A DNA stretch of 64,000 nt from Chloroflexota bacterium (GTDB taxonomy: Bacteria > Chloroflexota > UBA11872 > VXOZ01). The notes beneath the pieces were generated by a model, which worked only from the letters and a program-made list of their open reading frames with translations, was not told the DNA's origin and ran no database searches. Made by a program: the position numbers and the translations under genes. Positions 1 to 64,000 of the stretch are shown here, piece after piece; position 1 is the stretch's first letter; the number at the start of each line of letters is the position of its first letter. The stretch covers positions 2,176,001 through 2,240,000 of the forward strand of contig OZ219802.1 of assembly GCA_964291655.2 (NCBI GenBank), in the 5' to 3' direction.

Positions 1-2
1 TT

Positions 3-1049
3 ACGGAACGTGGCGAGATCTCTATGAGCTATCAGGAGAGGGATGTTAGACTCGATCTCTCCTCAAGCGGGCGTGGATTACAGCAGACAATGCTTATATT
101 GGCATATTTGTACGCCAATCCAGGAGCGGTATTGATGCTAGACGAGCCCGACGCCCACCTTGAGATTCTACGCCAGCGCCAGATCTATCAGATCATTACA
201 TCTGCTGCCACAGAAAGTGGTAGCCAGATAATTGCTGCAAGCCACTCCGAGGTGTTGTTAGACGAAGCTGCCGGGAAAGACATGGTAGTCGCCTTCATTA
301 GAGAACCGATTCGTATTGACGACCAGGGTAGCCAACTCCTGAAGTCATTGAGAGACATTGGCTTCGAGCACTACTATCAGGCAGAGCAAACCGGATGGGT
401 GCTCTACTTGGAGGGTTCGACAGACCTATCCGTATTGCAGGCCTTCGCTCGCCGTCTCAAACACAGCGAAGCAGCCCGTGCACTTGCACGTCCTTACGTT
501 CACTACGTTGGAAACAACGTCGCAGCAATGCGTCATCACTATTACGGGCTAAAGGAGGCAATTCCAGATCTAAAGGCCGTGGCGCTATTTGACCGTATCG
601 AATCTGGAAAGCCTGAAACAGATGAAATTACATGCTTATCTTGGCGTCGTCGCGAGATCGAGAACTACCTTTGTTCCCGAGCAACCCTAGTTGCCTATGC
701 ACGAAGTGCGGCAGAAGCACAAGCACTTGGGCCATTGTTTGCACAAGCTGAGATTCCGCGACATGTTGAGGCGATGCTTGCGGCGATGTCAAGAATTGAA
801 GAAGCTTTACGAACACTTGGAAAGGGATCGCCGTGGGAAGCTGATACTAAAGTAAGTGACGACTTCTTAACCCCAGTGTTTGAGGCCTACTTTGAGCAAT
901 TGGGCCTCCCCAACCTCATGCGCAAGAAGAGTTTCTATGAATTGGCCGAACAAGTGCCGCAGGAAGAAATAGATCCAGAGATTAGCGAAAAGCTAGACGC
1001 GATTGCGAGCGTGGCGAGCAGCGTGGGAACTGAAAATAGCGATTTCTAA
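3..1049 (+). CDS. OLD-family ATP-dependent nuclease (ABC ATPase + TOPRIM), 5'-truncated by window edge
   Basis: ABC signature LSSSGRG, Walker B LMLDEPDAH, H-loop ASHS, then TOPRIM-like YLEGSTD...ALFDR...RREIENYL; frame is open to the window start. Confidence 0.75.
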   Translation, partial: TERGEISMSYQERDVRLDLSSSGRGLQQTMLILAYLYANPGAVLMLDEPDAHLEILRQRQIYQIITSAATESGSQIIAASHSEVLLDEAAGKDMVVAFIREPIRIDDQGSQLLKSLRDIGFEHYYQAEQTGWVLYLEGSTDLSVLQAFARRLKHSEAARALARPYVHYVGNNVAAMRHHYYGLKEAIPDLKAVALFDRIESGKPETDEITCLSWRRREIENYLCSRATLVAYARSAAEAQALGPLFAQAEIPRHVEAMLAAMSRIEEALRTLGKGSPWEADTKVSDDFLTPVFEAYFEQLGLPNLMRKKSFYELAEQVPQEEIDPEISEKLDAIASVASSVGTENSDF

Positions 1050-1212
1050 GTATTCTCAGTAGCGACTGAAGTCTACCTAACTCAGACAAGCAATCTTGCT
1101 TGAGTGCATTCACGCACGATATTGAGTCTAGAGACTTTGCAATAAACCGGGCTATCCGACAGCGATCGGTCAGTTGTACCTAGAATAATCCTGTGAGCGC
1201 CACTCAAGCGGA

Positions 1213-2181
1213 CTAGTAGCACGGATTATCTTCCTGCCGTCCCAGCCAGAACACGTTTTCACCTTCATCTACAGACTGCATTACCCGTGTGTACATGATT
1301 GTGCCGTGCCGTGGCGCGGTGACCTTGCCGCACACGTTGCCCCAGAGATCGCGCACGCGGGCGAGCGTTTCGCCACTTGCGACTTCCTGACCGGGTTCGA
1401 CGAGGACTTCCAGCAGGCCGCTGCACGGGGCGGTCAAATGCTCTTGCGTCCACACCTTGGGCGGCAGCGCGACCTCCAGCGGCGGCTCGAGCATACCGAG
1501 ATGCCGCAAGCAGCGGATGACACCCGCCTTGTAAAGATCGATTTGCTCTCGTGTGGCCGTGCCGCGGCCTCCCACCTCGCAGCCCACCGCGGGGATGCCT
1601 TGTTGATTGGCCCAGGTGGAGAGCGTCCCCGGCGACCAGCGCATCATCCAGTCGTATGCCAGCCCAAAGGTAGCGGCTGCCAGCGCAGAGCGGCGGGCAC
1701 AGTCGTCGTGAGCCTCACGAAAGCCGCTCAGCGGCACCAGATCGCCTTCGCGACCCGCGCTGTGTAGGTCGATTACCATGTCAGCGTCACCGACGACCGA
1801 CGTGACGAGGCTGTGGGCAATGCGCTCTGTTGCCGAGCCGCCACTTTTGCCGGGGAAGATGCGGTTCAGGTCGAGATCATCTTCCGGCGCTCTGCGGAGA
1901 CTGGCGGCAAAGGCGAGCGGATTGGCGCTCGGCGCCAGCACGACCGTGCCGCGCAACGCGCTAGGCGCAAGCTCTTGCGCCAGTTCGACCAAGGCGTGCG
2001 GTCCCACCAACTCGTCGCCATGCACTCCCGCGACGACTACGACTCTTGGCCTTGGCGTATGGCCGAAGATTCGCGTCAGGGGAATCTTCACGCTTGAACC
2101 GTCGGTTTGTAGAAAGCCGACAGTTGCCTGGTGCACGCTCGCCGGCACGTATCTGTCAATGTCACTAGAAGTGGTATTCAT
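1213..2181 (-). CDS. Succinylglutamate desuccinylase/aspartoacylase (M14, AstE/AspA-like) protein
   Basis: GVHGDE, DLNRIFPG and IDLHS zinc motifs; C-terminal biotinyl-like hybrid domain. Confidence 0.9.
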   Translation of the reverse strand: MNTTSSDIDRYVPASVHQATVGFLQTDGSSVKIPLTRIFGHTPRPRVVVVAGVHGDELVGPHALVELAQELAPSALRGTVVLAPSANPLAFAASLRRAPEDDLDLNRIFPGKSGGSATERIAHSLVTSVVGDADMVIDLHSAGREGDLVPLSGFREAHDDCARRSALAAATFGLAYDWMMRWSPGTLSTWANQQGIPAVGCEVGGRGTATREQIDLYKAGVIRCLRHLGMLEPPLEVALPPKVWTQEHLTAPCSGLLEVLVEPGQEVASGETLARVRDLWGNVCGKVTAPRHGTIMYTRVMQSVDEGENVFWLGRQEDNPCY

Positions 2182-2297
2182 TCTCGCCGTGAATTACACT
2201 CAATCCAATGAACGTTGCGGATTCCCTTCCTCTGCGATGTACGTTGCCTGGGACAGGGGTGAAGAGACTTCTCCGCACTGCTAATCCCCAAAGCCAA

Positions 2298-2350
2298 CTG
2301 GATTCCGGCCCCGTATCGAGTACAGGGCAGGCTTTTCGCCGGAATGACGG
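2298..2350 (-). repeat. GTCATTCC-type REP hairpin carrying a 24-nt insert (2310-2333)
   Basis: Reverse complement of CCGTCATTCCGGCGAAAGCCGGAATCCAG (uninterrupted copy at 6848-6876) with AGCCTGCCCTGTACTCGATACGGG added in the loop. Confidence 0.8.
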
Positions 2351-2496
2351 ACTTCCTCCCGGCCTTAGATACCTACCGGATCTATCAAGGTAGCCAAGTT
2401 TTCGACCACAGCAGAGGAATTCGGGCAGTGTGACAACCTCATAGGTTTGTCAACGCATCGAAGTTCTGTTGCTGACTTGTCTTGCAGGCATCCGCT

Positions 2497-3819
2497 CTAT
2501 CCCTTCTCTACGCCGCACCAGCCGGCAAGCTGTAGGGCGCAGATCTCAATTGCGCGGTAGAAGTCGGCGAGCGACACGTACTCATCCGGGCTGTGCGCCT
2601 GGGCAATGCCGCCGGGGCCGAAGAGGCAGCCGGGCAACTCCGCTTGGGCATACCAGGCAAGGTCGCTGGCAGCGGAAAACCCCTTGATGTCAGGCTGCAG
2701 GCCGGTCTGCCGGACACTCTGCGCAAGCAATTCGATGAAAGGATGATCGGGGGCGGTCTCGAAGGCCGGAAACGTCACGTCGCGCAGGCCCCACGTGAGC
2801 TTTGGCGGGTGCTCCTTCAGCCACTCGTCGGTCTGGCAGACGGCGTGCACATACGCTTCGAAGTCCGCCTTCACCTGTTCACACGGTTCGTCCGGGTAGT
2901 ACCAGATGTTGTACTCGATGGCGCAGTAATTCGCCATGGTGCCGGGATTGTTCACCACATTGAGTTGACCGTCCTGCCCACCGCCGGGACCGCCAATGAA
3001 AATAGCAGGCAGAATGGAGTTGTACCCGGGCGGGAAGAGCGGGTGCGACTTGCGGTTCACCCACTGTCGTTCCAGGTCTTGGATGGCGGAAACGAGCTTC
3101 ACCCCTTTTTCCACGGCATTGACGCCGGGGCCGCTCTCGCCCGGCGCCAGGTTGCGCCAGCGGCTGCCGGCGTGGGCCTCGCGGCCCTCGATCTCGATGC
3201 GCAGATGCTCCAGTCCCCCCTCGGTGGGGATGATTGCCAAATCGGTGGGCTCGGCGTCGAGCACGGCGTCGGTGGCCGGGAACTTCGCGATGCAGTCCCG
3301 CGTGCCGTTGCCCACCAGCTCCTCGTCGCTCACCACGTGGAACCACACGTCACCCTTCGGACGATAGCCAGCGTCCAGCACGGACTTGGCGGCAAAGAGC
3401 ATGCTCACGAGACCGGCCTTCATGTCGGCAGTGCCGCGCCCATAGAGTCTGCCGTTTTCAAGCTTACCCGCCCAGGGGGCACGGGACCACGCCGACGTAT
3501 CACCGACCGGGACCACGTCTATGTGACCGTTGAAGGTCAGCGATCTGCCGCCGCCGCTGCCGGGCAACCGCGCCGCCAAAGTGGGGTACCCGTGCTGCGT
3601 TTCCCACTCGTGGATCTCACACCCGAGCCCGTGCAAGAAATCCGCTACCAGACTGCGGCACTTGTGCGTCTCGGCGAGGAATGCCGGGGTCACGGGGCTC
3701 AGCACGGCGGTCTCGCACGCGACGAGTTGCCGCAGCAAGTCAGTCGCTTCGTCCTGAGTCGCAGCCGCGTAGTGCGAAATCTTTGCTATGGCTCCGTCCT
3801 GCGGTTCCTCCGATGACAT
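2497..3819 (-). CDS. ArgE/DapE family M20 deacylase
   Basis: NGHIDVVP, GRGTADMK, DEE and AHSPDE motifs. Confidence 0.92.
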   Translation of the reverse strand: MSSEEPQDGAIAKISHYAAATQDEATDLLRQLVACETAVLSPVTPAFLAETHKCRSLVADFLHGLGCEIHEWETQHGYPTLAARLPGSGGGRSLTFNGHIDVVPVGDTSAWSRAPWAGKLENGRLYGRGTADMKAGLVSMLFAAKSVLDAGYRPKGDVWFHVVSDEELVGNGTRDCIAKFPATDAVLDAEPTDLAIIPTEGGLEHLRIEIEGREAHAGSRWRNLAPGESGPGVNAVEKGVKLVSAIQDLERQWVNRKSHPLFPPGYNSILPAIFIGGPGGGQDGQLNVVNNPGTMANYCAIEYNIWYYPDEPCEQVKADFEAYVHAVCQTDEWLKEHPPKLTWGLRDVTFPAFETAPDHPFIELLAQSVRQTGLQPDIKGFSAASDLAWYAQAELPGCLFGPGGIAQAHSPDEYVSLADFYRAIEICALQLAGWCGVEKG

Positions 3820-3902
3820 GGGCGAGACTCCTGGTGTAACTGCGGTTTGGCGAATGTTCCTGCCTTGTGGCTGTGAACGCGGCTTGCAGGGTAGGCCCAG
3901 CG

Positions 3903-4919
3903 TTAGTTCTTTAGTTCGGTAGTCACCTGTTGGCCGTCCGAGACTAGGTGGCTGTACCGAATTGTTGTATCGTCGAGCCGCTCCAGCGTGACCGGTTCGC
4001 TCTCGCCGTCGCGGCTAACCTGTACAGCAACATCCTGCCACTCCCGGGGTACCGTGCAGGTGAACGTCAGGGTGTGCCATTGGATGCGCTCCGGTATGGC
4101 CGGCGCTGCCAGGCGGTAGGTGATGGCGGTGGGCGAGCGTTGCTCGTCTGCGACCGTGGTCTCGCGCGCCATGATGAGGTAGTCCACCACCTCCTCCGGC
4201 ACCGCCAGCCAGACTTCATCGCCGCCGACGCGCGTCACGGCTTCCAAGCGGTTGCCGAGCTCGGCGGGTGTCAGTTCACGGTTGGGGATGACGAGTTCGT
4301 CCTGCACCGCGTGGGTGTAGTCCACAATCCACCCGCCCGTTTCGCGGGCGCGATAGACGAGCCGGTAGGGATCGTAACTCCGGTTGTAGTCATCCAGCTT
4401 GTGATAGACCACCGGACGGCAGAGTTGCATGAGGTCCGTATCGGGATAGTTGAGCTGGTCGCGCACGCCAAACATGCTTAGATATCCGGCCTCATCGGCC
4501 AGCGGCCACGCATACTGCAGGCAGTGATCGTTGCCGGGCGCGATGAATGTGGTAACCGGCGTGCCCAGCCGCTCCTCCAGCAGCTTCGCGGAATCCACCA
4601 CCTCGATCCGCGCGTTCTCCGGCACGGCCATGCTGCCGGGCAGCTTGTTGTGGGTCATGGAGTGGGAGGACACCGACCAGCCATACCGCTGCGCCAGCTT
4701 GCACTCAGCCACCGAAACGTGCGTGTAGGTGGCGTCGTAGCCGCTGTTGGGTACGTCGCGGGGCTCGCCCATCTGCCCCACGACCACCGTCAGGTGCCCC
4801 GGCGCGCCAAATTGCTCGTGGATCGCGAGCCCGTTGTCCACGGTCGAGGTCACCACTTCGTCGTAGGTAGTGGAGTAGACCCAGCGTTTACCGAACTTCC
4901 AGCGTGTGATGTTGACCAT
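3903..4919 (-). CDS. Polysaccharide deacetylase (CE4/NodB-like) family protein
   Basis: STTYDE, SSHSMTH and FIAPG motifs. Confidence 0.75.
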   Translation of the reverse strand: MVNITRWKFGKRWVYSTTYDEVVTSTVDNGLAIHEQFGAPGHLTVVVGQMGEPRDVPNSGYDATYTHVSVAECKLAQRYGWSVSSHSMTHNKLPGSMAVPENARIEVVDSAKLLEERLGTPVTTFIAPGNDHCLQYAWPLADEAGYLSMFGVRDQLNYPDTDLMQLCRPVVYHKLDDYNRSYDPYRLVYRARETGGWIVDYTHAVQDELVIPNRELTPAELGNRLEAVTRVGGDEVWLAVPEEVVDYLIMARETTVADEQRSPTAITYRLAAPAIPERIQWHTLTFTCTVPREWQDVAVQVSRDGESEPVTLERLDDTTIRYSHLVSDGQQVTTELKN

Positions 4920-4983
4920 ATGTGACTTCTCAATTTGCGTAATTCGTACACTTTGCGGCGATACGAATGCTATGTATTCTGGC

Positions 4984-5011
4984 GTAGGGGCACAAAATAT
5001 CGTGCCCCTAC
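4984..5011. repeat. GTAG-type REP palindrome
   Basis: GTAGGGGCAC-N8-GTGCCCCTAC; also at 34931 and 46743. Confidence 0.85.
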
Positions 5012-5064
5012 GCCGCTCAGTTTGCTTGCACGATGCGTCGCTAAAGGAGCGGTGCGATTGTCAG

Positions 5065-6303
5065 CTAGGCCAACGCCTGCTTGGCCGCGTGCAGGTTTGC
5101 CAGCCGCATCAGGCCGTAGTTGTACACGTTTACCCGGTCTATGCCGAGCGCGCGCACCTTTGCAATCTGCCCCGCCACGTCCGCCGACGTAATCACCTGC
5201 GGCGGAATGAGGCGCAGTCCCTCGCGGATGGGCGCCCGACCGGACACGAGCCTCTGCAGATCGTGCACGGCGCGAGCTAGCACGAGGCCGTCAAGCGAGT
5301 ACGCTGCACAGTCAAGCAGTTCGTTTGGGATGTTCTCATCGAGGGCGCGGCCGATGTCCACGCCGTCCAGCGCCTGGATTATGGCGGCCTGCTCCGGCAT
5401 GCCCACACCCATATTGACGATGGGCACAAAATCCGACTTCCCGCCCAGTGCTTGTTTGCACTCCGTCCACAGCGACATGACGCTTTCGATGCGCATGCGC
5501 AGGTAGCCGTCGAGCGCGGGAAACGTCAGCGCGTGGCCGGCGATGTTATCGCCCAGTTGACCGAGCGCCGGTAGTTGGTCGCCTTCCAGGTAGTCGACTA
5601 TGTGGTCCCGTGCCCAGTTGCGCACGGCGTCGCCGTCCACGCCTTCGTTTTGGGCACGGCTCAGGCAGTGCGGGCAGAAGCAGAGACCCAACAGGTATTC
5701 GGTAAACGGGTCCAACTCCACACTCGGAATGCCGTGATGGACGTCGTGCTCAAACGTGCCGAAGTGGAGGAACTCCAGTTCGACCTGCGCAGGCGCGAGG
5801 TTGTCGGCAATGTCACCGACCAGTGCTGAAATATACGCGCGCACGTCGGGATTGCTGGGGCATAAGTAGTGTGGGATGCGGTCGCCCATGGCATTGAGTG
5901 TGTTGATGTCGGGGTAGATCGTGCCGAGCGCACTGTTGTGCAGGGTAACGGTCCAGGCGTGATACGCCAGGCCGTGCCTCTCCACCGCGTCCCGTATGCG
6001 GCGCATGCCGTCGTCTTCCTGCGCCAGCAGCGCCACGATGGGCTTTACGGCACCGTAACGCTTGAGATCGGGTTGAAAGTAGATGGCCGATGAGTTGGCG
6101 ACATAGAGCTTGCTTGCTGGGTTATGGGGCCGCAGATGCTTGACGTTGTGGTAGCTATGGCTCAGGGAAACCGCCTGCATACCGCCTTCATTAGCGATGC
6201 GCGCCAAGGCCGTGTCAATCCCTGCGTCTAGCACGTCCCAGGGATACGTCCAGATTACGCCGTACATAACTTTATCGGCCCTTTCCAGCAGAGTTCTGCT
6301 CAT
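5065..6303 (-). CDS. Uncharacterised glycoside-hydrolase-like TIM-barrel protein (alternative start 6267)
   Basis: WTYPWD, AWTVTLHN, LCPSNPDVR, LCFCPHC and NVYNYGL pattern; long ORF. Confidence 0.6.
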   Translation of the reverse strand: MSRTLLERADKVMYGVIWTYPWDVLDAGIDTALARIANEGGMQAVSLSHSYHNVKHLRPHNPASKLYVANSSAIYFQPDLKRYGAVKPIVALLAQEDDGMRRIRDAVERHGLAYHAWTVTLHNSALGTIYPDINTLNAMGDRIPHYLCPSNPDVRAYISALVGDIADNLAPAQVELEFLHFGTFEHDVHHGIPSVELDPFTEYLLGLCFCPHCLSRAQNEGVDGDAVRNWARDHIVDYLEGDQLPALGQLGDNIAGHALTFPALDGYLRMRIESVMSLWTECKQALGGKSDFVPIVNMGVGMPEQAAIIQALDGVDIGRALDENIPNELLDCAAYSLDGLVLARAVHDLQRLVSGRAPIREGLRLIPPQVITSADVAGQIAKVRALGIDRVNVYNYGLMRLANLHAAKQALA

Positions 6304-6404
6304 TCGGGCAAGAACTGTTTGCCTCTTTCGGTTCCCTCTCCCCCGGGGAGACCTTTACGTTACTTGGTCTCGAGGGATGGAGACTTCTCCCTCTCCTTGA
6401 GGAG

Positions 6405-6691
6405 TGTACAGACTGGGCTGATAGGTAACAGGTGTTCGGGTTGATAGGTTACACATTGTACTGATTGACACCTTCGGGCGCTTTAGGTTGGGCAGAGAAA
6501 TAGACGTTCCAGGCACCACGACATACTCATGTTCAGTTCGTGAGCTGGTGCCAGGGGAAAAACCGTATCCATAAGGGTATTGAGTTGGTCTAACTTCCAT
6601 GGCATGGACACTGCATACAACGAAAACTCCCATATTCGATGGTGTAACCTATCAACCCGAACATGTGTTACCCATCAACCCGGTCTATACA
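6405..6691 (-). mobile_element. IS481-type MITE, family B (287 bp)
   Basis: TGT...ACA ends matching those of the IS481 at 61722-62986; 6-bp TSD GAGGAG (6399-6404, 6692-6697); identical copy at 63738. Confidence 0.92.
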
Positions 6692-6830
6692 GAGGAGGGG
6701 GCCGGGGTGAGGGGAATCTTTGCCGTTCTATTTTCAGGACATTTACAGTCAATGTGTTCCAAAGTCAAATTTGCCATGAGTCGGCTAGCATCAAGTGCAA
6801 CTTCACCCTCACCCTAGCTCTCTCCCAGAG

Positions 6831-6969
6831 GAGACCTTTGCGTAACTCCGTCATTCCGGCGAAAGCCGGAATCCAGAGCGCTTTTACAACTAAAGACAGC
6901 ATGATGTCAAGTCATTTCACCCCCATCCCAACCTTCCCCCTCAAAGGTGAAGGGTTATGCAAAGGTCTC
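6831..6969. mobile_element. 139-bp GAGACC-ended MITE (ends resemble IS5-family IS1106)
   Basis: IRs GAGACCTTTGCGTAAC / GTTATGCAAAGGTCTC; 5-bp TSD CAGAG equals the REP loop. Confidence 0.85.
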
Positions 6970-7263
6970 CAGAGGGAGAGGGGACTGTCTCGCTTGCTTT
7001 AGACTTACGCAAAGGCCTCCTGGGGGAGAGGGATAGAGCCTGCCCCGTATTCGATACAGCGTATCGACACGAAACGGGGGTGAGGGGGAGCACCTCAAGT
7101 TGAGCATGCTAAACCACTAACCCGCGCTGCTACCGTAGTAATGATCTACTTGATAGAATTCCTCGTAACGTCGAACGCTTCAGTTGACTATCACTATACT
7201 AGCATCGCGGTGCGCCTTGTAGAATAGGCTGTGCAGCACTCATAACGAGAAAGGAAGCCCCAC

Positions 7264-8102
7264 ATGGGGTCTGGCGCCTCCAATGCCGCTAACCACGTCT
7301 ATTGTGAGGAGATCACCAACGCTCTGCTTGAGGTTGGCGTGTGCCCCGGCGACACGGTGATGTTCCATAGCTCAATGAGCAGCATGGGGTGGGTCGTGGG
7401 CGGCGCGGATACGGTGATCGATGGCTTCGTGGAGGCAGTAGGCCCCAGTGGCACGGTCGTGGTGCCCACCCTCTGCCGCATGCCGGAAGGCGAGCGACAC
7501 CTGACGTTCGACCGCTGGAACATTGCCACGTCACCATCGTGCGTCGGCCGTATCACCGAGGTCTTACGTCACCGGCCGGATGCCGTGCGGAGCGACCATG
7601 GGACGCATTCGGTAGCCGCCATCGGCCCGCGGGCGTGGGAACTCACGGCAAATCACGGCGCCGCGGGCGTACGCCTCGGACCGTGGGGCCGCGCGCCTTT
7701 GCGCGTGAGAGTCCCTGGCAGAGATTCTATGACTGGAATGTAGCGTATTGCTTTCTGGGGGTGAATTTTCACTACAACACGATGGTGCACCTGGTGGAGA
7801 CGATGTTGGTAGACCGCGCCCTGCAACGAGCGGCGCCGGAGCAGCATGAGTCTCTGGCGGCACAGATTACGGACTGGCAGAAACCGGGTGTATGGCCGAG
7901 CATCGGGCTTGAGCCGCGCGAGGCGATCGAGAAGATTCTCTATGAAGAGGGTCTCCTCCGCTACGGCACAATTGGCAAGGCTACCATCCGCTGTACCCGT
8001 GCCCGGCCCATGGTCGATCGCTGGCTGGTTCTGGGAGAGGCCGACCCGCCGCAATGGTGTGCGGATTCGTTTGTCGCGTGGCTCGGGCAGATTGACCGGT
8101 AG
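7264..8102 (+). pseudogene. AAC(3)-family N-acetyltransferase, frameshifted near 7690
   Basis: MFHSSMSSMGWVVGG and RSDHGTHSVAAIG in one frame; ESPW...FLGV...NTMVHLVE continues in another frame. Confidence 0.8.
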
Positions 8103-8116
8103 TAAGGAGTCATTCT

Positions 8117-8146
8117 TGTAAGTAATGACTTATTCGTTGACAGAAT
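8117..8146. mobile_element. Solo end of TGTAAG-type MITE
   Basis: TGTAAGTAATGACTTATTCGTTGACAGAAT next to GTCATTCT, similar to the ends at 20322 and 25323. Confidence 0.5.
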
Positions 8147-8452
8147 GCTTATCAACTAGGTAGAGCTAAACCGTATTGTCAATCCGAGCGCAGCGTCGAA
8201 CAGGATTCGCGGATTCTAGAACCGCGCGTCCTCGAATCCGCCAAACAAGAGAAACTAGCCCTCGCGCGCAGTTCATTTCGATTGCGCACGAGTGGATGCA
8301 GGCTGCAAACCTGCGCTACTCCTCGTCCGTCAGATCACTGGTATACCTCCGCTCACTGTGCGAGAATGGTATGCTCTTGCCTGGTTGGTGAGTTTGGCAG
8401 ACATTTCCCATCTTTCCGCGCAGGTATTTGTCAATTTAGGCATAAGGACGCT

Positions 8453-9823
8453 ATGACGACTCACGGCGGTCGAAGCTCTGGGCTGACTGGGGCTTTGGAA
8501 GAATTGCAGAACGACTTGGGAGACCTAGACCAACTCTTCATCCTCGTGGATGAAGTCGCTCGCAGGTCCTTGCGGCGCTTGGAGGAGGACGGAGAGGATC
8601 TGGCGCGGTTGGCGGCCATCGCTCCAGGTTGGCAAAAGGAGGTGGACGTTTTCAGGACCTTGCGATTGGATGGTTCCGAGAGTTTTCATTCCGATTTCCT
8701 CGCCTGGCTGTTGCGCCCTGGAGACAATCACGGCCTCGACGATTATTTTCTCAGGGAGTTTCTTGTCGAAATCGGTGCCGCTCGCGCAGTTCGCGCCAGT
8801 GCCCGGATGGGCACGACGGTGCGCCGGGAGCACTACCTCGAACTTGACGGGGGAAACGGCCGGTTGGACATCTGCATTCGCAACGAGCAGGCTAAATTCC
8901 TGTGCGCGGTGGAAAACAAAGTATGGGCATCGGAGGGCGAGAATCAACTGGCCTTCTATCGGAAGGCGCTCAAGGCGCTTTACCCAGACTACACGCTGCG
9001 CCTGGTGTTTCTCACACCGAGGGGGGATCGCCCCGAAGACGAAACGGAATGGGACCATTGGACTACGCTTGACTATTCGCGCATTTCGCAGATTCTAGAT
9101 CGAACCATCGACGAGAAGGGCACCGTGCTTCACCAGGACGTTGCCGCCACGCTGCGTCAGTACAGGATCACCTTAAGGAGAAATATCGTGCCTGATGTCA
9201 GCGACGACATTCACGCTCTTGCCCGTAAGATCTACCGGAAGCATAAGTGGGCCATCGATCTAATAATCGAACACCGGGACCAGTACGAGCCCAACTACGT
9301 GACCGAGGGATTCCGCATGGTGCGAGAAGCAGTCCGCAATCGCGACGTATGGAAGGAACGCCAGTGCAATCATCCGTATGCCCGGTTTATCTCTGCCGAA
9401 TGGGACTCGTACGAGGTGCTCAAAATTGACTCTTTTCCTAGCAGCCTATTGTTGTTTGACATTCATGTCACAGACCACGGGGCAAAACTGTCCCTGCAGT
9501 TTGCCAAGAGAGGTCCCGAGGACCTAAAGAGAACTCTATTCAATCGTGTCTCGGCAGCCCCCGGGATTCTCAAAGGCCCTTTGCCGGAATACGCCGAAGG
9601 CAACTACAACGGGCTGCCCCTTGGAGTGAGCATACTGAGGAGTTCGGACTACGAGTACTGGTGGGACGAGGAGAGGATTCGCCAGACTATTAAGAATAGA
9701 CTGGAGGGTTTCGCCCAAGGACAGTTCCCGGAGATCAACAGCATCGTCATTGATTGCTTGGAGGAGTACCGGAGCGGAATGGCTCAGCCAGAGGTTGGAG
9801 AAGAAGCGGACCCCTCTGCTTGA
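8453..9823 (+). CDS. PD-(D/E)XK nuclease family protein (PDDEXK_4-like)
   Basis: ESFHSDFLAWLL, RRE...GRLDI...AVENKV...ENQLAFY, VFLTP; start placed at ATG 8453 after AAGGA. Confidence 0.85.
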   Translation: MTTHGGRSSGLTGALEELQNDLGDLDQLFILVDEVARRSLRRLEEDGEDLARLAAIAPGWQKEVDVFRTLRLDGSESFHSDFLAWLLRPGDNHGLDDYFLREFLVEIGAARAVRASARMGTTVRREHYLELDGGNGRLDICIRNEQAKFLCAVENKVWASEGENQLAFYRKALKALYPDYTLRLVFLTPRGDRPEDETEWDHWTTLDYSRISQILDRTIDEKGTVLHQDVAATLRQYRITLRRNIVPDVSDDIHALARKIYRKHKWAIDLIIEHRDQYEPNYVTEGFRMVREAVRNRDVWKERQCNHPYARFISAEWDSYEVLKIDSFPSSLLLFDIHVTDHGAKLSLQFAKRGPEDLKRTLFNRVSAAPGILKGPLPEYAEGNYNGLPLGVSILRSSDYEYWWDEERIRQTIKNRLEGFAQGQFPEINSIVIDCLEEYRSGMAQPEVGEEADPSA

Positions 9824-9977
9824 AGTCAAACAAACGACGCGCACTGCCGACTCAGCAGTGGTCGCAGCCACATGGTTCTCACCAAGCTGGACACTTCGCC
9901 CGTGAATTGCTACAGTTACTTGCCGATCTTTACAAATTTCGACCTGAAGGTTTCCTCAGTTGCGCGATGACATCGAC

Positions 9978-10014
9978 AAAGAGGCGGGAGGTAAAGCCTC
10001 CCGCCTCTTTCTTT
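9978..10014. terminator. Bidirectional rho-independent terminator
   Basis: AAAGAGGCGGGAGG-TAAAG-CCTCCCGCCTCTTTCTTT between convergent genes. Confidence 0.85.
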
Positions 10015-10072
10015 ATCATCTTCAGAACGACCGCTCATTCTCCTGCGTTGGGAACGAACAGTCTCGCCACCG

Positions 10073-11443
10073 CTACTCAGGAATGATGATCGCGTTCAGT
10101 AGATCGGTAGCAGCGCGGCCGTATTCCTCGGCGGTCATGTTGCCCGTGTTGAACTCTTCGTAGACTGGGCCGATGGCTGCGCGCCATTCGCCCCACGTGG
10201 TGTAGCGCAGCAAGCCCCAACCGGCCGGGCCGCTGTACGCCGACTGGTTGGCGTGGGCAACCGAATCGTAGCCCGTCTCTGCCTTCAGCCGCTCCGCGGG
10301 CACCGTGGAAACTGCCGCCACCGGGCTGATGGTGTGGTTTACGGCCAGCGTGTAGCCCACGCTGTTTTCGCCCGACATCATCCACTTCATCACGTTCCAG
10401 GCGTGGTCGACTTTTTCACCGACGCCCATCAGGATGGCCGGATACCAGGCGCGGCCGGACTTGTTCGGCGCTTCGCCCGTGTAGGGCAGAGCCGCGCCGA
10501 TCACCTCGAACTCGACCGCTGGCTTGTAGCCATTGGTGATATGGAAACCGACCTTGCCGGTCTGCCAGATATGCTGCTCGCCGCTGAGTTCGGCGGACTG
10601 GTCCGCGTTGGGCACAACATTATGCTTCTCGCGCAGGTCGTACCAGTACTGCAGCGCGTCGATGAAGACGGGGGTATCCATGTTCCCGCGCTTCTCTTCC
10701 TCGTTCCAGCAGAACTCGCCGAAATAGGTGCCGGTGGCGATGCCGGAAACGTTGAACGCGGAGACGCCGCCCGTGTGGCCGAATTGCTCGTCGCCTTGGG
10801 TCATTGCCTGGGCGTAGTCGAGAAACTTATCCATCGTCCAGGAAGCATCCGCCGGGTCGACGGAGGGGGCATCAAGACCGGCGGTGTCGAGCAACTGCTT
10901 ATTCATGAGCAAGGCATCGCAATTGCCGGACGCCGGCATACCCCACAGCACCCCTTTGTCGAGCCACTGCGTCAACGTGGCAGGCAGGAAGATCTCCGTG
11001 GCTACCAGCCCATCGCGCTTGAAGAACTCATCCAACTGCGAGAGCACTTCGGCTTCCGCCAGGTCGAGATACGAGCCCCAACTGCAACGCAAGAAGTCGA
11101 TGGGCACTCCAGCCGCCGCAGCCACCCTGAGCTTAGTCTCGGCCTCAGCTACGCTGGGCAGATTCTGCAGGTCGATTGTGACGTTGGGGGTCTCGGCCTC
11201 ATAGGTGTCAAAATACGCGCGCACCTTCTCCGTGGTTGAGGCTGAGTCGCGCGAGAGGTAGATGAGCTGCACCGGCTCCATTTCGGGAGCCATCTCGGCC
11301 TTGGCCTCTTCTGCTTTTTCAGCCGGCATCTCTTCCGCCGGCATGGCGCCGGTCTGGGCACCGCAGGCGGCCAGGAACGCCGCGCCGCCTACCACCGTGG
11401 CCGAGCCTAGAAAAGCTCGCCGTGAATAACGCTTAGCCAACAT
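10073..11443 (-). CDS. ABC extracellular solute-binding lipoprotein (family 1), Tat-exported, orphan
   Basis: SRRAFLG twin-arginine motif, LAAC lipobox, WGMP...LLMNKQL...WTMDKFL pattern. Confidence 0.88.
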   Translation of the reverse strand: MLAKRYSRRAFLGSATVVGGAAFLAACGAQTGAMPAEEMPAEKAEEAKAEMAPEMEPVQLIYLSRDSASTTEKVRAYFDTYEAETPNVTIDLQNLPSVAEAETKLRVAAAAGVPIDFLRCSWGSYLDLAEAEVLSQLDEFFKRDGLVATEIFLPATLTQWLDKGVLWGMPASGNCDALLMNKQLLDTAGLDAPSVDPADASWTMDKFLDYAQAMTQGDEQFGHTGGVSAFNVSGIATGTYFGEFCWNEEEKRGNMDTPVFIDALQYWYDLREKHNVVPNADQSAELSGEQHIWQTGKVGFHITNGYKPAVEFEVIGAALPYTGEAPNKSGRAWYPAILMGVGEKVDHAWNVMKWMMSGENSVGYTLAVNHTISPVAAVSTVPAERLKAETGYDSVAHANQSAYSGPAGWGLLRYTTWGEWRAAIGPVYEEFNTGNMTAEEYGRAATDLLNAIIIPE

Positions 11444-11676
11444 GAGAATCCGCTCCTCTCATAGATGTTGATCTTGAGTATGCGCCAACGAACCAGCCCG
11501 CGTGTCTTAAGTGCGCACACTCCACATACCTACACGGGATGTTGCCATTTAGGATGCAGTGAAATGCGGCGGGAGTCAAGTGAGCTAGGTGCGGGTTGCA
11601 GCCGCTTCCAGACACGGATGAACTCTAGGCAGCCGCTGCGACTGCTACAGGCCGGCAGGTTCGTTGAGGGAGCGTG

Positions 11677-12825
11677 CTAGCGCTGACCTAGCGGCACCCA
11701 GCGACGGTCGGTGGGACCCGTGTAGACCGAGGAAGGACGTATGAGGCGGTTGTGCGAAAGTTGCTCCAGGCAATGCGCGGACCACCCGCCTACGCGACCC
11801 ACCGCGAATGTAGGCGTGAAGAGCTCGGCGGACATGCCGACACCGTGCAGCACGAGCGCCGTGTAATACTCCAGATTTGTCTGCAGGTTGCGGCCCGGTT
11901 TGTACTCTTCAAGGAGGCGCAGGGCAGTTTCCTCAACCGCACGGGCCAGGTCGTAGAGCGTGCGGTCGCCGGCCTGTTCGTAAAGCCGTTCCGCCGCTTG
12001 CGAGAGTACGTCGGCCCGGGGATCGCGCACCTTGTAGACGCGGTGGCCGAAGCCCATCAAACGCTCGCCGCGTTCCAGGCGTTCGCGGATGTTCGCATCG
12101 GCGCGGTCCGCCGTGCCGATTTCAAAGACCATGTCGAGCGCCGGCCCGGGGGCGCCGCCGTGGGCAGGCCCTTTGAGAGCGCCGATGGAACCCGTAATGG
12201 CGGAGTAGAGGTCTGATTCCGTAGAGACGATGACGCGGCCCGTAAACGTAGAGGCGTTCATGCCGTGGTCCATGGCCGTAACGAGGTAGGTATCCACGGC
12301 GCGCACGAAATCGGCGTGCGGCTCGTCGCCCGTTAGCATGTACAGGTAATTGGCGGCGTGACCGAAATCATCCCGCGGCGCGACGACATCCTTGCCTTCT
12401 CTCACACGGACGTAATTGGCCACGATAACGGGAAACGCCGCGCAGATCTTTTCCGCACGGCGAAGCTGACCTTCCGGGCTCGTATCATCGGGGTTTGTAT
12501 CGCCAAGGGAAAGGGTGGCACAGGCCATACGCAGCGCGTCGATCACCGGAGCCTTCCTGGCAGCGGCGGCTTCGAGCACGTGCTGGGTAGTGGGCGGCAG
12601 GTGCTGACCGCCTTGGAACCGGGACTTTAGGGCCGCGAGTTCCTGAGTATCCGGAAGTCGGTTATGCCACAAGAGAAACGCGGCCTCTTCAAAGGTCGCG
12701 TTGGGAGCGAGCTCCATGAGCGGATGCCCGCCGATGAAAAGTTCACCGACGAGACCGTCAACATAGCTCAACCGGGTCTCTGCCGCAGCAACACCTTCCA
12801 GGCCGGGAATTACTTTTGTAGCCAT
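11677..12825 (-). CDS. Citrate synthase / 2-methylcitrate synthase
   Basis: DHGMNASTF, LKGPAHGGA and GFGHRVYKVRDPRA motifs. Confidence 0.95.
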   Translation of the reverse strand: MATKVIPGLEGVAAAETRLSYVDGLVGELFIGGHPLMELAPNATFEEAAFLLWHNRLPDTQELAALKSRFQGGQHLPPTTQHVLEAAAARKAPVIDALRMACATLSLGDTNPDDTSPEGQLRRAEKICAAFPVIVANYVRVREGKDVVAPRDDFGHAANYLYMLTGDEPHADFVRAVDTYLVTAMDHGMNASTFTGRVIVSTESDLYSAITGSIGALKGPAHGGAPGPALDMVFEIGTADRADANIRERLERGERLMGFGHRVYKVRDPRADVLSQAAERLYEQAGDRTLYDLARAVEETALRLLEEYKPGRNLQTNLEYYTALVLHGVGMSAELFTPTFAVGRVGGWSAHCLEQLSHNRLIRPSSVYTGPTDRRWVPLGQR

Positions 12826-13054
12826 GACGAGGCCGCTCTCCCTTCACTTTGATGGGTGACGTTACCGCCACCCGCAATTGCGCTCCAATTCCGGCAACCG
12901 GAAGCACTATCGCCAGCGAGTCTATGCACGCCCGCGCTCCGGCTGGAATGGAGGCCCCCCATTACTGGTCTTCGTAACCTTGCGGATAAGACGCGGACAT
13001 CCGGCTCGACGGACATCCTTCCTTAGTATAGCAAGGTGAGGGCGAAACTTCCGC

Positions 13055-15643
13055 CTACTGCGAACTCTCTGAATCGGGTTCGCTCTCTTGCGCAGTTTCG
13101 GTATTCTTGATCGCGAATGTTACCGTCTGCGATCGTATCTTGCCTGCAGAGTCCTGCGCAGTCAGACGTACCATATAGACACCGTCGGGGTTCTGGATTG
13201 TGTCCCACCCCGCCAGCACTTCATTGGCTTTCGGCTCCGTAGAGTACGTAATCCGCACCCACAGGTCCGGGTTTTCCTTTCCGGCATAGGATACTTCGTA
13301 AGACTGAAAGCCGGGGAAGAACGCATTGCCGCGAATCCGCAAGAGACTGCGCACAACGTCACCCTCACGCGGATAGAGGATGATCACGGGATCGTCTGGC
13401 GGTATAGAGTATTCCTCCGTAGGGGCAGTAGCCACTGCCTCCGCTCTTGCCCATGCGTTTGCCTCTTCCGGTACCACCATGAAGACTCTGACTTCCGTCT
13501 GTGATGCCGGTACATTGGGGCCGGCGCGCAAGCCGGATTCCTTGTGTATGCGGAAGGGAATGAAGATGTTGTCCACGAGGCGCGGCGTATTCTCATCGAG
13601 GAAGATCTCATCGTGGGTCTGGCCGCAGTAGGGCGTAGGGAGCAGACCGGTCTGGGTGCAAACTTCCACTTCCACCATGCCTCGGGGTTTGGTGAAGTCC
13701 ACCACACGTGTATCCGTAAGCGCGGCTTCCATGAATGCGTTCCAAATCGGCGTTGCTCCGCGCATCCCAGTGAGATTCCACGTTGGTGAACCGTCGGAGT
13801 TCCCCACCCATACACCGGTAACGAGCTGAGGGGTGTATCCAATCGTCCAGCCGTCGCGGTTGTCATCGGTGGTCCCCGTCTTAGCCGCGGCGGGACGGGA
13901 GAGCTCGAGCGGCGTATACGGCCCAAACTCGGCTGCACGGGTCTTGCTGTCGGAGAGGATACTGGTGATCTGGTAGGCAATGCGGGGATCGAATACTTCC
14001 TGCACCTCCGGCAACTCATAACGCTCCAACACATTGCCCTGGGTATCTTCCACGCGGAGAATCGCAGAAACCGGAATATAGCTGCCGCCGCGCGCCAGTA
14101 CCGAGTAGGCGTTTGTCAACTCCAGCAGCTTTACTTCACCCCCGCCGAGCACAATGCTGGGGCCGAAGCGGCTGCGGTTGTCGAAGGTGGTCATTCCCAA
14201 GCTTTGCATGGTATCGATGGCCGTTTCCAGACCGAGAAAGAGACCCATGCGCACTGCGGCAACATTGAAGGAGTTGGCAAGGGCGTGCCGCACAGTGACG
14301 GGGCCTTTGAACGTGCCGCTGAAGTTGCGGGGCGCATAGTTGGGTTCGTTGGGAATCTCCAGCGAAAGCGGAACGTCCCAGATCGTCGTGGCCGGCGTCC
14401 AGCCCTTCTCGAATGCGGCCGCGTAGAAGAGCGGCTTGAGGGCGGAGCCAGGCTGACGCGGCGCCAACGCGACGTTCACCTGACCGTCGATGTCTTCATC
14501 ATGAAAGTCCAGGCTACCGACCATGGTGAGTATCTCACCGCTCTTCGGTCTGATTGACACGACGGCGGCATTTGAGACGTTGAACCCTTCCAGTGACGCG
14601 ATGTGTTCTCGCGCGACTTCCTCGGCGATTTTTTGCAGATTGAGATCAAGCGTTGTGTATACGTGCAGCCCCCCCTGGCGCACGCGCTCAGCCCCGTAGT
14701 GTTCCGCCAGTTGATCGCGGACGAATTGCACAAAGTGCGGCGCCAGTACCGCGCCTTCCGCTGCTTCGCTCTCTGCGTCTTCTCCATCTTCGGCCGCTAC
14801 CGGGGCTTGCTGCAGTCGTTTGTACGCCAGTGGCTGCGCCAGCGCTTCCTCCATCTCAGCTTGTGTAATGTAACGGGCCACCACCATCTGTGCGAGCACA
14901 TATTGCTGCCGGGCTTTTGCTCGATCCGAATTGACGTAAGGGTTGTCGCTCGAGGGCGACTGGGTTAGCCCGGCAAGCACCGCTGCTTCGGCAAGCGAGA
15001 GGTCCATTGCCTTCTTGCCAAAGAACACGTTGGCCGCCGCCTCGATGCCATAGGCCTGGCTGCCGTAGTACACCTTGTTAAGGTAGAAGGTGAGGATGGA
15101 CTCTCTGCTGAATTGCTCGGTCAGGCGAGCGGCGAGATTGATCTCTCTCAGTTTGCGTTCATAGGTCTGCTCAGGCGTAAGACAGATATTCTTGACGAGT
15201 TGCTGCGTAATCGTGCTGGCGCCGGAAACGACTTCGCCGGCTTGCTGATTCTGGACGAAGGCACGGGTAATGGCCCGCATGTCGTAGCCGGGGTGCGAAT
15301 AGAAGAAGCGGTCTTCGGAAGCCACCGTCGCTTGCTTGACGACGAGCGGAATCTCATCGTTGGTAAGGACGATGCGCAGGCCTTCGTCGGGATCGGTTAT
15401 GGTTGCGAGCAAGACGCCATGACGGTCGTAGATGAAGGTAGCTGCCGGTAGTGCCTGAGTCCGGATGTTGTCGAGACACGCGGCATAGTCGGCGTCAGTT
15501 ACGAGGTCGTTTCCGGGAGCAATCTGCGCTCCGCAAGCGGTCAGAAGGACGCCTGCACATAGGACGAGAACCAATTGCGCTCTACGCCGCAGGCCTTGAC
15601 ATACGCAGCGTATTGAAGCGCCTTGTCGGATTATCCCCAGCAT
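13055..15643 (-). CDS. Class A penicillin-binding protein (transglycosylase + transpeptidase); true start uncertain
   Basis: EDRFFYSH, GASTITQQL, RKLRE; SALK (SxxK), SFN (SxN), KTGT. Confidence 0.95.
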   Translation of the reverse strand: MLGIIRQGASIRCVCQGLRRRAQLVLVLCAGVLLTACGAQIAPGNDLVTDADYAACLDNIRTQALPAATFIYDRHGVLLATITDPDEGLRIVLTNDEIPLVVKQATVASEDRFFYSHPGYDMRAITRAFVQNQQAGEVVSGASTITQQLVKNICLTPEQTYERKLREINLAARLTEQFSRESILTFYLNKVYYGSQAYGIEAAANVFFGKKAMDLSLAEAAVLAGLTQSPSSDNPYVNSDRAKARQQYVLAQMVVARYITQAEMEEALAQPLAYKRLQQAPVAAEDGEDAESEAAEGAVLAPHFVQFVRDQLAEHYGAERVRQGGLHVYTTLDLNLQKIAEEVAREHIASLEGFNVSNAAVVSIRPKSGEILTMVGSLDFHDEDIDGQVNVALAPRQPGSALKPLFYAAAFEKGWTPATTIWDVPLSLEIPNEPNYAPRNFSGTFKGPVTVRHALANSFNVAAVRMGLFLGLETAIDTMQSLGMTTFDNRSRFGPSIVLGGGEVKLLELTNAYSVLARGGSYIPVSAILRVEDTQGNVLERYELPEVQEVFDPRIAYQITSILSDSKTRAAEFGPYTPLELSRPAAAKTGTTDDNRDGWTIGYTPQLVTGVWVGNSDGSPTWNLTGMRGATPIWNAFMEAALTDTRVVDFTKPRGMVEVEVCTQTGLLPTPYCGQTHDEIFLDENTPRLVDNIFIPFRIHKESGLRAGPNVPASQTEVRVFMVVPEEANAWARAEAVATAPTEEYSIPPDDPVIILYPREGDVVRSLLRIRGNAFFPGFQSYEVSYAGKENPDLWVRITYSTEPKANEVLAGWDTIQNPDGVYMVRLTAQDSAGKIRSQTVTFAIKNTETAQESEPDSESSQ

Positions 15644-15958
15644 GTAACCGCATTCACCTAGAGGGAGGAGCGCGGCAGATCAATCCCTCCGCCGCGGCAC
15701 TACCCTCATTTGAGCTTCATTGTGTCAATCATACATTAGACACGTCGGAATGACTCAGCTTGCCGGCAGAGTACACAATTCTTTCCCCGAAAGTCCGGTG
15801 GAGCGCTAGCCAAATGTCCTGCACGTGTCGACCGCATGTGCGTGAACCACCCTATTGGATTGAGCTAAGAAGAGACGGAGCGGGTTGGATTTTGACTTGG
15901 GCCGTTTGAAGAAACGCGAGGCATCTCGCACACTTACACCTAAAGCGCTCCCAACTCT

Positions 15959-16095
15959 GTCATTCTGAGGAGCACAGCGACGAAGAATCTAGATTGCCGG
16001 GTTTTTTGGATTCCTCGCTGCGCTCGGAATGACAAGGCCTTGTAGCGCTCTCTACGGGAAAGGGAATTCTGTCAACGAATTACTCAACACTTACA
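15959..16095. repeat. GTCATT-type REP doublet followed by a solo TGTAAG-MITE end
   Basis: GTCATTCTGAG...GAATCT / GATTCCTCGCTGCGCTCGGAATGAC, then TACTCAACACTTACA|GGAATGAC. Confidence 0.65.
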
Positions 16096-16247
16096 GGAAT
16101 GACATGAAATGCAGTCCGTAAAGCTATCAAATCCATATCTACTAATTCAGATACCGAAAAGGGGGTGCAATATGTGTAAGAGAGTAGTATGGTGAAAATG
16201 AGCAGAGGCGATTCGGATAGCTACTGCCGGTAGAAGCGAATGGTGCG

Positions 16248-17180
16248 ATGGGACTGGGAAAAGTGGTCAAGCGCAAAGGCAGTGACAGCACGCGTCGGGA
16301 GGTACTGCGTCAATTCTTTGGAGCCGCCGCCGTGCCGTTGGTGGGGCTTCCCGCAGCGTCGTTTGCTTCTGAATTGAGCGATAGCGGCCCTGATTTGGGC
16401 TTGAACCGGGGGCAGCAGGTGGTGCCCGTTGAAAACCCTGTGGCTGCTCCAGCAGCCGAGCCGGTATACTGGCAGCCCCCTTACCGAAACGAACCGGCCA
16501 TACCGGAAAATTCAGTCGTCTTGCCGATCCTCATGTACCACCGGGCGACGGTGTCGCGTGTCTTTGAGGCACAACTGGTCGGCATGCTCGCTGCCGGGTA
16601 CCGGCCGCTCTCTCTTCACAGCGCGCTGAAGGGACTCATGGGCGAGGCAGAGCTTCCCGATATGCCGATCGTGCTCACGTTCGACGATGGCTGGAGAATC
16701 CAGTACGACGTGGTGTTTCCCGTGCTCAAACAGTACAAGGTTCCGGCAACCTTTTTCGTGATGCCGGGATTTCATGAGCGCCAAGATGGGTATATGGACT
16801 GGGATCAGCTCAACGACATTGCGGACTTTGGCATGGAAGTGGAATCGCACACCCTCAATCACGCTGACTTGCCCCGTCTTGCGGTGAAAGACTGGGGCGC
16901 GGTGCTGGCAGAAGTCGTGATCTCAAAGCAGCTCTTGGAGGAGCGGCTCGAACGGACCACGCGCTATTTCGACTATCCGCTTGGCTACCAAAACGAGCAG
17001 ATCCGGCAGGTTGTGGAGGCTGCCGGTTACGAGGCAGCCGTCATAATCGGACCCGGTGTGCATCAATCCGCCGAAGCGCTGTACACGCTGCGCCGCATCC
17101 GCGTAGAGGCCTGGGACCCGTGGTGGAGCGTAGCGCGCAAGCTCAACTGGTATGGCGCGGGAACGAGCAGCTCACCTTAG
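16248..17180 (+). CDS. Tat-exported polysaccharide deacetylase
   Basis: TRREVL twin-arginine motif; ILMYH, LTFDDG, ESHTLNH, FDYPLG. Confidence 0.92.
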   Translation: MGLGKVVKRKGSDSTRREVLRQFFGAAAVPLVGLPAASFASELSDSGPDLGLNRGQQVVPVENPVAAPAAEPVYWQPPYRNEPAIPENSVVLPILMYHRATVSRVFEAQLVGMLAAGYRPLSLHSALKGLMGEAELPDMPIVLTFDDGWRIQYDVVFPVLKQYKVPATFFVMPGFHERQDGYMDWDQLNDIADFGMEVESHTLNHADLPRLAVKDWGAVLAEVVISKQLLEERLERTTRYFDYPLGYQNEQIRQVVEAAGYEAAVIIGPGVHQSAEALYTLRRIRVEAWDPWWSVARKLNWYGAGTSSSP

Positions 17181-17439
17181 GAGACTGTTCGTCTATGCAG
17201 CCCGAGTTGCAGAGGTTTTTCCTTCTATTGAGGGAAGACTTTTGCGCAGCCCGCACGGACAGGCGTGAGGACCTCCCTCTCCCAACTGAGACCTGTGCGT
17301 AACCCCGGGCCGGAGGCAAAAGATCTGCACTATCTCCCTGGGAGACCCCCGTATCATGTCGATGCAGCGTATCGAGTACGGGTCAGGTTTGGCGTAAATT
17401 CGGCCGGAGGCACAAAATTTACACCCTCTCCCTGGGGGA

Positions 17440-18704
17440 TGTACAGACCGGGGACATAGGTAACAGATGTTCGGGTAGATAGGTTACACATTTTGTGCTC
17501 TGAGGTCTATGGTTTTTACTCTTTGGATCGAGAAGTACACGTCCCAGACACCGTCCGTTCGGGTGGGTCGCAGGGCGACTTGCTTGTGCGTGAAGGCCCT
17601 GCCCACACGGAGCCGTCTGCCTTGGAAGGAGATGCGGCCGGAGACATCGACGCTGCGTACGCGGTCGTCGGGAGCGTAGGCGAGGGCAGGCAAGGTCTCT
17701 GGGAAAGGGCGAGGACTAGGCGTGTATCTGGTAATGGGAGTGTCGAGATCGAGGGCATGGTGTGGGCGTTCCAAGTTGTAGAAGTGGCGCCAGGTGTCAA
17801 AGGCGCGCTGGCAATGGTCCAGGTCGGTAAAGGTGGTCCCTGCCAGCAGTTCGCTCTTGAGGGAGCGGTGGAAGCGTTCCAGCTTGCCGAGTGTCTGGGG
17901 ATGGTAGGGTCGGCTGTGCAGGACGTTGATGCCCAGCTGCATGAGCCAGACGGTGAGGGGCGTGAAGGGCTGGGCACTGTCGTTACCCCAGGGAGAGCCG
18001 TTGTCCATGAGCATGGCCTGGGGCAAGCCGTAGCGGCGAAAGACAGCGGTGAGGCGGTCTTGGACCGTCTCTCCCCGCTCGTTGGCACAGGCCTGTAACC
18101 CGAGGTTGAAGCGGGAGTGATCGTCTAGGAGGGTGAGAGGATGACAGCGGTTCTGCTGCATGACGAAATGTCCCTTGAAGTCCATCTGCCACAGCTCGTT
18201 GGGCTGGGGTCGTTCGAAGCGCACATGGGGCGTGTGCTTGGCGCTCTGGGCTGGATCGATGAGCCCATGGCGTTTGAGAATGGCATTGATGGTGCTCTTG
18301 GCCGGCACGTCGGTGACCCCCTGGTCCTGCAGCATCCGGCGCAGCACGTGTGCGCCTTTCTTCGGATGCGCCAGGCGCAAGGCGATGATGCGCTCCTCCA
18401 GCGCCGGGCGCGTGCGGTGCGGACACGTGTGCGGCCGCCGCGACCGGTCGTGCAAACCGTCTTCGCCAGCTTTCGCATACCGCTCCAGCGTCTTGTACGC
18501 CGTCTTGCGACTGATCTCCAGACGGCGACACAGCTCGCTGATGTTGGCCCCTTCCATCAGTGCCAGTGCAATGAACTCCTTGCGTTCAGACACAACCGTA
18601 CTCTCCTTCCAAGGCATGGCGCTCCTCCATCTGTAAGAATCTCCATGCCTTAAGGTGTAACCTATGTGCCCGAACATGTGTAACCCATGTACCCGGTCTA
18701 TACA
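17440..18704 (-). mobile_element. IS481-family insertion sequence, variant A (1265 bp)
   Basis: TGTA...TACA ends with internal repeats; 5-bp TSD GGGGA; inside CCCTCTCCC-TGG-GGGAGAGGG. Confidence 0.95.
17484..18617 (-). CDS. IS481 transposase
   Basis: MPWKE...HTH; WQMDFKG, DDHSRF, MDNG and GKLERFH (DDE core). Confidence 0.95.
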   Translation of the reverse strand: MPWKESTVVSERKEFIALALMEGANISELCRRLEISRKTAYKTLERYAKAGEDGLHDRSRRPHTCPHRTRPALEERIIALRLAHPKKGAHVLRRMLQDQGVTDVPAKSTINAILKRHGLIDPAQSAKHTPHVRFERPQPNELWQMDFKGHFVMQQNRCHPLTLLDDHSRFNLGLQACANERGETVQDRLTAVFRRYGLPQAMLMDNGSPWGNDSAQPFTPLTVWLMQLGINVLHSRPYHPQTLGKLERFHRSLKSELLAGTTFTDLDHCQRAFDTWRHFYNLERPHHALDLDTPITRYTPSPRPFPETLPALAYAPDDRVRSVDVSGRISFQGRRLRVGRAFTHKQVALRPTRTDGVWDVYFSIQRVKTIDLRAQNV

Positions 18705-18969
18705 GGGGAGAGGGCCGGGGTGAGGGGACTTCTGCTTACCCCATCCTCCTTATCAGCAAGACCGATACGCAAGAGGGCAATTGCGGGTAAAAAGCTCCCA
18801 GACTTCGGGATTCTCCCCCTCACCCTAACCCTCTCCCGCCGGGAGAGGGGACCTGTCCGACCCGGTAAGGGTTAAGCAATGGTCCCTAACGGGGATCATC
18901 GCAAGCATACGGTAGACCGCGCAGAGACTTCTAACTCTAGAGCACGACCAACTCGACGGTGGGTGCCGG

Positions 18970-20130
18970 TCAAAGGATCTGCCCGCGGCGTAGTATCGTG
19001 TCCGGACTCTCCGGGTCGCCGTGGACGGTCTCTCGCGCGGGAAAGTTGGCGAAGTGCGCGAGTTTCTTCCGATCGAGCGCGGCGCCCAGTCCCGGCTCCT
19101 CCGGCAAACGTAGGGTACCCGATTCAATTTGCAGCAAATCGGTGATCACGTCATCCTGCTGGATCGGATAGTGGGTATCGTTCGCCAGGGCAAAGCTGCG
19201 GTGGCTGGCGATGAGGTGCGCCCCCGCCAGCGTGCCAATTCCAAGTTCCGCCCAGGTGCCCAACACACAAGTGATGCCCGACTGGTACGCAATGTCTGCG
19301 ATCTGACGTGACTTGAGCAGTCCGCCGGATTCCGACACGTAGATGACGAACACGCCGCACGCCTGTTTCTGGGCGAGTTGCAGCGCGTCGAGGACGGTCT
19401 TACAGCTCTCGTCGGCGGCAACCGGCGTTTCCACAGCGCGAGCGACCTGCGCCATGCCGTCGAAGTCCCGGTCCGTAACCGGTTGCTCCACGTACTCCAG
19501 GCCGTATGGTTCCATGGCGTGGATGGCCTTGATGGCAGTAGGTACGCTCCAGCCTTGGTTGGCGTCGATGCGGATTCGCACGTCCGGCCCCACGGCTGCA
19601 CGGATTGCGGCGATGCTGGCCGCGTCCTGCTCGATGCTCCGGCCGACTTTGACCTTGAGGCTGCGGAAACCCCGGTCGACGTACGCCTTGGCTTTGGCGG
19701 CATTCCGTTCCGGCGTGTCGATAAAGAGGTAGCCCATGTACTCCACCGCGTCTCGGTAGCGGCCGCCGAGCAGGTCGCAGACGCTCGTGCCCCAATGCTT
19801 GGCCTTGATATCGAGGAGCGCCATTTCAAGGCCGGCTATGGCGTGATTGCCGGTGCGGAACCAGTGGATGACGTGCTCGTCCATCCGGTGGAGCAGGAAC
19901 TCGGTGCGCAGCGGGTCCTGGCCGATGAGCAGCGGCCTGAGCTCCGCGTCGACTGCGGTCTGTATGACGGGAATGTGCGGCCCGGAGCACTCGCCTAAGC
20001 CCACCATGCCCGCATCGGTCTCGATCTCGACAATGAGCGCCGGCGCGGTGCCCCGGGTGCCTCCCGACCACTTCACGGGCTCGCTGAGCGGCACCCGCAC
20101 GGCAGTGGACTTTACATCGGTGATTCTCAT
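18970..20130 (-). CDS. Mandelate racemase/muconate lactonising enzyme (enolase superfamily)
   Basis: KVKVG, IDANQG, VEQPV and ADES motifs. Confidence 0.92.
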   Translation of the reverse strand: MRITDVKSTAVRVPLSEPVKWSGGTRGTAPALIVEIETDAGMVGLGECSGPHIPVIQTAVDAELRPLLIGQDPLRTEFLLHRMDEHVIHWFRTGNHAIAGLEMALLDIKAKHWGTSVCDLLGGRYRDAVEYMGYLFIDTPERNAAKAKAYVDRGFRSLKVKVGRSIEQDAASIAAIRAAVGPDVRIRIDANQGWSVPTAIKAIHAMEPYGLEYVEQPVTDRDFDGMAQVARAVETPVAADESCKTVLDALQLAQKQACGVFVIYVSESGGLLKSRQIADIAYQSGITCVLGTWAELGIGTLAGAHLIASHRSFALANDTHYPIQQDDVITDLLQIESGTLRLPEEPGLGAALDRKKLAHFANFPARETVHGDPESPDTILRRGQIL

Positions 20131-20321
20131 GGAGTGTTCTTCTCTAACGCTGGGTTACGAGGCAACAATCTGTCACTTTCACAGTTCAAGTGAACAAGAC
20201 TTGCCCTTCGTCAAGCCTGTCTGGAGCCTGCCGAATGGCTCAGGCTAAGCTCCGTGACGAAGAATTTCGTTGGTGAAGGACTCTAGATTCAGCGAGCCCT
20301 GTTCGACGCTGCGCTCGGAAT

Positions 20322-20589
20322 TGTAAGTGTTGAGTAATACCTTGACAGATTTGAGAATAATAGCAACCTTCCGAAGTGCTAGACATGACTAGCACACATG
20401 TCATTCCGAACGAAGCGCAGCGAAGAGTCGCTCTTAGCGCGGAATCTAGTGTGCTGAAGCCGTAAAAGTGTGTTGAGCAGGGACCCTAGATTCCGCGAAC
20501 ATCGTTCGACGCTCCGCTCGGAATGACATGCACCGTCAACTCCTCAGACTGGAAAGCGGATTCTGTTAACGATCTACTCAACACTTACA
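20322..20589. mobile_element. TGTAAG-ended MITE (268 bp) with internal REP doublet
   Basis: IR TGTAAGTGTTGAGTA; near-TSD GGAAT/GGATT; inverted homolog at 25323-25576. Confidence 0.85.
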
Positions 20590-20840
20590 GGATTGACAGT
20601 GAAACTAGCCCAACGATGGAGTCAAGTCTCATGCTACTAATTCCGTATTAAGTTTCGCTTCTCTATGCTTCCGTCATATAATGGTATATACCCACGCTCA
20701 GCCTACCACGACTCCCTTCCGCTTGTAGTCCGCGAAGCGCAGCCATACACAGAAAGAAGCAACCGCTATGGCCACCTTTGACGTGTCCCCCGTAGCGCAG
20801 GTTTGCAGCCTGCGCCAACTTGTAGAAAGAAGCAATCCTC

Positions 20841-22022
20841 ATGGCAACCTTTGACGTTGTGCTCAAGGGAGGGCGCGTTCTCGACCCCGCGCAGGGCATC
20901 GACGCTCCGCTGGATATCGGCACAAAGCACGGCCGTATTGCTGCTCTCGAATCAGACATCGCAACTGATGATGCTTGGCTTGTGCTCGATGTCGCCAATC
21001 ACTTTGTCACGCCGGGACTCATAGACCTGCATACGCACATCTACTGGGGCGGCACCGACCTCGGCGTGCTCCCGGACCAGGTGTGTTTGCCAACAGGCGT
21101 AACGACAGTCGCGGACGCGGGCAGCGCGGGGTGGGCGAATTTCACCGGCTTCCGCCACTTTGTGATGGGACAAGCCCGCACACGCACGTTCGCCTTCGTC
21201 AATATCTCCAGCATTGGGATTACCGACATGCGTGTGGGCGAGAATCTCAACCTTGCCTACTGTGGTGTTGAAGACGCGATCAAGACAATCGAAGCCAACC
21301 GCGACGTGGCTCTCGGCGTGAAGGTGCGCGTTGCGGAGAAGATTTGCGGCCCCAACGGTTTAGAGCCGCTGCGCCGTGCAGCAGAGGTACGCGATGCGAC
21401 GGACACGCGCATGATGGTGCACATCTCGGATTGCGAACAACCCGTGCAGGAGATTTTGGGCTACCTGAAGTCGGGCGACATCATTACCCACTGCTTCACG
21501 GGACGCGGCAAGCTGATCTTGGACCAGCAGCGGGGTACCGTGCTGCCGGACGTGCGGGCCGCGCAGCAGAACGGCATCGCCTTCGACGTCGGCCACGGAC
21601 AGGGGAGCTTTTCCTTTGCAGTAGCGCGGGCGGCCTTGGAGGATGGCTTTCTGCCTGATACCATAAGTACGGACCTCCATAACTACTCTTCCCACTTTAC
21701 CGCGCAGAGCCTGCCCGACGTGATGTCGAAGTTCCTCTTCCTGGGCCGGGACGTTCTTGACGTCGTGACACGGACGACACAGAATGCCGCGGCCGCTATC
21801 AGCCGCTCGGACTCTTTGGGGCACCTGCGCGTTGGCGGCACGGCTGACATTGCGGTGCTGCGCCTGGAAGCCGGGCCGTATCCCATGCGAGATGCCGAAG
21901 AGACTGAGCATACCGGTAGAGAGCACCTCGCGGCAACCTACACGCTGCGTGCCGGTGAGGTATATAACCAAGCGGGCCGCGCCGCGCGCCGCTGGTACGG
22001 GCCGCGTACTGAGGATGAGTGA
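20841..22022 (+). CDS. Amidohydrolase/deacetylase family metallohydrolase (dihydroorotase-like)
   Basis: PGLIDLHTH, DAGSAG, GVKVR, MVHI, ITHCF, DVGHG, STDLH. Confidence 0.9.
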   Translation: MATFDVVLKGGRVLDPAQGIDAPLDIGTKHGRIAALESDIATDDAWLVLDVANHFVTPGLIDLHTHIYWGGTDLGVLPDQVCLPTGVTTVADAGSAGWANFTGFRHFVMGQARTRTFAFVNISSIGITDMRVGENLNLAYCGVEDAIKTIEANRDVALGVKVRVAEKICGPNGLEPLRRAAEVRDATDTRMMVHISDCEQPVQEILGYLKSGDIITHCFTGRGKLILDQQRGTVLPDVRAAQQNGIAFDVGHGQGSFSFAVARAALEDGFLPDTISTDLHNYSSHFTAQSLPDVMSKFLFLGRDVLDVVTRTTQNAAAAISRSDSLGHLRVGGTADIAVLRLEAGPYPMRDAEETEHTGREHLAATYTLRAGEVYNQAGRAARRWYGPRTEDE

Positions 22023-22200
22023 GATAGGCCTCAGGCAATAGGATAGAGTTCTACGTGCACTGCTTCGTCACCCCGACGGAGGCCGCAAACCAGAAAGGAT
22101 CGAAGAGTTGGATTCTTCCATCAGATCAGCTAAGTGTCAGGCCGAGCACCGGCATGACGATGCCGGGATTGCCCTGGGAATTGGAAACGACGCGCCAGCT

Positions 22201-23082
22201 ATGACAATCTCTCGCCTCCGTTGGATCGCCGGAATCATGGCTCTTTCGCTTGCTCTCTTGCTGAGCGCGTGCGGCGCTACCGAGGGCAGTGAGGAGTTGC
22301 AGTCCGACGAAAAGAGCGCCGCTGGGGCGGCAACTCCAGCAGCCCAAACCGCAACAGAATCTACCGCGCCTGCGACGACGACAGCGGAATCGGGTGAAGC
22401 GGTAACGGCAGATGCGCGTATCGCCGACATCCGGTTCGGCCAGCATCCCGAGTTCGATCGCCTGGTCATCGATTTCGCAATCGACCAAGGGCCTGCAAAC
22501 GCTGTGCCGCATTGGCTAATTGAAAAGGCGCCCGGGGAAGGCGTGCTGCGCATTCATCTCCCGACCGTGACCGAGACCGCGTTCACCGACGCCCAAGTGG
22601 CTGACAAGCTCGATTGGTTTACGCACGTGTATGTTGTCCGCGCGCCGGACGGCAGCCTGTTCGTAGATGTTTTCATACCGGCTGAGTACCAGGTCCGCGT
22701 GCAGGAAGTGCGCGACCCGCTGCGGCTGGTGATTGACATAGCGCCCGGCGGTGATGATACCCACATACTCCCCGCGACTGCCAAGAACACGGTGCTCATC
22801 ACGCCGCGACCCGGCGCCACCCTGCAGGGTACAGTGACGGTCAGTGGATACTCCCGGAACTTCGAAGCGAACAACGTCATCATTCTGCAAGACAGCGCCG
22901 GCAAGGAAATTGACCGGGCCATTGTTACGTCTTCCGACTATATCGAGGCATGGGGATACTTCTCTAAGGAGCTAGAGATCCCCGCCGGCACAGGTACGGG
23001 AACTCTGCTCGTCGGCGACTTTGACGCGCAGGATGGGAAATTCGAGGGTGTGACCATTCCCGTGCAGTTTGGCGGTGAATAG
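22201..23082 (+). CDS. Lipoprotein with AMIN-like and Gmad2 Ig-like domains
   Basis: LSAC lipobox; FDRLVIDF...PLRLVIDI; SGYSRNFEA...WGYF. Confidence 0.75.
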   Translation: MTISRLRWIAGIMALSLALLLSACGATEGSEELQSDEKSAAGAATPAAQTATESTAPATTTAESGEAVTADARIADIRFGQHPEFDRLVIDFAIDQGPANAVPHWLIEKAPGEGVLRIHLPTVTETAFTDAQVADKLDWFTHVYVVRAPDGSLFVDVFIPAEYQVRVQEVRDPLRLVIDIAPGGDDTHILPATAKNTVLITPRPGATLQGTVTVSGYSRNFEANNVIILQDSAGKEIDRAIVTSSDYIEAWGYFSKELEIPAGTGTGTLLVGDFDAQDGKFEGVTIPVQFGGE

Positions 23083-23517
23083 CCAGCGGCAAGAAACCAC
23101 CCGCTCCCGAGTGTGACCCATCCGAGACCCAGCGAAGCAAGGACCGAAGCCCAGCGAAGCGAGGAGATGGAACTCCCTCTCCGTGGGGAGACTCTTGCCG
23201 AGTCCAGCGCAGCGGGACAAGAATGACACCCTCTCCATAGGATGACCATTACGTAGCTCACCCACAGGCGAGAAAACTCCCATTCCTTGGGGAGAGGGCC
23301 GGGGAGAGGGGTCTTCTTTGCCGCCACGGCCTGGATGGATACTCACTGTAGAGTTGCGCAACGGATTCTCAACGCAGAGGGCCCGATTGCTCCCGGCTCG
23401 GCAGGAACAGCCTGACTTTTGCTTGGTGTATTGGCAAGACGTGGGACTCCCATGATTTGGGTAGTGAGCATGGTCTTATGGACTGCATTTGGTAGTTGAA
23501 GTATGAAAGAAGGAACA

Positions 23518-24294
23518 ATGAGCGAGAATCACTGGTTCGACGACTTGCAGGACGAAGATTTCTTAAGTTGGGCTTCTACCTTCGAGGAGGTCGAGAAAAG
23601 CGGCTGCGATACGGCGCTCTTCTGCATCGGCGCCATCGAGCAACACTCGTACCACATGCCGCTCGGTACCGACTGGCTGCTCGGTCTCTCCGGCAGCCGC
23701 CTGCTGGCGCGGGAATTGGCAGCACGTGGCCTGATCGTCTATCTCTTGCCGCCGATCCCCATCGGCACCTCCAGCGAATTCCTCAATTACAAGGGCACCT
23801 TGAGCTTCAAGCCCGCCACTGTGGCCGCCATTTTGGAGGACACCGCCGCCTGCCTCAAGCGCCAGGGGTTCAAACGCATGATCGTCACCAGTTCTCACGG
23901 CGGCAACTGGATTCTGAAGCCGACCATCCGCGAGCTCAATATGTGGGACCCGGACTTCATGGTGATGTGGGGCGCGCCCGTCGGCGCAGGCGGCTCGGGG
24001 CCGGGCAAGGACCGGCACTCCGGCGAGAGCGAGACCTCGCGGCTTATGTACGCCTACCCCGAACTGATGCGCACCGAGAAGGTAGTCGACTCGTCTCCCG
24101 ATCTTGGCTCTGAGTACGTGGACATGATTCCGACGGAGTACTACACGCCGAGCGGTGTGTGGGGGTTTCCGACCAAGGCGGACCGGGATGCCGGCGAAGA
24201 GCGTACAAAGCAAGGCGTGCAACGCCAGGCTGACTACATTATGGAGACAATCGTGAAACTCGACGAATTGCGCCGCGAGCACGAGCAGGGCTAG
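23518..24294 (+). CDS. Creatininase family protein
   Basis: GAIEQHSYHMPLGTD, SHGGN and HSGESETS motifs. Confidence 0.92.
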   Translation: MSENHWFDDLQDEDFLSWASTFEEVEKSGCDTALFCIGAIEQHSYHMPLGTDWLLGLSGSRLLARELAARGLIVYLLPPIPIGTSSEFLNYKGTLSFKPATVAAILEDTAACLKRQGFKRMIVTSSHGGNWILKPTIRELNMWDPDFMVMWGAPVGAGGSGPGKDRHSGESETSRLMYAYPELMRTEKVVDSSPDLGSEYVDMIPTEYYTPSGVWGFPTKADRDAGEERTKQGVQRQADYIMETIVKLDELRREHEQG

Positions 24295-24392
24295 CCTGGC
24301 AACGCACTATTGCACCAATAACCAAGGGAATGCACGCCAAAATAGAATTGCCACTCTAGACCGGGAAGATCGATCTGCATGAGACCCGTCTA

Positions 24393-25097
24393 ATGAGCGA
24401 GATGAGTGACTCACCGCCTGTGAAGGTCGGCCTTGCGGAAGGCTACTCACGTTGGGCGAAGAGCAACGACACGACGTTCAACACGCTCATCGCCACCGAG
24501 GAGGTGTACTCGCTGAACCTCCTGGATAGCCTGGAGGGCAAGACCGCGCTCGACGCAGGCGCCGGGACCGGTCGGTTTGCACTCAGGCTGGGCCGAAGAG
24601 GTTGGCAGGTCACGGCCATTGAGCCCAATCCCGCAATGCAAGCCATTGCGCAACGCGCCGCAGCCGGTGAGAACATCCACATGGAGTTTGTAAGTGCCTC
24701 GCTAGAGGACGCTGTGCCGGTCGAGTCTGCCGCCTTCGATCTGGTGGTCTGCGCGCTGACTCTCTGCCACGTTGCGAATCTCAGCGGGGCGGTCGGTGAG
24801 TTCTCCCGCACAATGGCCCCTGGAGCGCATCTGCTCATCACGGACGTACATCCCGACTTTGTCTCCTGTGGCATGCCGACCCAGTTCGTCGACGACGGCG
24901 TAACCTATCACCTGCCCAACGAGCCGCATACGCGTGACGACTATCTCCAAGCAGTTGCTAATGCCGGACTTAACTTATCCGACGTTTGGGACGTTCCCGG
25001 CTGCGAGGTCCCAGGAGGGTTCGAGACTGCCTTCATGCGCAAAAATTTCGGTTCAGTGAATTTCGCCTTGATCGTCTTGGCACGCAAAGGGACGTAG
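24393..25097 (+). CDS. Class I SAM-dependent methyltransferase
   Basis: LDAGAGTG, FDLVVC, ITDVHP. Confidence 0.9.
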   Translation: MSEMSDSPPVKVGLAEGYSRWAKSNDTTFNTLIATEEVYSLNLLDSLEGKTALDAGAGTGRFALRLGRRGWQVTAIEPNPAMQAIAQRAAAGENIHMEFVSASLEDAVPVESAAFDLVVCALTLCHVANLSGAVGEFSRTMAPGAHLLITDVHPDFVSCGMPTQFVDDGVTYHLPNEPHTRDDYLQAVANAGLNLSDVWDVPGCEVPGGFETAFMRKNFGSVNFALIVLARKGT

Positions 25098-25322
25098 ACA
25101 GCAGCGCCAATCGCAACGAATCCGTCTGTTGCTGGTACGATCTGAGATCAGCAGGTCGGGGAGAACCAGGAATCTTCACGTTGAGGTTGGGTCCAGTTTT
25201 GAAGCGCGGTTCCGCCGCCGTTCTGCCGGTATTCCCGTGAGAGCTCTAAGTGCTGTGCCTAACAGACACGCTCGACGGGAACCCTAGATTCCGCGAACAG
25301 GGTTCGACGCTGCGCTCGGAAT

Positions 25323-25576
25323 TGTAAGTGTTGAGTAGATCGTTGACAGAATCCGCTTTCCGCTCTGAGGAGTTGACGGTGCATGTCATTCCGAGCGGAG
25401 CGAGGAATCTAGGGTCCCTGCTCAACGCACTTTAACGGCTTCAGCACACTAAATTCCGCGCTCCGAGCGACTCTTCGCTGCGCTTCGTTCGGAATGACAT
25501 GTGTACGAGTCATGTCTAACACTGCGACAGCTTGCTTTTGTTCTCAAATCTGTCAACGAATTACCTGACATTTACA
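25323..25576. mobile_element. TGTAAG-ended MITE (254 bp)
   Basis: TGTAAG...TTTACA ends; exact TSD GGAAT inside REP arm CTCGGAAT|GACA. Confidence 0.85.
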
Positions 25577-25716
25577 GGAATGACATGTGTGCACCTCCGA
25601 GACACTGTAGAGTATAGGTCTACGAGCCCCGAATCCCAGTAACGTTGACAACCCAGTGAAATCCGCGCTACCGTGAATCAGGTAGTTTTGGCCCTCTTGA
25701 TGGAGCATGCCCTTCC

Positions 25717-26604
25717 ATGGCACAGCAATCCCACGTCTCCAAGGCCGTTATCCTCGTCGCCGGACTCGGCACCCGGCTGCTTCCTGCCACCAAGTCCCAG
25801 CCCAAGGAAATGCTGCCTGTCGGCCGCAAGCCGGTGGTGCAATACGTGGTGGAGGAGATGGAGCAGGCCGGCATCAACCAGATTCTCTTCGTCACGGGAC
25901 GCAAGAAGTGGTCAATCGAAGACCACTTTGACCGCGATCCCGAATTGGAAGAGCGGCTTGGCAACGACGACATGGAGCTGCAAGAACGGCTGCCGAATTT
26001 CGAAACGTTGCTGCACGTATACTATACGCGCCAGAGCGTTCAGACCGGCCAGGCGGATGCCGTGCGCCTCGCTCAGGAATTCGTTGGCGACGAGCCATTC
26101 GTCGTCGCTTTTGGCGACACGATCATCAAGGGCGGCAACCTCTTGCGCCGCATGGTGGAAAGCCATGCGCAGAGCGGCGCCGTCTGTACCATGGCCGTGG
26201 AGCGCGTGGCGCCGCAGGATGCTCATCGCTATGGCGTCGTGCGGCCTACCGGCGCGATGGGTCCGGACTTTGCCATTGAGGGCATCGTGGAGAAACCGCC
26301 GCGGGGCACCGAACCGAGCAACTTCGCCGTGGTGCCGCGTTACGTGATGAACAAGGAAATATTCGAGGCAACGCGTCTCACATTGCCCGGCAAAGGCAAT
26401 GAGCTCTGGCTGGCAGACTCTATCGAGGTGCTCATCAAGCAGCAGCAGCTGGTGCGTTGTGTGGAACTTGCGTCCGAAGAGGTCCGCTACGACATTGGCA
26501 ACTTTGAGACCTACTTCAAGGCGTTCATTGACTTCGCCCTCACTGACGAGAAATACGGCTACCTCGTGCGGCAGCACCTGCTCCGCAAAGCGGCGACGCT
26601 ATGA
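25717..26604 (+). CDS. galU: UTP-glucose-1-phosphate uridylyltransferase
   Basis: AGLGTRLLPATKSQPKEMLP, EDHFD, VEKP, YDIG. Confidence 0.85.
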   Translation: MAQQSHVSKAVILVAGLGTRLLPATKSQPKEMLPVGRKPVVQYVVEEMEQAGINQILFVTGRKKWSIEDHFDRDPELEERLGNDDMELQERLPNFETLLHVYYTRQSVQTGQADAVRLAQEFVGDEPFVVAFGDTIIKGGNLLRRMVESHAQSGAVCTMAVERVAPQDAHRYGVVRPTGAMGPDFAIEGIVEKPPRGTEPSNFAVVPRYVMNKEIFEATRLTLPGKGNELWLADSIEVLIKQQQLVRCVELASEEVRYDIGNFETYFKAFIDFALTDEKYGYLVRQHLLRKAATL

Positions 26605-27668
26605 TGTCAACCTCTCGAGAAGACAACACGCGGGCACCCGTTATCGCTTCTGCCCCCGGTCGCTGCGGCATCATCGGCAATCCGACCGACATGTACGGCG
26701 GCAGCGTACTTTCCTGCACTATTCCCCAGCGCGGCTACGTCTCCATTCGTCCGGCGGATAGCCTCATCCTCGAATCCGACCAGGGCCTGCTCTCCGTCCG
26801 TACGCGTGACGACTTGCAGCAGCGCGGCGATCATTTTGACGTGCTGCGCGCGGTGATTTCCCAACAGCAGTGCCTCGGCATGAAAGCCCACTTCACCTGC
26901 TGGAGCGACGTCCCCATCGGCTCCGGTCTTTCGAGCTCGTCGTCATTAGTCGTCGCTGCGCTCTACGCACTCGTTGCCTACCAAGGCCGCGCGATGAGCC
27001 GGTACTTCTTCGCCGAGACCGCCCGCGGCATCGAGCTGAACGACATGGGCGTGATTTGCGGCTACCAGGACTTCTACATGCCCACCTTTGGCGGGCTCAA
27101 TTACATGGAGTTTCGCGACAAAGAGTTCTACCGGGAAGTGCACAGCGAGCCGTATGCCGCCGTTGAATCCCTGACACCGCTAGTGCGGGAACTACCCTTT
27201 GTGCTGGCGCACACCGGTATTGAGCATAGCGCCGACGTCGTGCACCGACCTATCCGCGAGCGGTGGTTGGAAGGCGAGCGTCACGTGGTGCAGGCGTACG
27301 TAGAGATCGGCCGTCTCGCGAGAGAGGGCAAGAAAGCTCTGCTGGAAACGGACTGGGAGCTTCTGGGCAGGCTGATGAACGAGAACCATGCGATACAGCG
27401 CGATCTGGGTGGGTCCGGCGCGGAAAACGAGCAGCTCATTCAGGCCGCTTTGGACAACGGCGCGCCGGGGGCGAAGCTGGCCGGAGCCGGCGACGGCGGC
27501 ACGATCATTGCGCTACATCCCGACCCGGAGTATCTCGGCAGTCAATTGAAAAGTGTGGGGGCCACTCGCATTCTCTTCCCCCGTCCCGTCGCAGGCGCCC
27601 GCCTCGACTCCTCCTCAGGCGCAGATGAATCTGCCGTCGCAAGTACGTATGCGGGGAACGTCGAGTAA
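26601..27668 (+). CDS. GHMP-family sugar kinase (glucuronokinase/HddA-like)
   Basis: GNPTD, PIGSGLSSSS, CGYQD, GAKLAGAGDGG; ATGA overlap with galU. Confidence 0.85.
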   Translation: MMSTSREDNTRAPVIASAPGRCGIIGNPTDMYGGSVLSCTIPQRGYVSIRPADSLILESDQGLLSVRTRDDLQQRGDHFDVLRAVISQQQCLGMKAHFTCWSDVPIGSGLSSSSSLVVAALYALVAYQGRAMSRYFFAETARGIELNDMGVICGYQDFYMPTFGGLNYMEFRDKEFYREVHSEPYAAVESLTPLVRELPFVLAHTGIEHSADVVHRPIRERWLEGERHVVQAYVEIGRLAREGKKALLETDWELLGRLMNENHAIQRDLGGSGAENEQLIQAALDNGAPGAKLAGAGDGGTIIALHPDPEYLGSQLKSVGATRILFPRPVAGARLDSSSGADESAVASTYAGNVE

Positions 27669-28455
27669 GCGCGCGGATCAACGACCCCATGTAAATCCCC
27701 AAATTTGGGACGGGACTAGCACGGACGTCCAGTCCAAGGCACCATCCAGGCCGGCAAGCAGATCATCCTCTCTTCCTGGAAGACTCCCGTAGCGTGGGGC
27801 AAAAGAGTTTTCGGCGTTGAGGGGCTGTATGTAGCCTGACCATGCTCGCTACGGCGGAGAAGTGCGCGGCTATCCGATCCACTCTCACCGGTCTTGGTGA
27901 GCCTGCACATGGTTCCTGCACGTAGTTGAAACCGGAAGAGCAAGGATTCACCCAGCCCGGCCATTTCCCTAACGAAAGGGAGTCCGTCTCCCCTGCCGGC
28001 GCCGGCTGCGTAAAAGTGCCTTTGAGGGGAGAGGTGAACTTGCACCAGCGGTCGCCGCTCGCCAAGGGTTCTCTAATTTTCCCGCAGGTTTCTCGGTTGC
28101 GCTGTAGGACGTGGACGGACAGCGTGGACGACCTCGAATACCCTAATGTGGGGCGGCGTGGAGGCGTAGCCTCCTTGCGCTGCGATGCAATCGTGGATAT
28201 AGACCGCCTTGCCGCGACCGGCCCTGCCGCATTGAGCCAGCATCAGTCTGGCAATCTCCCGCCAGTCTTGGTAGGTTAATGTTGTGCGGAGGCCTGAATT
28301 CAGTTGCGGTTAGCAGGAGCGATCATCCCAAGAGATTCGGAGCTATTGTTGCTGGAGCAGCGCCGTCCCAAGTCGTCGCAGCAGCAGTGGGGGAGGAAGC
28401 GCTCAACCCCGCGAATCAGGGCTCAGGCGAGTACCACACACCACATTAATTACGA

Positions 28456-29475
28456 TTGAAGAGAGTCTTAAAAACGACAGCCACCCTTGACCGACCTTCA
28501 AAGCGACCGCGTATTGAGCGGCAAGACACTGTGTCAGAAGCCGCGCGCAAGGTCCTCTGCTTTCACTTCAGCCGCATGCTGAAACATGAGGCAGGGACGA
28601 TTGACGGCAGTGACGTCGCAGAATTGCACGACATGCGCGTTGCCGTGCGCCGGATGCGCGCGGCTGTGAGGCTGTTTCGTCCCTACCTCCCGAAGAAGCA
28701 GGCTGCTTACCTACGCAAGGACCTGCGTCGCCTCGGTCGCGCCCTGGGGCCTGCACGCGACTATGACGTCATGCTTGCCAACTTGGAGGTCTACAGAGCG
28801 GACTTGCCGGCGCAAGAGAAGGAGGCGATCGGTCTTGTAGTGCGACGCTGGCAGAAGCAGCGCGCGCGGGCACGGAAGGCCATGCTCGCATACCTGGCAA
28901 GTAAACGCTATGGGTTGCTGAAGCAAAGGGTACGCGCTTTCCTGGATGGCGATCCCCCAGCGGCTGCGCGAAACGTAGACGGCAACGGAGTGTTGCCTGC
29001 GGCAACTCCTCTACAAGAACCCCTTGTTGAAAGTGAAATCCCGAGCCTACTCGCCAGCCGCTATGAAAAGCTGCTCGCCTACGGCCCTTCGCTGCACGGG
29101 GCTTCGGTAGCGACGCTGCATGCGCTGCGCATCGACTGTAAACGCCTGCGGTATGCCCTGGAGTTTTTTCGCGAGTCCCTTCCCCCTCAGGCGGCTGCCG
29201 CCATCGAAGACATTACGCGGGCCCAAGACCACCTTGGCGTCATTCAGGATGCCTACGTCGCCGGGAGAGTCCTGCGCAAGCTCCTGGAGAAGTGGCAGCA
29301 CGCGCATGACGACACGCGTTACCCAGCCGCGGCGAGGGAAGCGCTTTGTGGGTACTTGGCACACTGCGACGATCAGGTGCGAACGAACGCCCATGCGTTC
29401 CCGGTAATCTGGGAGAATCTTACCGGGCTCGAATTCCGTCAGCGCCTGCACGTGATCGCGACCACGTTTCCCTGA
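28456..29475 (+). CDS. CHAD-domain polyphosphate-binding protein
   Basis: LHDMRVAVRRMR, LGPARDYDV, LHALRIDCKRLRY, QDHLGVIQD. Confidence 0.93.
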   Translation: MKRVLKTTATLDRPSKRPRIERQDTVSEAARKVLCFHFSRMLKHEAGTIDGSDVAELHDMRVAVRRMRAAVRLFRPYLPKKQAAYLRKDLRRLGRALGPARDYDVMLANLEVYRADLPAQEKEAIGLVVRRWQKQRARARKAMLAYLASKRYGLLKQRVRAFLDGDPPAAARNVDGNGVLPAATPLQEPLVESEIPSLLASRYEKLLAYGPSLHGASVATLHALRIDCKRLRYALEFFRESLPPQAAAAIEDITRAQDHLGVIQDAYVAGRVLRKLLEKWQHAHDDTRYPAAAREALCGYLAHCDDQVRTNAHAFPVIWENLTGLEFRQRLHVIATTFP

Positions 29476-29654
29476 GGCTACTCTTGAGTGAGTCTGACGG
29501 ACACGAGGAACTGGGCTGTGATGGTGAAGACTTCCCCTCACCCCGGTCCTCTTCCCAGGGAGAGGAAGTCTTTTCGCCTGCGGCATTTGGTTGTGAAAGG
29601 TTCCCCAGAGGCCGGGTGGCGGCGGGGCACGTGGAGTTTTAACGAGGAGCATAC

Positions 29655-31307
29655 ATGACCGGAGAACGCGTGGCCGTCATTGATATTGGCTCTAATTCAG
29701 CGCGCTTGGCGCTGTTGGAAGTGTATGAAGACCGCGCGTTCAAGCTCGTAGATGAGTTGCGCGAAACGCTGCGGTTGGGCGAACAGCTCGATGCAGACGG
29801 CTACCTTACTCCAGAAGCAGTGCAACGCACGTTGGAAATCTCGCGCGTCTTAGCCCGCTTCTGCACGGCCCATCGTGTCACGCACGTCATTGGAGTTGCT
29901 ACCAGCGCCCTGCGGCGCGCCCGCAACGGGCCGGAAATCGTTGACCGCATCCAAGCTGAGACCGGACTGCGCGTCAACATTATTTCCGGCGACCATGAGG
30001 CGCATTTTGATTACGTGGCGGCGGTTAACAGTTCCGCGGCGGCGGACAGTGTGGTTGTCGACGTAGGCGGTGGCAGTGCACAAATTGTACGCGCCCGCGC
30101 CCGCGCCGCCACGCACAAGACAAGCCTACCGCTCGGCTCCATCACGCTTACTACCGCTTTTCTGAATCGCAACAAGCCGACAAACAAGCAACTCCGCGCC
30201 TTGGAGAAACACGTCGGGATCAATCTCAGGGCAATCTCTTGGCTCCACGGGCAAGGTGACGACACGGCGCACTCGTCCAATGGCGACGCTGCAGACGTGC
30301 GTACCCCGCGCCGGGCCGCCGCGCTCTCGCAGAACGGCCGGCCGGTCTTAATCGGCATCGGCGGCACGGTGCGCAACTTGGCCAAGATCTATCGGCGGCA
30401 GACAGGGTATCCGCTCGACCTCCTGCACGGCATGATTCTCCCTATCGGCGCCGTAGAAGAGATCTACGGCATGCTCCGCAAGCTCAACCTCGAGGATCGG
30501 CGCAAAGTCCCGGGCCTCTCCACCAAGCGGGCGGACATCATTGTCGCGGGCGCGGCGGTAGTGTGCGGTCTTGCCAAGGAAATCGGTGCTGCTGCGCTCG
30601 TCATTAGCGGCAGAGGCTTACGGGAAGGCTTGTTTCTGAATCACGTCCTGGGCGGTGACTTAGTGGAGCCGCGCGTGCCCGATCCGGCGCTCTTTGCCAC
30701 AATTAATCTCATGCGGTACTACAACGTTGACGAAACGCACGCGAACCACGTGGCGGACCTTGCGCTCTCCCTCTTCGATCAGCTTGCGCCAGTCCATCGA
30801 TTGGATGGAAGCACGCGTAGGTTGCTGAAAATCGCGGCGCTCCTCCATGACGTGGGGGTCGCCGTGAACTACTATAACCACGACGAGCACGGCTTCTACT
30901 TGCTCACGCGCACGGGCATCGATGGGTTGACCCACCGCGAATTGCTGATCGTTGCTTGCCTTGTGGCCGTGCACAACGGTAACGTGGGCCCGCTAAAGCG
31001 CTGGCCGGAGTACCGCTCGTTGCTAAAAAAGCACGACGTGGCTGCTGTGACAAAGCTCGGCGCAATCCTGCAACTGAGCGAGGCACTGGATCGGAGCGAG
31101 TCGCGACTGGTTGAGGCTGCCGCGTGCAAGATTTCGAATGACCGCCGCAAGATTGTGCTGCGGCTTACGGCAGACCCGGACGCTGTGTGTGAAGTCCGTG
31201 AGACACAGGCAATGCTAAATGACATTGCAGCCGCATTTGGGGTACACTTTAAGCTCGAAGTCTCGCCATCACGTTTGAGACCTGAGGAGACCGAGGCTCT
31301 GTTGTAA
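29655..31307 (+). CDS. ppx: Exopolyphosphatase Ppx/GppA with HD domain
   Basis: IDIGSNS, ATSALR, DVGGGS, IGGTVR, GLREG, LLHDVG. Confidence 0.93.
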   Translation: MTGERVAVIDIGSNSARLALLEVYEDRAFKLVDELRETLRLGEQLDADGYLTPEAVQRTLEISRVLARFCTAHRVTHVIGVATSALRRARNGPEIVDRIQAETGLRVNIISGDHEAHFDYVAAVNSSAAADSVVVDVGGGSAQIVRARARAATHKTSLPLGSITLTTAFLNRNKPTNKQLRALEKHVGINLRAISWLHGQGDDTAHSSNGDAADVRTPRRAAALSQNGRPVLIGIGGTVRNLAKIYRRQTGYPLDLLHGMILPIGAVEEIYGMLRKLNLEDRRKVPGLSTKRADIIVAGAAVVCGLAKEIGAAALVISGRGLREGLFLNHVLGGDLVEPRVPDPALFATINLMRYYNVDETHANHVADLALSLFDQLAPVHRLDGSTRRLLKIAALLHDVGVAVNYYNHDEHGFYLLTRTGIDGLTHRELLIVACLVAVHNGNVGPLKRWPEYRSLLKKHDVAAVTKLGAILQLSEALDRSESRLVEAAACKISNDRRKIVLRLTADPDAVCEVRETQAMLNDIAAAFGVHFKLEVSPSRLRPEETEALL

Positions 31308-31361
31308 GAAATCGTCCCAGTATCCTGTTTCTATGCCCCAACCCATACTTGATTTGCATAT

Positions 31362-32099
31362 GTGTCATCTGCAGCAATCCAGCAAAGGGAGAGACCAAAA
31401 GTGGCACTGAAGAAAATTCGTGGCTTAGGCCTCAACAAGCAGTACCCCGGCCGCTTAATTGTCGTGGAGGGATGCGACGGCTCCGGCAAGAGCACCCAAC
31501 TCCACCTCTTGCGCGTCTGGCTGCAGTCACAGGGGTACCCGGTCGTCTTTACCGAGTGGAATTCGTCGGCAATCGTTAAGCAGGCGACGCGACGGGCGAA
31601 GCGCAAGGAATTGCTCACGCCCACCACGTTTAGCCTCATCCACGCCTGTGACTTTGCCGATCGCTACGAGAAAGTCATCCTCCCGCCCCTCCACGCCGGG
31701 TGCATCGTGCTGGCCGACCGGTACGTCTACACCGCGTATGCGCGGGACGTGGCGCGCGGCTGCGATCTACAATGGGTGCGCAACACCTACCGCTTTGCCG
31801 TACAGCCGACCATCGCCTTCTATTTCCATGCGCCGTTGGAGGTCTCGATTTCGCGCATCCTCTTCGGCCGTCCGTCGTTGAAATACTATGAAGCCGGCAT
31901 GGACACCGGCCTCTCCCTGGATCCGGTGGAGAGCTTCAAGCTATTCCAGGGCAGAATCAAAGAACAATACGACAAGATGGCGCGCAGTGAGCAATTCGAG
32001 GTCATAGATGCCACGCGTTCCATTCATGAGACCTGGGGAGAGGTGCAAAAAGTGGTGCAAGATAGACTGGCGGACTACGAGCCACCCAAGAAGAACTAA
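31362..32099 (+). CDS. Thymidylate-kinase-fold protein with intact P-loop (candidate polyphosphate kinase catalytic subunit)
   Basis: EGCDGSGKST, TEWNSS, LADRY, YYEAGMD. Confidence 0.8.
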   Translation: MSSAAIQQRERPKVALKKIRGLGLNKQYPGRLIVVEGCDGSGKSTQLHLLRVWLQSQGYPVVFTEWNSSAIVKQATRRAKRKELLTPTTFSLIHACDFADRYEKVILPPLHAGCIVLADRYVYTAYARDVARGCDLQWVRNTYRFAVQPTIAFYFHAPLEVSISRILFGRPSLKYYEAGMDTGLSLDPVESFKLFQGRIKEQYDKMARSEQFEVIDATRSIHETWGEVQKVVQDRLADYEPPKKN

Positions 32100-32137
32100 G
32101 TGACTCGTGTGGAGCAGCCGCTGCTTAGCACATCTCG

Positions 32138-33028
32138 GTGGGTGGCAGGTTTGCGCGTTGCTGCCGCTTGAACCGGAACGGCCCGCAACAACGCCGCAAG
32201 GCCGGACATACGACAAGCAATAATCAAGGGGATGAGGAAATTTCAACCACAATTCCAGCCCGCGCACGCTTTTATGGTTGCGGCTTGCCCTTGCTTGAGG
32301 ATCTCGAACTCGGCGGCCCTCTCATCGTCATCGAGGGTTCAGACTGTTCCGGGCGCTCTACGCAAGCGGAGATGCTCAAAGAGTGGCTCGAGTCTCAGGG
32401 ACACGCCGTAATGGAGATGGGCATTCGACGTTCAGACCTGCTGTCTAAGGCCATTTCCGCGGCAAAGCAGGGCAACCTGCTGGGCAAGACCACGCTGAGC
32501 TTACTCTATGCCACCGACCTTGCCGATCAGTTGGAGAACCGCATCGTGCCCGCAATGCAAGCCGGCTTCGTAGTGCTCGCCGACCGCTATATCTACACGC
32601 TTATGGCGCGGGACCTGGCGCGCGGCGCCGACCTAAAGTGGTTGAAGAGTCTCTTCGGCATCGCGCTCGAACCGGACTTGATCATCTATCTCGATGCGGA
32701 GCCGGAAGTACTCTTCTACCGCACGCTGGCGAAGTATGGCGAGCTCAATTACTGGGAGTCCGGGATGGACTTGCAGATGGGCAGCAGCATGTTCGAGAGC
32801 TTCCTGAAGTACCAAGCGTCGCTGCGCAAGAACTTTCACCGGCTCGCCAAAGAATACGGCTTCAGAATGGTTGATGCCACGCCCGGCCCGAAGAAGATTC
32901 ACCGGGAGGTCAGTGGAATTGTCTCCGAGTACTTGGAGAATATGGTGCAGCAGCCGCCGCGTCTCGCTCAAACTGAGGTGCAAAGCGTAAGCACCGCTAA
33001 CCGGCGAGTTCGCGTAGAAGAAGGCTAA
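32138..33028 (+). CDS. Second thymidylate-kinase-fold protein with degenerate P-loop (candidate partner subunit); start uncertain
   Basis: EGSDCSGRST (Lys replaced by Arg), LADRY, YWESGMD. Confidence 0.8.
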   Translation: MGGRFARCCRLNRNGPQQRRKAGHTTSNNQGDEEISTTIPARARFYGCGLPLLEDLELGGPLIVIEGSDCSGRSTQAEMLKEWLESQGHAVMEMGIRRSDLLSKAISAAKQGNLLGKTTLSLLYATDLADQLENRIVPAMQAGFVVLADRYIYTLMARDLARGADLKWLKSLFGIALEPDLIIYLDAEPEVLFYRTLAKYGELNYWESGMDLQMGSSMFESFLKYQASLRKNFHRLAKEYGFRMVDATPGPKKIHREVSGIVSEYLENMVQQPPRLAQTEVQSVSTANRRVRVEEG

Positions 33029-33401
33029 CCCGCTCCTCGATTTGGTCGCGAATCTTCCGCACCACGGCCGGCGGCTGCCCGCTGGGATTGGGAAGCCCCC
33101 AGTCTTCTACGGGCGTATGCACTACCGGGCACGACTCCTCGATGTCGCAGCCCATTGTGATGATCCGATCTGCCCAGTCCGCTAGTTCCTGCGTCAAAAG
33201 CTTGGGCGCGTGCGCAGCGAGGCTGATGCCGCGCTCTGCCATTACCTCCACGGCAAGAGGATTCACCTGCTCGCCCGGTTCCGTGCCCGCAGAACGCGCC
33301 TCCACGCTGCCGTCAGCAAGGTGACGGAGCAACGCCTCCGCCATTTGACTGCGTCCGGCATTGTGCACACAGACAAACAGCACGCGTGTCACTTCAGGCA
33401 T
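32997..33401 (-). CDS. arsC: Arsenate reductase, LMW-PTP family
   Basis: FVCVHNAGRSQMAE, TMGC...CP, DW..P. Confidence 0.88.
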   Translation of the reverse strand: MPEVTRVLFVCVHNAGRSQMAEALLRHLADGSVEARSAGTEPGEQVNPLAVEVMAERGISLAAHAPKLLTQELADWADRIITMGCDIEESCPVVHTPVEDWGLPNPSGQPPAVVRKIRDQIEERVSLLLRELAG

Positions 33402-33537
33402 CTCCTATCGCGCGGACTAAGCGGGATTCCAGACTGCGACCGTGTGTCAGGTGCGGCGCGTGAGATTTACCGTCTCAAGACGCCCCGTCTCCTGGCGCTG
33501 CTCGATCTCCCTTTCCGCTTCTCCACGGCAGTAGACC

Positions 33538-34203
33538 TTACTGTTTCGAGAGGTTGAGGTCCAGCATCTTGCCGGTTACCAGGTAGATTACCCGCTCGGC
33601 AATGTTCGTTGCGCGGTCTGCCGTGCGCTCCAAGTCATGCGTCACCCAGAGCAGGTACGTGGCGCGCTGAATGCTCTGCGGGTCTTTGATCATGAACAGG
33701 AGCAGTTCGTTGTAGATCTGCTCGTGGAGCGCATCCACCTCATCATCGGCGTCGCACACCCTTCTGGCCAGGTCCACGTCCCGGGTCACGAGCGAGTCGA
33801 TGCTTTGGCGGAGCATGTTGATGGACATCTCCGCCATGCGCGGGATGTCGATGAGGGGTTTGAGCGGCGGCTCATCGCCCATCATGAGGCTAATTTTGCC
33901 GATGCCTTCCGCATAGTCGCCCATGCGCTCCAGCTCCACCGCAATGTGGAGCAGAGCAATGACCCAGCGCAAGTCGCGGGCTGCGGGTTGTTGGGTGGCA
34001 AGCAGATCGACGCAGCGTTCTTCGATGGCAAAGCGCTTCTCGTCGATCACGTCATCGAACGCCACGACGGCTTGCGACGCCCCCAGGTCGCGCTCCCGCA
34101 AGGCTTCGATTGCGTGCGTGATGGCCTTCTCCACCATGCTTGCAAGGGCGAGGATGTCATCCTGAATCTCGTCCAGTTGACTCTCGACATTCGTGCGCAC
34201 CAT
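33538..34203 (-). CDS. phoU: Phosphate signalling protein PhoU
   Basis: QQPAARDLR, ELERMGDYA, DDEVD, LERTADRATNIAE. Confidence 0.95.
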   Translation of the reverse strand: MVRTNVESQLDEIQDDILALASMVEKAITHAIEALRERDLGASQAVVAFDDVIDEKRFAIEERCVDLLATQQPAARDLRWVIALLHIAVELERMGDYAEGIGKISLMMGDEPPLKPLIDIPRMAEMSINMLRQSIDSLVTRDVDLARRVCDADDEVDALHEQIYNELLLFMIKDPQSIQRATYLLWVTHDLERTADRATNIAERVIYLVTGKMLDLNLSKQ

Positions 34204-34483
34204 GGCGGTCCCCCTTTCCACTGTTGCTCGCAAGTCCCTTGAAAACTGGGCTTCGTCTCTCACGCGAGCGGGTCTTTCTCTGCTCTGTTCGGCACATGTG
34301 CAGCCGGTGTTCGCTAAGACAAGAGTACCAAGAACATTGGGTACTCTTGTTGCTACACTTCATCCTCGCCTGTTGTCAGTTGATCGGTGAATCCCTTATC
34401 CTCAGAGCTTCTCAGGTTCATCATACAATCTTGACACGCCTTTTGCACATCCTGCAATGACGCAGGCCGCACGCTGTCGGCGT

Positions 34484-34753
34484 TTACACGTGGCTCGAGA
34501 TGTACTCGATCGGCTCGACGTGGTCACAGGACTCCCGGCCGGCTACCGCATTGCAGAGCGGACAGCGCCAGTAGCAGGTTTCCCGCAGAATCGTCGCGGG
34601 ATGCTCGATGAAGTGGTCCCTGACGCGGTCCTGCGTGAGATTCACTTCTGTTTCGCAATGCGGACACAGCCACGTTCGCTGTTCGTCCCGCAGAATTGTG
34701 CTCAGGCTTTCATCATCAAACCGGGCCGGCTCCGTAAGTGCTCCCTTTGCCAT
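34484..34753 (-). CDS. Small Cys/His-rich putative zinc-binding protein (89 aa)
   Basis: GGAGG RBS; CPHC...H...H and CPLC...CDH; co-oriented between phoR and phoU. Confidence 0.55.
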   Translation of the reverse strand: MAKGALTEPARFDDESLSTILRDEQRTWLCPHCETEVNLTQDRVRDHFIEHPATILRETCYWRCPLCNAVAGRESCDHVEPIEYISSHV

Positions 34754-34845
34754 GGGGCATGCCTCCATTCTCTCTACTGCTCCGTGCGCCACACGCGCAC
34801 GTTTCTTTTCGTTCATTGCTTCACTGTCGAGCATAACGCCGGGGC

Positions 34846-34883
34846 ATGTACAGAGCGTTAGCGCAGAGTGTACAGCGTGTGAA
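34846..34883 (-). promoter_or_regulatory. Putative Pho-box-like direct repeats
   Basis: TTCACACGCTGTACAC and CTAACGCTCTGTACAT at a 22-bp period, upstream of a TATGCT -10-like hexamer. Confidence 0.35.
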
Positions 34884-34930
34884 CGTGGGGGAGTGCGCAG
34901 ATCCTGGCACGGCGCCGCGAAGAATCCTAT

Positions 34931-34958
34931 GTAGGGGCACGACATGTCGTGCCCCTAC
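34931..34958. repeat. GTAG-type REP palindrome
   Basis: Perfect palindrome GTAGGGGCACGACATGTCGTGCCCCTAC. Confidence 0.88.
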
Positions 34959-34979
34959 GCAACCGCATTGACCACGCGT

Positions 34980-36758
34980 TCACATGGCGCTCTGCTCGGT
35001 CACGGCGGGGAGGACCACCGTAAAGGTCGTGCCCTGCCCTTCCACGCTCTCCGCGTGGATTTCGCCGCCGTGGGCTTGCACGATGTGCTTGACGATAGCC
35101 AGCCCCAGACCGAATCCCTTGCTTTGACGCGAACGGTCTACTTTGTAGAAGCGTTCGAAAATGTGGGGCAGGTGCTTCCTGGGAATGCCAACGCCCGTAT
35201 CGGCCACCCGCAGGCAGACTGTGCCATTCTCCTGTTGTGCAGAGAGAGAGATGCGGCCGTCCTCGGGGGTAAACGCAACTGCATTATTCAGCAGATTGTC
35301 CAACACTTGACGCAGCTTCTCTTCGTCGCCGCGGACGCGGGGCAGTTGTTGCGGGAGTGTGACGTCGAGTACAATCTTGCGTTTTTCCGATCGCTCCCGA
35401 TGTTCTTCATCCAGCTCGGCAATCAATGGTTGCAAGTCGAGCGGCACGAGTTGCAGACTCGCCTGTTCGCTTTCGAGACGCGAGAGCTCCATCAGTTCAT
35501 TTACCATGGCGGTCATGCGATCTATCTCACTATTGATGCGGCGCAGGAAGTCTTTTGCGCGCTTCTTTTCCTTGAGAGCGCCGCTCGCCAGGGATTCCGC
35601 CAGAATCTTCACCGCCGCCAGCGGCCCGCGCAACTCATGCGAAACATTGCTCACAAACTCTTTGCGGGTGGTCTCTACTTGGCGAATGCGCGTTAGGTCG
35701 TGCATCGTCAGCAATACACTGGAATTGCCGTGCTCCTCCAAGGGCGTGGTAATGACGCTCAGGTAGCGGCGCCATTGCGGGATTTCCACTTCCCCATGCT
35801 GGACCTCGCGCCGCTCCGTGCAGCGGGCGACGAGCTGCTGCAGGTTGTGGTCGCGGATGATTTCGGTGAAGCGGCGGCCCGGCATGTCGCCAGCCGCAAG
35901 GTTGAGAATCTCTTCCGCGGCGTGGTTTACCAGCACAATTGTGCCGTTGCCGTCGATGACGACGACACCGTCGGCCATCGTGTTGAGCACTGCCGTCAGC
36001 TTGCCTCGTTCCACGGAAAAGTCGCGCACCAGGTCGCGCAGAGACATCGCCATGCGGTTGAATGCCTGGGCAAGCTCCTGGGTCTCGTCGCTCCCCTGGG
36101 CCTGCACGCGATAGTCGAAATCGCCGGCAGTGATTTGGCGGGCACCCTCGGCAAGCGCGCCGATAGAACGAGACGTGCGCGACGCGACGCTGAAGCCCAA
36201 GAGCACCGCAAGGGCTGCACCGGTCAGGCCTATCAGCGCGATGATGCTCATGCTGCGGTTGATATCCGCTTGTGCCTGCGCCATCGGCAAGGCAACCCGC
36301 GCCACGCCGAGGGTCTCATCCCCGGCGATGACGGGGACCGCTACGTGGATGAGTTCCTCACCCGCGGTGCCGTTGCGCCGCCTGCTGACGCCCACTCCGG
36401 CACTTAATGCACGCTCAACCTCCGGTAGATGGGCCTGATTTGCCATCTGTGCCGGGTCTCCCCAACTATCTGCGAGCGTGGCGCCGTCAAGGGCGATAAG
36501 GGTAACGCGAGCGGAAATGCTGTCACCCATGCGCTCGCTTGCCGCCTGGAGCGCGCCGGTGTCCGCTTCGGCGAGAAAGAAGTGAGCGCTGGCTTCGGCA
36601 ACCAAGCGCGCCTCGTGCTGCAAACGCGTCTCGAGATTGGTTAAGTGGGCGCTACGGACGAACGTGACGAGATAGAAGCTGGCTACACCCAGCGTAAGAA
36701 CGATCAACGCAGTGTAGACAAGCGTGATGCGCCATTGCAGAGATCGTGGAAACTTCAT
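34980..36758 (-). CDS. phoR: Sensor histidine kinase (HAMP-PAS-HisKA-HATPase), PhoR type
   Basis: EFVSNVSHELR, NLLNNA, DTGVG, FERFYKVDRSR, GLGLAI; next to phoU. Confidence 0.88.
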   Translation of the reverse strand: MKFPRSLQWRITLVYTALIVLTLGVASFYLVTFVRSAHLTNLETRLQHEARLVAEASAHFFLAEADTGALQAASERMGDSISARVTLIALDGATLADSWGDPAQMANQAHLPEVERALSAGVGVSRRRNGTAGEELIHVAVPVIAGDETLGVARVALPMAQAQADINRSMSIIALIGLTGAALAVLLGFSVASRTSRSIGALAEGARQITAGDFDYRVQAQGSDETQELAQAFNRMAMSLRDLVRDFSVERGKLTAVLNTMADGVVVIDGNGTIVLVNHAAEEILNLAAGDMPGRRFTEIIRDHNLQQLVARCTERREVQHGEVEIPQWRRYLSVITTPLEEHGNSSVLLTMHDLTRIRQVETTRKEFVSNVSHELRGPLAAVKILAESLASGALKEKKRAKDFLRRINSEIDRMTAMVNELMELSRLESEQASLQLVPLDLQPLIAELDEEHRERSEKRKIVLDVTLPQQLPRVRGDEEKLRQVLDNLLNNAVAFTPEDGRISLSAQQENGTVCLRVADTGVGIPRKHLPHIFERFYKVDRSRQSKGFGLGLAIVKHIVQAHGGEIHAESVEGQGTTFTVVLPAVTEQSAM

Positions 36759-37477
36759 CCCTCAAACCGGTAGCCAACGCCACGGACGGTGACGATACGG
36801 GTGGGTTCACTGGGGTCTGTTTCAATTTTTTCCCGCAGTCGCCGCACGTGTACGTCTACAGTGCGATTGTCGCCGACCCAATCGAAGCCCCATATGCGCT
36901 CGAGTATCTGGTCCCGGGTAAAGACCCGGTTGTGGCTGGACATGAGGAGCGCCAGCAGACTGAATTCCTTGGGCTTGAGCGCGAGAATTTGCTCGCCAAG
37001 ACTTGCAGAGTGACTGGAGAGGTTTAGCTGGAGGTCTCCGGCATTAAGCACGGTTGCCGAATCGGCGGCAGGAAGGCCGTCGCCAGTCGACCGCGTGCGA
37101 CGGCGCACCGCGCGAATGCGGGCCAGCAACTCCCGCGTGCTAAAGGGCTTAACGACGTAATCATCCGCTCCCAATTCGAGGCCAACGACGCGATCTACCT
37201 CTTCACCCTTGGCCGTAAGAATGATTATCGGCGCCGTGGTCTCCCGCCGCATGATGCGGCATACCTCTAAGCCGTCAAGCACCGGCAGCATGATGTCGAG
37301 GATGATGAGATCCGGTTCGACTTCCCGCGCCAGGTTCAGCCCTTCCTCGCCATCCATCGCGCTATGCACGACGTAACCGTCCTGCTCCAGGCGGTAACGC
37401 AACGCCTCCTGCAGATTGTCGTCGTCTTCTATGATGAGCACTTTTTCGCGTGGCAATTGTCTCTCCTCGGCCGTCAC
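36755..37477 (-). CDS. phoB: OmpR/PhoB-family response regulator
   Basis: LDIMLP, GADDYVVKPF, RTVDVHVRRLR, TVRGVGY; overlaps phoR start. Confidence 0.85.
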   Translation of the reverse strand: MTAEERQLPREKVLIIEDDDNLQEALRYRLEQDGYVVHSAMDGEEGLNLAREVEPDLIILDIMLPVLDGLEVCRIMRRETTAPIIILTAKGEEVDRVVGLELGADDYVVKPFSTRELLARIRAVRRRTRSTGDGLPAADSATVLNAGDLQLNLSSHSASLGEQILALKPKEFSLLALLMSSHNRVFTRDQILERIWGFDWVGDNRTVDVHVRRLREKIETDPSEPTRIVTVRGVGYRFEG

Positions 37478-38903
37478 GCTTCCTCGATGCGCAGCACTCT
37501 GTTGCCGTTCTCGTGGGTACTCGCGCCCGCTTCGCCTCTATTATGTCACACGTTAGATTGGCCGGGCAGGCGTGCCGCCATGTGAGAGTTTCTTCGACAT
37601 CTGGGAATGGCAGCCGACGACCAACACGACCTATCTCCTCGCACACTCGCCTCTCTGAGAAGCCTGTACTCGATCTTGGCAAGCGGTAGCCGCTGCATAT
37701 CACGCGGCCAAAGCTTGTTTGTCGCCCGCCGCCGCGCGACCTTCTCTACCCGAGGCTCTCGTATCGAGGCACGGGGCAGGCTGAGCGAAATTCTGCCCTG
37801 AATCTGGGAATGGTCTGCACCGGCGCCAATGCTCCCCTCATCCCGACCCTCTCCCCAGGGTGAAGGAGTTTGCATTGCGACAGGTTTGGGAATTTCATTG
37901 CTTTGGAAGTCCGCGCATGCCCTATGCCTCAATGCGTGGGTATCCGAAGGGGGTGCGTCATAGGGTGATTGTTGAAACCACCCTATGACGAAGGGCAAGG
38001 CCTACGCAATGGTGGGCCTCAGGTGGCATCTCCAATACTACGTCTGCCACGTTAGGAGCACGTTACCCAACTATGAATAGAAGGTTTAAACCTGGGAAGA
38101 TCCCGGCGCCCACCGCGTGTAGCTGGAGGATGAGCGTCAGGGCTGGCCTGTCGGTAGTCACTGTGGCGGAAGCCGGAGTTCAGAGACGCAGAGAAGTTGG
38201 ATTCCGGCCCCATACGTGATACGGGTCCGACTCTGCGCCTGAACGACAGAACCGGGCGATCTCTACGACTTCCTACTGTCGCCGACTCGCGCGGTGCCAA
38301 GTGGAGGCTATCGCCTAAGAGTATTAGCGTGGCCTTTACATCCAGCGCGGCGACCGAAGAGCTATGCCACAAGATGCGCGCCGCCTACGAGAAGTGGAAG
38401 AACCATCACGGGACATGTGCGCCATCGCATTCGGCGACGGCCTCACCCGGAAGCCATGGCTCTGATCACAATCTCGCATAGGGCTTGCCCCGTAGGCAAG
38501 ACGGAGCTGGAGTCTCGTGTGCGGTAGAGGTGGATTCCTGCTGGAGCCGGAAGGATTGATTTGACCGTCTCTTGCTTTCCCGGGCAGTTCGTGGATCGAC
38601 GAATCTGTCAATGAATTTGTCAACACGTACAATTCCAAGCGCGGCGAGATTTCTAGAATGCCTGTTCGACTTGTACTGTCACCGCGCGTCTCAGAGCGGA
38701 TAGGTCGAGGAACCGCTTTAGGCGTGAGTGTGTGCGGTGCTTTGCCTATCAGCACGATCATACTGGCACATGATAGTCTTAAGATACTAGTTCTTATGTA
38801 ATTGCCTCTTGACTGTAAGCTGAAGTCTATCTACATTAAGTAGTATCCATGGTCATACCTGTACCTTGTAGTTTAAAACTACTAGTTATTAGGTAGACAT
38901 GGA

Positions 38904-38932
38904 TTGACAGTACTCTGGAGACAGTTTACAAT
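38904..38932 (+). promoter_or_regulatory. Sigma70-type promoter
   Basis: TTGACA-17 bp-TACAAT directly upstream of the methyltransferase. Confidence 0.75.
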
Positions 38933-38950
38933 TGGCAATACCGATGAAGG

Positions 38951-39784
38951 ATGTGGATAGTTGTGAGTGAACCGCTACCTACAACGCCTGACTATACGAT
39001 GGGCTTTAGTGAAGAGATGCTCGAGTCTCTTCGGCGCTACAACGTGGAAGCCAGCGCCAAGCACCTACGCCCCTATCTCCGGCCCGGTCTGCGTGTGCTC
39101 GACTTCGGTTGCGGGCCGGGTACCATATCGGTGGGTCTGGCCAAGGCCGTCGACCCCGGTGAACTGCATGGCGTCGATATGGAAGAGTCGCAGGTCGAAC
39201 TGGCGCGCTCTGTCGTCGCGGCCTATGGACAGGATAATGCCGAATTCCATGTTGGCGACGTGGCCAATATGCACTTCGAGGACGGCTACTTTGACGTGGC
39301 CCACTGCCATAACGTGCTCATGCACATCCCGGATACGCAAGCAGTGCTGGGCGAGGTGAACCGTGTCTTGAAGTCCGGCGGTATCATTTCCTGCCGTGAG
39401 ATGATATGCGAGTCAAGTTTCACGCATCCCGATTTTGGCGTAATCAGAAACGCGTGGGAAATGTTTGCGGATCTGATCGAGGCTGACGACGGCCATCCAC
39501 AGATTGGGAAGGCTCTGAAGGACCACGTCCTGAAGGCCGGGTTTGCGAACCCCTACATAACCGCTACCACCGATGTCTACGGCACGCCCAGGGATGTCGC
39601 GTTCATCCACGCCTTTGCCAACCAGTGGTTCTTGTCGCCAGAAATCACGGAAGCGGCCATCAAGTACGGGGCGGCCACGCAAGAACTTTGCGATGAGATA
39701 CGCGTCGCCTATGACAAGTGGAAGGATGCGCCCGGGGCGATTTGCGGCGTCGCATTTGGCGAGGTCGTAGCTAGTAAGCCGTAA
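38951..39784 (+). CDS. Class I SAM-dependent methyltransferase
   Basis: VLDFGCGPG, FDVAHCHNVL, LKSGG. Confidence 0.92.
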   Translation: MWIVVSEPLPTTPDYTMGFSEEMLESLRRYNVEASAKHLRPYLRPGLRVLDFGCGPGTISVGLAKAVDPGELHGVDMEESQVELARSVVAAYGQDNAEFHVGDVANMHFEDGYFDVAHCHNVLMHIPDTQAVLGEVNRVLKSGGIISCREMICESSFTHPDFGVIRNAWEMFADLIEADDGHPQIGKALKDHVLKAGFANPYITATTDVYGTPRDVAFIHAFANQWFLSPEITEAAIKYGAATQELCDEIRVAYDKWKDAPGAICGVAFGEVVASKP

Positions 39785-39818
39785 TCCTACACCAGCTACC
39801 GGCCCATCCCTCCCCAAG

Positions 39819-40025
39819 GAGACCTTTGCACAACCCACGCCGGCGCGGAAAAGTCCCCTCTCCCGGCGGGAGAGGGTTAGAGCCTGCCCCGTACTCGATA
39901 CGGGGGTGAGGGGGAGATTCCCGCATTCTGGGAGCTTTTTCCCGCTATTGCACTCCTGTATATCGGTCTTGCTGGTAAAGAGGATGGGGTAAGCAGAAAT
40001 CCCCTCACCCCGGCCCTCTCCCCGA
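39819..40025. mobile_element. GAGACC-ended REP-doublet MITE, left part, interrupted by IS1182
   Basis: GAGACCTTTGCACAAC end; homologous to the reverse complement of 18705-18886; second IR not found. Confidence 0.6.
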
Positions 40026-41583
40026 TAGGCTGTCTCAATATTTTGGTGCGGGGCACGGTGAATGGGGTGAGAAGGACAGACAGATGGCGGGTGGTATGAA
40101 CAAGACGGTGCCAGTGAGAGACTCGTCCCCGGGGCGACGCTGGACTACACCCAGACCGCCACAGGGCGTGGAGGCTCTTGAGATTGAACGCGGTGGCCAG
40201 CAGGTGCCATTCGGACGTCACGTGGCTGCGGCCTCTGAGCAGGAAGCGCCTGGCACTGTGCCACTCCTTGAGCAGGCCAAAGACCGGCTCGACGATGGTA
40301 CTCCGGCGGCGGTACACCTGCTTGGCAGGCGCGGTGGCCATCAACTGCCTGTGCCGTTGCAGTATTGGCTCGTAGGCGCTGATCTTTATGGAGCGGCCCC
40401 TCTGGGAGGAGGTGCAGACGCCGAAGGCCGGACAGGTTCTGCAGTCCCGGCCGTTGGCTTGGTACCGCTTGACCCGGTAGCCGTTGCTGTGGGTCAAGCG
40501 GTGCGTGTAGGTGAGCACCTTTTGCTGGGGACACAGGTAGGTGTCGGTCTCTGGACGGTAGGTGAAGTGGTCTTTATGGTAGGGGTTGCGGCGTCTGCGC
40601 TCGTGGGTCGTGGGCATCAATACCGTGTGGCCGCCGGCGTGGCACGTGGCGAGGTTGGCCCCCGAATGGTAGCCGGCGTCCGCAACGGTCACCACGTCCC
40701 GCGCGGCGTCGATGTTCTCCTGCGCCGCCTCGATCAGCGGCGCCAGGTGGGGATGGTCGTCGGCACTGGCGCTCACGTCCACGGCTGTGATCAACCTCCC
40801 CCCTGCGCCCTCGTCCGGGGACGCAAGAGGGGAGACCAGCGCCTGGGCGTTGTAGCCGGTGATGAAGCCACCCATGCCAGTCTTGAGCAGGGCCGCGTCC
40901 GCATCAGTCAGGTTCGTGTAGCGCGGCCCGTCCTCAGCCGCGACGCGGGCGAGCGCGTCGTCCACCCGCCGCCGCAGGGCCTGGGCATCGGCAAGTTCCT
41001 GCGGCAAAGTCGCTGGCGGCGCGTCGCCCCCCGTGGCGTTCTGCGCCTCCAGGTCCGCGATCGCTTGCTCGGTGCGGGACAACAGCCGCTGCAGCCCCTG
41101 CGCGTCGTGGGTATGCCGCGTCCCGGCGTTGGCCGCGATCCTGGTGCCGTCCACCGCCTGGATTGCCAACTCCACCAGGCCGGCTCGCACCGCCGTGCGC
41201 ACCGTGCGCTTGAGCAGCGTCCGCATCCGGTCGCGGTGCGCCTTGTAGAAGCGCCACAGCGTGTTGTGGTCCGGCTGCTGCATCCCCACCAGCCACAGGT
41301 ACGGTACCTGATCCCGGCAGGCTGCCTCCAGCTTGCGGCTCGAGCGCACGCCGGTCATGAAGCCGTAGACCCATACGCCCAGCAGCGCGCGCGGATGGTA
41401 GGCCCCGGCGCCACGCGGATCGCCTTGCAGGTCAATCTCCATCGCCTCCCAGGCCGCAGCATCGAGGCTGTCCACGAACGCTGCCGCAAACCTGACAGGA
41501 TGGTCGTCCGGGATCAGTTCGTCCAGCGTCGGCGGCAACAGCCAGGCCTGTTCACGACTAAACGGTCTCAACGGCATCGTCAC
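39877..41583 (-). CDS. IS1182 transposase (ORF reads through the IR into flanking DNA)
   Basis: LLPPTLDELIP..HP, YHPR..L, SSRKLE, PDHNTL, DGT, GYNAQ, DAGY, C..CP, RR..VEPVFG. Confidence 0.93.
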   Translation of the reverse strand: MTMPLRPFSREQAWLLPPTLDELIPDDHPVRFAAAFVDSLDAAAWEAMEIDLQGDPRGAGAYHPRALLGVWVYGFMTGVRSSRKLEAACRDQVPYLWLVGMQQPDHNTLWRFYKAHRDRMRTLLKRTVRTAVRAGLVELAIQAVDGTRIAANAGTRHTHDAQGLQRLLSRTEQAIADLEAQNATGGDAPPATLPQELADAQALRRRVDDALARVAAEDGPRYTNLTDADAALLKTGMGGFITGYNAQALVSPLASPDEGAGGRLITAVDVSASADDHPHLAPLIEAAQENIDAARDVVTVADAGYHSGANLATCHAGGHTVLMPTTHERRRRNPYHKDHFTYRPETDTYLCPQQKVLTYTHRLTHSNGYRVKRYQANGRDCRTCPAFGVCTSSQRGRSIKISAYEPILQRHRQLMATAPAKQVYRRRSTIVEPVFGLLKEWHSARRFLLRGRSHVTSEWHLLATAFNLKSLHALWRSGCSPASPRGRVSHWHRLVHTTRHLSVLLTPFTVPRTKILRQPIGERAGVRGFLLTPSSLPARPIYRSAIAGKSSQNAGISPSPPYRVRGRL

Positions 41584-41669
41584 TACCTCTCTACAAACTA
41601 TCCCACCACCTCACCTTGCTTCTCTTCACACCAGTATATATCCAGTAGATCTATTTTTGAGACACCCTC
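40026..41669 (-). mobile_element. IS1182-family insertion sequence
   Basis: IRs TAGGCTGTCTCAA / GAGGGTGTCTCAA; 4-bp TSD CCGA equals the loop of CCCTCTCC-CCGA-GGAGAGGG. Confidence 0.9.
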
Positions 41670-41936
41670 CCGAGGAGAGGGTGCAGAGCGCGGAGCCGAG
41701 TGAACATGGAGCCGCTCCGGTTCCCTCTCCGGCGGGAGAGGGTTAGAGCCTGCCCCGTACACGATACAACGTATCGGCACGATACGGGGGTATACCTTGG
41801 GAGAAGCCGATGTGGTCCGCCTGACAGGGCGCGTCAGAACCTTTTCGATCTCTCCCGTGCGTCGCTTGCCCGGGTAGGAAAAGGTGGCCTAGCGCTTTCT
41901 CCCGACTGGGCGTTGGCGCGCGGCGTTTGCGAACGC

Positions 41937-42419
41937 CTACGGGGTGGGAGAGTCTTTCATAGCGTCATAGTTGGCGAGTATTTTGGTGGTGGTGGACTCC
42001 AAAACGCGCAGTTCTTCTGTGCTAACGCCATCTACAAGCTTGGCGTAGTACTCGCGCATGCGCTCATGGAGGCGCTGCGCCAGTTCGCTCCCCTCTTCAG
42101 TTAGCGATAGCATTACGGTGCGCCGATCGCTGCGCAGCCGTCGCCTACGCAGCATTCCCATATCGACCAGCGTGTTCACGACGCGGCTTATGCGGGAAGC
42201 ATCCACGGGGAGCACGCTCGCCAGTTCCGTTGCAGTGCACTCGTTTCGCTGAATACACGCATTCAGGAGGGAGAATTCCACGTGGTTGAGGCCGAAGGGC
42301 GCCGCCTCTTCCATCATTCCTTTGAAGATCGCGGTCTCCAGCCTGATCACACAGGCCTCTAAGTCCACTGCCGACTCGCGCACCGAGTCGTTTTGGAACT
42401 CTTGGTTCTCAGTGGTCAT
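41937..42419 (-). CDS. MarR-family transcriptional regulator
   Basis: ELA...SRISRVV..LV..G...DRR...LTEEG. Confidence 0.92.
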   Translation of the reverse strand: MTTENQEFQNDSVRESAVDLEACVIRLETAIFKGMMEEAAPFGLNHVEFSLLNACIQRNECTATELASVLPVDASRISRVVNTLVDMGMLRRRRLRSDRRTVMLSLTEEGSELAQRLHERMREYYAKLVDGVSTEELRVLESTTTKILANYDAMKDSPTP

Positions 42420-42769
42420 GCATTACTTTTCTTAGCAAATATTGCGTCTGAAAAAATCGAAGCGTTTTTTTGATTGTACTCCTCAGAGAGCCTTGCCGCA
42501 ACTTATCATCAAGCGTCTCCCTTCGTGTGTCCGATCGTGGCCGTAGATACAGGCGCTGCCGGATACTGTTATGCGGATTTTCTGGGTCTGGGAGCGAGCT
42601 TCCGACTTCCACGCTTTGCGCGCGCATACACTAACTTCGCAGGCGGGATTGGCAATACGCACACCTACACCAGCGACGAGGTTCGGTGCGCCAAACGAGC
42701 GTCGCGGGTAGTGCGATCTAGGCTAAACACGCGACGTTAGCGACTGGTAGCGGAGGCATGAACGGCGCG

Positions 42770-43603
42770 TTAATCGAGAGCGGCGAGTACGGTTACTCGG
42801 AGCACACCCAAAGCTGGGTCCGGCTCGACCGTAGCCTTCACCCGGAAGACGTCCGCAAGGTTTTCTGCGGTGAGCACGTCGCTCACAGGGCCGCGCGCGT
42901 GCGCCTTGCCGCGGTGTAGCAACATCAGGCGGTCGCAAAAGCGCGCGGCAAGGTTGAGGTCATGCACCACGGCAACGGCCGTGAGGCCCTGGCGCACCAG
43001 GCTGCGGATCAGCGTAAAAACCTGAAGTTGGTGCTGCACGTCGAGGCCCGCCGTCGGTTCGTCCAGTAAGAGCAGCCGCGGTTGTTGGGTGAGCGCCCGC
43101 GCCAGGAGCACGCGCTGGCGCTCGCCGGCGGATACCTCGGTGATGAGGCGCGTTACGAACTCTTCGGTCTCGGTGTCCTTCATGCGTTGCCTGGCAAGGT
43201 CACGATCATGCGCGCCTTCGGTTTGAAAACGGCCCAGATGTGGGTTTCTCCCCATCAGGACTACCTCCAAGCACGAGAATGCAAAGTTAAGCGTGGTGCT
43301 CTGCGGCAGCAGCGCGATGTGCCGCGCAATCTCTTGGGGCGACTGGCGCCGCAAGTCGACGCCATCCAAGCACACCCGGCCGGTAGCGGGCGAGAGGAGC
43401 TGGCTAATGCACCTCAGCAGGGTGGACTTGCCGGCCCCGTTGGGCCCAATGAGGCCAAGCAAGCTCCCACTGCGCACCTCCAGGGAAACCGCTTCCAGCA
43501 ACTGCGTCATGCCCACGGCAAAGGAAACGTCATGCGCGGCGAGTTCGGCGCCTTCGATGCGTCGGGAATCTGTGATTCCCGCGGAATCAGAGGACGTACT
43601 CAC
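42770..43603 (-). CDS. Iron-chelate/cobalamin ABC transporter ATPase
   Basis: GPNGAGKST, SAGERQR, LLDEPT, VHDLNLA. Confidence 0.93.
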   Translation of the reverse strand: MSTSSDSAGITDSRRIEGAELAAHDVSFAVGMTQLLEAVSLEVRSGSLLGLIGPNGAGKSTLLRCISQLLSPATGRVCLDGVDLRRQSPQEIARHIALLPQSTTLNFAFSCLEVVLMGRNPHLGRFQTEGAHDRDLARQRMKDTETEEFVTRLITEVSAGERQRVLLARALTQQPRLLLLDEPTAGLDVQHQLQVFTLIRSLVRQGLTAVAVVHDLNLAARFCDRLMLLHRGKAHARGPVSDVLTAENLADVFRVKATVEPDPALGVLRVTVLAALD

Positions 43604-44718
43604 AGGATATTGCCCTGTCGTTTACTGCGGTACAGCAGGTAGAGGAAGAAGGGCGCGCCAAAGAAGGCGGTGATGAGTCCCACCCGCAACTCCTGGGGAC
43701 GCAAGAGCAGACGCGACCCAAAATCCGCCCACGTGAGCAGCACGGCTCCCGTCAGGAGACTTGTCGGCAGTACAATGCGGTGATCGGGGCCTACAATTAG
43801 GCGCACCATGTGCGGTACAACCAGGCCGACAAAGCCGATAATCCCGCTCACCGCCACGGCAACCGCCGTGATGAGGGCTGCCAGCGTGAGCATGATCAAC
43901 CGGACGCGCCGCACGTCTACCCCCATGCTCCGCGCGGTGTCCTCTCCCAATGACATCAAGTTAAGGTCTCGGGCAAAGAAGAGTAAGAGGAGGCTGCCTA
44001 CCACAATAAATGGAAGAATGAGTTGCACGTGCGTCCAGCTACGGGCGCCGAGACTGCCGGTGAGCCAAAACACGATCTCGCGCATGGAATTGACGTTGGC
44101 CGTAAGCGTAAGCACAGCTGAAATGATGGAACCGATGAAGGCTTGCACCGCGACGCCGGCGAGGATCATCGTCGTCAGTGGGTCCACACCACGTGTTGCG
44201 GCCAACACGTAGACTAGCATCACGGCAGCCAAGGCTCCCAAGAAGGCAAGTGCCGGCGTGGCCAGGTAGTGGACGCTGCGTATGCCAAAATGAATGGCGA
44301 TCACCGCCCCCAGCGCTCCGCCGGCCGACACCCCGATGATGCCGGGATCGGCGAGGGGATTGCGGAAGATGCCCTGCATGGTCGCTCCCGCCAACGCCAG
44401 TGCCGCCCCCACCAGGGCCGCCGTCAGCACGCGCGGCAGGCGCACGTGACTGATGACGCTCCATTGCACGTCGGTGGCAGTCGCGCCGAGCGGAATGCCC
44501 ATCTGCTGCAAGACGATCGATGCGGTTACGCCCAACGGCACGTCTACGGCGCCAATTGCCATGGTCACGACAAATGATATAAAGAGCAGCAGCGCGAGCA
44601 TTCCCAGCGCTAAGGCGAGTCTCAGCGCTAGTGGGGCTTCAACATCCAGTGTCCGCCGCAGCAAATTCGAGTTAGTCCGCGTCTTTGACGGGGTCGGTGC
44701 CTTTGACGAATTCTGCAC
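43600..44718 (-). CDS. FecCD/BtuC-family permease
   Basis: RLPR, RNPLADP, GEDTARSMG, GFVGLVVPH. Confidence 0.93.
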   Translation of the reverse strand: MQNSSKAPTPSKTRTNSNLLRRTLDVEAPLALRLALALGMLALLLFISFVVTMAIGAVDVPLGVTASIVLQQMGIPLGATATDVQWSVISHVRLPRVLTAALVGAALALAGATMQGIFRNPLADPGIIGVSAGGALGAVIAIHFGIRSVHYLATPALAFLGALAAVMLVYVLAATRGVDPLTTMILAGVAVQAFIGSIISAVLTLTANVNSMREIVFWLTGSLGARSWTHVQLILPFIVVGSLLLLFFARDLNLMSLGEDTARSMGVDVRRVRLIMLTLAALITAVAVAVSGIIGFVGLVVPHMVRLIVGPDHRIVLPTSLLTGAVLLTWADFGSRLLLRPQELRVGLITAFFGAPFFLYLLYRSKRQGNIL

Positions 44719-44944
44719 GAAAGTGGGAGCTATCCTTAGCTAGGTTCCATGGCAAAACATGTTGAGTTCTCTAGGTCAGTGTAGCCAATGTTGTCTCACA
44801 AACACTACCGAGGCGAAACTAGCGCGACAAATCGAGCGCTACCCCCCCTCTCACGGTAGCCCAGGTTTCCAGCCCGCGCCACCTGGTGGAGGGGCAGCCC
44901 TTGTGGCTGCCCCTTTTGCTTGCAGCGTGGGCAACCACGAGGGT

Positions 44945-45185
44945 CAATGCTGTCGCGCAAAACCCGATGGGTCCCGTCCTCCCCGTTCGTGCTGAGGGCT
45001 TCGCGCAGCCCCTGTCGAAGTATGAACGGGGAGGAGACCGCCACAACCGTTACTCCGTTTCCTTCCCCATTCACCCTTCGACAAGCTCAGGGCGAACGGA
45101 TCTGCCACGCCCGCTTCCATTCCATCTCCCACTTTCAAGATTGGAGGACGAACGGCATGCGCTAAGAGTGAATGCGACAACATTG
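44945..45185. mobile_element. IS4-like MITE (241 bp) in the centre of a REP
   Basis: IRs CAATGCTGTCGC / GCGACAACATTG; 11-bp near-TSD ACCACGAGGGT/ACCACAAGGGT; contains a CCCTTCGACAAGCTCAGGGCGAACGG-type repeat pair. Confidence 0.75.
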
Positions 45186-45254
45186 ACCACAAGGGTTGCC
45201 CCGACATTACTATGTTGGGCCGTGAGGCCAACCCATCCGGCGCCGAAGCCAATT

Positions 45255-46262
45255 TCACTGCACGAGATCGGGATGAAGCAGCTTCGCCACGTCGAAAACG
45301 CCTTCCACAATATAGTGCGACAGCGTCGACAAATGGCGCGCCGGCACGGTGTAAATGTGGCCGTTCTTTTTCGCGTTCACGTTTGCCAGAGCGGGATGAT
45401 TGCTGAAGTTCTCCTGCCACTTGGCATTGTCTTCCGGCGCGAATTCGTCGGTAATTATCACGTCGGGATTGAGTTCCACGATCTTCTCCAGCGATATCTC
45501 GCCAAAAGGACCGTCCAGCACCTCATCGCCGAGGTTGATACCGCCGGCGCGCTGCACGATATCGCTAAAGGTCGAGCCCTTGCCGGCGGAACTGCCAAAG
45601 GCCGTGTAGAACAGGACCCGGGGCTTGGTCTCCGCCTTGGCTACCTGTGCCTCAATTGCCGCCAGCCGCTCTTCCATGGCGGCGATCAGTTCCTCGGCGC
45701 GCTCCTCGTCACCGGTGAGATGCGCGACAAAACGAATGTTGTCCGCCACTTGACCAACCGAATCGAAGAGCGACACCACCACGACCGGAATCCCGGCGTC
45801 CCTCAGCAACTTTATATGGTCGGGGTTGTTATATGTAGCTGCCAAGACGAGGTCCGGTTCCAGGGCGATGATCTGCTCCGGATCGGACTGCACGGTGTTC
45901 TCGACCTGCTGGGCAATTTCGCTCACGTTCGTCCACATCGAGTCTCCGGCCAGATAGGTCACACCACGTACGCGTGCCGTATCCACAAGCGAGAGCAGGA
46001 TTTCGTCTGTGCCCAAGGTGAGTGAAACTATACGTTGTGGCTGCTGGGGGATGGTTACCTCGTTCCCCAAACCATCCGTGATCGTGCGCGGAAAGCCCTG
46101 GCTGTCCGCGGATGTTGTTTCTGCCGCGGCGGGCGCGGTTCCCTGCTCCCCTGGCGCGGCAACCGGTTGCACGGCGCAACCGGCCAAGAATACCGCCAAA
46201 GCGATGAGCAGACTGAACAGCGAGCGTCGGGTACGCCCTTGCGTGCGCGTACGTGAATCCAT
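45255..46262 (-). CDS. BtuF/FecB-type substrate-binding lipoprotein
   Basis: LAGC lipobox, FPRTITD, PQRIVSL...TDEIL, EQIIALEPDLV, NPDVII. Confidence 0.92.
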   Translation of the reverse strand: MDSRTRTQGRTRRSLFSLLIALAVFLAGCAVQPVAAPGEQGTAPAAAETTSADSQGFPRTITDGLGNEVTIPQQPQRIVSLTLGTDEILLSLVDTARVRGVTYLAGDSMWTNVSEIAQQVENTVQSDPEQIIALEPDLVLAATYNNPDHIKLLRDAGIPVVVVSLFDSVGQVADNIRFVAHLTGDEERAEELIAAMEERLAAIEAQVAKAETKPRVLFYTAFGSSAGKGSTFSDIVQRAGGINLGDEVLDGPFGEISLEKIVELNPDVIITDEFAPEDNAKWQENFSNHPALANVNAKKNGHIYTVPARHLSTLSHYIVEGVFDVAKLLHPDLVQ

Positions 46263-46414
46263 GGAATCCCTTCCTCCTCGTGGGGACTGCAGCAAAGCGG
46301 CACTGCCACCGTGCAGGAGAGAGCAAGCCGCCGAGAACGGCAGACGGTAAGAAGACCGAAAGGTCGTTCTGAACGAAAGGGGCAGTTGCGCCAGAGCGGG
46401 TCCGGCCCAACCGG

Positions 46415-46488
46415 CCTCCCTGGGGCGACTCGAACGCCCGACACGCAGTTTAGGAAACTGCTGCTCTATCCAACTGAGCTACAGGGAG
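46415..46488 (-). tRNA. tRNA-Arg(CCT)
   Basis: Acceptor stem CTCCCTG/CAGGGAG, D-arm TAGCTCAGTTGGATAGAGC, anticodon arm GCAGT-TTCCTAA-ACTGC, T-loop GTTCGAGTC; CCA not encoded. Confidence 0.95.
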
Positions 46489-46561
46489 TTATGTATACGC
46501 ATACCAGAGTGTCTCTGTCCATTATGCCGTAGCCACCTCATCCCTGCATGACAGTCACCAC

Positions 46562-46608
46562 ATACTATATATTGTGTAGAGGAGAGTCTAAAACACAATA
46601 TATTGCTC
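46562..46608. promoter_or_regulatory. Tandem NrdR-box-like operators
   Basis: ATACTATATATTGTGT (46562) and ACACAATATATTGCTC (46593), 31 bp apart, matching acaCwAtATaTwGtgt. Confidence 0.75.
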
Positions 46609-46614
46609 TGTCAA
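46585..46614 (-). promoter_or_regulatory. Sigma70-type promoter facing tRNA-Arg
   Basis: TTGACA-18 bp-TAGACT on the minus strand. Confidence 0.55.
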
Positions 46615-46742
46615 GGGAATCCAGCGTCTATAGTGCCTTTTTTTGGGATATCCCCATCAGGTACTCCTCCCTGCTTGGCCGAGGCCTGGCGATGAAACAC
46701 AGGAGGCCAAGCAGCCAGGCCGGTCGTAACCGCAAAGAAGAC

Positions 46743-46770
46743 GTAGGGGCACGATATATCGTGCCCCTAC
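46743..46770. repeat. GTAG-type REP palindrome
   Basis: Perfect palindrome GTAGGGGCACGATATATCGTGCCCCTAC. Confidence 0.88.
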
Positions 46771-46917
46771 GTCTTCGAAGAAACCCTGTCTTCAAGAAGC
46801 CATAAGCAAGGAGAAGCTGGAATCAGCATCCATGCTGATTCCAGGAGAGCGCCAGTGTCGAAACGCGGTTGCGTCAATATTCGCGCGAACGAGGAAAGCG
46901 GCAAGAGGGGACTGTAC

Positions 46918-48195
46918 TCACCAATACCGCATGGCGTCCTCGAACATGCGCGCCAGGTCGTCCGCCGTTGCTTGGCGCGGCGAGAGCTTGGTGACGCGGT
47001 GCTGTGGCAATGTGCCTTCCACCAGCGCTGGGATGTCCTCGGTGGTGTACCCGACGGCGCTGAGGCCGTTTGGCACCTGGAGTACTTGCATGAGTTCGAT
47101 CAGCCGGTCGGCGAGGACTTTGCCGGCGTCTTTTGGCATCACCCCACACACGTTTGCGCCCAGCAGTTCAGCCGCGCGAGTGTGGCGCGTCGGCCCCGCC
47201 GCCGCCGTGAAGCGGAAGACGGCCGGCGCATTCAGAATAACGGCCATGCCGTGGGGCACGATGGGCTGGTCGCCCGCGTAGCCGGCCGGGTGATAATCAC
47301 GCACCATGCCAGCGACGGGATAGGACATGCCGTGGGGCAGGTGCACGCCCGCGTTGCCGAAGCCGATACCCGCAAAGGACGCCGCCAGCAGCATTTTTTC
47401 GCGGGCCTCTCTGTCTTCCGGGTCCGCCATCGCCCGCGGCAGGTACTCCGCCACCATCTCGAGCGTCTGGCCGGACCACAAGTCGCTCACGGGATTAGAC
47501 CCCTGGTACGCCGGTCGCAGGATGGGTCGATCGGGATACGGCCGCAAGGTGTAGGCAATTGCTGTAAAGGACTCCAAGGCGTGGCTGAGCACGTCGCAGC
47601 CGGTAGAAGCAACTGCCGTGGGCGAAAGGGTGGCGGTGTTTTCCGGATCGATGATGCCGAGCATGGGCTTGAGATTGCGGTGGGAGATGCCGGTCTTGGC
47701 GTGCATCGCGACGAGATCGAAGATGGCGGTGCCGGTAGTCTCGCTGCCGGTGCCGGCGGTGGTCGGTATCGCGATCAGCGGCTTCAGTGGTCCGGGGACC
47801 GGCAGCCCCTTGCCGATGGGGGCGTTAACGTAGTCGAGAAAGTCGGCCGGATAAGTGGCGTAGAGATTGGCCGCTTTCGCCGTATCGATCGTCGAGCCGC
47901 CGCCCACCGCGACGAACGAGTCTACCTCTTCCTCGACGGCAAACGCTATAGCCTCTTGAAACGATGTATCGGTCGGCTCTATCTGGACTTGATCAAAGAG
48001 CACGTACGGTACGCGAGCCTCCTCGAGGGCAGCCAGCACTGTCACGACCGGCGGCAGTTGCCGCAAGACCGGGTCCGTGACCACCATCACGCGCTTAACG
48101 CCGAGCTCCGCCAGGTCCAATCCCACTTCGCGGGTGACACCCCAGCCGAAGCGGATGCTGGAAGCCGCCATTTCAAAGGCGATGTCTTGTTCCAT
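46918..48195 (-). CDS. Hydroxyacid-oxoacid transhydrogenase (iron-containing ADH family)
   Basis: AFEMAASSIRFG, GGGS.IDTAK, DYVNAPIGKG, RPAYQGSNP, GVHLPHGMSYP. Confidence 0.93.
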   Translation of the reverse strand: MEQDIAFEMAASSIRFGWGVTREVGLDLAELGVKRVMVVTDPVLRQLPPVVTVLAALEEARVPYVLFDQVQIEPTDTSFQEAIAFAVEEEVDSFVAVGGGSTIDTAKAANLYATYPADFLDYVNAPIGKGLPVPGPLKPLIAIPTTAGTGSETTGTAIFDLVAMHAKTGISHRNLKPMLGIIDPENTATLSPTAVASTGCDVLSHALESFTAIAYTLRPYPDRPILRPAYQGSNPVSDLWSGQTLEMVAEYLPRAMADPEDREAREKMLLAASFAGIGFGNAGVHLPHGMSYPVAGMVRDYHPAGYAGDQPIVPHGMAVILNAPAVFRFTAAAGPTRHTRAAELLGANVCGVMPKDAGKVLADRLIELMQVLQVPNGLSAVGYTTEDIPALVEGTLPQHRVTKLSPRQATADDLARMFEDAMRYW

Positions 48196-48658
48196 TACTT
48201 TGCTCCTTAGTGTTTGATCAAGAGCCTTGTGCGCAGGAAGTCCGTACCCGCGCAAACCGGCTCACTTCGTGCCAAGCGTGACGCTCGTGGCCACGCTGCC
48301 GGACCGTCGTTGCTACTTTCGTTTGTTGGGCTGGTTCTGTCGGCTCACCCTTAGCGTCAGAATACTATGTTCACGCAGGCGATGCTCACAGCAGCCGAGA
48401 GTGCCCAGCCTCCAGAGCGGTTGCGCCACGCCGTTTGGAAGCTAGCTGCCGGACCCTGAAACAATGCCGGACGTGTGGATGGTAGCGACGCCTGGAGTAC
48501 GCGCGACGACGGTAACGGTGTTACGTGGGGAAGAGTTCCGGCGGTCTCGCACACGGGCCGCAGGGGGCTGCAGCGGTTGGAGTATGGCGATACAGCGGCT
48601 ATAATGCCCGTTGTGTAAGTGCTGCCCAAATCACTCAATGAGATGAGGAGTCCCCATC

Positions 48659-49051
48659 ATGAAGAAAGAACCCCTACTCGGCGCGGGCATGTCCCAGCCG
48701 TCCGCCCCCTACTCCATGGCCCTGCGCGTGCAAGCCAACGAGATGCTCTACATTGCCGGTCAAGGGCCGACGGCCGGCGACGGCAGTATTGTCGGCGCGG
48801 GCGACATCGAAGCCCAGGTGCGCCAGGTCTTTGCCAACATCGAGTCTCTCTTGGAGGCCGCCGGCGCGGACTTCAACAATGTCGTCTTCATGAATATGTA
48901 CGTCACTGATATCCGTTTCCGCGAGACCATCACCCTGGTCCGCAACGAAATCCTCGAGCCGCCCTTCCCCGCCGCCACCATGGTACAAATCGGCTCCCTG
49001 GCGTCCACCGACTGGCTGGTGGAGATCGACGCGGTAGCCGCGCTGGACTAA
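48659..49051 (+). CDS. RidA/YjgF family protein
   Basis: PYS...LYIAGQ, PAATMVQI..L...LVEIDAVA. Confidence 0.92.
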   Translation: MKKEPLLGAGMSQPSAPYSMALRVQANEMLYIAGQGPTAGDGSIVGAGDIEAQVRQVFANIESLLEAAGADFNNVVFMNMYVTDIRFRETITLVRNEILEPPFPAATMVQIGSLASTDWLVEIDAVAALD

Positions 49052-49154
49052 CTGCTTCACAGTCTTGAAAGATTAGGGTCTGCAAGAATGTGTGGACAAC
49101 GGAGCAACGAGAGGTTGGCTGACCGCGCATGCTTTGCGTGATTGCCCCACTCAC

Positions 49155-49183
49155 TTGACAGAAGAGCTCAAGCAGCCTAGTCT
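49155..49183 (+). promoter_or_regulatory. Promoter of the toxin-antitoxin operon
   Basis: TTGACA-17 bp-TAGTCT, with repeated CTAGTC(T/A)G as a possible operator. Confidence 0.55.
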
Positions 49184-49220
49184 GAGCACTAGTCAGTAGT
49201 GTTATTGGTGGGAGCAAGAC

Positions 49221-49481
49221 ATGAGCAAGAAGTGGCCGGTTCAAGATGCCAAATCAAGATTCAGCGAGCTCATCGAAACCGTCCTCGCCGAGGGACCGCA
49301 AATCGTCACCAGGCGTGGGGTGGAAACCGCAGTGATCCTTCCCATTGAGCAATGGCGAAGGTTGGAGTCGATGACGAGACCGGACTTGAAGGAACTCCTG
49401 CTCGCGAGTGAGGCGCGGACTGAAAACCTCACGCCGCCACGGCGACAGCATCGCCACCGACCACCCTTGGTCATGGAATAG
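49221..49481 (+). CDS. Phd/YefM-family antitoxin
   Basis: WPVQDAKSRFSEL...GPQIVTRRG. Confidence 0.92.
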   Translation: MSKKWPVQDAKSRFSELIETVLAEGPQIVTRRGVETAVILPIEQWRRLESMTRPDLKELLLASEARTENLTPPRRQHRHRPPLVME

Positions 49482-49485
49482 GCCC

Positions 49486-49908
49486 GTGTACCTCCTCGAT
49501 ACCAACGTGGTCTCCGAACTGCGGCGCCCGCGTCCACATGGCGCAGTATTGGATTGGATAATTGCTGTACCGGCTGAGCAACTCTTCGTGTCTGCCGTGA
49601 CAGTTGGGGAAATTCAGGCGGGGATCGAGATTACCCGTGAGCAGGATGAGGTGAAGGCGGAAGAGTTGGAAGCCTGGCTGGACAAGGTTCTCGCCTCCTA
49701 TGCCGTTTTGCCAATGGACGCGCCCGCCTTCAGGGAGTGGGCACGGATCATGCACCGGAGATCGCACACGTTGGCTGAAGACGCCATGATCGCGGCAGTC
49801 GCCAGAGTACACCGGCTGACGGTGGTCACCCGGAATGTGGGCGACTTCTCCCAGCTTGGGGTTGAGTTGCAGAATCCTTTTGACACCAGTAGTCCTCACC
49901 TTCAGTGA
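49486..49908 (+). CDS. vapC: VapC PIN-domain toxin
   Basis: YLLDTNVVSE, EI..GI, DAMIAA, VTRNV.DF. Confidence 0.92.
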   Translation: MYLLDTNVVSELRRPRPHGAVLDWIIAVPAEQLFVSAVTVGEIQAGIEITREQDEVKAEELEAWLDKVLASYAVLPMDAPAFREWARIMHRRSHTLAEDAMIAAVARVHRLTVVTRNVGDFSQLGVELQNPFDTSSPHLQ

Positions 49909-50123
49909 GCAGATTGGACCTAATTGTCTCCGGGCGCAACCCTTCGGGTAGTGGGCGGTATCGATCTTGTGGTTGCGCCAGCGTGCCAGGCCAGTCTTGG
50001 TCCAGCGACGTGCAAATATAGAGCCACGCGGCCGCCGCAGATGGTCACGCTGCAGCCACGGTTATCACGCGTGTATAGTTAGCTTCGGATGAGCCGCCGG
50101 CGTCGAACGCTCAACCCTCGTGT

Positions 50124-51395
50124 TTGCAACCTCGTTTAGCTGCTGCAGAGCAATTCCTCGTGAACCACGTTTCCACAAACGCTTTTCCCGGACGTATTGC
50201 CGTTTTCGCGGTGATCGTGGCGGCGTGTTTGATCTCGCTGATTGGATTCGGCATCCGGTCGAGTTTTGGGCTCTATCTGGAGCCGATTACGAGCGAGCGC
50301 GGCTGGTCGCGGGAGACCTTTGCCCTGGCGCTGGCGATTCAGAATCTTTTGTGGGGCATGGGTGTGCCGGTGGCGGGCGCGATTGCGGACCGGTACGGCA
50401 CGTCCAAGGTCGTCGCGCTGGGGGCGGTGGCGTATGCAGCCGGTGTGGCCGGCATGGCGCTGGCCGACAGTGGGCCTACGCTCTATCTGGTCGGCGGGAT
50501 TCTGGTGGGCGTGGGCGTCGCCTTCAGTTCGTTTTCTCTCGTGCTGGCGGCTATTGCCCGCGTGATCGGACCGGAACGGCGGTCCTTGGCATTGGGGCTC
50601 GGCACTGCCGCGGGGTCCATGGGCCAGGTGCTCTTTTCTCCCATCAATCAGATATTGATCGCCAACTACGGCTGGTTTGACTCCCTTTTGGTCATGTCTG
50701 TCGTGGCCTTGGTGCTGGTGCCGCTGGCGTTCACCCTGCCGCGCGGCACGACAGCGCAAGGAGAACCGGCTTCAAATCAGGGCCTGACCGCAGCCCTGGG
50801 CGAGGCGCTCAGCCAGCGGAACTATCTACTCCTCACGGCGGGCTTTTTCGTGTGCGGGTTTCACGTAGCGTTCATCACCGCCCATTTCCCCACGTACGTG
50901 ACCGATCTCGGCCTCTCGGCGCGGGCTGGGGCCTACGCACTTTCTCTCGTAGGACTCTTCAACATCTGCGGTTCGCTGCTATCCGGCGCGTTTGGGCAAC
51001 GGTACTCCAAGAAGTACGGCCTTTCGGCCATCTATGCCGGTCGGGCGGTGATCATCTTGGCTTTGCTGCTCGCCCCGGCCAACGAACTGACCGTCTACCT
51101 CTTTGCTGCGGCGATGGGACTGCTGTGGCTCTCTACGGTGCCGCTGACCACGGGAATCGTGGCGCAGATGTTCGGGCTCAAGTTTATGGCCACGCTATTC
51201 GGCATCGTCTTTCTGAGCCATCAGGTTGGCAGCTTTCTCGGGGTGTGGTTGGGCGGGTTGCTCTACGACCAGACCGGCTCCTACGACGCCATGTGGTGGG
51301 CGGGCGTCGGCTTTGGCATATTCGCCGCTCTCGTCCACCTGCCGATCAACGACGCACCGCTGGCCCGGCTGCGCACTGCACAGGCCGGAGGATAG
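50124..51395 (+). CDS. MFS transporter
   Basis: About 12 hydrophobic segments; GAIADRYG, GFFVCGFH, SHQVGSFLG. Confidence 0.9.
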   Translation: MQPRLAAAEQFLVNHVSTNAFPGRIAVFAVIVAACLISLIGFGIRSSFGLYLEPITSERGWSRETFALALAIQNLLWGMGVPVAGAIADRYGTSKVVALGAVAYAAGVAGMALADSGPTLYLVGGILVGVGVAFSSFSLVLAAIARVIGPERRSLALGLGTAAGSMGQVLFSPINQILIANYGWFDSLLVMSVVALVLVPLAFTLPRGTTAQGEPASNQGLTAALGEALSQRNYLLLTAGFFVCGFHVAFITAHFPTYVTDLGLSARAGAYALSLVGLFNICGSLLSGAFGQRYSKKYGLSAIYAGRAVIILALLLAPANELTVYLFAAAMGLLWLSTVPLTTGIVAQMFGLKFMATLFGIVFLSHQVGSFLGVWLGGLLYDQTGSYDAMWWAGVGFGIFAALVHLPINDAPLARLRTAQAGG

Positions 51396-51577
51396 CCGAC
51401 ACGGCGGACGTTTTGCTTGAAATGGTCCGCTAATCGGAAGCGCCAGGAGTTGAGAAAAGCTCGTATACAGTGCGTAAGGGCCATGAAAGCTAAGAAAAGG
51501 ATCCAATCCGCGTTTGAGGCTAGTGGGATTGGCAGTTATCACCGCAGATAGAGCAGTGCGAAGCATTTACTAAATGG

Positions 51578-52852
51578 GTGCTGCAGTACTTGAGAGAGAC
51601 AATGGGAAGCAATGTGCTCATGCAGTCGCTTTGGGACGGTTTTCTGCGCTGCCTTGGCGCAGTTGCGGCCTGCGTCCTGCTGGCCGCCGCGTTAACTGCA
51701 TGTACCGTGGAGTACACAGATCCCGCGCAGGACGCGCGCCTGCTTGAGTTGGAAGCGCAGGTGCACTCCCTGGAAGAGACTCTCGCAAGCCTCGAGGTTG
51801 AAAACGCGCAACTGAAGGCCGACTCTGCGCTCCTCACCGTTGAGATCGCGCTCATGGGCGAGCGCTTGCATGAGCAGGATGCCCGGCTGCAGGAGCTCGA
51901 AGAAGCTGTCGCTACAATGGAGCAGTTTCTCCCCCTCCTGGAGCAGTGGTCGCAGGACAAGGACAGCAAGGTTGCCCAGCCGGACGACACCGTCTTGGAA
52001 CGGACAGCCCGGCTGGCGGAAGAGGCCGGCGGCGAGGTCTACTACCTGGAACACGCCGGGCGCAAGGACCAGTCAGTCCTGGTACTGCCGCTGGAAGTTG
52101 TCGACGGCAGCACCCCGCTCATCGTGTCACTGCACGGCTTTGGCGGCAATTCCGCCGTCCACAGCCGGTACATTCCGCTGCATGAGCGGGTGAACTCCCA
52201 TGGATTCGCATTGCTGCTGCCCAACGGCATACCCGATAGCGCGGGCAACCGTTTTTGGAATCCTACCGACCAGTGCTGTGACGGCGGCAAGTCCGGCGAG
52301 GACGACGTGGCGTATCTGACCGAACTGGTAGCGAGCGCTAAGGCTGTCAAGGCCTTCGGGCCGGTGTACGTCTTCGGATACTCCAACGGCGGGTTCATGG
52401 CGCACCACCTGGCCTGCAAAGGTCTGCCCGGCCTGCGCGCCGTGGCCGGTCTGGCGGGTACAAGCTACGTGGCAGACTCGAGCTGCGAGGGCGCGCCGCC
52501 CGTTTCCGTACTGCACATCCACGGCACGGCGGATATGGTGATCCTGTATGCGGGCGACGAGAGTGAGCCGGATGCCAATGGCGAACGGGCGTTCTACCTC
52601 GGGGCCGAGGAAATGGTAATGCGCTGGAGCAAGAGCGCTGGCTGCGCGTGGCCCGCAGAACTCCAACCCTACGCCACCTTCGACCTCGACCAAGCCGTTT
52701 CCGGAGCCGAAACCCACGCCTACCGCCTACAAGAGGGCTGCGCCGCAGGAATCACCATCGAACTCTGGAGCGGCGTGGGCAGCAGCCACGCCCCTGGTTT
52801 CGAAGATTCCTTTGTGGATGCTCTGGTCAACTGGCTGCTATCACAAGAATAA
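51578..52852 (+). CDS. Lipoprotein with coiled coil plus LpqC/PHB-depolymerase-like esterase; start uncertain
   Basis: LTAC lipobox, heptad repeats, LHGFG, GYSNGG, HIHGTAD, C-terminal His. Confidence 0.8.
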   Translation: MLQYLRETMGSNVLMQSLWDGFLRCLGAVAACVLLAAALTACTVEYTDPAQDARLLELEAQVHSLEETLASLEVENAQLKADSALLTVEIALMGERLHEQDARLQELEEAVATMEQFLPLLEQWSQDKDSKVAQPDDTVLERTARLAEEAGGEVYYLEHAGRKDQSVLVLPLEVVDGSTPLIVSLHGFGGNSAVHSRYIPLHERVNSHGFALLLPNGIPDSAGNRFWNPTDQCCDGGKSGEDDVAYLTELVASAKAVKAFGPVYVFGYSNGGFMAHHLACKGLPGLRAVAGLAGTSYVADSSCEGAPPVSVLHIHGTADMVILYAGDESEPDANGERAFYLGAEEMVMRWSKSAGCAWPAELQPYATFDLDQAVSGAETHAYRLQEGCAAGITIELWSGVGSSHAPGFEDSFVDALVNWLLSQE

Positions 52853-53072
52853 GTACCATATTGAATGTGCCGGTCCGGCTCGCCGACACTCGGTTGCCCA
52901 AGGACAGCGTTCGCTGCGGCGACATCGTGCGACAGGGCATGTTTTACAATACGGTACGTCATCTCAACACAGAATCCCTGCTTAAGATTTCATTCATCTT
53001 GCTGAATTGGTCTAATGTTCCCTTGAGCAGTCATCTTCTCTCCAAGCTTGGATTCACGAAAGGAATGTGCAG

Positions 53073-53495
53073 ATGCGCGTCATCGTCCTGATCAAAGCTA
53101 CTGCCGACAGTGAAGCCGGCGTCATGCCCTCCGCCGAACTGATCGAGGCCATGGGGCAGTACAACCAGGAGTTGGCCGAGGCCGGCATCATGCGCGACGG
53201 CGACGGCATCAAGCCTACGTCGGCAGGCAAGCGAGTGGCCTTCAATGGGGAAGACCGTACGGTCATCGATGGGCCTTTCCCGGCCGTTAGCGAACTGGTG
53301 GCGGGGTACTGGCTATGGGAGGTGAAGGACATGGACGAGGCCGTGGCGTGGGTGAAGCGCTGTCCCAATCCCATGCCGGGACCCAGCGAGATCGAGATCC
53401 GGCCGCTGTTTGAGGTCGCCGACTTTGCCGAGGCCATGACCGCAGAGCAGGCGGCACAGGAAGAGCGCCTGCGGGAAGAGTTGGAGGGTCAGTGA
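53073..53495 (+). CDS. YciI/DGPF-domain protein
   Basis: VIDGPF...ELVAGYW...EIEIRP. Confidence 0.9.
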   Translation: MRVIVLIKATADSEAGVMPSAELIEAMGQYNQELAEAGIMRDGDGIKPTSAGKRVAFNGEDRTVIDGPFPAVSELVAGYWLWEVKDMDEAVAWVKRCPNPMPGPSEIEIRPLFEVADFAEAMTAEQAAQEERLREELEGQ

Positions 53496-53651
53496 GCAGA
53501 CTATGCCGCCTCAAATTGGCGCTTCTCGGCCCGGTTGCCGGCTAACGGCAACTACATCGAACTCTGGATGGGAGTTGGCAGCAGACCTGCCCCCGCCTCC
53601 GGCATCGCCTTCACGGACGCCCTGCTCACCTGGCTGCTGGCGCAGGAGTAA

Positions 53652-53948
53652 TTACCTCTCCCCTTGCTCGAACTTAGCAGTGCGGATGCACTTGCCGTCG
53701 AGGACATAGCTCGTAGCCGACGCGACCTTGTGCATCGCGCCGTCGGCAGCTATGCGGTCAATAGCAAACATCCCCATCTGAATGTGCCTGTCCAACTCGT
53801 CATCGAAGGTCTTTCCATAGATAGCTTCGGCCTCGGCAATGTCGTACAGCAGGATCTCCTCGACGGTATGACCCGCCGCCGTGACTGAGATCCAGCGCAC
53901 GTTGACACCGCGGATTTCAGCGGTTCGTTCGGTTACGTCTGCCGGCAC
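53652..53948 (-). CDS. Hypothetical protein
   Basis: GGAGG RBS before the start and plausible composition; no recognised motif. Confidence 0.45.
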   Translation of the reverse strand: MPADVTERTAEIRGVNVRWISVTAAGHTVEEILLYDIAEAEAIYGKTFDDELDRHIQMGMFAIDRIAADGAMHKVASATSYVLDGKCIRTAKFEQGER

Positions 53949-54158
53949 GATGTCCTCCTAGCTATGTGGGTCTCGTAAGACCGGACTGCAATCACCTCGG
54001 CGGAAACTCCCAATAGAGGGGAGTCGGCTTTCCCAAACTGCTACGAGAAAACTGACACCTAGGCTGGAATGGATTCCGGGGAGCAGAGCAATGACAGCCC
54101 CATGCGGGGATGGGATAATGTCAATTGAAGGATAACTTTGCCGGTACAAGGAGGGACT

Positions 54159-54404
54159 CCGATGGCAAGAACCGAGAGTAGCAACAGGCCATGGCTGTGG
54201 ATCGGTGGGGCGATCCTTGCCGCGGGACTGCTGGTGTTGGGCGGGTTCTGGGTGAACGCAATCGTGAGGGCGGATGATGTACCCCTCCTGATAAAGGTGG
54301 CCCTCCTCGCCCTACCGGTTGGTCTGGCCGTATTCTTGGCCGCCGCTTTGAGGGACAGAATAATCCAGAAGAAGCAAGAGAATTTCTTGGAGGTCGACAA
54401 TTGA
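54159..54404 (+). CDS. Small two-TM membrane protein
   Basis: Two hydrophobic helices; stop overlaps the YbjQ start. Confidence 0.65.
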   Translation, partial: PMARTESSNRPWLWIGGAILAAGLLVLGGFWVNAIVRADDVPLLIKVALLALPVGLAVFLAAALRDRIIQKKQENFLEVDN

Positions 54405-54715
54405 TCGTAACGACAACTGATACAATTCCCGGAGCCGAAATTGTCGAGACGTTAGGCATGGTGCGCGGAAGCACCGTGCGCTCCCGGCACATCGGCAAGG
54501 ACATTATGGCAGCTTTCCGTAACGTCGTCGGCGGCGAGGTAGTGGAGTACACGAAACTGCTGGCAGAGGCGCGCGAGGTGTCACTGCAGCGCATGGTCGA
54601 GAGCGCAGAAGAAATGGGAGCCAATGCCATTGTGGGCACGAGGTTCATCACTGCGGGTGTTGCTCAGGGATCGGCCGAAATCGTCGCCTACGGCACGGCG
54701 GTCAAGGTAGACTGA
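54401..54715 (+). CDS. YbjQ/UPF0145 family protein
   Basis: TTTDTIPG...LGMVRG, VGGE, GANAIVG, AYGTAV. Confidence 0.92.
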   Translation: MIVTTTDTIPGAEIVETLGMVRGSTVRSRHIGKDIMAAFRNVVGGEVVEYTKLLAEAREVSLQRMVESAEEMGANAIVGTRFITAGVAQGSAEIVAYGTAVKVD

Positions 54716-55097
54716 CCCGGCGATTAAGATTCGCGGCAATTGTCGCAAACTGGCTGCGGGAAAGTCTCAATTACCTGAAAGCAGAGCGGTACGGTTCGCC
54801 GCCTGAGAGCAGGCTGCGCTCACTCAGGGATCTCATACCACCTCGCTCTCTCGGCCTTCTCTATTCCTTTCGACGTTCCACTATCGCTAGCGGTCGACAT
54901 CCAGCCCTAGCTCCACCGCTGGCCCGAAAGTGGTGGTGGCCTTCGGCTCGGCTATATGACTCACGCTGGGCAGTCTCTTTACCAGCCGCCGGTCGTCGCC
55001 TGCCCCTCAGGCCCCGGTCAGTAGTTGGCGAGAAGTTCGAGTCCCCCTTCAGGTCTCAAATATAGATTGGTGGGCCTAAAATCACGCAACTATTAGC

Positions 55098-55190
55098 TTA
55101 CAGACGCGGTTTCTCAAACAACGCGGTCACATCGATATGGTTCAGCGCGCGGTTGAAGAGGTGCACGGCGCAGAGGGTGCGGTCAACGGG
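55098..55190 (-). pseudogene. 3' tail remnant of the LamG-domain gene
   Basis: Translates to LCAVHLFNRALNHIDVTALFEKPRL*, versus LSDVRLYNRALSETHVAAIFERQRM* at 59979. Confidence 0.65.
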
Positions 55191-55316
55191 GTCATCAAGG
55201 CAGAGCAAGGGATAGTCGAAAGCTTGCTGCGATGTCTACCGGTTCGCGTCGGCTGCCGGCAATAGGATCAAGTCAATGACGTCGTATGCAGCAGTGTGGA
55301 CAACGGAGGTTAGGTC

Positions 55317-55793
55317 ATGCAGAAGATTGTCACCAATCTGTGGTTTGACGGCCGGGTTGAAGAGGCGCTCGACCTCTACACGTCGTGTTTCGCTGACGCG
55401 CGCGTCACCAACATCACACGTTACAGCGAATCCGGCATGGGCGAGCCCGGCACTATCATGACCGCCGAGTTTGAGCTGGCGGGGCAGGAGTTTTGCATCA
55501 TCAACGGCGGTCCCCAGTACACGCATAGTCCGGCAATGTCGCTTGCGGTCAACTGCGTCGATCAAGACGAGGTGGATAGGCTCTGGGAACGCTTGACGTC
55601 CGACGGCGGCGAAGAAGGTCAATGCGGCTGGCTCACCGACCGTTTTGGCGTCTCCTGGCAGATCGTGCCGCTGGCGCTGGGCGAAATGCTGGCGAGCGAT
55701 GATGCGGCCGCGGTGGAACGCGTCACCGCGGCGTTTCTGCAGATGAAGAAGCTGGACATCGCCGCGTTGGAGAAGGCGTTTCGCGATGAGTAA
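55317..55793 (+). CDS. VOC/PhnB-like (3-demethylubiquinone-9 3-methyltransferase family) protein
   Basis: MQKIVTNLWFD, INGGP, QCGWLTDRFGVSWQIVP, MKKLDI. Confidence 0.92.
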   Translation: MQKIVTNLWFDGRVEEALDLYTSCFADARVTNITRYSESGMGEPGTIMTAEFELAGQEFCIINGGPQYTHSPAMSLAVNCVDQDEVDRLWERLTSDGGEEGQCGWLTDRFGVSWQIVPLALGEMLASDDAAAVERVTAAFLQMKKLDIAALEKAFRDE

Positions 55794-55834
55794 CCTGCAG
55801 CAGGCGTTTTTGCGATGAGCAAGCCGGAGCCAGA

Positions 55835-56041
55835 TCGTTCAGTGCACGGCTGTAGAGCCGCACGTCGCTCAGGCTGCTGATGAAGGGGCCGACTTGGCCG
55901 TTGCCGATTTGTAGTGGATCCTCTAGCGAGAGGTCGTAGGTGGTGGCGGTGAAGGACGGGGATTCTGATACCGGTGCGCCGTCCACGTAGAGCCGCAAGA
56001 CCCTACCGGAACGCACGGCAGCGCGGTGGTTGCCGGCCGCC
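55835..56041 (-). pseudogene. C-terminal fragment of the LamG-domain gene
   Basis: VLRLYVDG...YDLSLEDPLQIGNGQVGP...LSDVRLYSRAL, close to the end of 59979-61586; contains a frameshift. Confidence 0.8.
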
Positions 56042-56325
56042 GTGTTTCAAACTCCTCTGTTCTCTCTCCAGCGAGCTTACGAGCAGTCCGGCGCCATTAT
56101 TGCCGTTGCCCAGTGGGGGGCCAAGGCCGGTCATGGTAGCGCCTGAAGCGTTCTGGCCTGCCCCCGGCCTGTGAACTGCTGCGCGCTGTCTGAGTCCACT
56201 GCCGAAGATTGCCTGTACGCTGAAACTTTCCCCTTGCAATACCACAACTCTCGCGGCAGAATGTATGCTAGTAGCGATTGGACCCAGTGGATTCATCCCA
56301 TGACAGCACAAAAGGAGATTCAATC

Positions 56326-57006
56326 ATGGGCACAATATCCGTGAATCGGCTAGCGGGCCTGTCCCTCATTTTCGGCCCCATAGTCGCCTTCATCTTCTTT
56401 CTCATAGAGCCGGGTGGACTACTGATAGATAGCGCCAGCGTGTCAGACGCCGTTGGCTCCATTACGGCCAAGGGCACCAACGCCACACTGACCAATGTTA
56501 CCAATATCGCAATAATTCTTGGCCTGACGCTCATCCTCTCGGGCCTCTACGCGCTGATGCGAAACGTGACCTTGCAGGGCAACGGCAAGGCGCTTGTGCA
56601 GATGGGCTACTTCATGATCTTCGTCGGGCTGACCGGTTGGATTCTATCCGGCGGCATTGACTTCATTTTGGCCGATGCCCAAACCAGCGACCAGATTATG
56701 GCGACCGTACCCGTCTACTACACCGGTTCCGCTTTCGTCTACGCCGGTGGCATTGCGCTCGGGTTTGGCGGCTTCATTTTCGCGTTGGGCCTCTCCACGA
56801 GAGACGACTTCAACCGGATTATCTCCCTGCTGGCTGCTCTTGTCAGTCTGGCCGTGATGGTCTTTTTCATGATAGCCGTACTCAATAACGACGGTCGCGA
56901 CACCTTTATCTCCCTGGCCCGGAGTTCCTACGTGTTACTGGTTATCTGGTATGGATACCTGGGCTTCGGACTGATGAACCGACCCGATCCCGAACTGTGG
57001 CAATAG
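56326..57006 (+). CDS. Multi-pass membrane protein of unknown function
   Basis: AGGAG RBS; about six TM segments. Confidence 0.75.
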   Translation: MGTISVNRLAGLSLIFGPIVAFIFFLIEPGGLLIDSASVSDAVGSITAKGTNATLTNVTNIAIILGLTLILSGLYALMRNVTLQGNGKALVQMGYFMIFVGLTGWILSGGIDFILADAQTSDQIMATVPVYYTGSAFVYAGGIALGFGGFIFALGLSTRDDFNRIISLLAALVSLAVMVFFMIAVLNNDGRDTFISLARSSYVLLVIWYGYLGFGLMNRPDPELWQ

Positions 57007-57045
57007 ACGGAATCTAGGATTTGCCGGCGGCTAACCCAAGGTCAG

Positions 57046-57180
57046 GTGCCGGTGGCTGAACACGAGCAACTGCTAAGGGGAGTCTGGGGCCAGGACAACT
57101 CCGGCGGCCCGAGTCCGGAGCGTACCAATGTGAAGAGGCTGCGCCGCAAGCTGGGCGAAGACGCCGGTAGCCCGAAGACG
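57046..57180 (+). pseudogene. Winged-helix (OmpR C-terminal) remnant
   Basis: HEQLLRGVWG...VKRLRRKLGEDAGSP with no receiver domain. Confidence 0.65.
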
Positions 57181-57447
57181 CCGGCAGCCCGAATTAGTTC
57201 CTCTCAGAGCCGCGCGTTGGCTGCCGCATGCCGAAGGCGAAGAAACCCAAGCACAATCGTTGACCGCCGGTTGCGCTTGGTTGGTCTTGACCCAGAATCC
57301 TGCCTCGCCCCGGGCGGTTCGCACTCACCGGCAGAAGATTATTCCTCAGCGACGGGTTTAAGTACCACCTATCGTGCACTATGCTAAGGGAAGGTCAAAT
57401 CTGGTGGGCCTGGGACTACCGTATTGAGAACTTTCCGCTGGGAGGTA

Positions 57448-58173
57448 CTACTGGGATAGGGAGGAACAGCCGGCCTTGTTGCACGCCCGGACTTGGTAGT
57501 TAGGGGCAGATGAGTGGCTGAGTGTGCGCCTCAATGAGCGGACCAGATCCGTGTGCGAACTGATGGTCAACGGCGCACTCACCGTGGTTAGCCAATCTCC
57601 GGCCCTGTACACCTCGTAGGAGGTTGCATCCTCCACCGCGGTCCACGTTACCACGTCACGGTCAGGGAGGACGTCATCCTTCTTTGTGACGAACTGCACG
57701 TCCTTGGGCGCTGCCGGGACTTCGACATCGGCATCAGACTCGGTGACGCCGGCAACCGGGTCGTCAGCAAACTCAGTGCATCCAAGGTGATTGCAAGCCC
57801 TTACTGAGTAGTAATAGACGCTATCCGCCTGCAGTCCCTGGTCCACAAAGCCGAGAGCAGCTACCTCGGTCGCCACGATGGTGTACTCACCCTCCGCGGA
57901 ACTGCTGCGTTGTACGTCGTAATACGTCGCTTGGCTCTTGGCGTTCCACACGACGGTCAAGGAAGACTCGGTCCTGTCCACTACGTACAGATTGCGAGGG
58001 GGAAATCCTGGAGGCCACTCCGGAGTAGCCTCCAACGTGGGCACGGGCGCCAAGGCCGTGCCGGGGTCCGGAGCAGGAGCGGAACAACCCCACGCGACCC
58101 CGGCCAGAGCCACGACGACGCCAATCCACGCCATCCTGGGGCCATTGCCCAAAAGCTTGCTTAGTCTCTTCAT
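57448..58173 (-). CDS. Fibronectin type III domain lipoprotein
   Basis: AWGC lipobox; two FN3-like units ending YYYSVRACN and YQVRACN. Confidence 0.82.
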   Translation of the reverse strand: MKRLSKLLGNGPRMAWIGVVVALAGVAWGCSAPAPDPGTALAPVPTLEATPEWPPGFPPRNLYVVDRTESSLTVVWNAKSQATYYDVQRSSSAEGEYTIVATEVAALGFVDQGLQADSVYYYSVRACNHLGCTEFADDPVAGVTESDADVEVPAAPKDVQFVTKKDDVLPDRDVVTWTAVEDATSYEVYRAGDWLTTVSAPLTISSHTDLVRSLRRTLSHSSAPNYQVRACNKAGCSSLSQ

Positions 58174-58266
58174 AGTTTTGAGGGGCCCCGGATGGCGAGG
58201 CCCGTGTTGCGTCGCCAATGCCAACAGATCCCAGGGAATCTGGTTAAATGGTATCGACGGCCGACT

Positions 58267-59466
58267 CTACGGGCTGATCGGGTTGTCTGAGTCGATGTTC
58301 GAGCAACCCTCGCTATTGCAGGCCACAACCCAATAGTAATTGCCACGACGGCTGTCACGAGGTTCAGGAGAAGCATGGATGTAGTTGGTGTCCACAACAT
58401 TTGTTGCCAACTCATCGCAGAATCGGGGCCTGCCCTCGTTGTCCAGTTCACAACCGAAGCCACGATCATTATAGTACAGGACGTAGTACTCGGCCCCATT
58501 CACGGGATCCCAACTAAGCTGCATCGTGGAACCTTCCCAGGCGGCGCTCACGCCGGATGGGCTATCCGGGGACGCGTCTATCGCAATGGAGACGTTGAAG
58601 GTCCCGGCGCCACTGAGGGCGTACAAATCAATATGGAAGGTGCCCGCCTCAGGGGCAGTCCACCGGCGAATTAAGGGGGAATCCGAGGAGTTAGATTGGC
58701 TAATGGAAGTAACTGCTGGATCAGGAAGGTCCTTGATAAGCAGGCGGACTCTCGTGATGCCCTCCCAGGACACCGCTATCAGGTACTTCTGTCCCACCTC
58801 GGCCTGAAACTGGTAGTAGGTGATCTCAGACTCTCCCAGCGCGCCGCTTACGCTACCTCCCACGGGGATCTCTTCCCTCTCGATTTGGGATTGGATTGGC
58901 TCCGATGTTTCCTCATCTATGCAGCCTGCCTCAGCCATGCGGGTCCGGACATCCGGATCCATGCTGGCAATGGCCTGCTCAACGGGTTCAAAATGTGACC
59001 CTAGCGTGAAGGCTGTCGAGACCAGAAATTGGTTCTCAGTCCGGTCACCCGGGTTCTCCAGGTATTCGTCTATGGTCTCCTTGAACACCCTCGCGAACGA
59101 AATCTGAGCATCATGCCATCCGGCGACTTCCGCAGGAGGCTCCAGCGCACTCATCCCCTCGATTACGAACTCCAGACCTTCGGAGAGTTCCCTGAGGGAG
59201 TCGCCCTCTTCCCAGGCCTCCACTTCTGACTGACCACCACAAACTGTCCCGATGTACTCGTCTAGGGAAACTTGGGAAGTGCTTGGCCCATCGGCAACCG
59301 GCGTCGCTGTGGGAGGGGCCGACGCAGGAGTACCACCAGCGGCGGTTGCTGTAGGCACATCCTCCTGATCCTCGTCGCTGCCCCCGCAGGAGGCAAAGGC
59401 AAAGGTCAAGAAGACCACCAATAGAGCAATCACAACTGGGACCCAGTGTCTACCTCTTTTGCTCAT
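58267..59466 (-). CDS. Lipoprotein with PPC-like and C-terminal FN3-like domain
   Basis: FASC lipobox; LSWDPV.GAEYY...YYWVVACN. Confidence 0.75.
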   Translation of the reverse strand: MSKRGRHWVPVVIALLVVFLTFAFASCGGSDEDQEDVPTATAAGGTPASAPPTATPVADGPSTSQVSLDEYIGTVCGGQSEVEAWEEGDSLRELSEGLEFVIEGMSALEPPAEVAGWHDAQISFARVFKETIDEYLENPGDRTENQFLVSTAFTLGSHFEPVEQAIASMDPDVRTRMAEAGCIDEETSEPIQSQIEREEIPVGGSVSGALGESEITYYQFQAEVGQKYLIAVSWEGITRVRLLIKDLPDPAVTSISQSNSSDSPLIRRWTAPEAGTFHIDLYALSGAGTFNVSIAIDASPDSPSGVSAAWEGSTMQLSWDPVNGAEYYVLYYNDRGFGCELDNEGRPRFCDELATNVVDTNYIHASPEPRDSRRGNYYWVVACNSEGCSNIDSDNPISP

Positions 59467-59978
59467 CGCAATTCCTTCCCATGTTTATCGGACAGTATCC
59501 AATAGCTTCGGATGGATGGAGACCCAGACACAGTCCGATCCAATTCAAAGATGCCGGAGCCCTCAACCCGATAGTCTCACGCAAGAGATTTGGTATTCAA
59601 TTGTATCACTGAGTTCGTCCTAGACACATATGCAAAAGGCACCCACATACGTGGTCACTTCGGCGGCGCTTCCCTCCCTCTTATGCGCCACGGTCTACGC
59701 GCAACGCGCCGACCGGCTCGGTTGCCCACTCCTGTTCTTGGTCAGCCTCAAACATTGAGAGAGTTGCGAGCTAAGCCTTGCGGCGCCAACTATTCGGATA
59801 GAATAGCTGCTCGGCCATGGATTGGTCCCTCAGAAGGACGTCTGTTGCGGTTCGTTCCCCACCGACTTCCAACCGTCCCTGACACAAGAGTGTCTTGGTC
59901 GATTGTCAGTTGAGGAAGTTCGAGTCCCTGCAGGGTCTAGCTACGTTGAGTGGGCTTGCTTAGACTCGGAACCTCGCA

Positions 59979-61586
59979 TCACATGCGCTGTCTTTCGAAG
60001 ATAGCTGCGACGTGCGTTTCGCTCAGCGCGCGGTTGTAGAGCCGTACGTCGGACAGGCTGCCGCTGCAGGGGCCGATTTGGCCGTTGCCGATTTGTAGTG
60101 GTTCTTCTATCGAAAGATCGTAGTCGGCGGCGTGGAAGGACGCGGATTCTGCTGCCAAAGCGCCGTTGACGTAGAGCCGCAGAACGGCACCGGCCCGTAC
60201 GGCGGTCAGGTGATGCCAGCCGCCCGGCAGCGCATGGTCGTGGGTCACGTTTCTGCCGGCCTCCAACGAGAGCACGTTACCCGACGGCAGCGTGCCGCAG
60301 AACAGGCGGCCCTGGTAGACGGCCATGGTCCAGGCGCGGCGGTATTTGACGTCCGGCGTGGTGTCGAGCTGGCCGGTGGACACCCACTCTCCCTCACCGT
60401 CGTAGCGGTAGACGCTGCCGGTGGGCAGGGTGCCGGCGTAGAGCTTGCCGTTGTAGACCATCATGCCCATGACTTCCAGCTCCTCGCCCAAGCGACCGCA
60501 ATCCAGCCACGGCAGACCGTCGTCCTGGCGGTACACGGACCCGCTGGGCCACACACCGGTGTGCAGGCGGCCCTGATACGAGGCAAACGAATAGAGCTGG
60601 GTGGAGTCCGACGCATTGCCGCGGAAAGACCAGCGGCGGTCGCCCTCGTAGCGAAACACGCCGCCCACGTCGTAGCCGGTCGCGTACAGGCCGCCTTGGA
60701 AGACGCCCAGCACCGCGACCCGCGTGCCCGGATCGCCGCAGGGTAGCCAGGTCTTACCGCCTGCGTACCGGAACATGCCCGCCGAATACATGGCAGAACC
60801 GTAGAGCTCGCCGTTGTAGACGGCCAAGCCGAACACGTCTTCGGCGTCGCCGAGTTGGCCGCAGTCCACCCACTCCGTGCCGCCGGCGTAGCGGTAGACG
60901 CTGCCACCCGGATGGCGGTTTGGCGACTCCGGCAGACTGGAGCCCTGCGCGCGGTAGCAACTTACTCCCGCGTAGAGATCGCCGTCGTACACCGCCAGTG
61001 TGCTTACGGCATTGCAGTCTGCGGGCGCGCCGCAGTCCTCCCAGTCCGTGCCGCCCGCGTAGCGGTAGACGTGCCCGGTCTCGCCCGCCTCACCCTCATA
61101 GGTGCCGGCGTAGAGCGAGCCGGCATGCACGGCCATGCCCATGACGCACTGCGCGTTGCCGGGCCTGCCGTTATTGGTCCAGTCAGGCTCAACTGTGTTG
61201 TCGTCTATGCCGAAGAAGACGTTGCGCCAGTTGCTCTGCGAGGAGGCCACGCCCGCGGCTGACTGGATGCCGAAGTTGAAGCCGCGCCGTGAAGTGGGGT
61301 CGAACTTGCTCAGGATGTCGCCGGGCACGTCGGTCGTGACGCGGTTGGTATTCACCCACGCTGCAAGGGTAAAGTCCGCTGTGCTTAGCGCCAGACTCTC
61401 ATTATGCGGGACTGTGATGGACGCACTGCGGCCATCGAACAAGGCCGCGCCTGGACCGCCTCCCAAAGGCAGCGGCGCAGTATAGGCAACACTGCCTTCT
61501 ATCCGGCCATGGTTGGCGTTACCTGAGTGATCGTCGCAATCGCCGTCTAGCGTCCAATGTCCGACTAAGCCTGCATGAATGTCCAC
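59979..61586 (-). CDS. LamG-like jellyroll protein with inserted beta-propeller repeats
   Basis: GTG start after AAGGAG; LVGHWTLDG, FTLAAWV, repeated VY.G.LYAG...VYRY.G...W, WHHLTAV, DVRLYNRAL. Confidence 0.85.
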   Translation of the reverse strand: MDIHAGLVGHWTLDGDCDDHSGNANHGRIEGSVAYTAPLPLGGGPGAALFDGRSASITVPHNESLALSTADFTLAAWVNTNRVTTDVPGDILSKFDPTSRRGFNFGIQSAAGVASSQSNWRNVFFGIDDNTVEPDWTNNGRPGNAQCVMGMAVHAGSLYAGTYEGEAGETGHVYRYAGGTDWEDCGAPADCNAVSTLAVYDGDLYAGVSCYRAQGSSLPESPNRHPGGSVYRYAGGTEWVDCGQLGDAEDVFGLAVYNGELYGSAMYSAGMFRYAGGKTWLPCGDPGTRVAVLGVFQGGLYATGYDVGGVFRYEGDRRWSFRGNASDSTQLYSFASYQGRLHTGVWPSGSVYRQDDGLPWLDCGRLGEELEVMGMMVYNGKLYAGTLPTGSVYRYDGEGEWVSTGQLDTTPDVKYRRAWTMAVYQGRLFCGTLPSGNVLSLEAGRNVTHDHALPGGWHHLTAVRAGAVLRLYVNGALAAESASFHAADYDLSIEEPLQIGNGQIGPCSGSLSDVRLYNRALSETHVAAIFERQRM

Positions 61587-61721
61587 GCTTTTCTCCTTCT
61601 TGGGTGTCCTCGCTAAGGTGGGAATGTCCGCTCTTGTTTCGTAAACTCTCGCGCAGTTGTTACTGTGGCATACGCACAGGTCGGGACGGAAAGATTCTCC
61701 CCTCACCCCGGCCCTCTCCCC

Positions 61722-62986
61722 TGTATAGACCGGGTTGATGGGTAACGCTTGTTCGGGTTGATAGGTTACACCTATAGGCATGGAGAATCTTGCAGCGGGA
61801 GGATGACCATGTCGTGGAAGGTGGAAACGCTTATGTCTGCCCGGGAAGAGTTTATTGCTCTGGCCAATAGTGGCGCGGTGAGAATGAGCGAATTGTGCGG
61901 TCGGTTCAACATCAGCCGCAAGACTGGCTACAAGTGGTTGCGGCGGTACGCGTCGGGGGGAGCGCAGAGCCTGCGTGACCGTTCGCACCGCACGCACACG
62001 TGTCCGCACCGCACGCGCCCGGCGATGGAGGAACGCATCATCGCGCTGCGTCTGGCGCATCCTACGAAGGGCGCCCATGTGCTGCGCAGAATGCTGCAGG
62101 ACCAGGGGCATACCGACGTGCCGGCCAAGAGCACCATCAATGCCATTCTCAAACGCCATGGGCTCATCGATCCAGCCCAGAGCGCCAAGCACACGCCCCA
62201 TGTGCGCTTCGAACGACCCCAGCCCAACGAGCTGTGGCAGATGGACTTCAAGGGACATTTCGTCATGCAGCAGAACCGCTGCCATCCGCTTACCCTCCTG
62301 GACGATCATTCCCGCTTCAACCTAGGTTTACAGGCCTGCGCCAACGAGCGGGGAGAGACGGTTCAAGACCGCCTCACCACTGTCTTTCGGCGCTACGGCC
62401 TGCCCCAGGCCATGCTCATGGATAACGGCTCCCCCTGGGGCAACGACAGTGCCCAGCCTTTTACGCCCCTCACCGTCTGGCTCATGCAGCTGGGCATCAG
62501 CGTGCTCCACAGTAGACCCTATCATCCCCAGACACTCGGCAAGCTGGAACGCTTCCACCGCTCGCTCAAGAGCGAACTGCTGGCAGGAACCAGCTTCACC
62601 GACCTGGAGCACTGCCAGGGCGCCTTCGACACCTGGCGCGACTTCTACAACTTGGAACGCCCCCATCATGCCCTCGATCTCGACACACCCATCACCAGAT
62701 ACACGCCTAGTCCGCGCCCCTTCCCTGAGACGTTGCCTGCCCTCGACTACGCTCCTGACGACCACGTGCGCAGCGTCGATGTCTCCGGTCGCATCTCCTT
62801 CCAGGGCAGACGGCTCCGTGTGGGCAGGGCCTTCACCCACAAACAGGTCGCACTCAGGCCTGCCCAAACCGACGGCATCTGGAACGTGCACTTCTCAATA
62901 CAACGCATCAAAACCATAGACCTCAGAGCACAAAATGTGTAACCTATCAACCCGAACACCTGTTACCTATCAGCCCAGTCTGTACA
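61722..62986 (+). mobile_element. IS481-family insertion sequence, variant B (1265 bp)
   Basis: TGTA...TACA ends; 6-bp TSD CTCCCC; inside CCCTCTCCC...GGGAGAGGG. Confidence 0.95.
61809..62942 (+). CDS. IS481 transposase
   Basis: Same DDE core as 17484-18617 with a divergent N-terminal HTH. Confidence 0.95.
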   Translation: MSWKVETLMSAREEFIALANSGAVRMSELCGRFNISRKTGYKWLRRYASGGAQSLRDRSHRTHTCPHRTRPAMEERIIALRLAHPTKGAHVLRRMLQDQGHTDVPAKSTINAILKRHGLIDPAQSAKHTPHVRFERPQPNELWQMDFKGHFVMQQNRCHPLTLLDDHSRFNLGLQACANERGETVQDRLTTVFRRYGLPQAMLMDNGSPWGNDSAQPFTPLTVWLMQLGISVLHSRPYHPQTLGKLERFHRSLKSELLAGTSFTDLEHCQGAFDTWRDFYNLERPHHALDLDTPITRYTPSPRPFPETLPALDYAPDDHVRSVDVSGRISFQGRRLRVGRAFTHKQVALRPAQTDGIWNVHFSIQRIKTIDLRAQNV

Positions 62987-62989
62987 CTC

Positions 62990-63256
62990 CCCCAGGGAGA
63001 GGGAGTAATCCGGCCTGCTGCCTAGGTTGGGCGAGGTTCCCTCTAGGGAGAGGGAGCAATCCCCGCCTGCCATTCAGGTCGATCTAACTTCTCACCAGGA
63101 AGAGGGAGTGATCCGCGCGTTCCGCCTGGGTTGTGCAGTAGCCTCCTCAGGGAGAAGGGGGGAATTCCCGCTCGCCGTTTAGGTTGTGCAAGTGTTTCCC
63201 CTGGGAGAGGGGGAGTTCTCATCTGCCCCTCAAGTCTTGTGAGGGCCGCCCCTAAG
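62990..63256. repeat. Degenerate ~51-bp tandem array (about 5 units), REP-derived
   Basis: Recurrent (A/G)GGAGAGGGAG...ATCC...AGGTT at roughly 50-52 bp spacing. Confidence 0.6.
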
Positions 63257-63311
63257 GAGACCTTTGCATAACTCCGGCCGGAGGCGCAAGAATTACCCCC
63301 TCTCCTTGGGA

Positions 63312-63599
63312 TGTATAGACCGGGTACATGGGTTACACATGTTCGGGCACATAGGTTACACCATAGAACGAGGGGATTTTCGTAGTATGCGATGTCCTTG
63401 CCTTGAAAGTTAGATCCGCTCAATATCCTTATGCACACAGTTTGTTTCTCTGGCACAAGCTGACAGGCTGAAAGTGAGTGCACTGTGTCGCCAGTCTCTT
63501 ATCAAACCCGGACCAACCCAATGCTCTCGTAGGTGTCAATCAGTAAAATGTGTAACCCATGTCCCCGAACAACTGTTACCTATGTCCCCGGTCTGTACA
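63312..63599 (+). mobile_element. IS481-type MITE, family A (288 bp)
   Basis: First 51 bp identical to the left end of IS481 variant A; near-TSD TGGGA/GGGGA; inside a REP. Confidence 0.9.
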
Positions 63600-63737
63600 G
63601 GGGAGAGGGTCGGGGTGAGGGGTCTTACCTGCTTTGCTAATCGTAATACATGTACAGTCAATCATTCTAGAACTAATCCGGTCAAGAAGATGCTCATGCT
63701 TAGAGCAATTTCACCCTCACCCTAACCCTCTCCCGTC

Positions 63738-64000
63738 TGTACAGACTGGGCTGATAGGTAACAGGTGTTCGGGTTGATAGGTTACACATTGTACTGATTG
63801 ACACCTTCGGGCGCTTTAGGTTGGGCAGAGAAATAGACGTTCCAGGCACCACGACATACTCATGTTCAGTTCGTGAGCTGGTGCCAGGGGAAAAACCGTA
63901 TCCATAAGGGTATTGAGTTGGTCTAACTTCCATGGCATGGACACTGCATACAACGAAAACTCCCATATTCGATGGTGTAACCTATCAACCCGAACATGTG
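63738..64000 (-). mobile_element. IS481-type MITE, family B, truncated by window edge
   Basis: Identical to the sequence from 6405 onward; inserted after CCCTCACCCTAACCCTCTCCCGTC. Confidence 0.92.

Follow-up and report, generated by a model that had tools for sequence, protein, structure and literature searches.

A putative polyphosphate operon in a Chloroflexota bacterium

Can two adjacent genes with the thymidylate kinase (Tmk) fold, located beside genes for the binding and degradation of polyphosphate (polyP), encode a polyP kinase in a bacterium rather than the dTMP kinases that their annotation would suggest? We addressed this question in a stretch of 64,000 nucleotides from the genome (97.55% complete) of an uncultured Chloroflexota bacterium; this stretch is referred to here as the window. 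The original prediction on this locus described four co-oriented genes, and both the list of open reading frames (ORFs) and the Pfam matches confirmed them: a CHAD gene, ppx and two Tmk-fold paralogs occupy positions 28456-33028, all on the + strand, and they converge on an arsC-like gene, phoU, phoR and phoB on the - strand. The first ORF (28456-29475, 339 aa; PF05235, 199 bits) encodes a CHAD-domain protein, of a family associated with polyP granules, and the second (29655-31307, 550 aa; Ppx-GppA, PF02541, 171.2 bits; Ppx-GppA_III, PF21447, 89.7 bits) encodes a Ppx/GppA-family phosphatase, a probable exopolyphosphatase that scores 274.1 bits against TIGR03706, below the cut-off of 307. They are the sole CHAD match and the sole over-cut-off Ppx-GppA match in the genome; the CHAD protein would bind polyP and Ppx would degrade it. 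The Tmk-fold ORFs (31362-32099, 245 aa, and 32138-33028, 296 aa), here called paralog 1 and paralog 2, match Thymidylate_kin with 76.7 and 72.1 bits. We consider it probable that the four genes form a polyP operon in which the Tmk-fold pair is a bacterial PPK3, with paralog 1 as the catalytic subunit and paralog 2 as its partner; the enzymatic activity, the heteromer and the inactivity of paralog 2 are what we infer from comparison with known systems.

The CHAD and ppx genes are separated by a gap of 179 nt that contains a terminator-like hairpin. Scans for promoters and terminators gave results at chance level, and co-transcription of the four genes is thus putative. Upstream of the CHAD gene, an island of about 46 bp (28246-28291, + strand) is a candidate promoter/operator of the operon: it is located in an otherwise unconserved gap of 790 bp, presents 83-91% identity in three same-genus loci whose flanks are not conserved, occurs once in the genome, and can be read as TGGCAA, 17 nt, TAGGTT.

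Family placement of the Tmk-fold pair

Enzymes of this kind are already known. According to the available text of Hofmann et al. (J Biol Chem 2026, PMC12995831), the PPK3 of Sulfolobus acidocaldarius (SaPPK3) is composed of a catalytic subunit, Saci_2019 (cPPK3), and a regulatory subunit, Saci_2020 (rPPK3), in an alpha2beta2 arrangement; ppx, sixA and CHAD belong to the same operon as its genes, and the enzyme favours ATP formation. The same text already describes a PPK3 clade composed mostly of bacterial members, and predicts operons in bacteria that include ppx and CHAD. The original prediction was therefore correct in pointing to a PPK3 pair beside ppx in this archaeon. Among the literature matches listed for 'PPK3', only this paper and its preprint concern the cPPK3/rPPK3 family.

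Several lines of comparison assign our two genes to the PPK3 family: homology and phylogeny, the pattern of motifs, the genes around them, and a genome in which neither PPK1 nor PPK2 is matched. A comparison by sequence with the PDB places STK_15430 / ST1543 of Sulfurisphaera tokodaii (PDB 2plr, 4nzy, 4rzx, 5h70) first for both paralogs, with E values of 2.5e-58 for paralog 1 and 2.3e-43 for paralog 2 (37-38% identity). Against this cPPK3 homolog (2plr/5h70), paralog 1 scores 200.9 bits, compared with 73.2 for the canonical Tmk that it matches best; the corresponding values for paralog 2 are 151.6 and 48.2. The crystal structure represents the catalytic subunit only. A fold comparison leads to it again for paralog 2, as the top 8 PDB chains for the model are all the S. 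tokodaii protein (TM-score 0.87-0.91).

A phylogeny against canonical Tmk and the archaeal pairs had been proposed as a check of the locus. We computed one tree of 81 rows and another of 55 rows that includes the divergent archaeal pairs, both anchored, in place of the Saci proteins, by PDB 2plr/5h70 and by named loci of Nitrososphaerota. The cPPK3-type (c) sequences form a clade apart from canonical Tmk, with an SH-aLRT of 100 in the first tree and 99.9 in the second, and the canonical dTMP kinases form their own clade with a support of 99-100. When all rPPK3-type (r) sequences were constrained to one clade, the fit was better than that of the free tree (lnL +9.47, p-AU 0.706), and this arrangement is not rejected; an independent origin or duplication of the divergent archaeal pair gave a difference of -33.2 (p-AU 0.055) and is disfavoured at a borderline level, short of rejection.

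Special attention was given to the possibility that one or both paralogs are genuine NMP kinases, for dTMP or another substrate, and that their link with polyP is incidental. They share with canonical dTMP kinases the fold, the Pfam family, the P-loop, DRY and the lid; their scores against TIGR00041 (82.3 and 81.9 bits) nearly reach the cut-off of 83.25, and the S. tokodaii homolog was itself once reported as an unusual thymidylate kinase. According to the available text of the preprint, however, that report followed ADP formation only, and the accessible part of PMC12995831 describes dTMP kinase activity for neither Saci_2019 nor Saci_2020, no dTDP being made. The TREPG motif of canonical dTMP kinases, which the original prediction found missing from both paralogs, is indeed replaced at that site by TEWNSS in paralog 1 and MGIRRSD in paralog 2, while a canonical tmk elsewhere in the genome (G000:C2:1993835-1994413; 159.7 bits; 29% identity to paralog 1 over 143 aa) carries the 'REP' of this motif. 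Moreover, ppx or CHAD is located within 6 kb of the pair in 64 of 80 homologous loci, and the same method applied to canonical-tmk neighbourhoods gives 0 of 20, so that the association of the pair with polyP genes is not due to chance. We therefore regard an NMP kinase role as very improbable and retain PPK3 as the reading of the pair; the expectation that such genes would be mis-annotated as tmk also holds, as they are routinely labelled dTMP kinase.

Compared with SaPPK3, our locus likewise has adjacent Tmk-fold paralogs with the catalytic gene first, in a putative operon with ppx and CHAD; a c subunit with Lys in its P-loop, with TEWNSS and DRY, and with a basic cleft that is conserved; the loss of the dTMP-binding motif; a canonical tmk elsewhere in the genome; and neither PPK1 nor PPK2. 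It differs in that the host is bacterial, sixA is absent from the operon, CHAD is located upstream instead of downstream, the partner keeps the DRY arginine along with a fixed Walker-A Arg, and the activity and oligomeric state are predicted ones. The pair also resembles two-domain class II PPK2, as a P-loop kinase with a putative phosphate transfer between polyP and nucleotide and with an active and an inactive homologous module. PPK2 (PF03976) is nevertheless a different family, and the available text of PMC12995831 describes the ADP and polyP sites as swapped with respect to PPK2.

Paralog 1 as the probable catalytic subunit

By its homology, its position in the trees and its motifs, paralog 1 (31362-32099, + strand) classifies as a cPPK3-type catalytic subunit. 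As originally claimed, its Walker A is GCDGSGKST; it also carries TEWNSS, DFADRYE, LADRY and the lid GRPSLKYYEAGMD, as well as YYEAGMD, the counterpart of YWESGMD in paralog 2, which together make up the shared Y(Y/W)E(A/S)GMD motif previously pointed out. Both the P-loop Lys (K43) and the DRX Arg (R120) are in place, and the P-loop Lys is present in 79 of 80 c types, the remaining one being truncated. Paralog 1 further has K73, R78, K82, R101, R170 and K174, basic residues whose conservation is specific to c types. At the columns of K73, R78, K82, R170 and K174, a basic residue occurs in 93-100% of c types and in 0-12% of r types, and R101 is present in 80/80 c types and 35/80 r types; these residues presumably correspond to the published residues of the polyP cleft. 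The dN/dS of paralog 1 is 0.025.

In the mechanism that we propose, paralog 1 would bind ATP or ADP at its normal Lys P-loop, its basic cleft would hold the end of the polyP chain where a dTMP kinase binds dTMP, and phosphate would be transferred reversibly between ATP and polyP. Paralog 2, without the basic cleft and with an Arg in its Walker A, most likely would have no catalysis of its own, and more likely would bind and activate the catalytic subunit through oligomerisation, as in the S. acidocaldarius enzyme.

A probable partner subunit with an arginine P-loop

The open frame of paralog 2 permits a start at GTG 32138 (296 aa), but the translation start in this genus is probably ATT 32240, which gives an rPPK3-type partner subunit of 262 aa (32240-33028, + strand) by homology, motifs and structural model. 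In 4 of 8 distinct same-genus loci, no ATG, GTG or TTG exists between the upstream stop and the P-loop, and the ATT and an AAGGGGA box upstream of it are conserved among same-genus loci. The model has a mean pLDDT of 82.5, with values below 50 at residues 1-19 and 24-39 of the long ORF. It is important to note that the partner gene is often mis-called in this genus: it is over-extended, or, in several database calls, truncated without the P-loop.

The missing standard start codons in half of these loci, together with the truncated gene calls, could also be taken as signs that the pair is a decaying duplicate in which paralog 2 has become a pseudogene or yields no protein. Against this, the frame is intact in 9/9 loci (8 relatives and the window's own), the ATT and its upstream box are preserved, the model is confidently folded at the mean pLDDT given above, and orthologs elsewhere begin with Met at the equivalent place. 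In addition, the dN/dS of paralog 2 is 0.091 (range 0.070-0.128), and the gene is under purifying selection. Decay is accordingly the least probable of the explanations considered, and an expressed partner subunit is the reading that we follow.

The sequence of paralog 2 is characterized by the Walker A GSDCSGRST, in which Lys is replaced by Arg as originally claimed, and by DLADQLE, an intact LADRY, the lid YWESGMD and an N-terminal RFYGCGLP. Among r types, the Arg P-loop and DR[Y/F] are each present in 80/80 loci. The available text of PMC12995831 explains the inactivity of rPPK3 by the loss of the DRX arginine; this replacement is absent from paralog 2, and since the DRY arginine is kept, the published reason does not apply to it. 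Just two features would consequently be left to account for an inactive paralog 2, the replacement of Lys by Arg in its Walker A and the lack of the basic cleft. The divergent archaeal partners, which agree with the description of rPPK3 in that text, in contrast have DGY in 6/6 and a P-loop that varies, with Lys in 4 of them and Arg in 2. At the level of these motifs, the Arg-P-loop, DRY-keeping partner appears as a widespread subtype distinct from the Sulfolobus type with DGY. Our study thus adds that partner subtypes are two in number; only for the rarer of them, the divergent one, does the published account of inactivity hold. As for the originally proposed combination of a catalytic and a pseudo-kinase subunit, membership in the PPK3 family stands, and paralog 2 as a pseudo-kinase is plausible but tentative, as its DRY arginine is kept whereas the characterised inactive subunit lacks it.

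These features also bear on whether paralog 1 might be a self-sufficient polyP kinase and paralog 2 a conserved protein that acts independently, by ligand binding or catalysis; its function could be the sensing of nucleotides or energy charge, or an action of the Arg P-loop on another phosphorylated substrate. Paralog 2 retains DRY, R158, R162 and the lid R195 and has gained a conserved R98; its Arg P-loop is fixed rather than decayed, its dN/dS is low, and Saci_2019 alone is reported to have some activity in the accessible part of PMC12995831. On the other hand, the c gene is followed by the r gene on the same strand in 80/80 homologous loci, and 10/10 long homologs are c-r fusions in this gene order; one fusion model reaches a pTM of 0.84 despite a disordered linker, a value that may reflect likeness to solved Tmk homodimers. 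The divergence of c and r is correlated (Spearman 0.63, reached by 0/200 permutations), and the characterised rPPK3 acts by binding the catalytic subunit, according to the same source. A sensor role, moreover, fits being a partner as well. We thus find a separate role for paralog 2 unlikely, and favour its function as a partner of paralog 1.

A tentative extension of the partner reading, which we hold to be possible but on balance doubtful, is that the Arg-P-loop partner of bacteria, Nitrososphaerota and Methanocella is a ligand-sensing module that gates the catalytic subunit rather than a dead scaffold. Nucleotide or energy charge, or the end of a phosphate chain, would be bound at the Arg P-loop beside the intact DRY. 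If this were true, most PPK3 would be regulated otherwise than the Sulfolobus enzyme, whose partner lacks the DRY arginine, and the conserved weak ATT start in this genus would in addition keep the amount of the partner lower than that of the catalytic subunit.

Polyphosphate kinases in the genome and distribution of the pair

The original prediction noted that neither ppk1 nor ppk2 is located in the window, and profile matches extend this absence to the whole genome. PPK2 (PF03976) has no match in the genome, nor in either paralog, and PF02503 has none in the genome; a single weak PP_kinase_C match corresponds to a PLD-family protein. The pair is therefore the sole candidate for making polyP and for drawing ATP from it. 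This constitutes a clean natural case, in a poorly studied phylum, where PPK3 is apparently the only polyP kinase and all dedicated polyP genes are located in one putative operon, which makes the genome a good source for a first biochemical test of a bacterial PPK3.

Among relatives, we identified the pair in 28 of 41 genomes. PPK1 is present in none of these 28 and PPK2 in 4, while the 13 relatives without the pair include 5 with PPK1 and 8 with PPK2. In the wider survey, 41 of 50 genomes that carry the pair also have PPK1, PPK2 or both, and the pair is therefore not necessarily a polyP synthase in general. With at least 567 confirmed genome matches, our results add that the family is common in bacteria, and that in most carriers PPK1 or PPK2 is present beside the pair. 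The expected co-occurrence with ppx and CHAD was thus recovered across neighbourhoods, whereas the expected lack of ppk1 and ppk2 does not characterize the family, and phoU is located within 6 kb of the pair in only 11/80 loci.

Neighbouring Pho genes

The polyP binding, synthesis and degradation module was originally placed in a Pho-system context. CHAD, ppx and the pair do occur together, but their tie to the Pho genes is one of adjacency: a search for a Pho-box-like signal found none, and any control by PhoB would be conjectural. The neighbours themselves are present on the - strand, with one change of name. The convergent gene at 32997-33401, whose 3' end overlaps paralog 2 by 32 nt, encodes a low-molecular-weight phosphatase (LMWPc, PF01451, 87.2 bits); we call it arsC-like rather than arsC because its scores against the NCBIfam arsC models (76-80 bits) are under all their cut-offs (157-215). 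A homolog of it is found near the pair in 8/80 loci. It is followed by phoU (33538-34263; TIGR02135, 196.5 bits, over the cut-off of 130.25), a phoR-like sensor histidine kinase gene with HisKA, HATPase_c, HAMP and PAS domains (34980-36758), and a phoB-like gene for an OmpR-family response regulator (36755-37477; Response_reg 108.4 bits, Trans_reg_C 105 bits). Between phoR and phoU, a Cys-rich ORF of 153 aa with two CxxC motifs (34484-34945, - strand) matches no Pfam family over its cut-off and is conserved in three same-genus loci, with 49-83% identity by tblastn.

The operon and its neighbours

The original prediction placed four co-oriented genes here, and our ORF list and Pfam searches matched all of them on the plus strand: a CHAD gene (28456-29475, 339 aa; Pfam CHAD, 199 bits), ppx (29655-31307, 550 aa; Ppx-GppA, 171.2 bits, and Ppx-GppA_III, 89.7 bits), paralog 1 (31362-32099, 245 aa; Thymidylate_kin, 76.7 bits) and paralog 2, whose long ORF spans 32138-33028 (296 aa; Thymidylate_kin, 72.1 bits). 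The anticipated arsC-phoU-phoR-phoB neighbourhood is also present, on the minus strand and converging on the operon. It consists of an LMWPc/arsC-like gene (32997-33401), whose 3' end shares 32 nt with paralog 2, phoU (33538-34263), a phoR-like kinase gene (34980-36758) and a phoB-like regulator gene (36755-37477). Between phoR and phoU lies an unannotated Cys-rich ORF (34484-34945, minus strand, 153 aa) with two CxxC pairs; it shows 49-83% protein identity in three same-genus relatives and matched no Pfam family over the cut-off. Besides a CX5R motif, the arsC-like protein has two more Cys residues, an arrangement that may resemble thioredoxin-type ArsC. About 2.4 kb beyond phoB there is an IS-type DDE transposase gene (39877-41583, minus strand; DDE_Tnp_1_6, DUF772), followed by an iron-siderophore-type ABC transporter (42770-44718; FecCD, ABC_tran). 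The six ORFs scanned between 38951 and 46025 comprise a methyltransferase, this transposase, the iron-type transporter and two without a Pfam match, and include no pst genes.

Membership in the PPK3 family

Our study establishes paralogs 1 and 2 as a pair of the PPK3 family, with catalytic-type and partner-type signatures respectively and with linkage to ppx and CHAD. The two-subunit PPK3 beside ppx in Sulfolobus acidocaldarius, to which the original prediction pointed, is indeed described by Hofmann et al. (J Biol Chem 2026, PMC12995831, and a bioRxiv preprint). There, Saci_2019 (cPPK3, catalytic) and Saci_2020 (rPPK3, inactive but activating) form an alpha2beta2 polyphosphate (polyP) kinase that works in both directions but preferentially makes ATP from ADP and polyP; dTDP is produced by neither protein, and the Sulfolobus operon reads sixA-ppx-cPPK3-rPPK3-CHAD. 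The PPK3 clade is presented there as a predominantly bacterial branch, with PPX, CHAD, SixA and PstS/C in its neighbourhoods (PMC12995831). The observation behind the prediction is thus confirmed and its PPK3 interpretation supported, yet a finding of this kind has already been published: the general idea is in print, and the pair is a bacterial PPK3 member and no new system. The Arg P-loop, the bacterial taxa and the fusions described below may also be contained in the supplements of PMC12995831 (Figs S15-S19, Data S1). Among the PPK3 literature matches listed since 2024, this family appears only in that article and its preprint, and none is a biochemical study of a bacterial member.

The predicted motifs are all in place: GCDGSGKST and YYEAGMD in paralog 1, GSDCSGRST and YWESGMD in paralog 2. 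Both proteins lack TREPG and have TEWNSS and MGIRRSD, respectively, at that site; 'REP' is present in the genome's own canonical Tmk. The expected misannotation as tmk also occurs, with relatives widely named 'dTMP kinase' in databases because the scores against the NCBI dTMP kinase model (82.3 and 81.9 bits for the two paralogs) sit just below its cut-off of 83.25. The best PDB match of paralog 1 is the Sulfurisphaera tokodaii cPPK3 homolog (2plr/5h70; 200.9 bits, E 2.5e-58), with 73.2 bits for the best canonical Tmk; the corresponding values for paralog 2 are 151.6 and 48.2 bits. The paralogs share 39% identity over 216 aa, and paralog 1 shares 29% over 143 aa with the genome's own Tmk. When paralog 2 was modelled with AlphaFold2 (24-row alignment; mean pLDDT 82.5, pTM 0.75), the eight best-matching PDB chains were all the S. 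tokodaii protein (TM-score 0.87-0.91), canonical Tmks ranking next at much weaker E-values.

Catalytic (c) and partner (r) classes were set by single-sequence phmmer scores and motifs; the paralog HMMs, each built from all 160 matches, do not discriminate between them. A tree of catalytic-type (81), partner-type (81) and canonical Tmk (15) sequences united the catalytic types (SH-aLRT 100) and set the Tmks in a group of their own (99). The neighbours of the window's proteins are alike in both subtrees: same-genus Chloroflexota, then an Armatimonadota MAG, then Methanocella. Moreover, c and r pairwise identities are correlated over 80 loci (Spearman 0.63, reached by 0 of 200 label permutations). 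The correlation and the like neighbours indicate that the pair has been inherited and transferred as a unit.

Association with polyphosphate genes

At least 567 stretches were confirmed among 600 candidate homologous loci, and the best 80 of them were surveyed, with taxa assigned from record titles. Bacteria account for 66 loci (Acidobacteriota 38, Chloroflexota 5 and at least 12 further phyla) and Archaea for nine (Nitrososphaerota 7, Methanobacteriota 2); five carry no taxon assignment. In all 80, the c-type gene precedes the r-type gene on the same strand. Within 6 kb of the pair, ppx occurs at 59 loci, CHAD at 48, either at 64 and both at 43; of the 16 with neither, 11 are truncated at contig ends. 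A phoU gene is present at 11 loci. With loci L023 and L056, whose genomes carry an unpublished flag, left out (n=78), the counts are ppx 57, CHAD 47, either 62, both 42, neither 16, phoU 11 and arsC-like 7. By the same method, ppx, CHAD, phoU and arsC-like genes were found in 0 of 20 canonical-tmk neighbourhoods, from pair-carrying genomes of the same class that are mutually related and so not independent. The possibility that homologous pairs have no association with polyP genes is therefore contradicted by the survey (64/80 vs 0/20). An arsC-like gene also lies within 6 kb at eight of the 80 loci, in several phyla (L012-L014, L023, L058, L072, L076, L077).

Two subtypes of the partner subunit

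At the best 80 loci, the Walker-A position is Arg in all partner types and Lys in 79 catalytic types, the remaining sequence being incomplete, and DR[Y/F] is retained in 80/80 of both. At the earlier arginine site (DxxDRxE), catalytic types have Arg in all 80 and partner types Gln in 45 and Arg in 35. The 120 best paralog 2 homologs in the database agree: 114 have the Walker-A Arg, five are short gene calls without a P-loop, one is a fusion whose partner half was not matched by the motif pattern, and none has a Walker-A Lys in the partner-type domain. The window's partner is therefore of the common subtype. It keeps LADRY, that is, its DRX arginine is not replaced, whereas rPPK3 has this arginine replaced and its inactivity ascribed to that change (PMC12995831).

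Among 201 archaeal genomes from the phylum of one Nitrososphaerales locus, 14 gave adjacent double matches. Eight of these pairs have a partner like the window's (Arg P-loop, DRY). The other six are divergent, with a catalytic subunit resembling the S. tokodaii protein and partners showing DGY in 6/6, a P-loop Lys in four and Arg in two, and a degraded lid motif; this subtype fits the description of rPPK3 in PMC12995831. In a 125-row tree, all catalytic types fall in one clade (support 99.9). Constraining the partner types to a single clade improved the fit over the unconstrained search (lnL +9.47, p-AU 0.706); an independent duplication in the divergent lineage is disfavoured, not formally rejected (lnL -33.2, p-AU 0.055). 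As judged from sequence, the window's partner is probably orthologous to the characterised rPPK3, with different active-site changes.

Basic residues occupy five columns in 93-100% of catalytic types but in 0-12% of partner types: K73, R78 and K82, which lie in the helix that follows TEWNSS, and the lid residues R170 and K174. A sixth position, R101, differs in part. This pattern matches the statement in PMC12995831 that the residues of the polyP cleft are conserved in cPPK3 only, and we infer that these positions map onto the published cleft. The partner type keeps R150, R158, R162 and R195, has acquired a conserved R98 and carries an FYGxGLP motif that is conserved at its N-terminus. Comparisons within the genus put dN/dS at 0.025 for paralog 1 (34 pairs) and at 0.091 for paralog 2 (33 pairs, from 0.070 to 0.128); the partner subunit is constrained, not decaying.

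Start codon and transcription signals

The probable start of paralog 2 is a non-standard ATT at 32240 (region 32138-32260; loci L006-L014). No ATG, GTG or TTG occurs between the upstream stop and the P-loop in four of eight distinct same-genus loci, whereas all nine (the eight relatives and the window's own) have an ATT with a conserved AAGGGGATGA box ahead of it, and the long-ORF model is disordered before residue 40. Same-genus database gene calls are over-extended or begin at an internal Met, losing the P-loop (P0009, P0012, P0014, P0015).

Between 27500 and 34500, consensus scans were at chance level for promoters (2 vs 2.1 expected) and terminators (7 vs 6.0). In the CHAD and phoB upstream regions, Pho-box direct repeats (10-12 bp period) did not exceed chance and shared 9-mers numbered 9 against about 9 expected, giving no Pho-box signal; Rfam returned 0 matches over 27000-35200 (E up to 1). 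That the adjoining Pho genes control the operon is no more than a guess. Upstream of the CHAD gene, a 46-bp island (28246-28291) with 83-91% identity across three same-genus relatives stands inside an otherwise unconserved 790-bp gap; this possible promoter or operator has no second copy in the genome. The 179 nt between CHAD and ppx contain a terminator-like hairpin that ends in a T-rich tail (29547-29566, plus strand); such matches being at chance frequency here, it is no more than a hint of separate CHAD transcription.

Other polyphosphate kinases

The prediction that the window holds no ppk1 or ppk2 extends, by profile search, to the whole host assembly (3.47 Mb, two contigs, 97.55% complete), in which neither PPK1 nor PPK2 was matched. 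The sole weak PP_kinase_C match (18.2 bits), considered as a cryptic PPK1, belongs to the PLD family (PLDc_2, 173 bits). No ppx or CHAD other than the operon's own scores over the cut-off, and one strong canonical tmk (159.7 bits) lies 212 kb from the pair.

Among the host and 40 relatives, 28 genomes have the pair, including all 17 of the window's genus, and 13 do not. PPK1 occurs in 0/28 of the former and 5/13 of the latter, PPK2 in 4/28 and 8/13, and neither in 24/28 and 4/13, a complementary pattern among kin that are not independent. This pattern does not generalise. In 50 of the 80 locus genomes (L012-L061), an Acidobacteriota-rich sample with many incomplete MAGs, PPK1 was found in 26, PPK2 in 37 and neither in nine (26, 35 and nine in the 48 genomes without those of L023 and L056). 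The proposed survey of neighbourhoods thus bore out the association with ppx and CHAD, but not a general absence of ppk1/ppk2, since 41 of these 50 carriers encode one or both. This is at odds with the published statement that the majority of carriers encode neither; the coexistence fits the preference of SaPPK3 for ATP formation (both PMC12995831).

By analogy with SaPPK3, paralog 1 would move phosphate in both directions between ATP/ADP and a polyP end seated in its basic cleft, paralog 2 would bind and activate it, the CHAD protein would decorate polyP and Ppx would hydrolyse it. PolyP would be made at high ATP/ADP and ATP returned at low ATP/ADP; because no other polyP kinase is detectable in the genome, PPK3 would have to work in both directions. 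This lineage is valuable as a clean 'PPK3-only' test case, and the common Arg-P-loop/DRY partner subtype, the frequent coexistence of the pair with PPK1 and PPK2 and the probable ATT start of paralog 2 are worth a specialist's attention.

Fusions and family size

At E up to 1e-30, the full paralog 2 search gave 184 representative clusters, rising to 1,388 at 1e-10 and 7,870 at 1e-3. All ten homologs of at least 380 aa, of 240 retrieved, are fusions with the catalytic-type half first and the partner-type half second, as in the gene order, and point indirectly to an interaction of the two subunits. These single-chain fusions come from several lineages (P0008, P0010, P0011, P0013, P0016, P0017, P0022, P0034, P0126, P0142), whereas PMC12995831 mentions one possible fusion and no more. 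A model of P0011 (11-row alignment; mean pLDDT 85.7, pTM 0.84; 26-residue linker disordered) suggests a defined packing of the halves, although its score may lean on solved Tmk homodimers. Further long matches join a catalytic-type domain to other modules (P0257, P0268, P0291, P0321, P0370, P0366, P0380, P0352, P0361, P0375, P0387): a Ppx/GppA domain III/HD module in four proteins, DUF2252/APH in five in all, including one with an SPX (phosphate-sensor) domain and two with an MFS transporter, and the pyrophosphatase domain of polyvalent proteins in two, where ADP-ribosyltransferase domains are also named.
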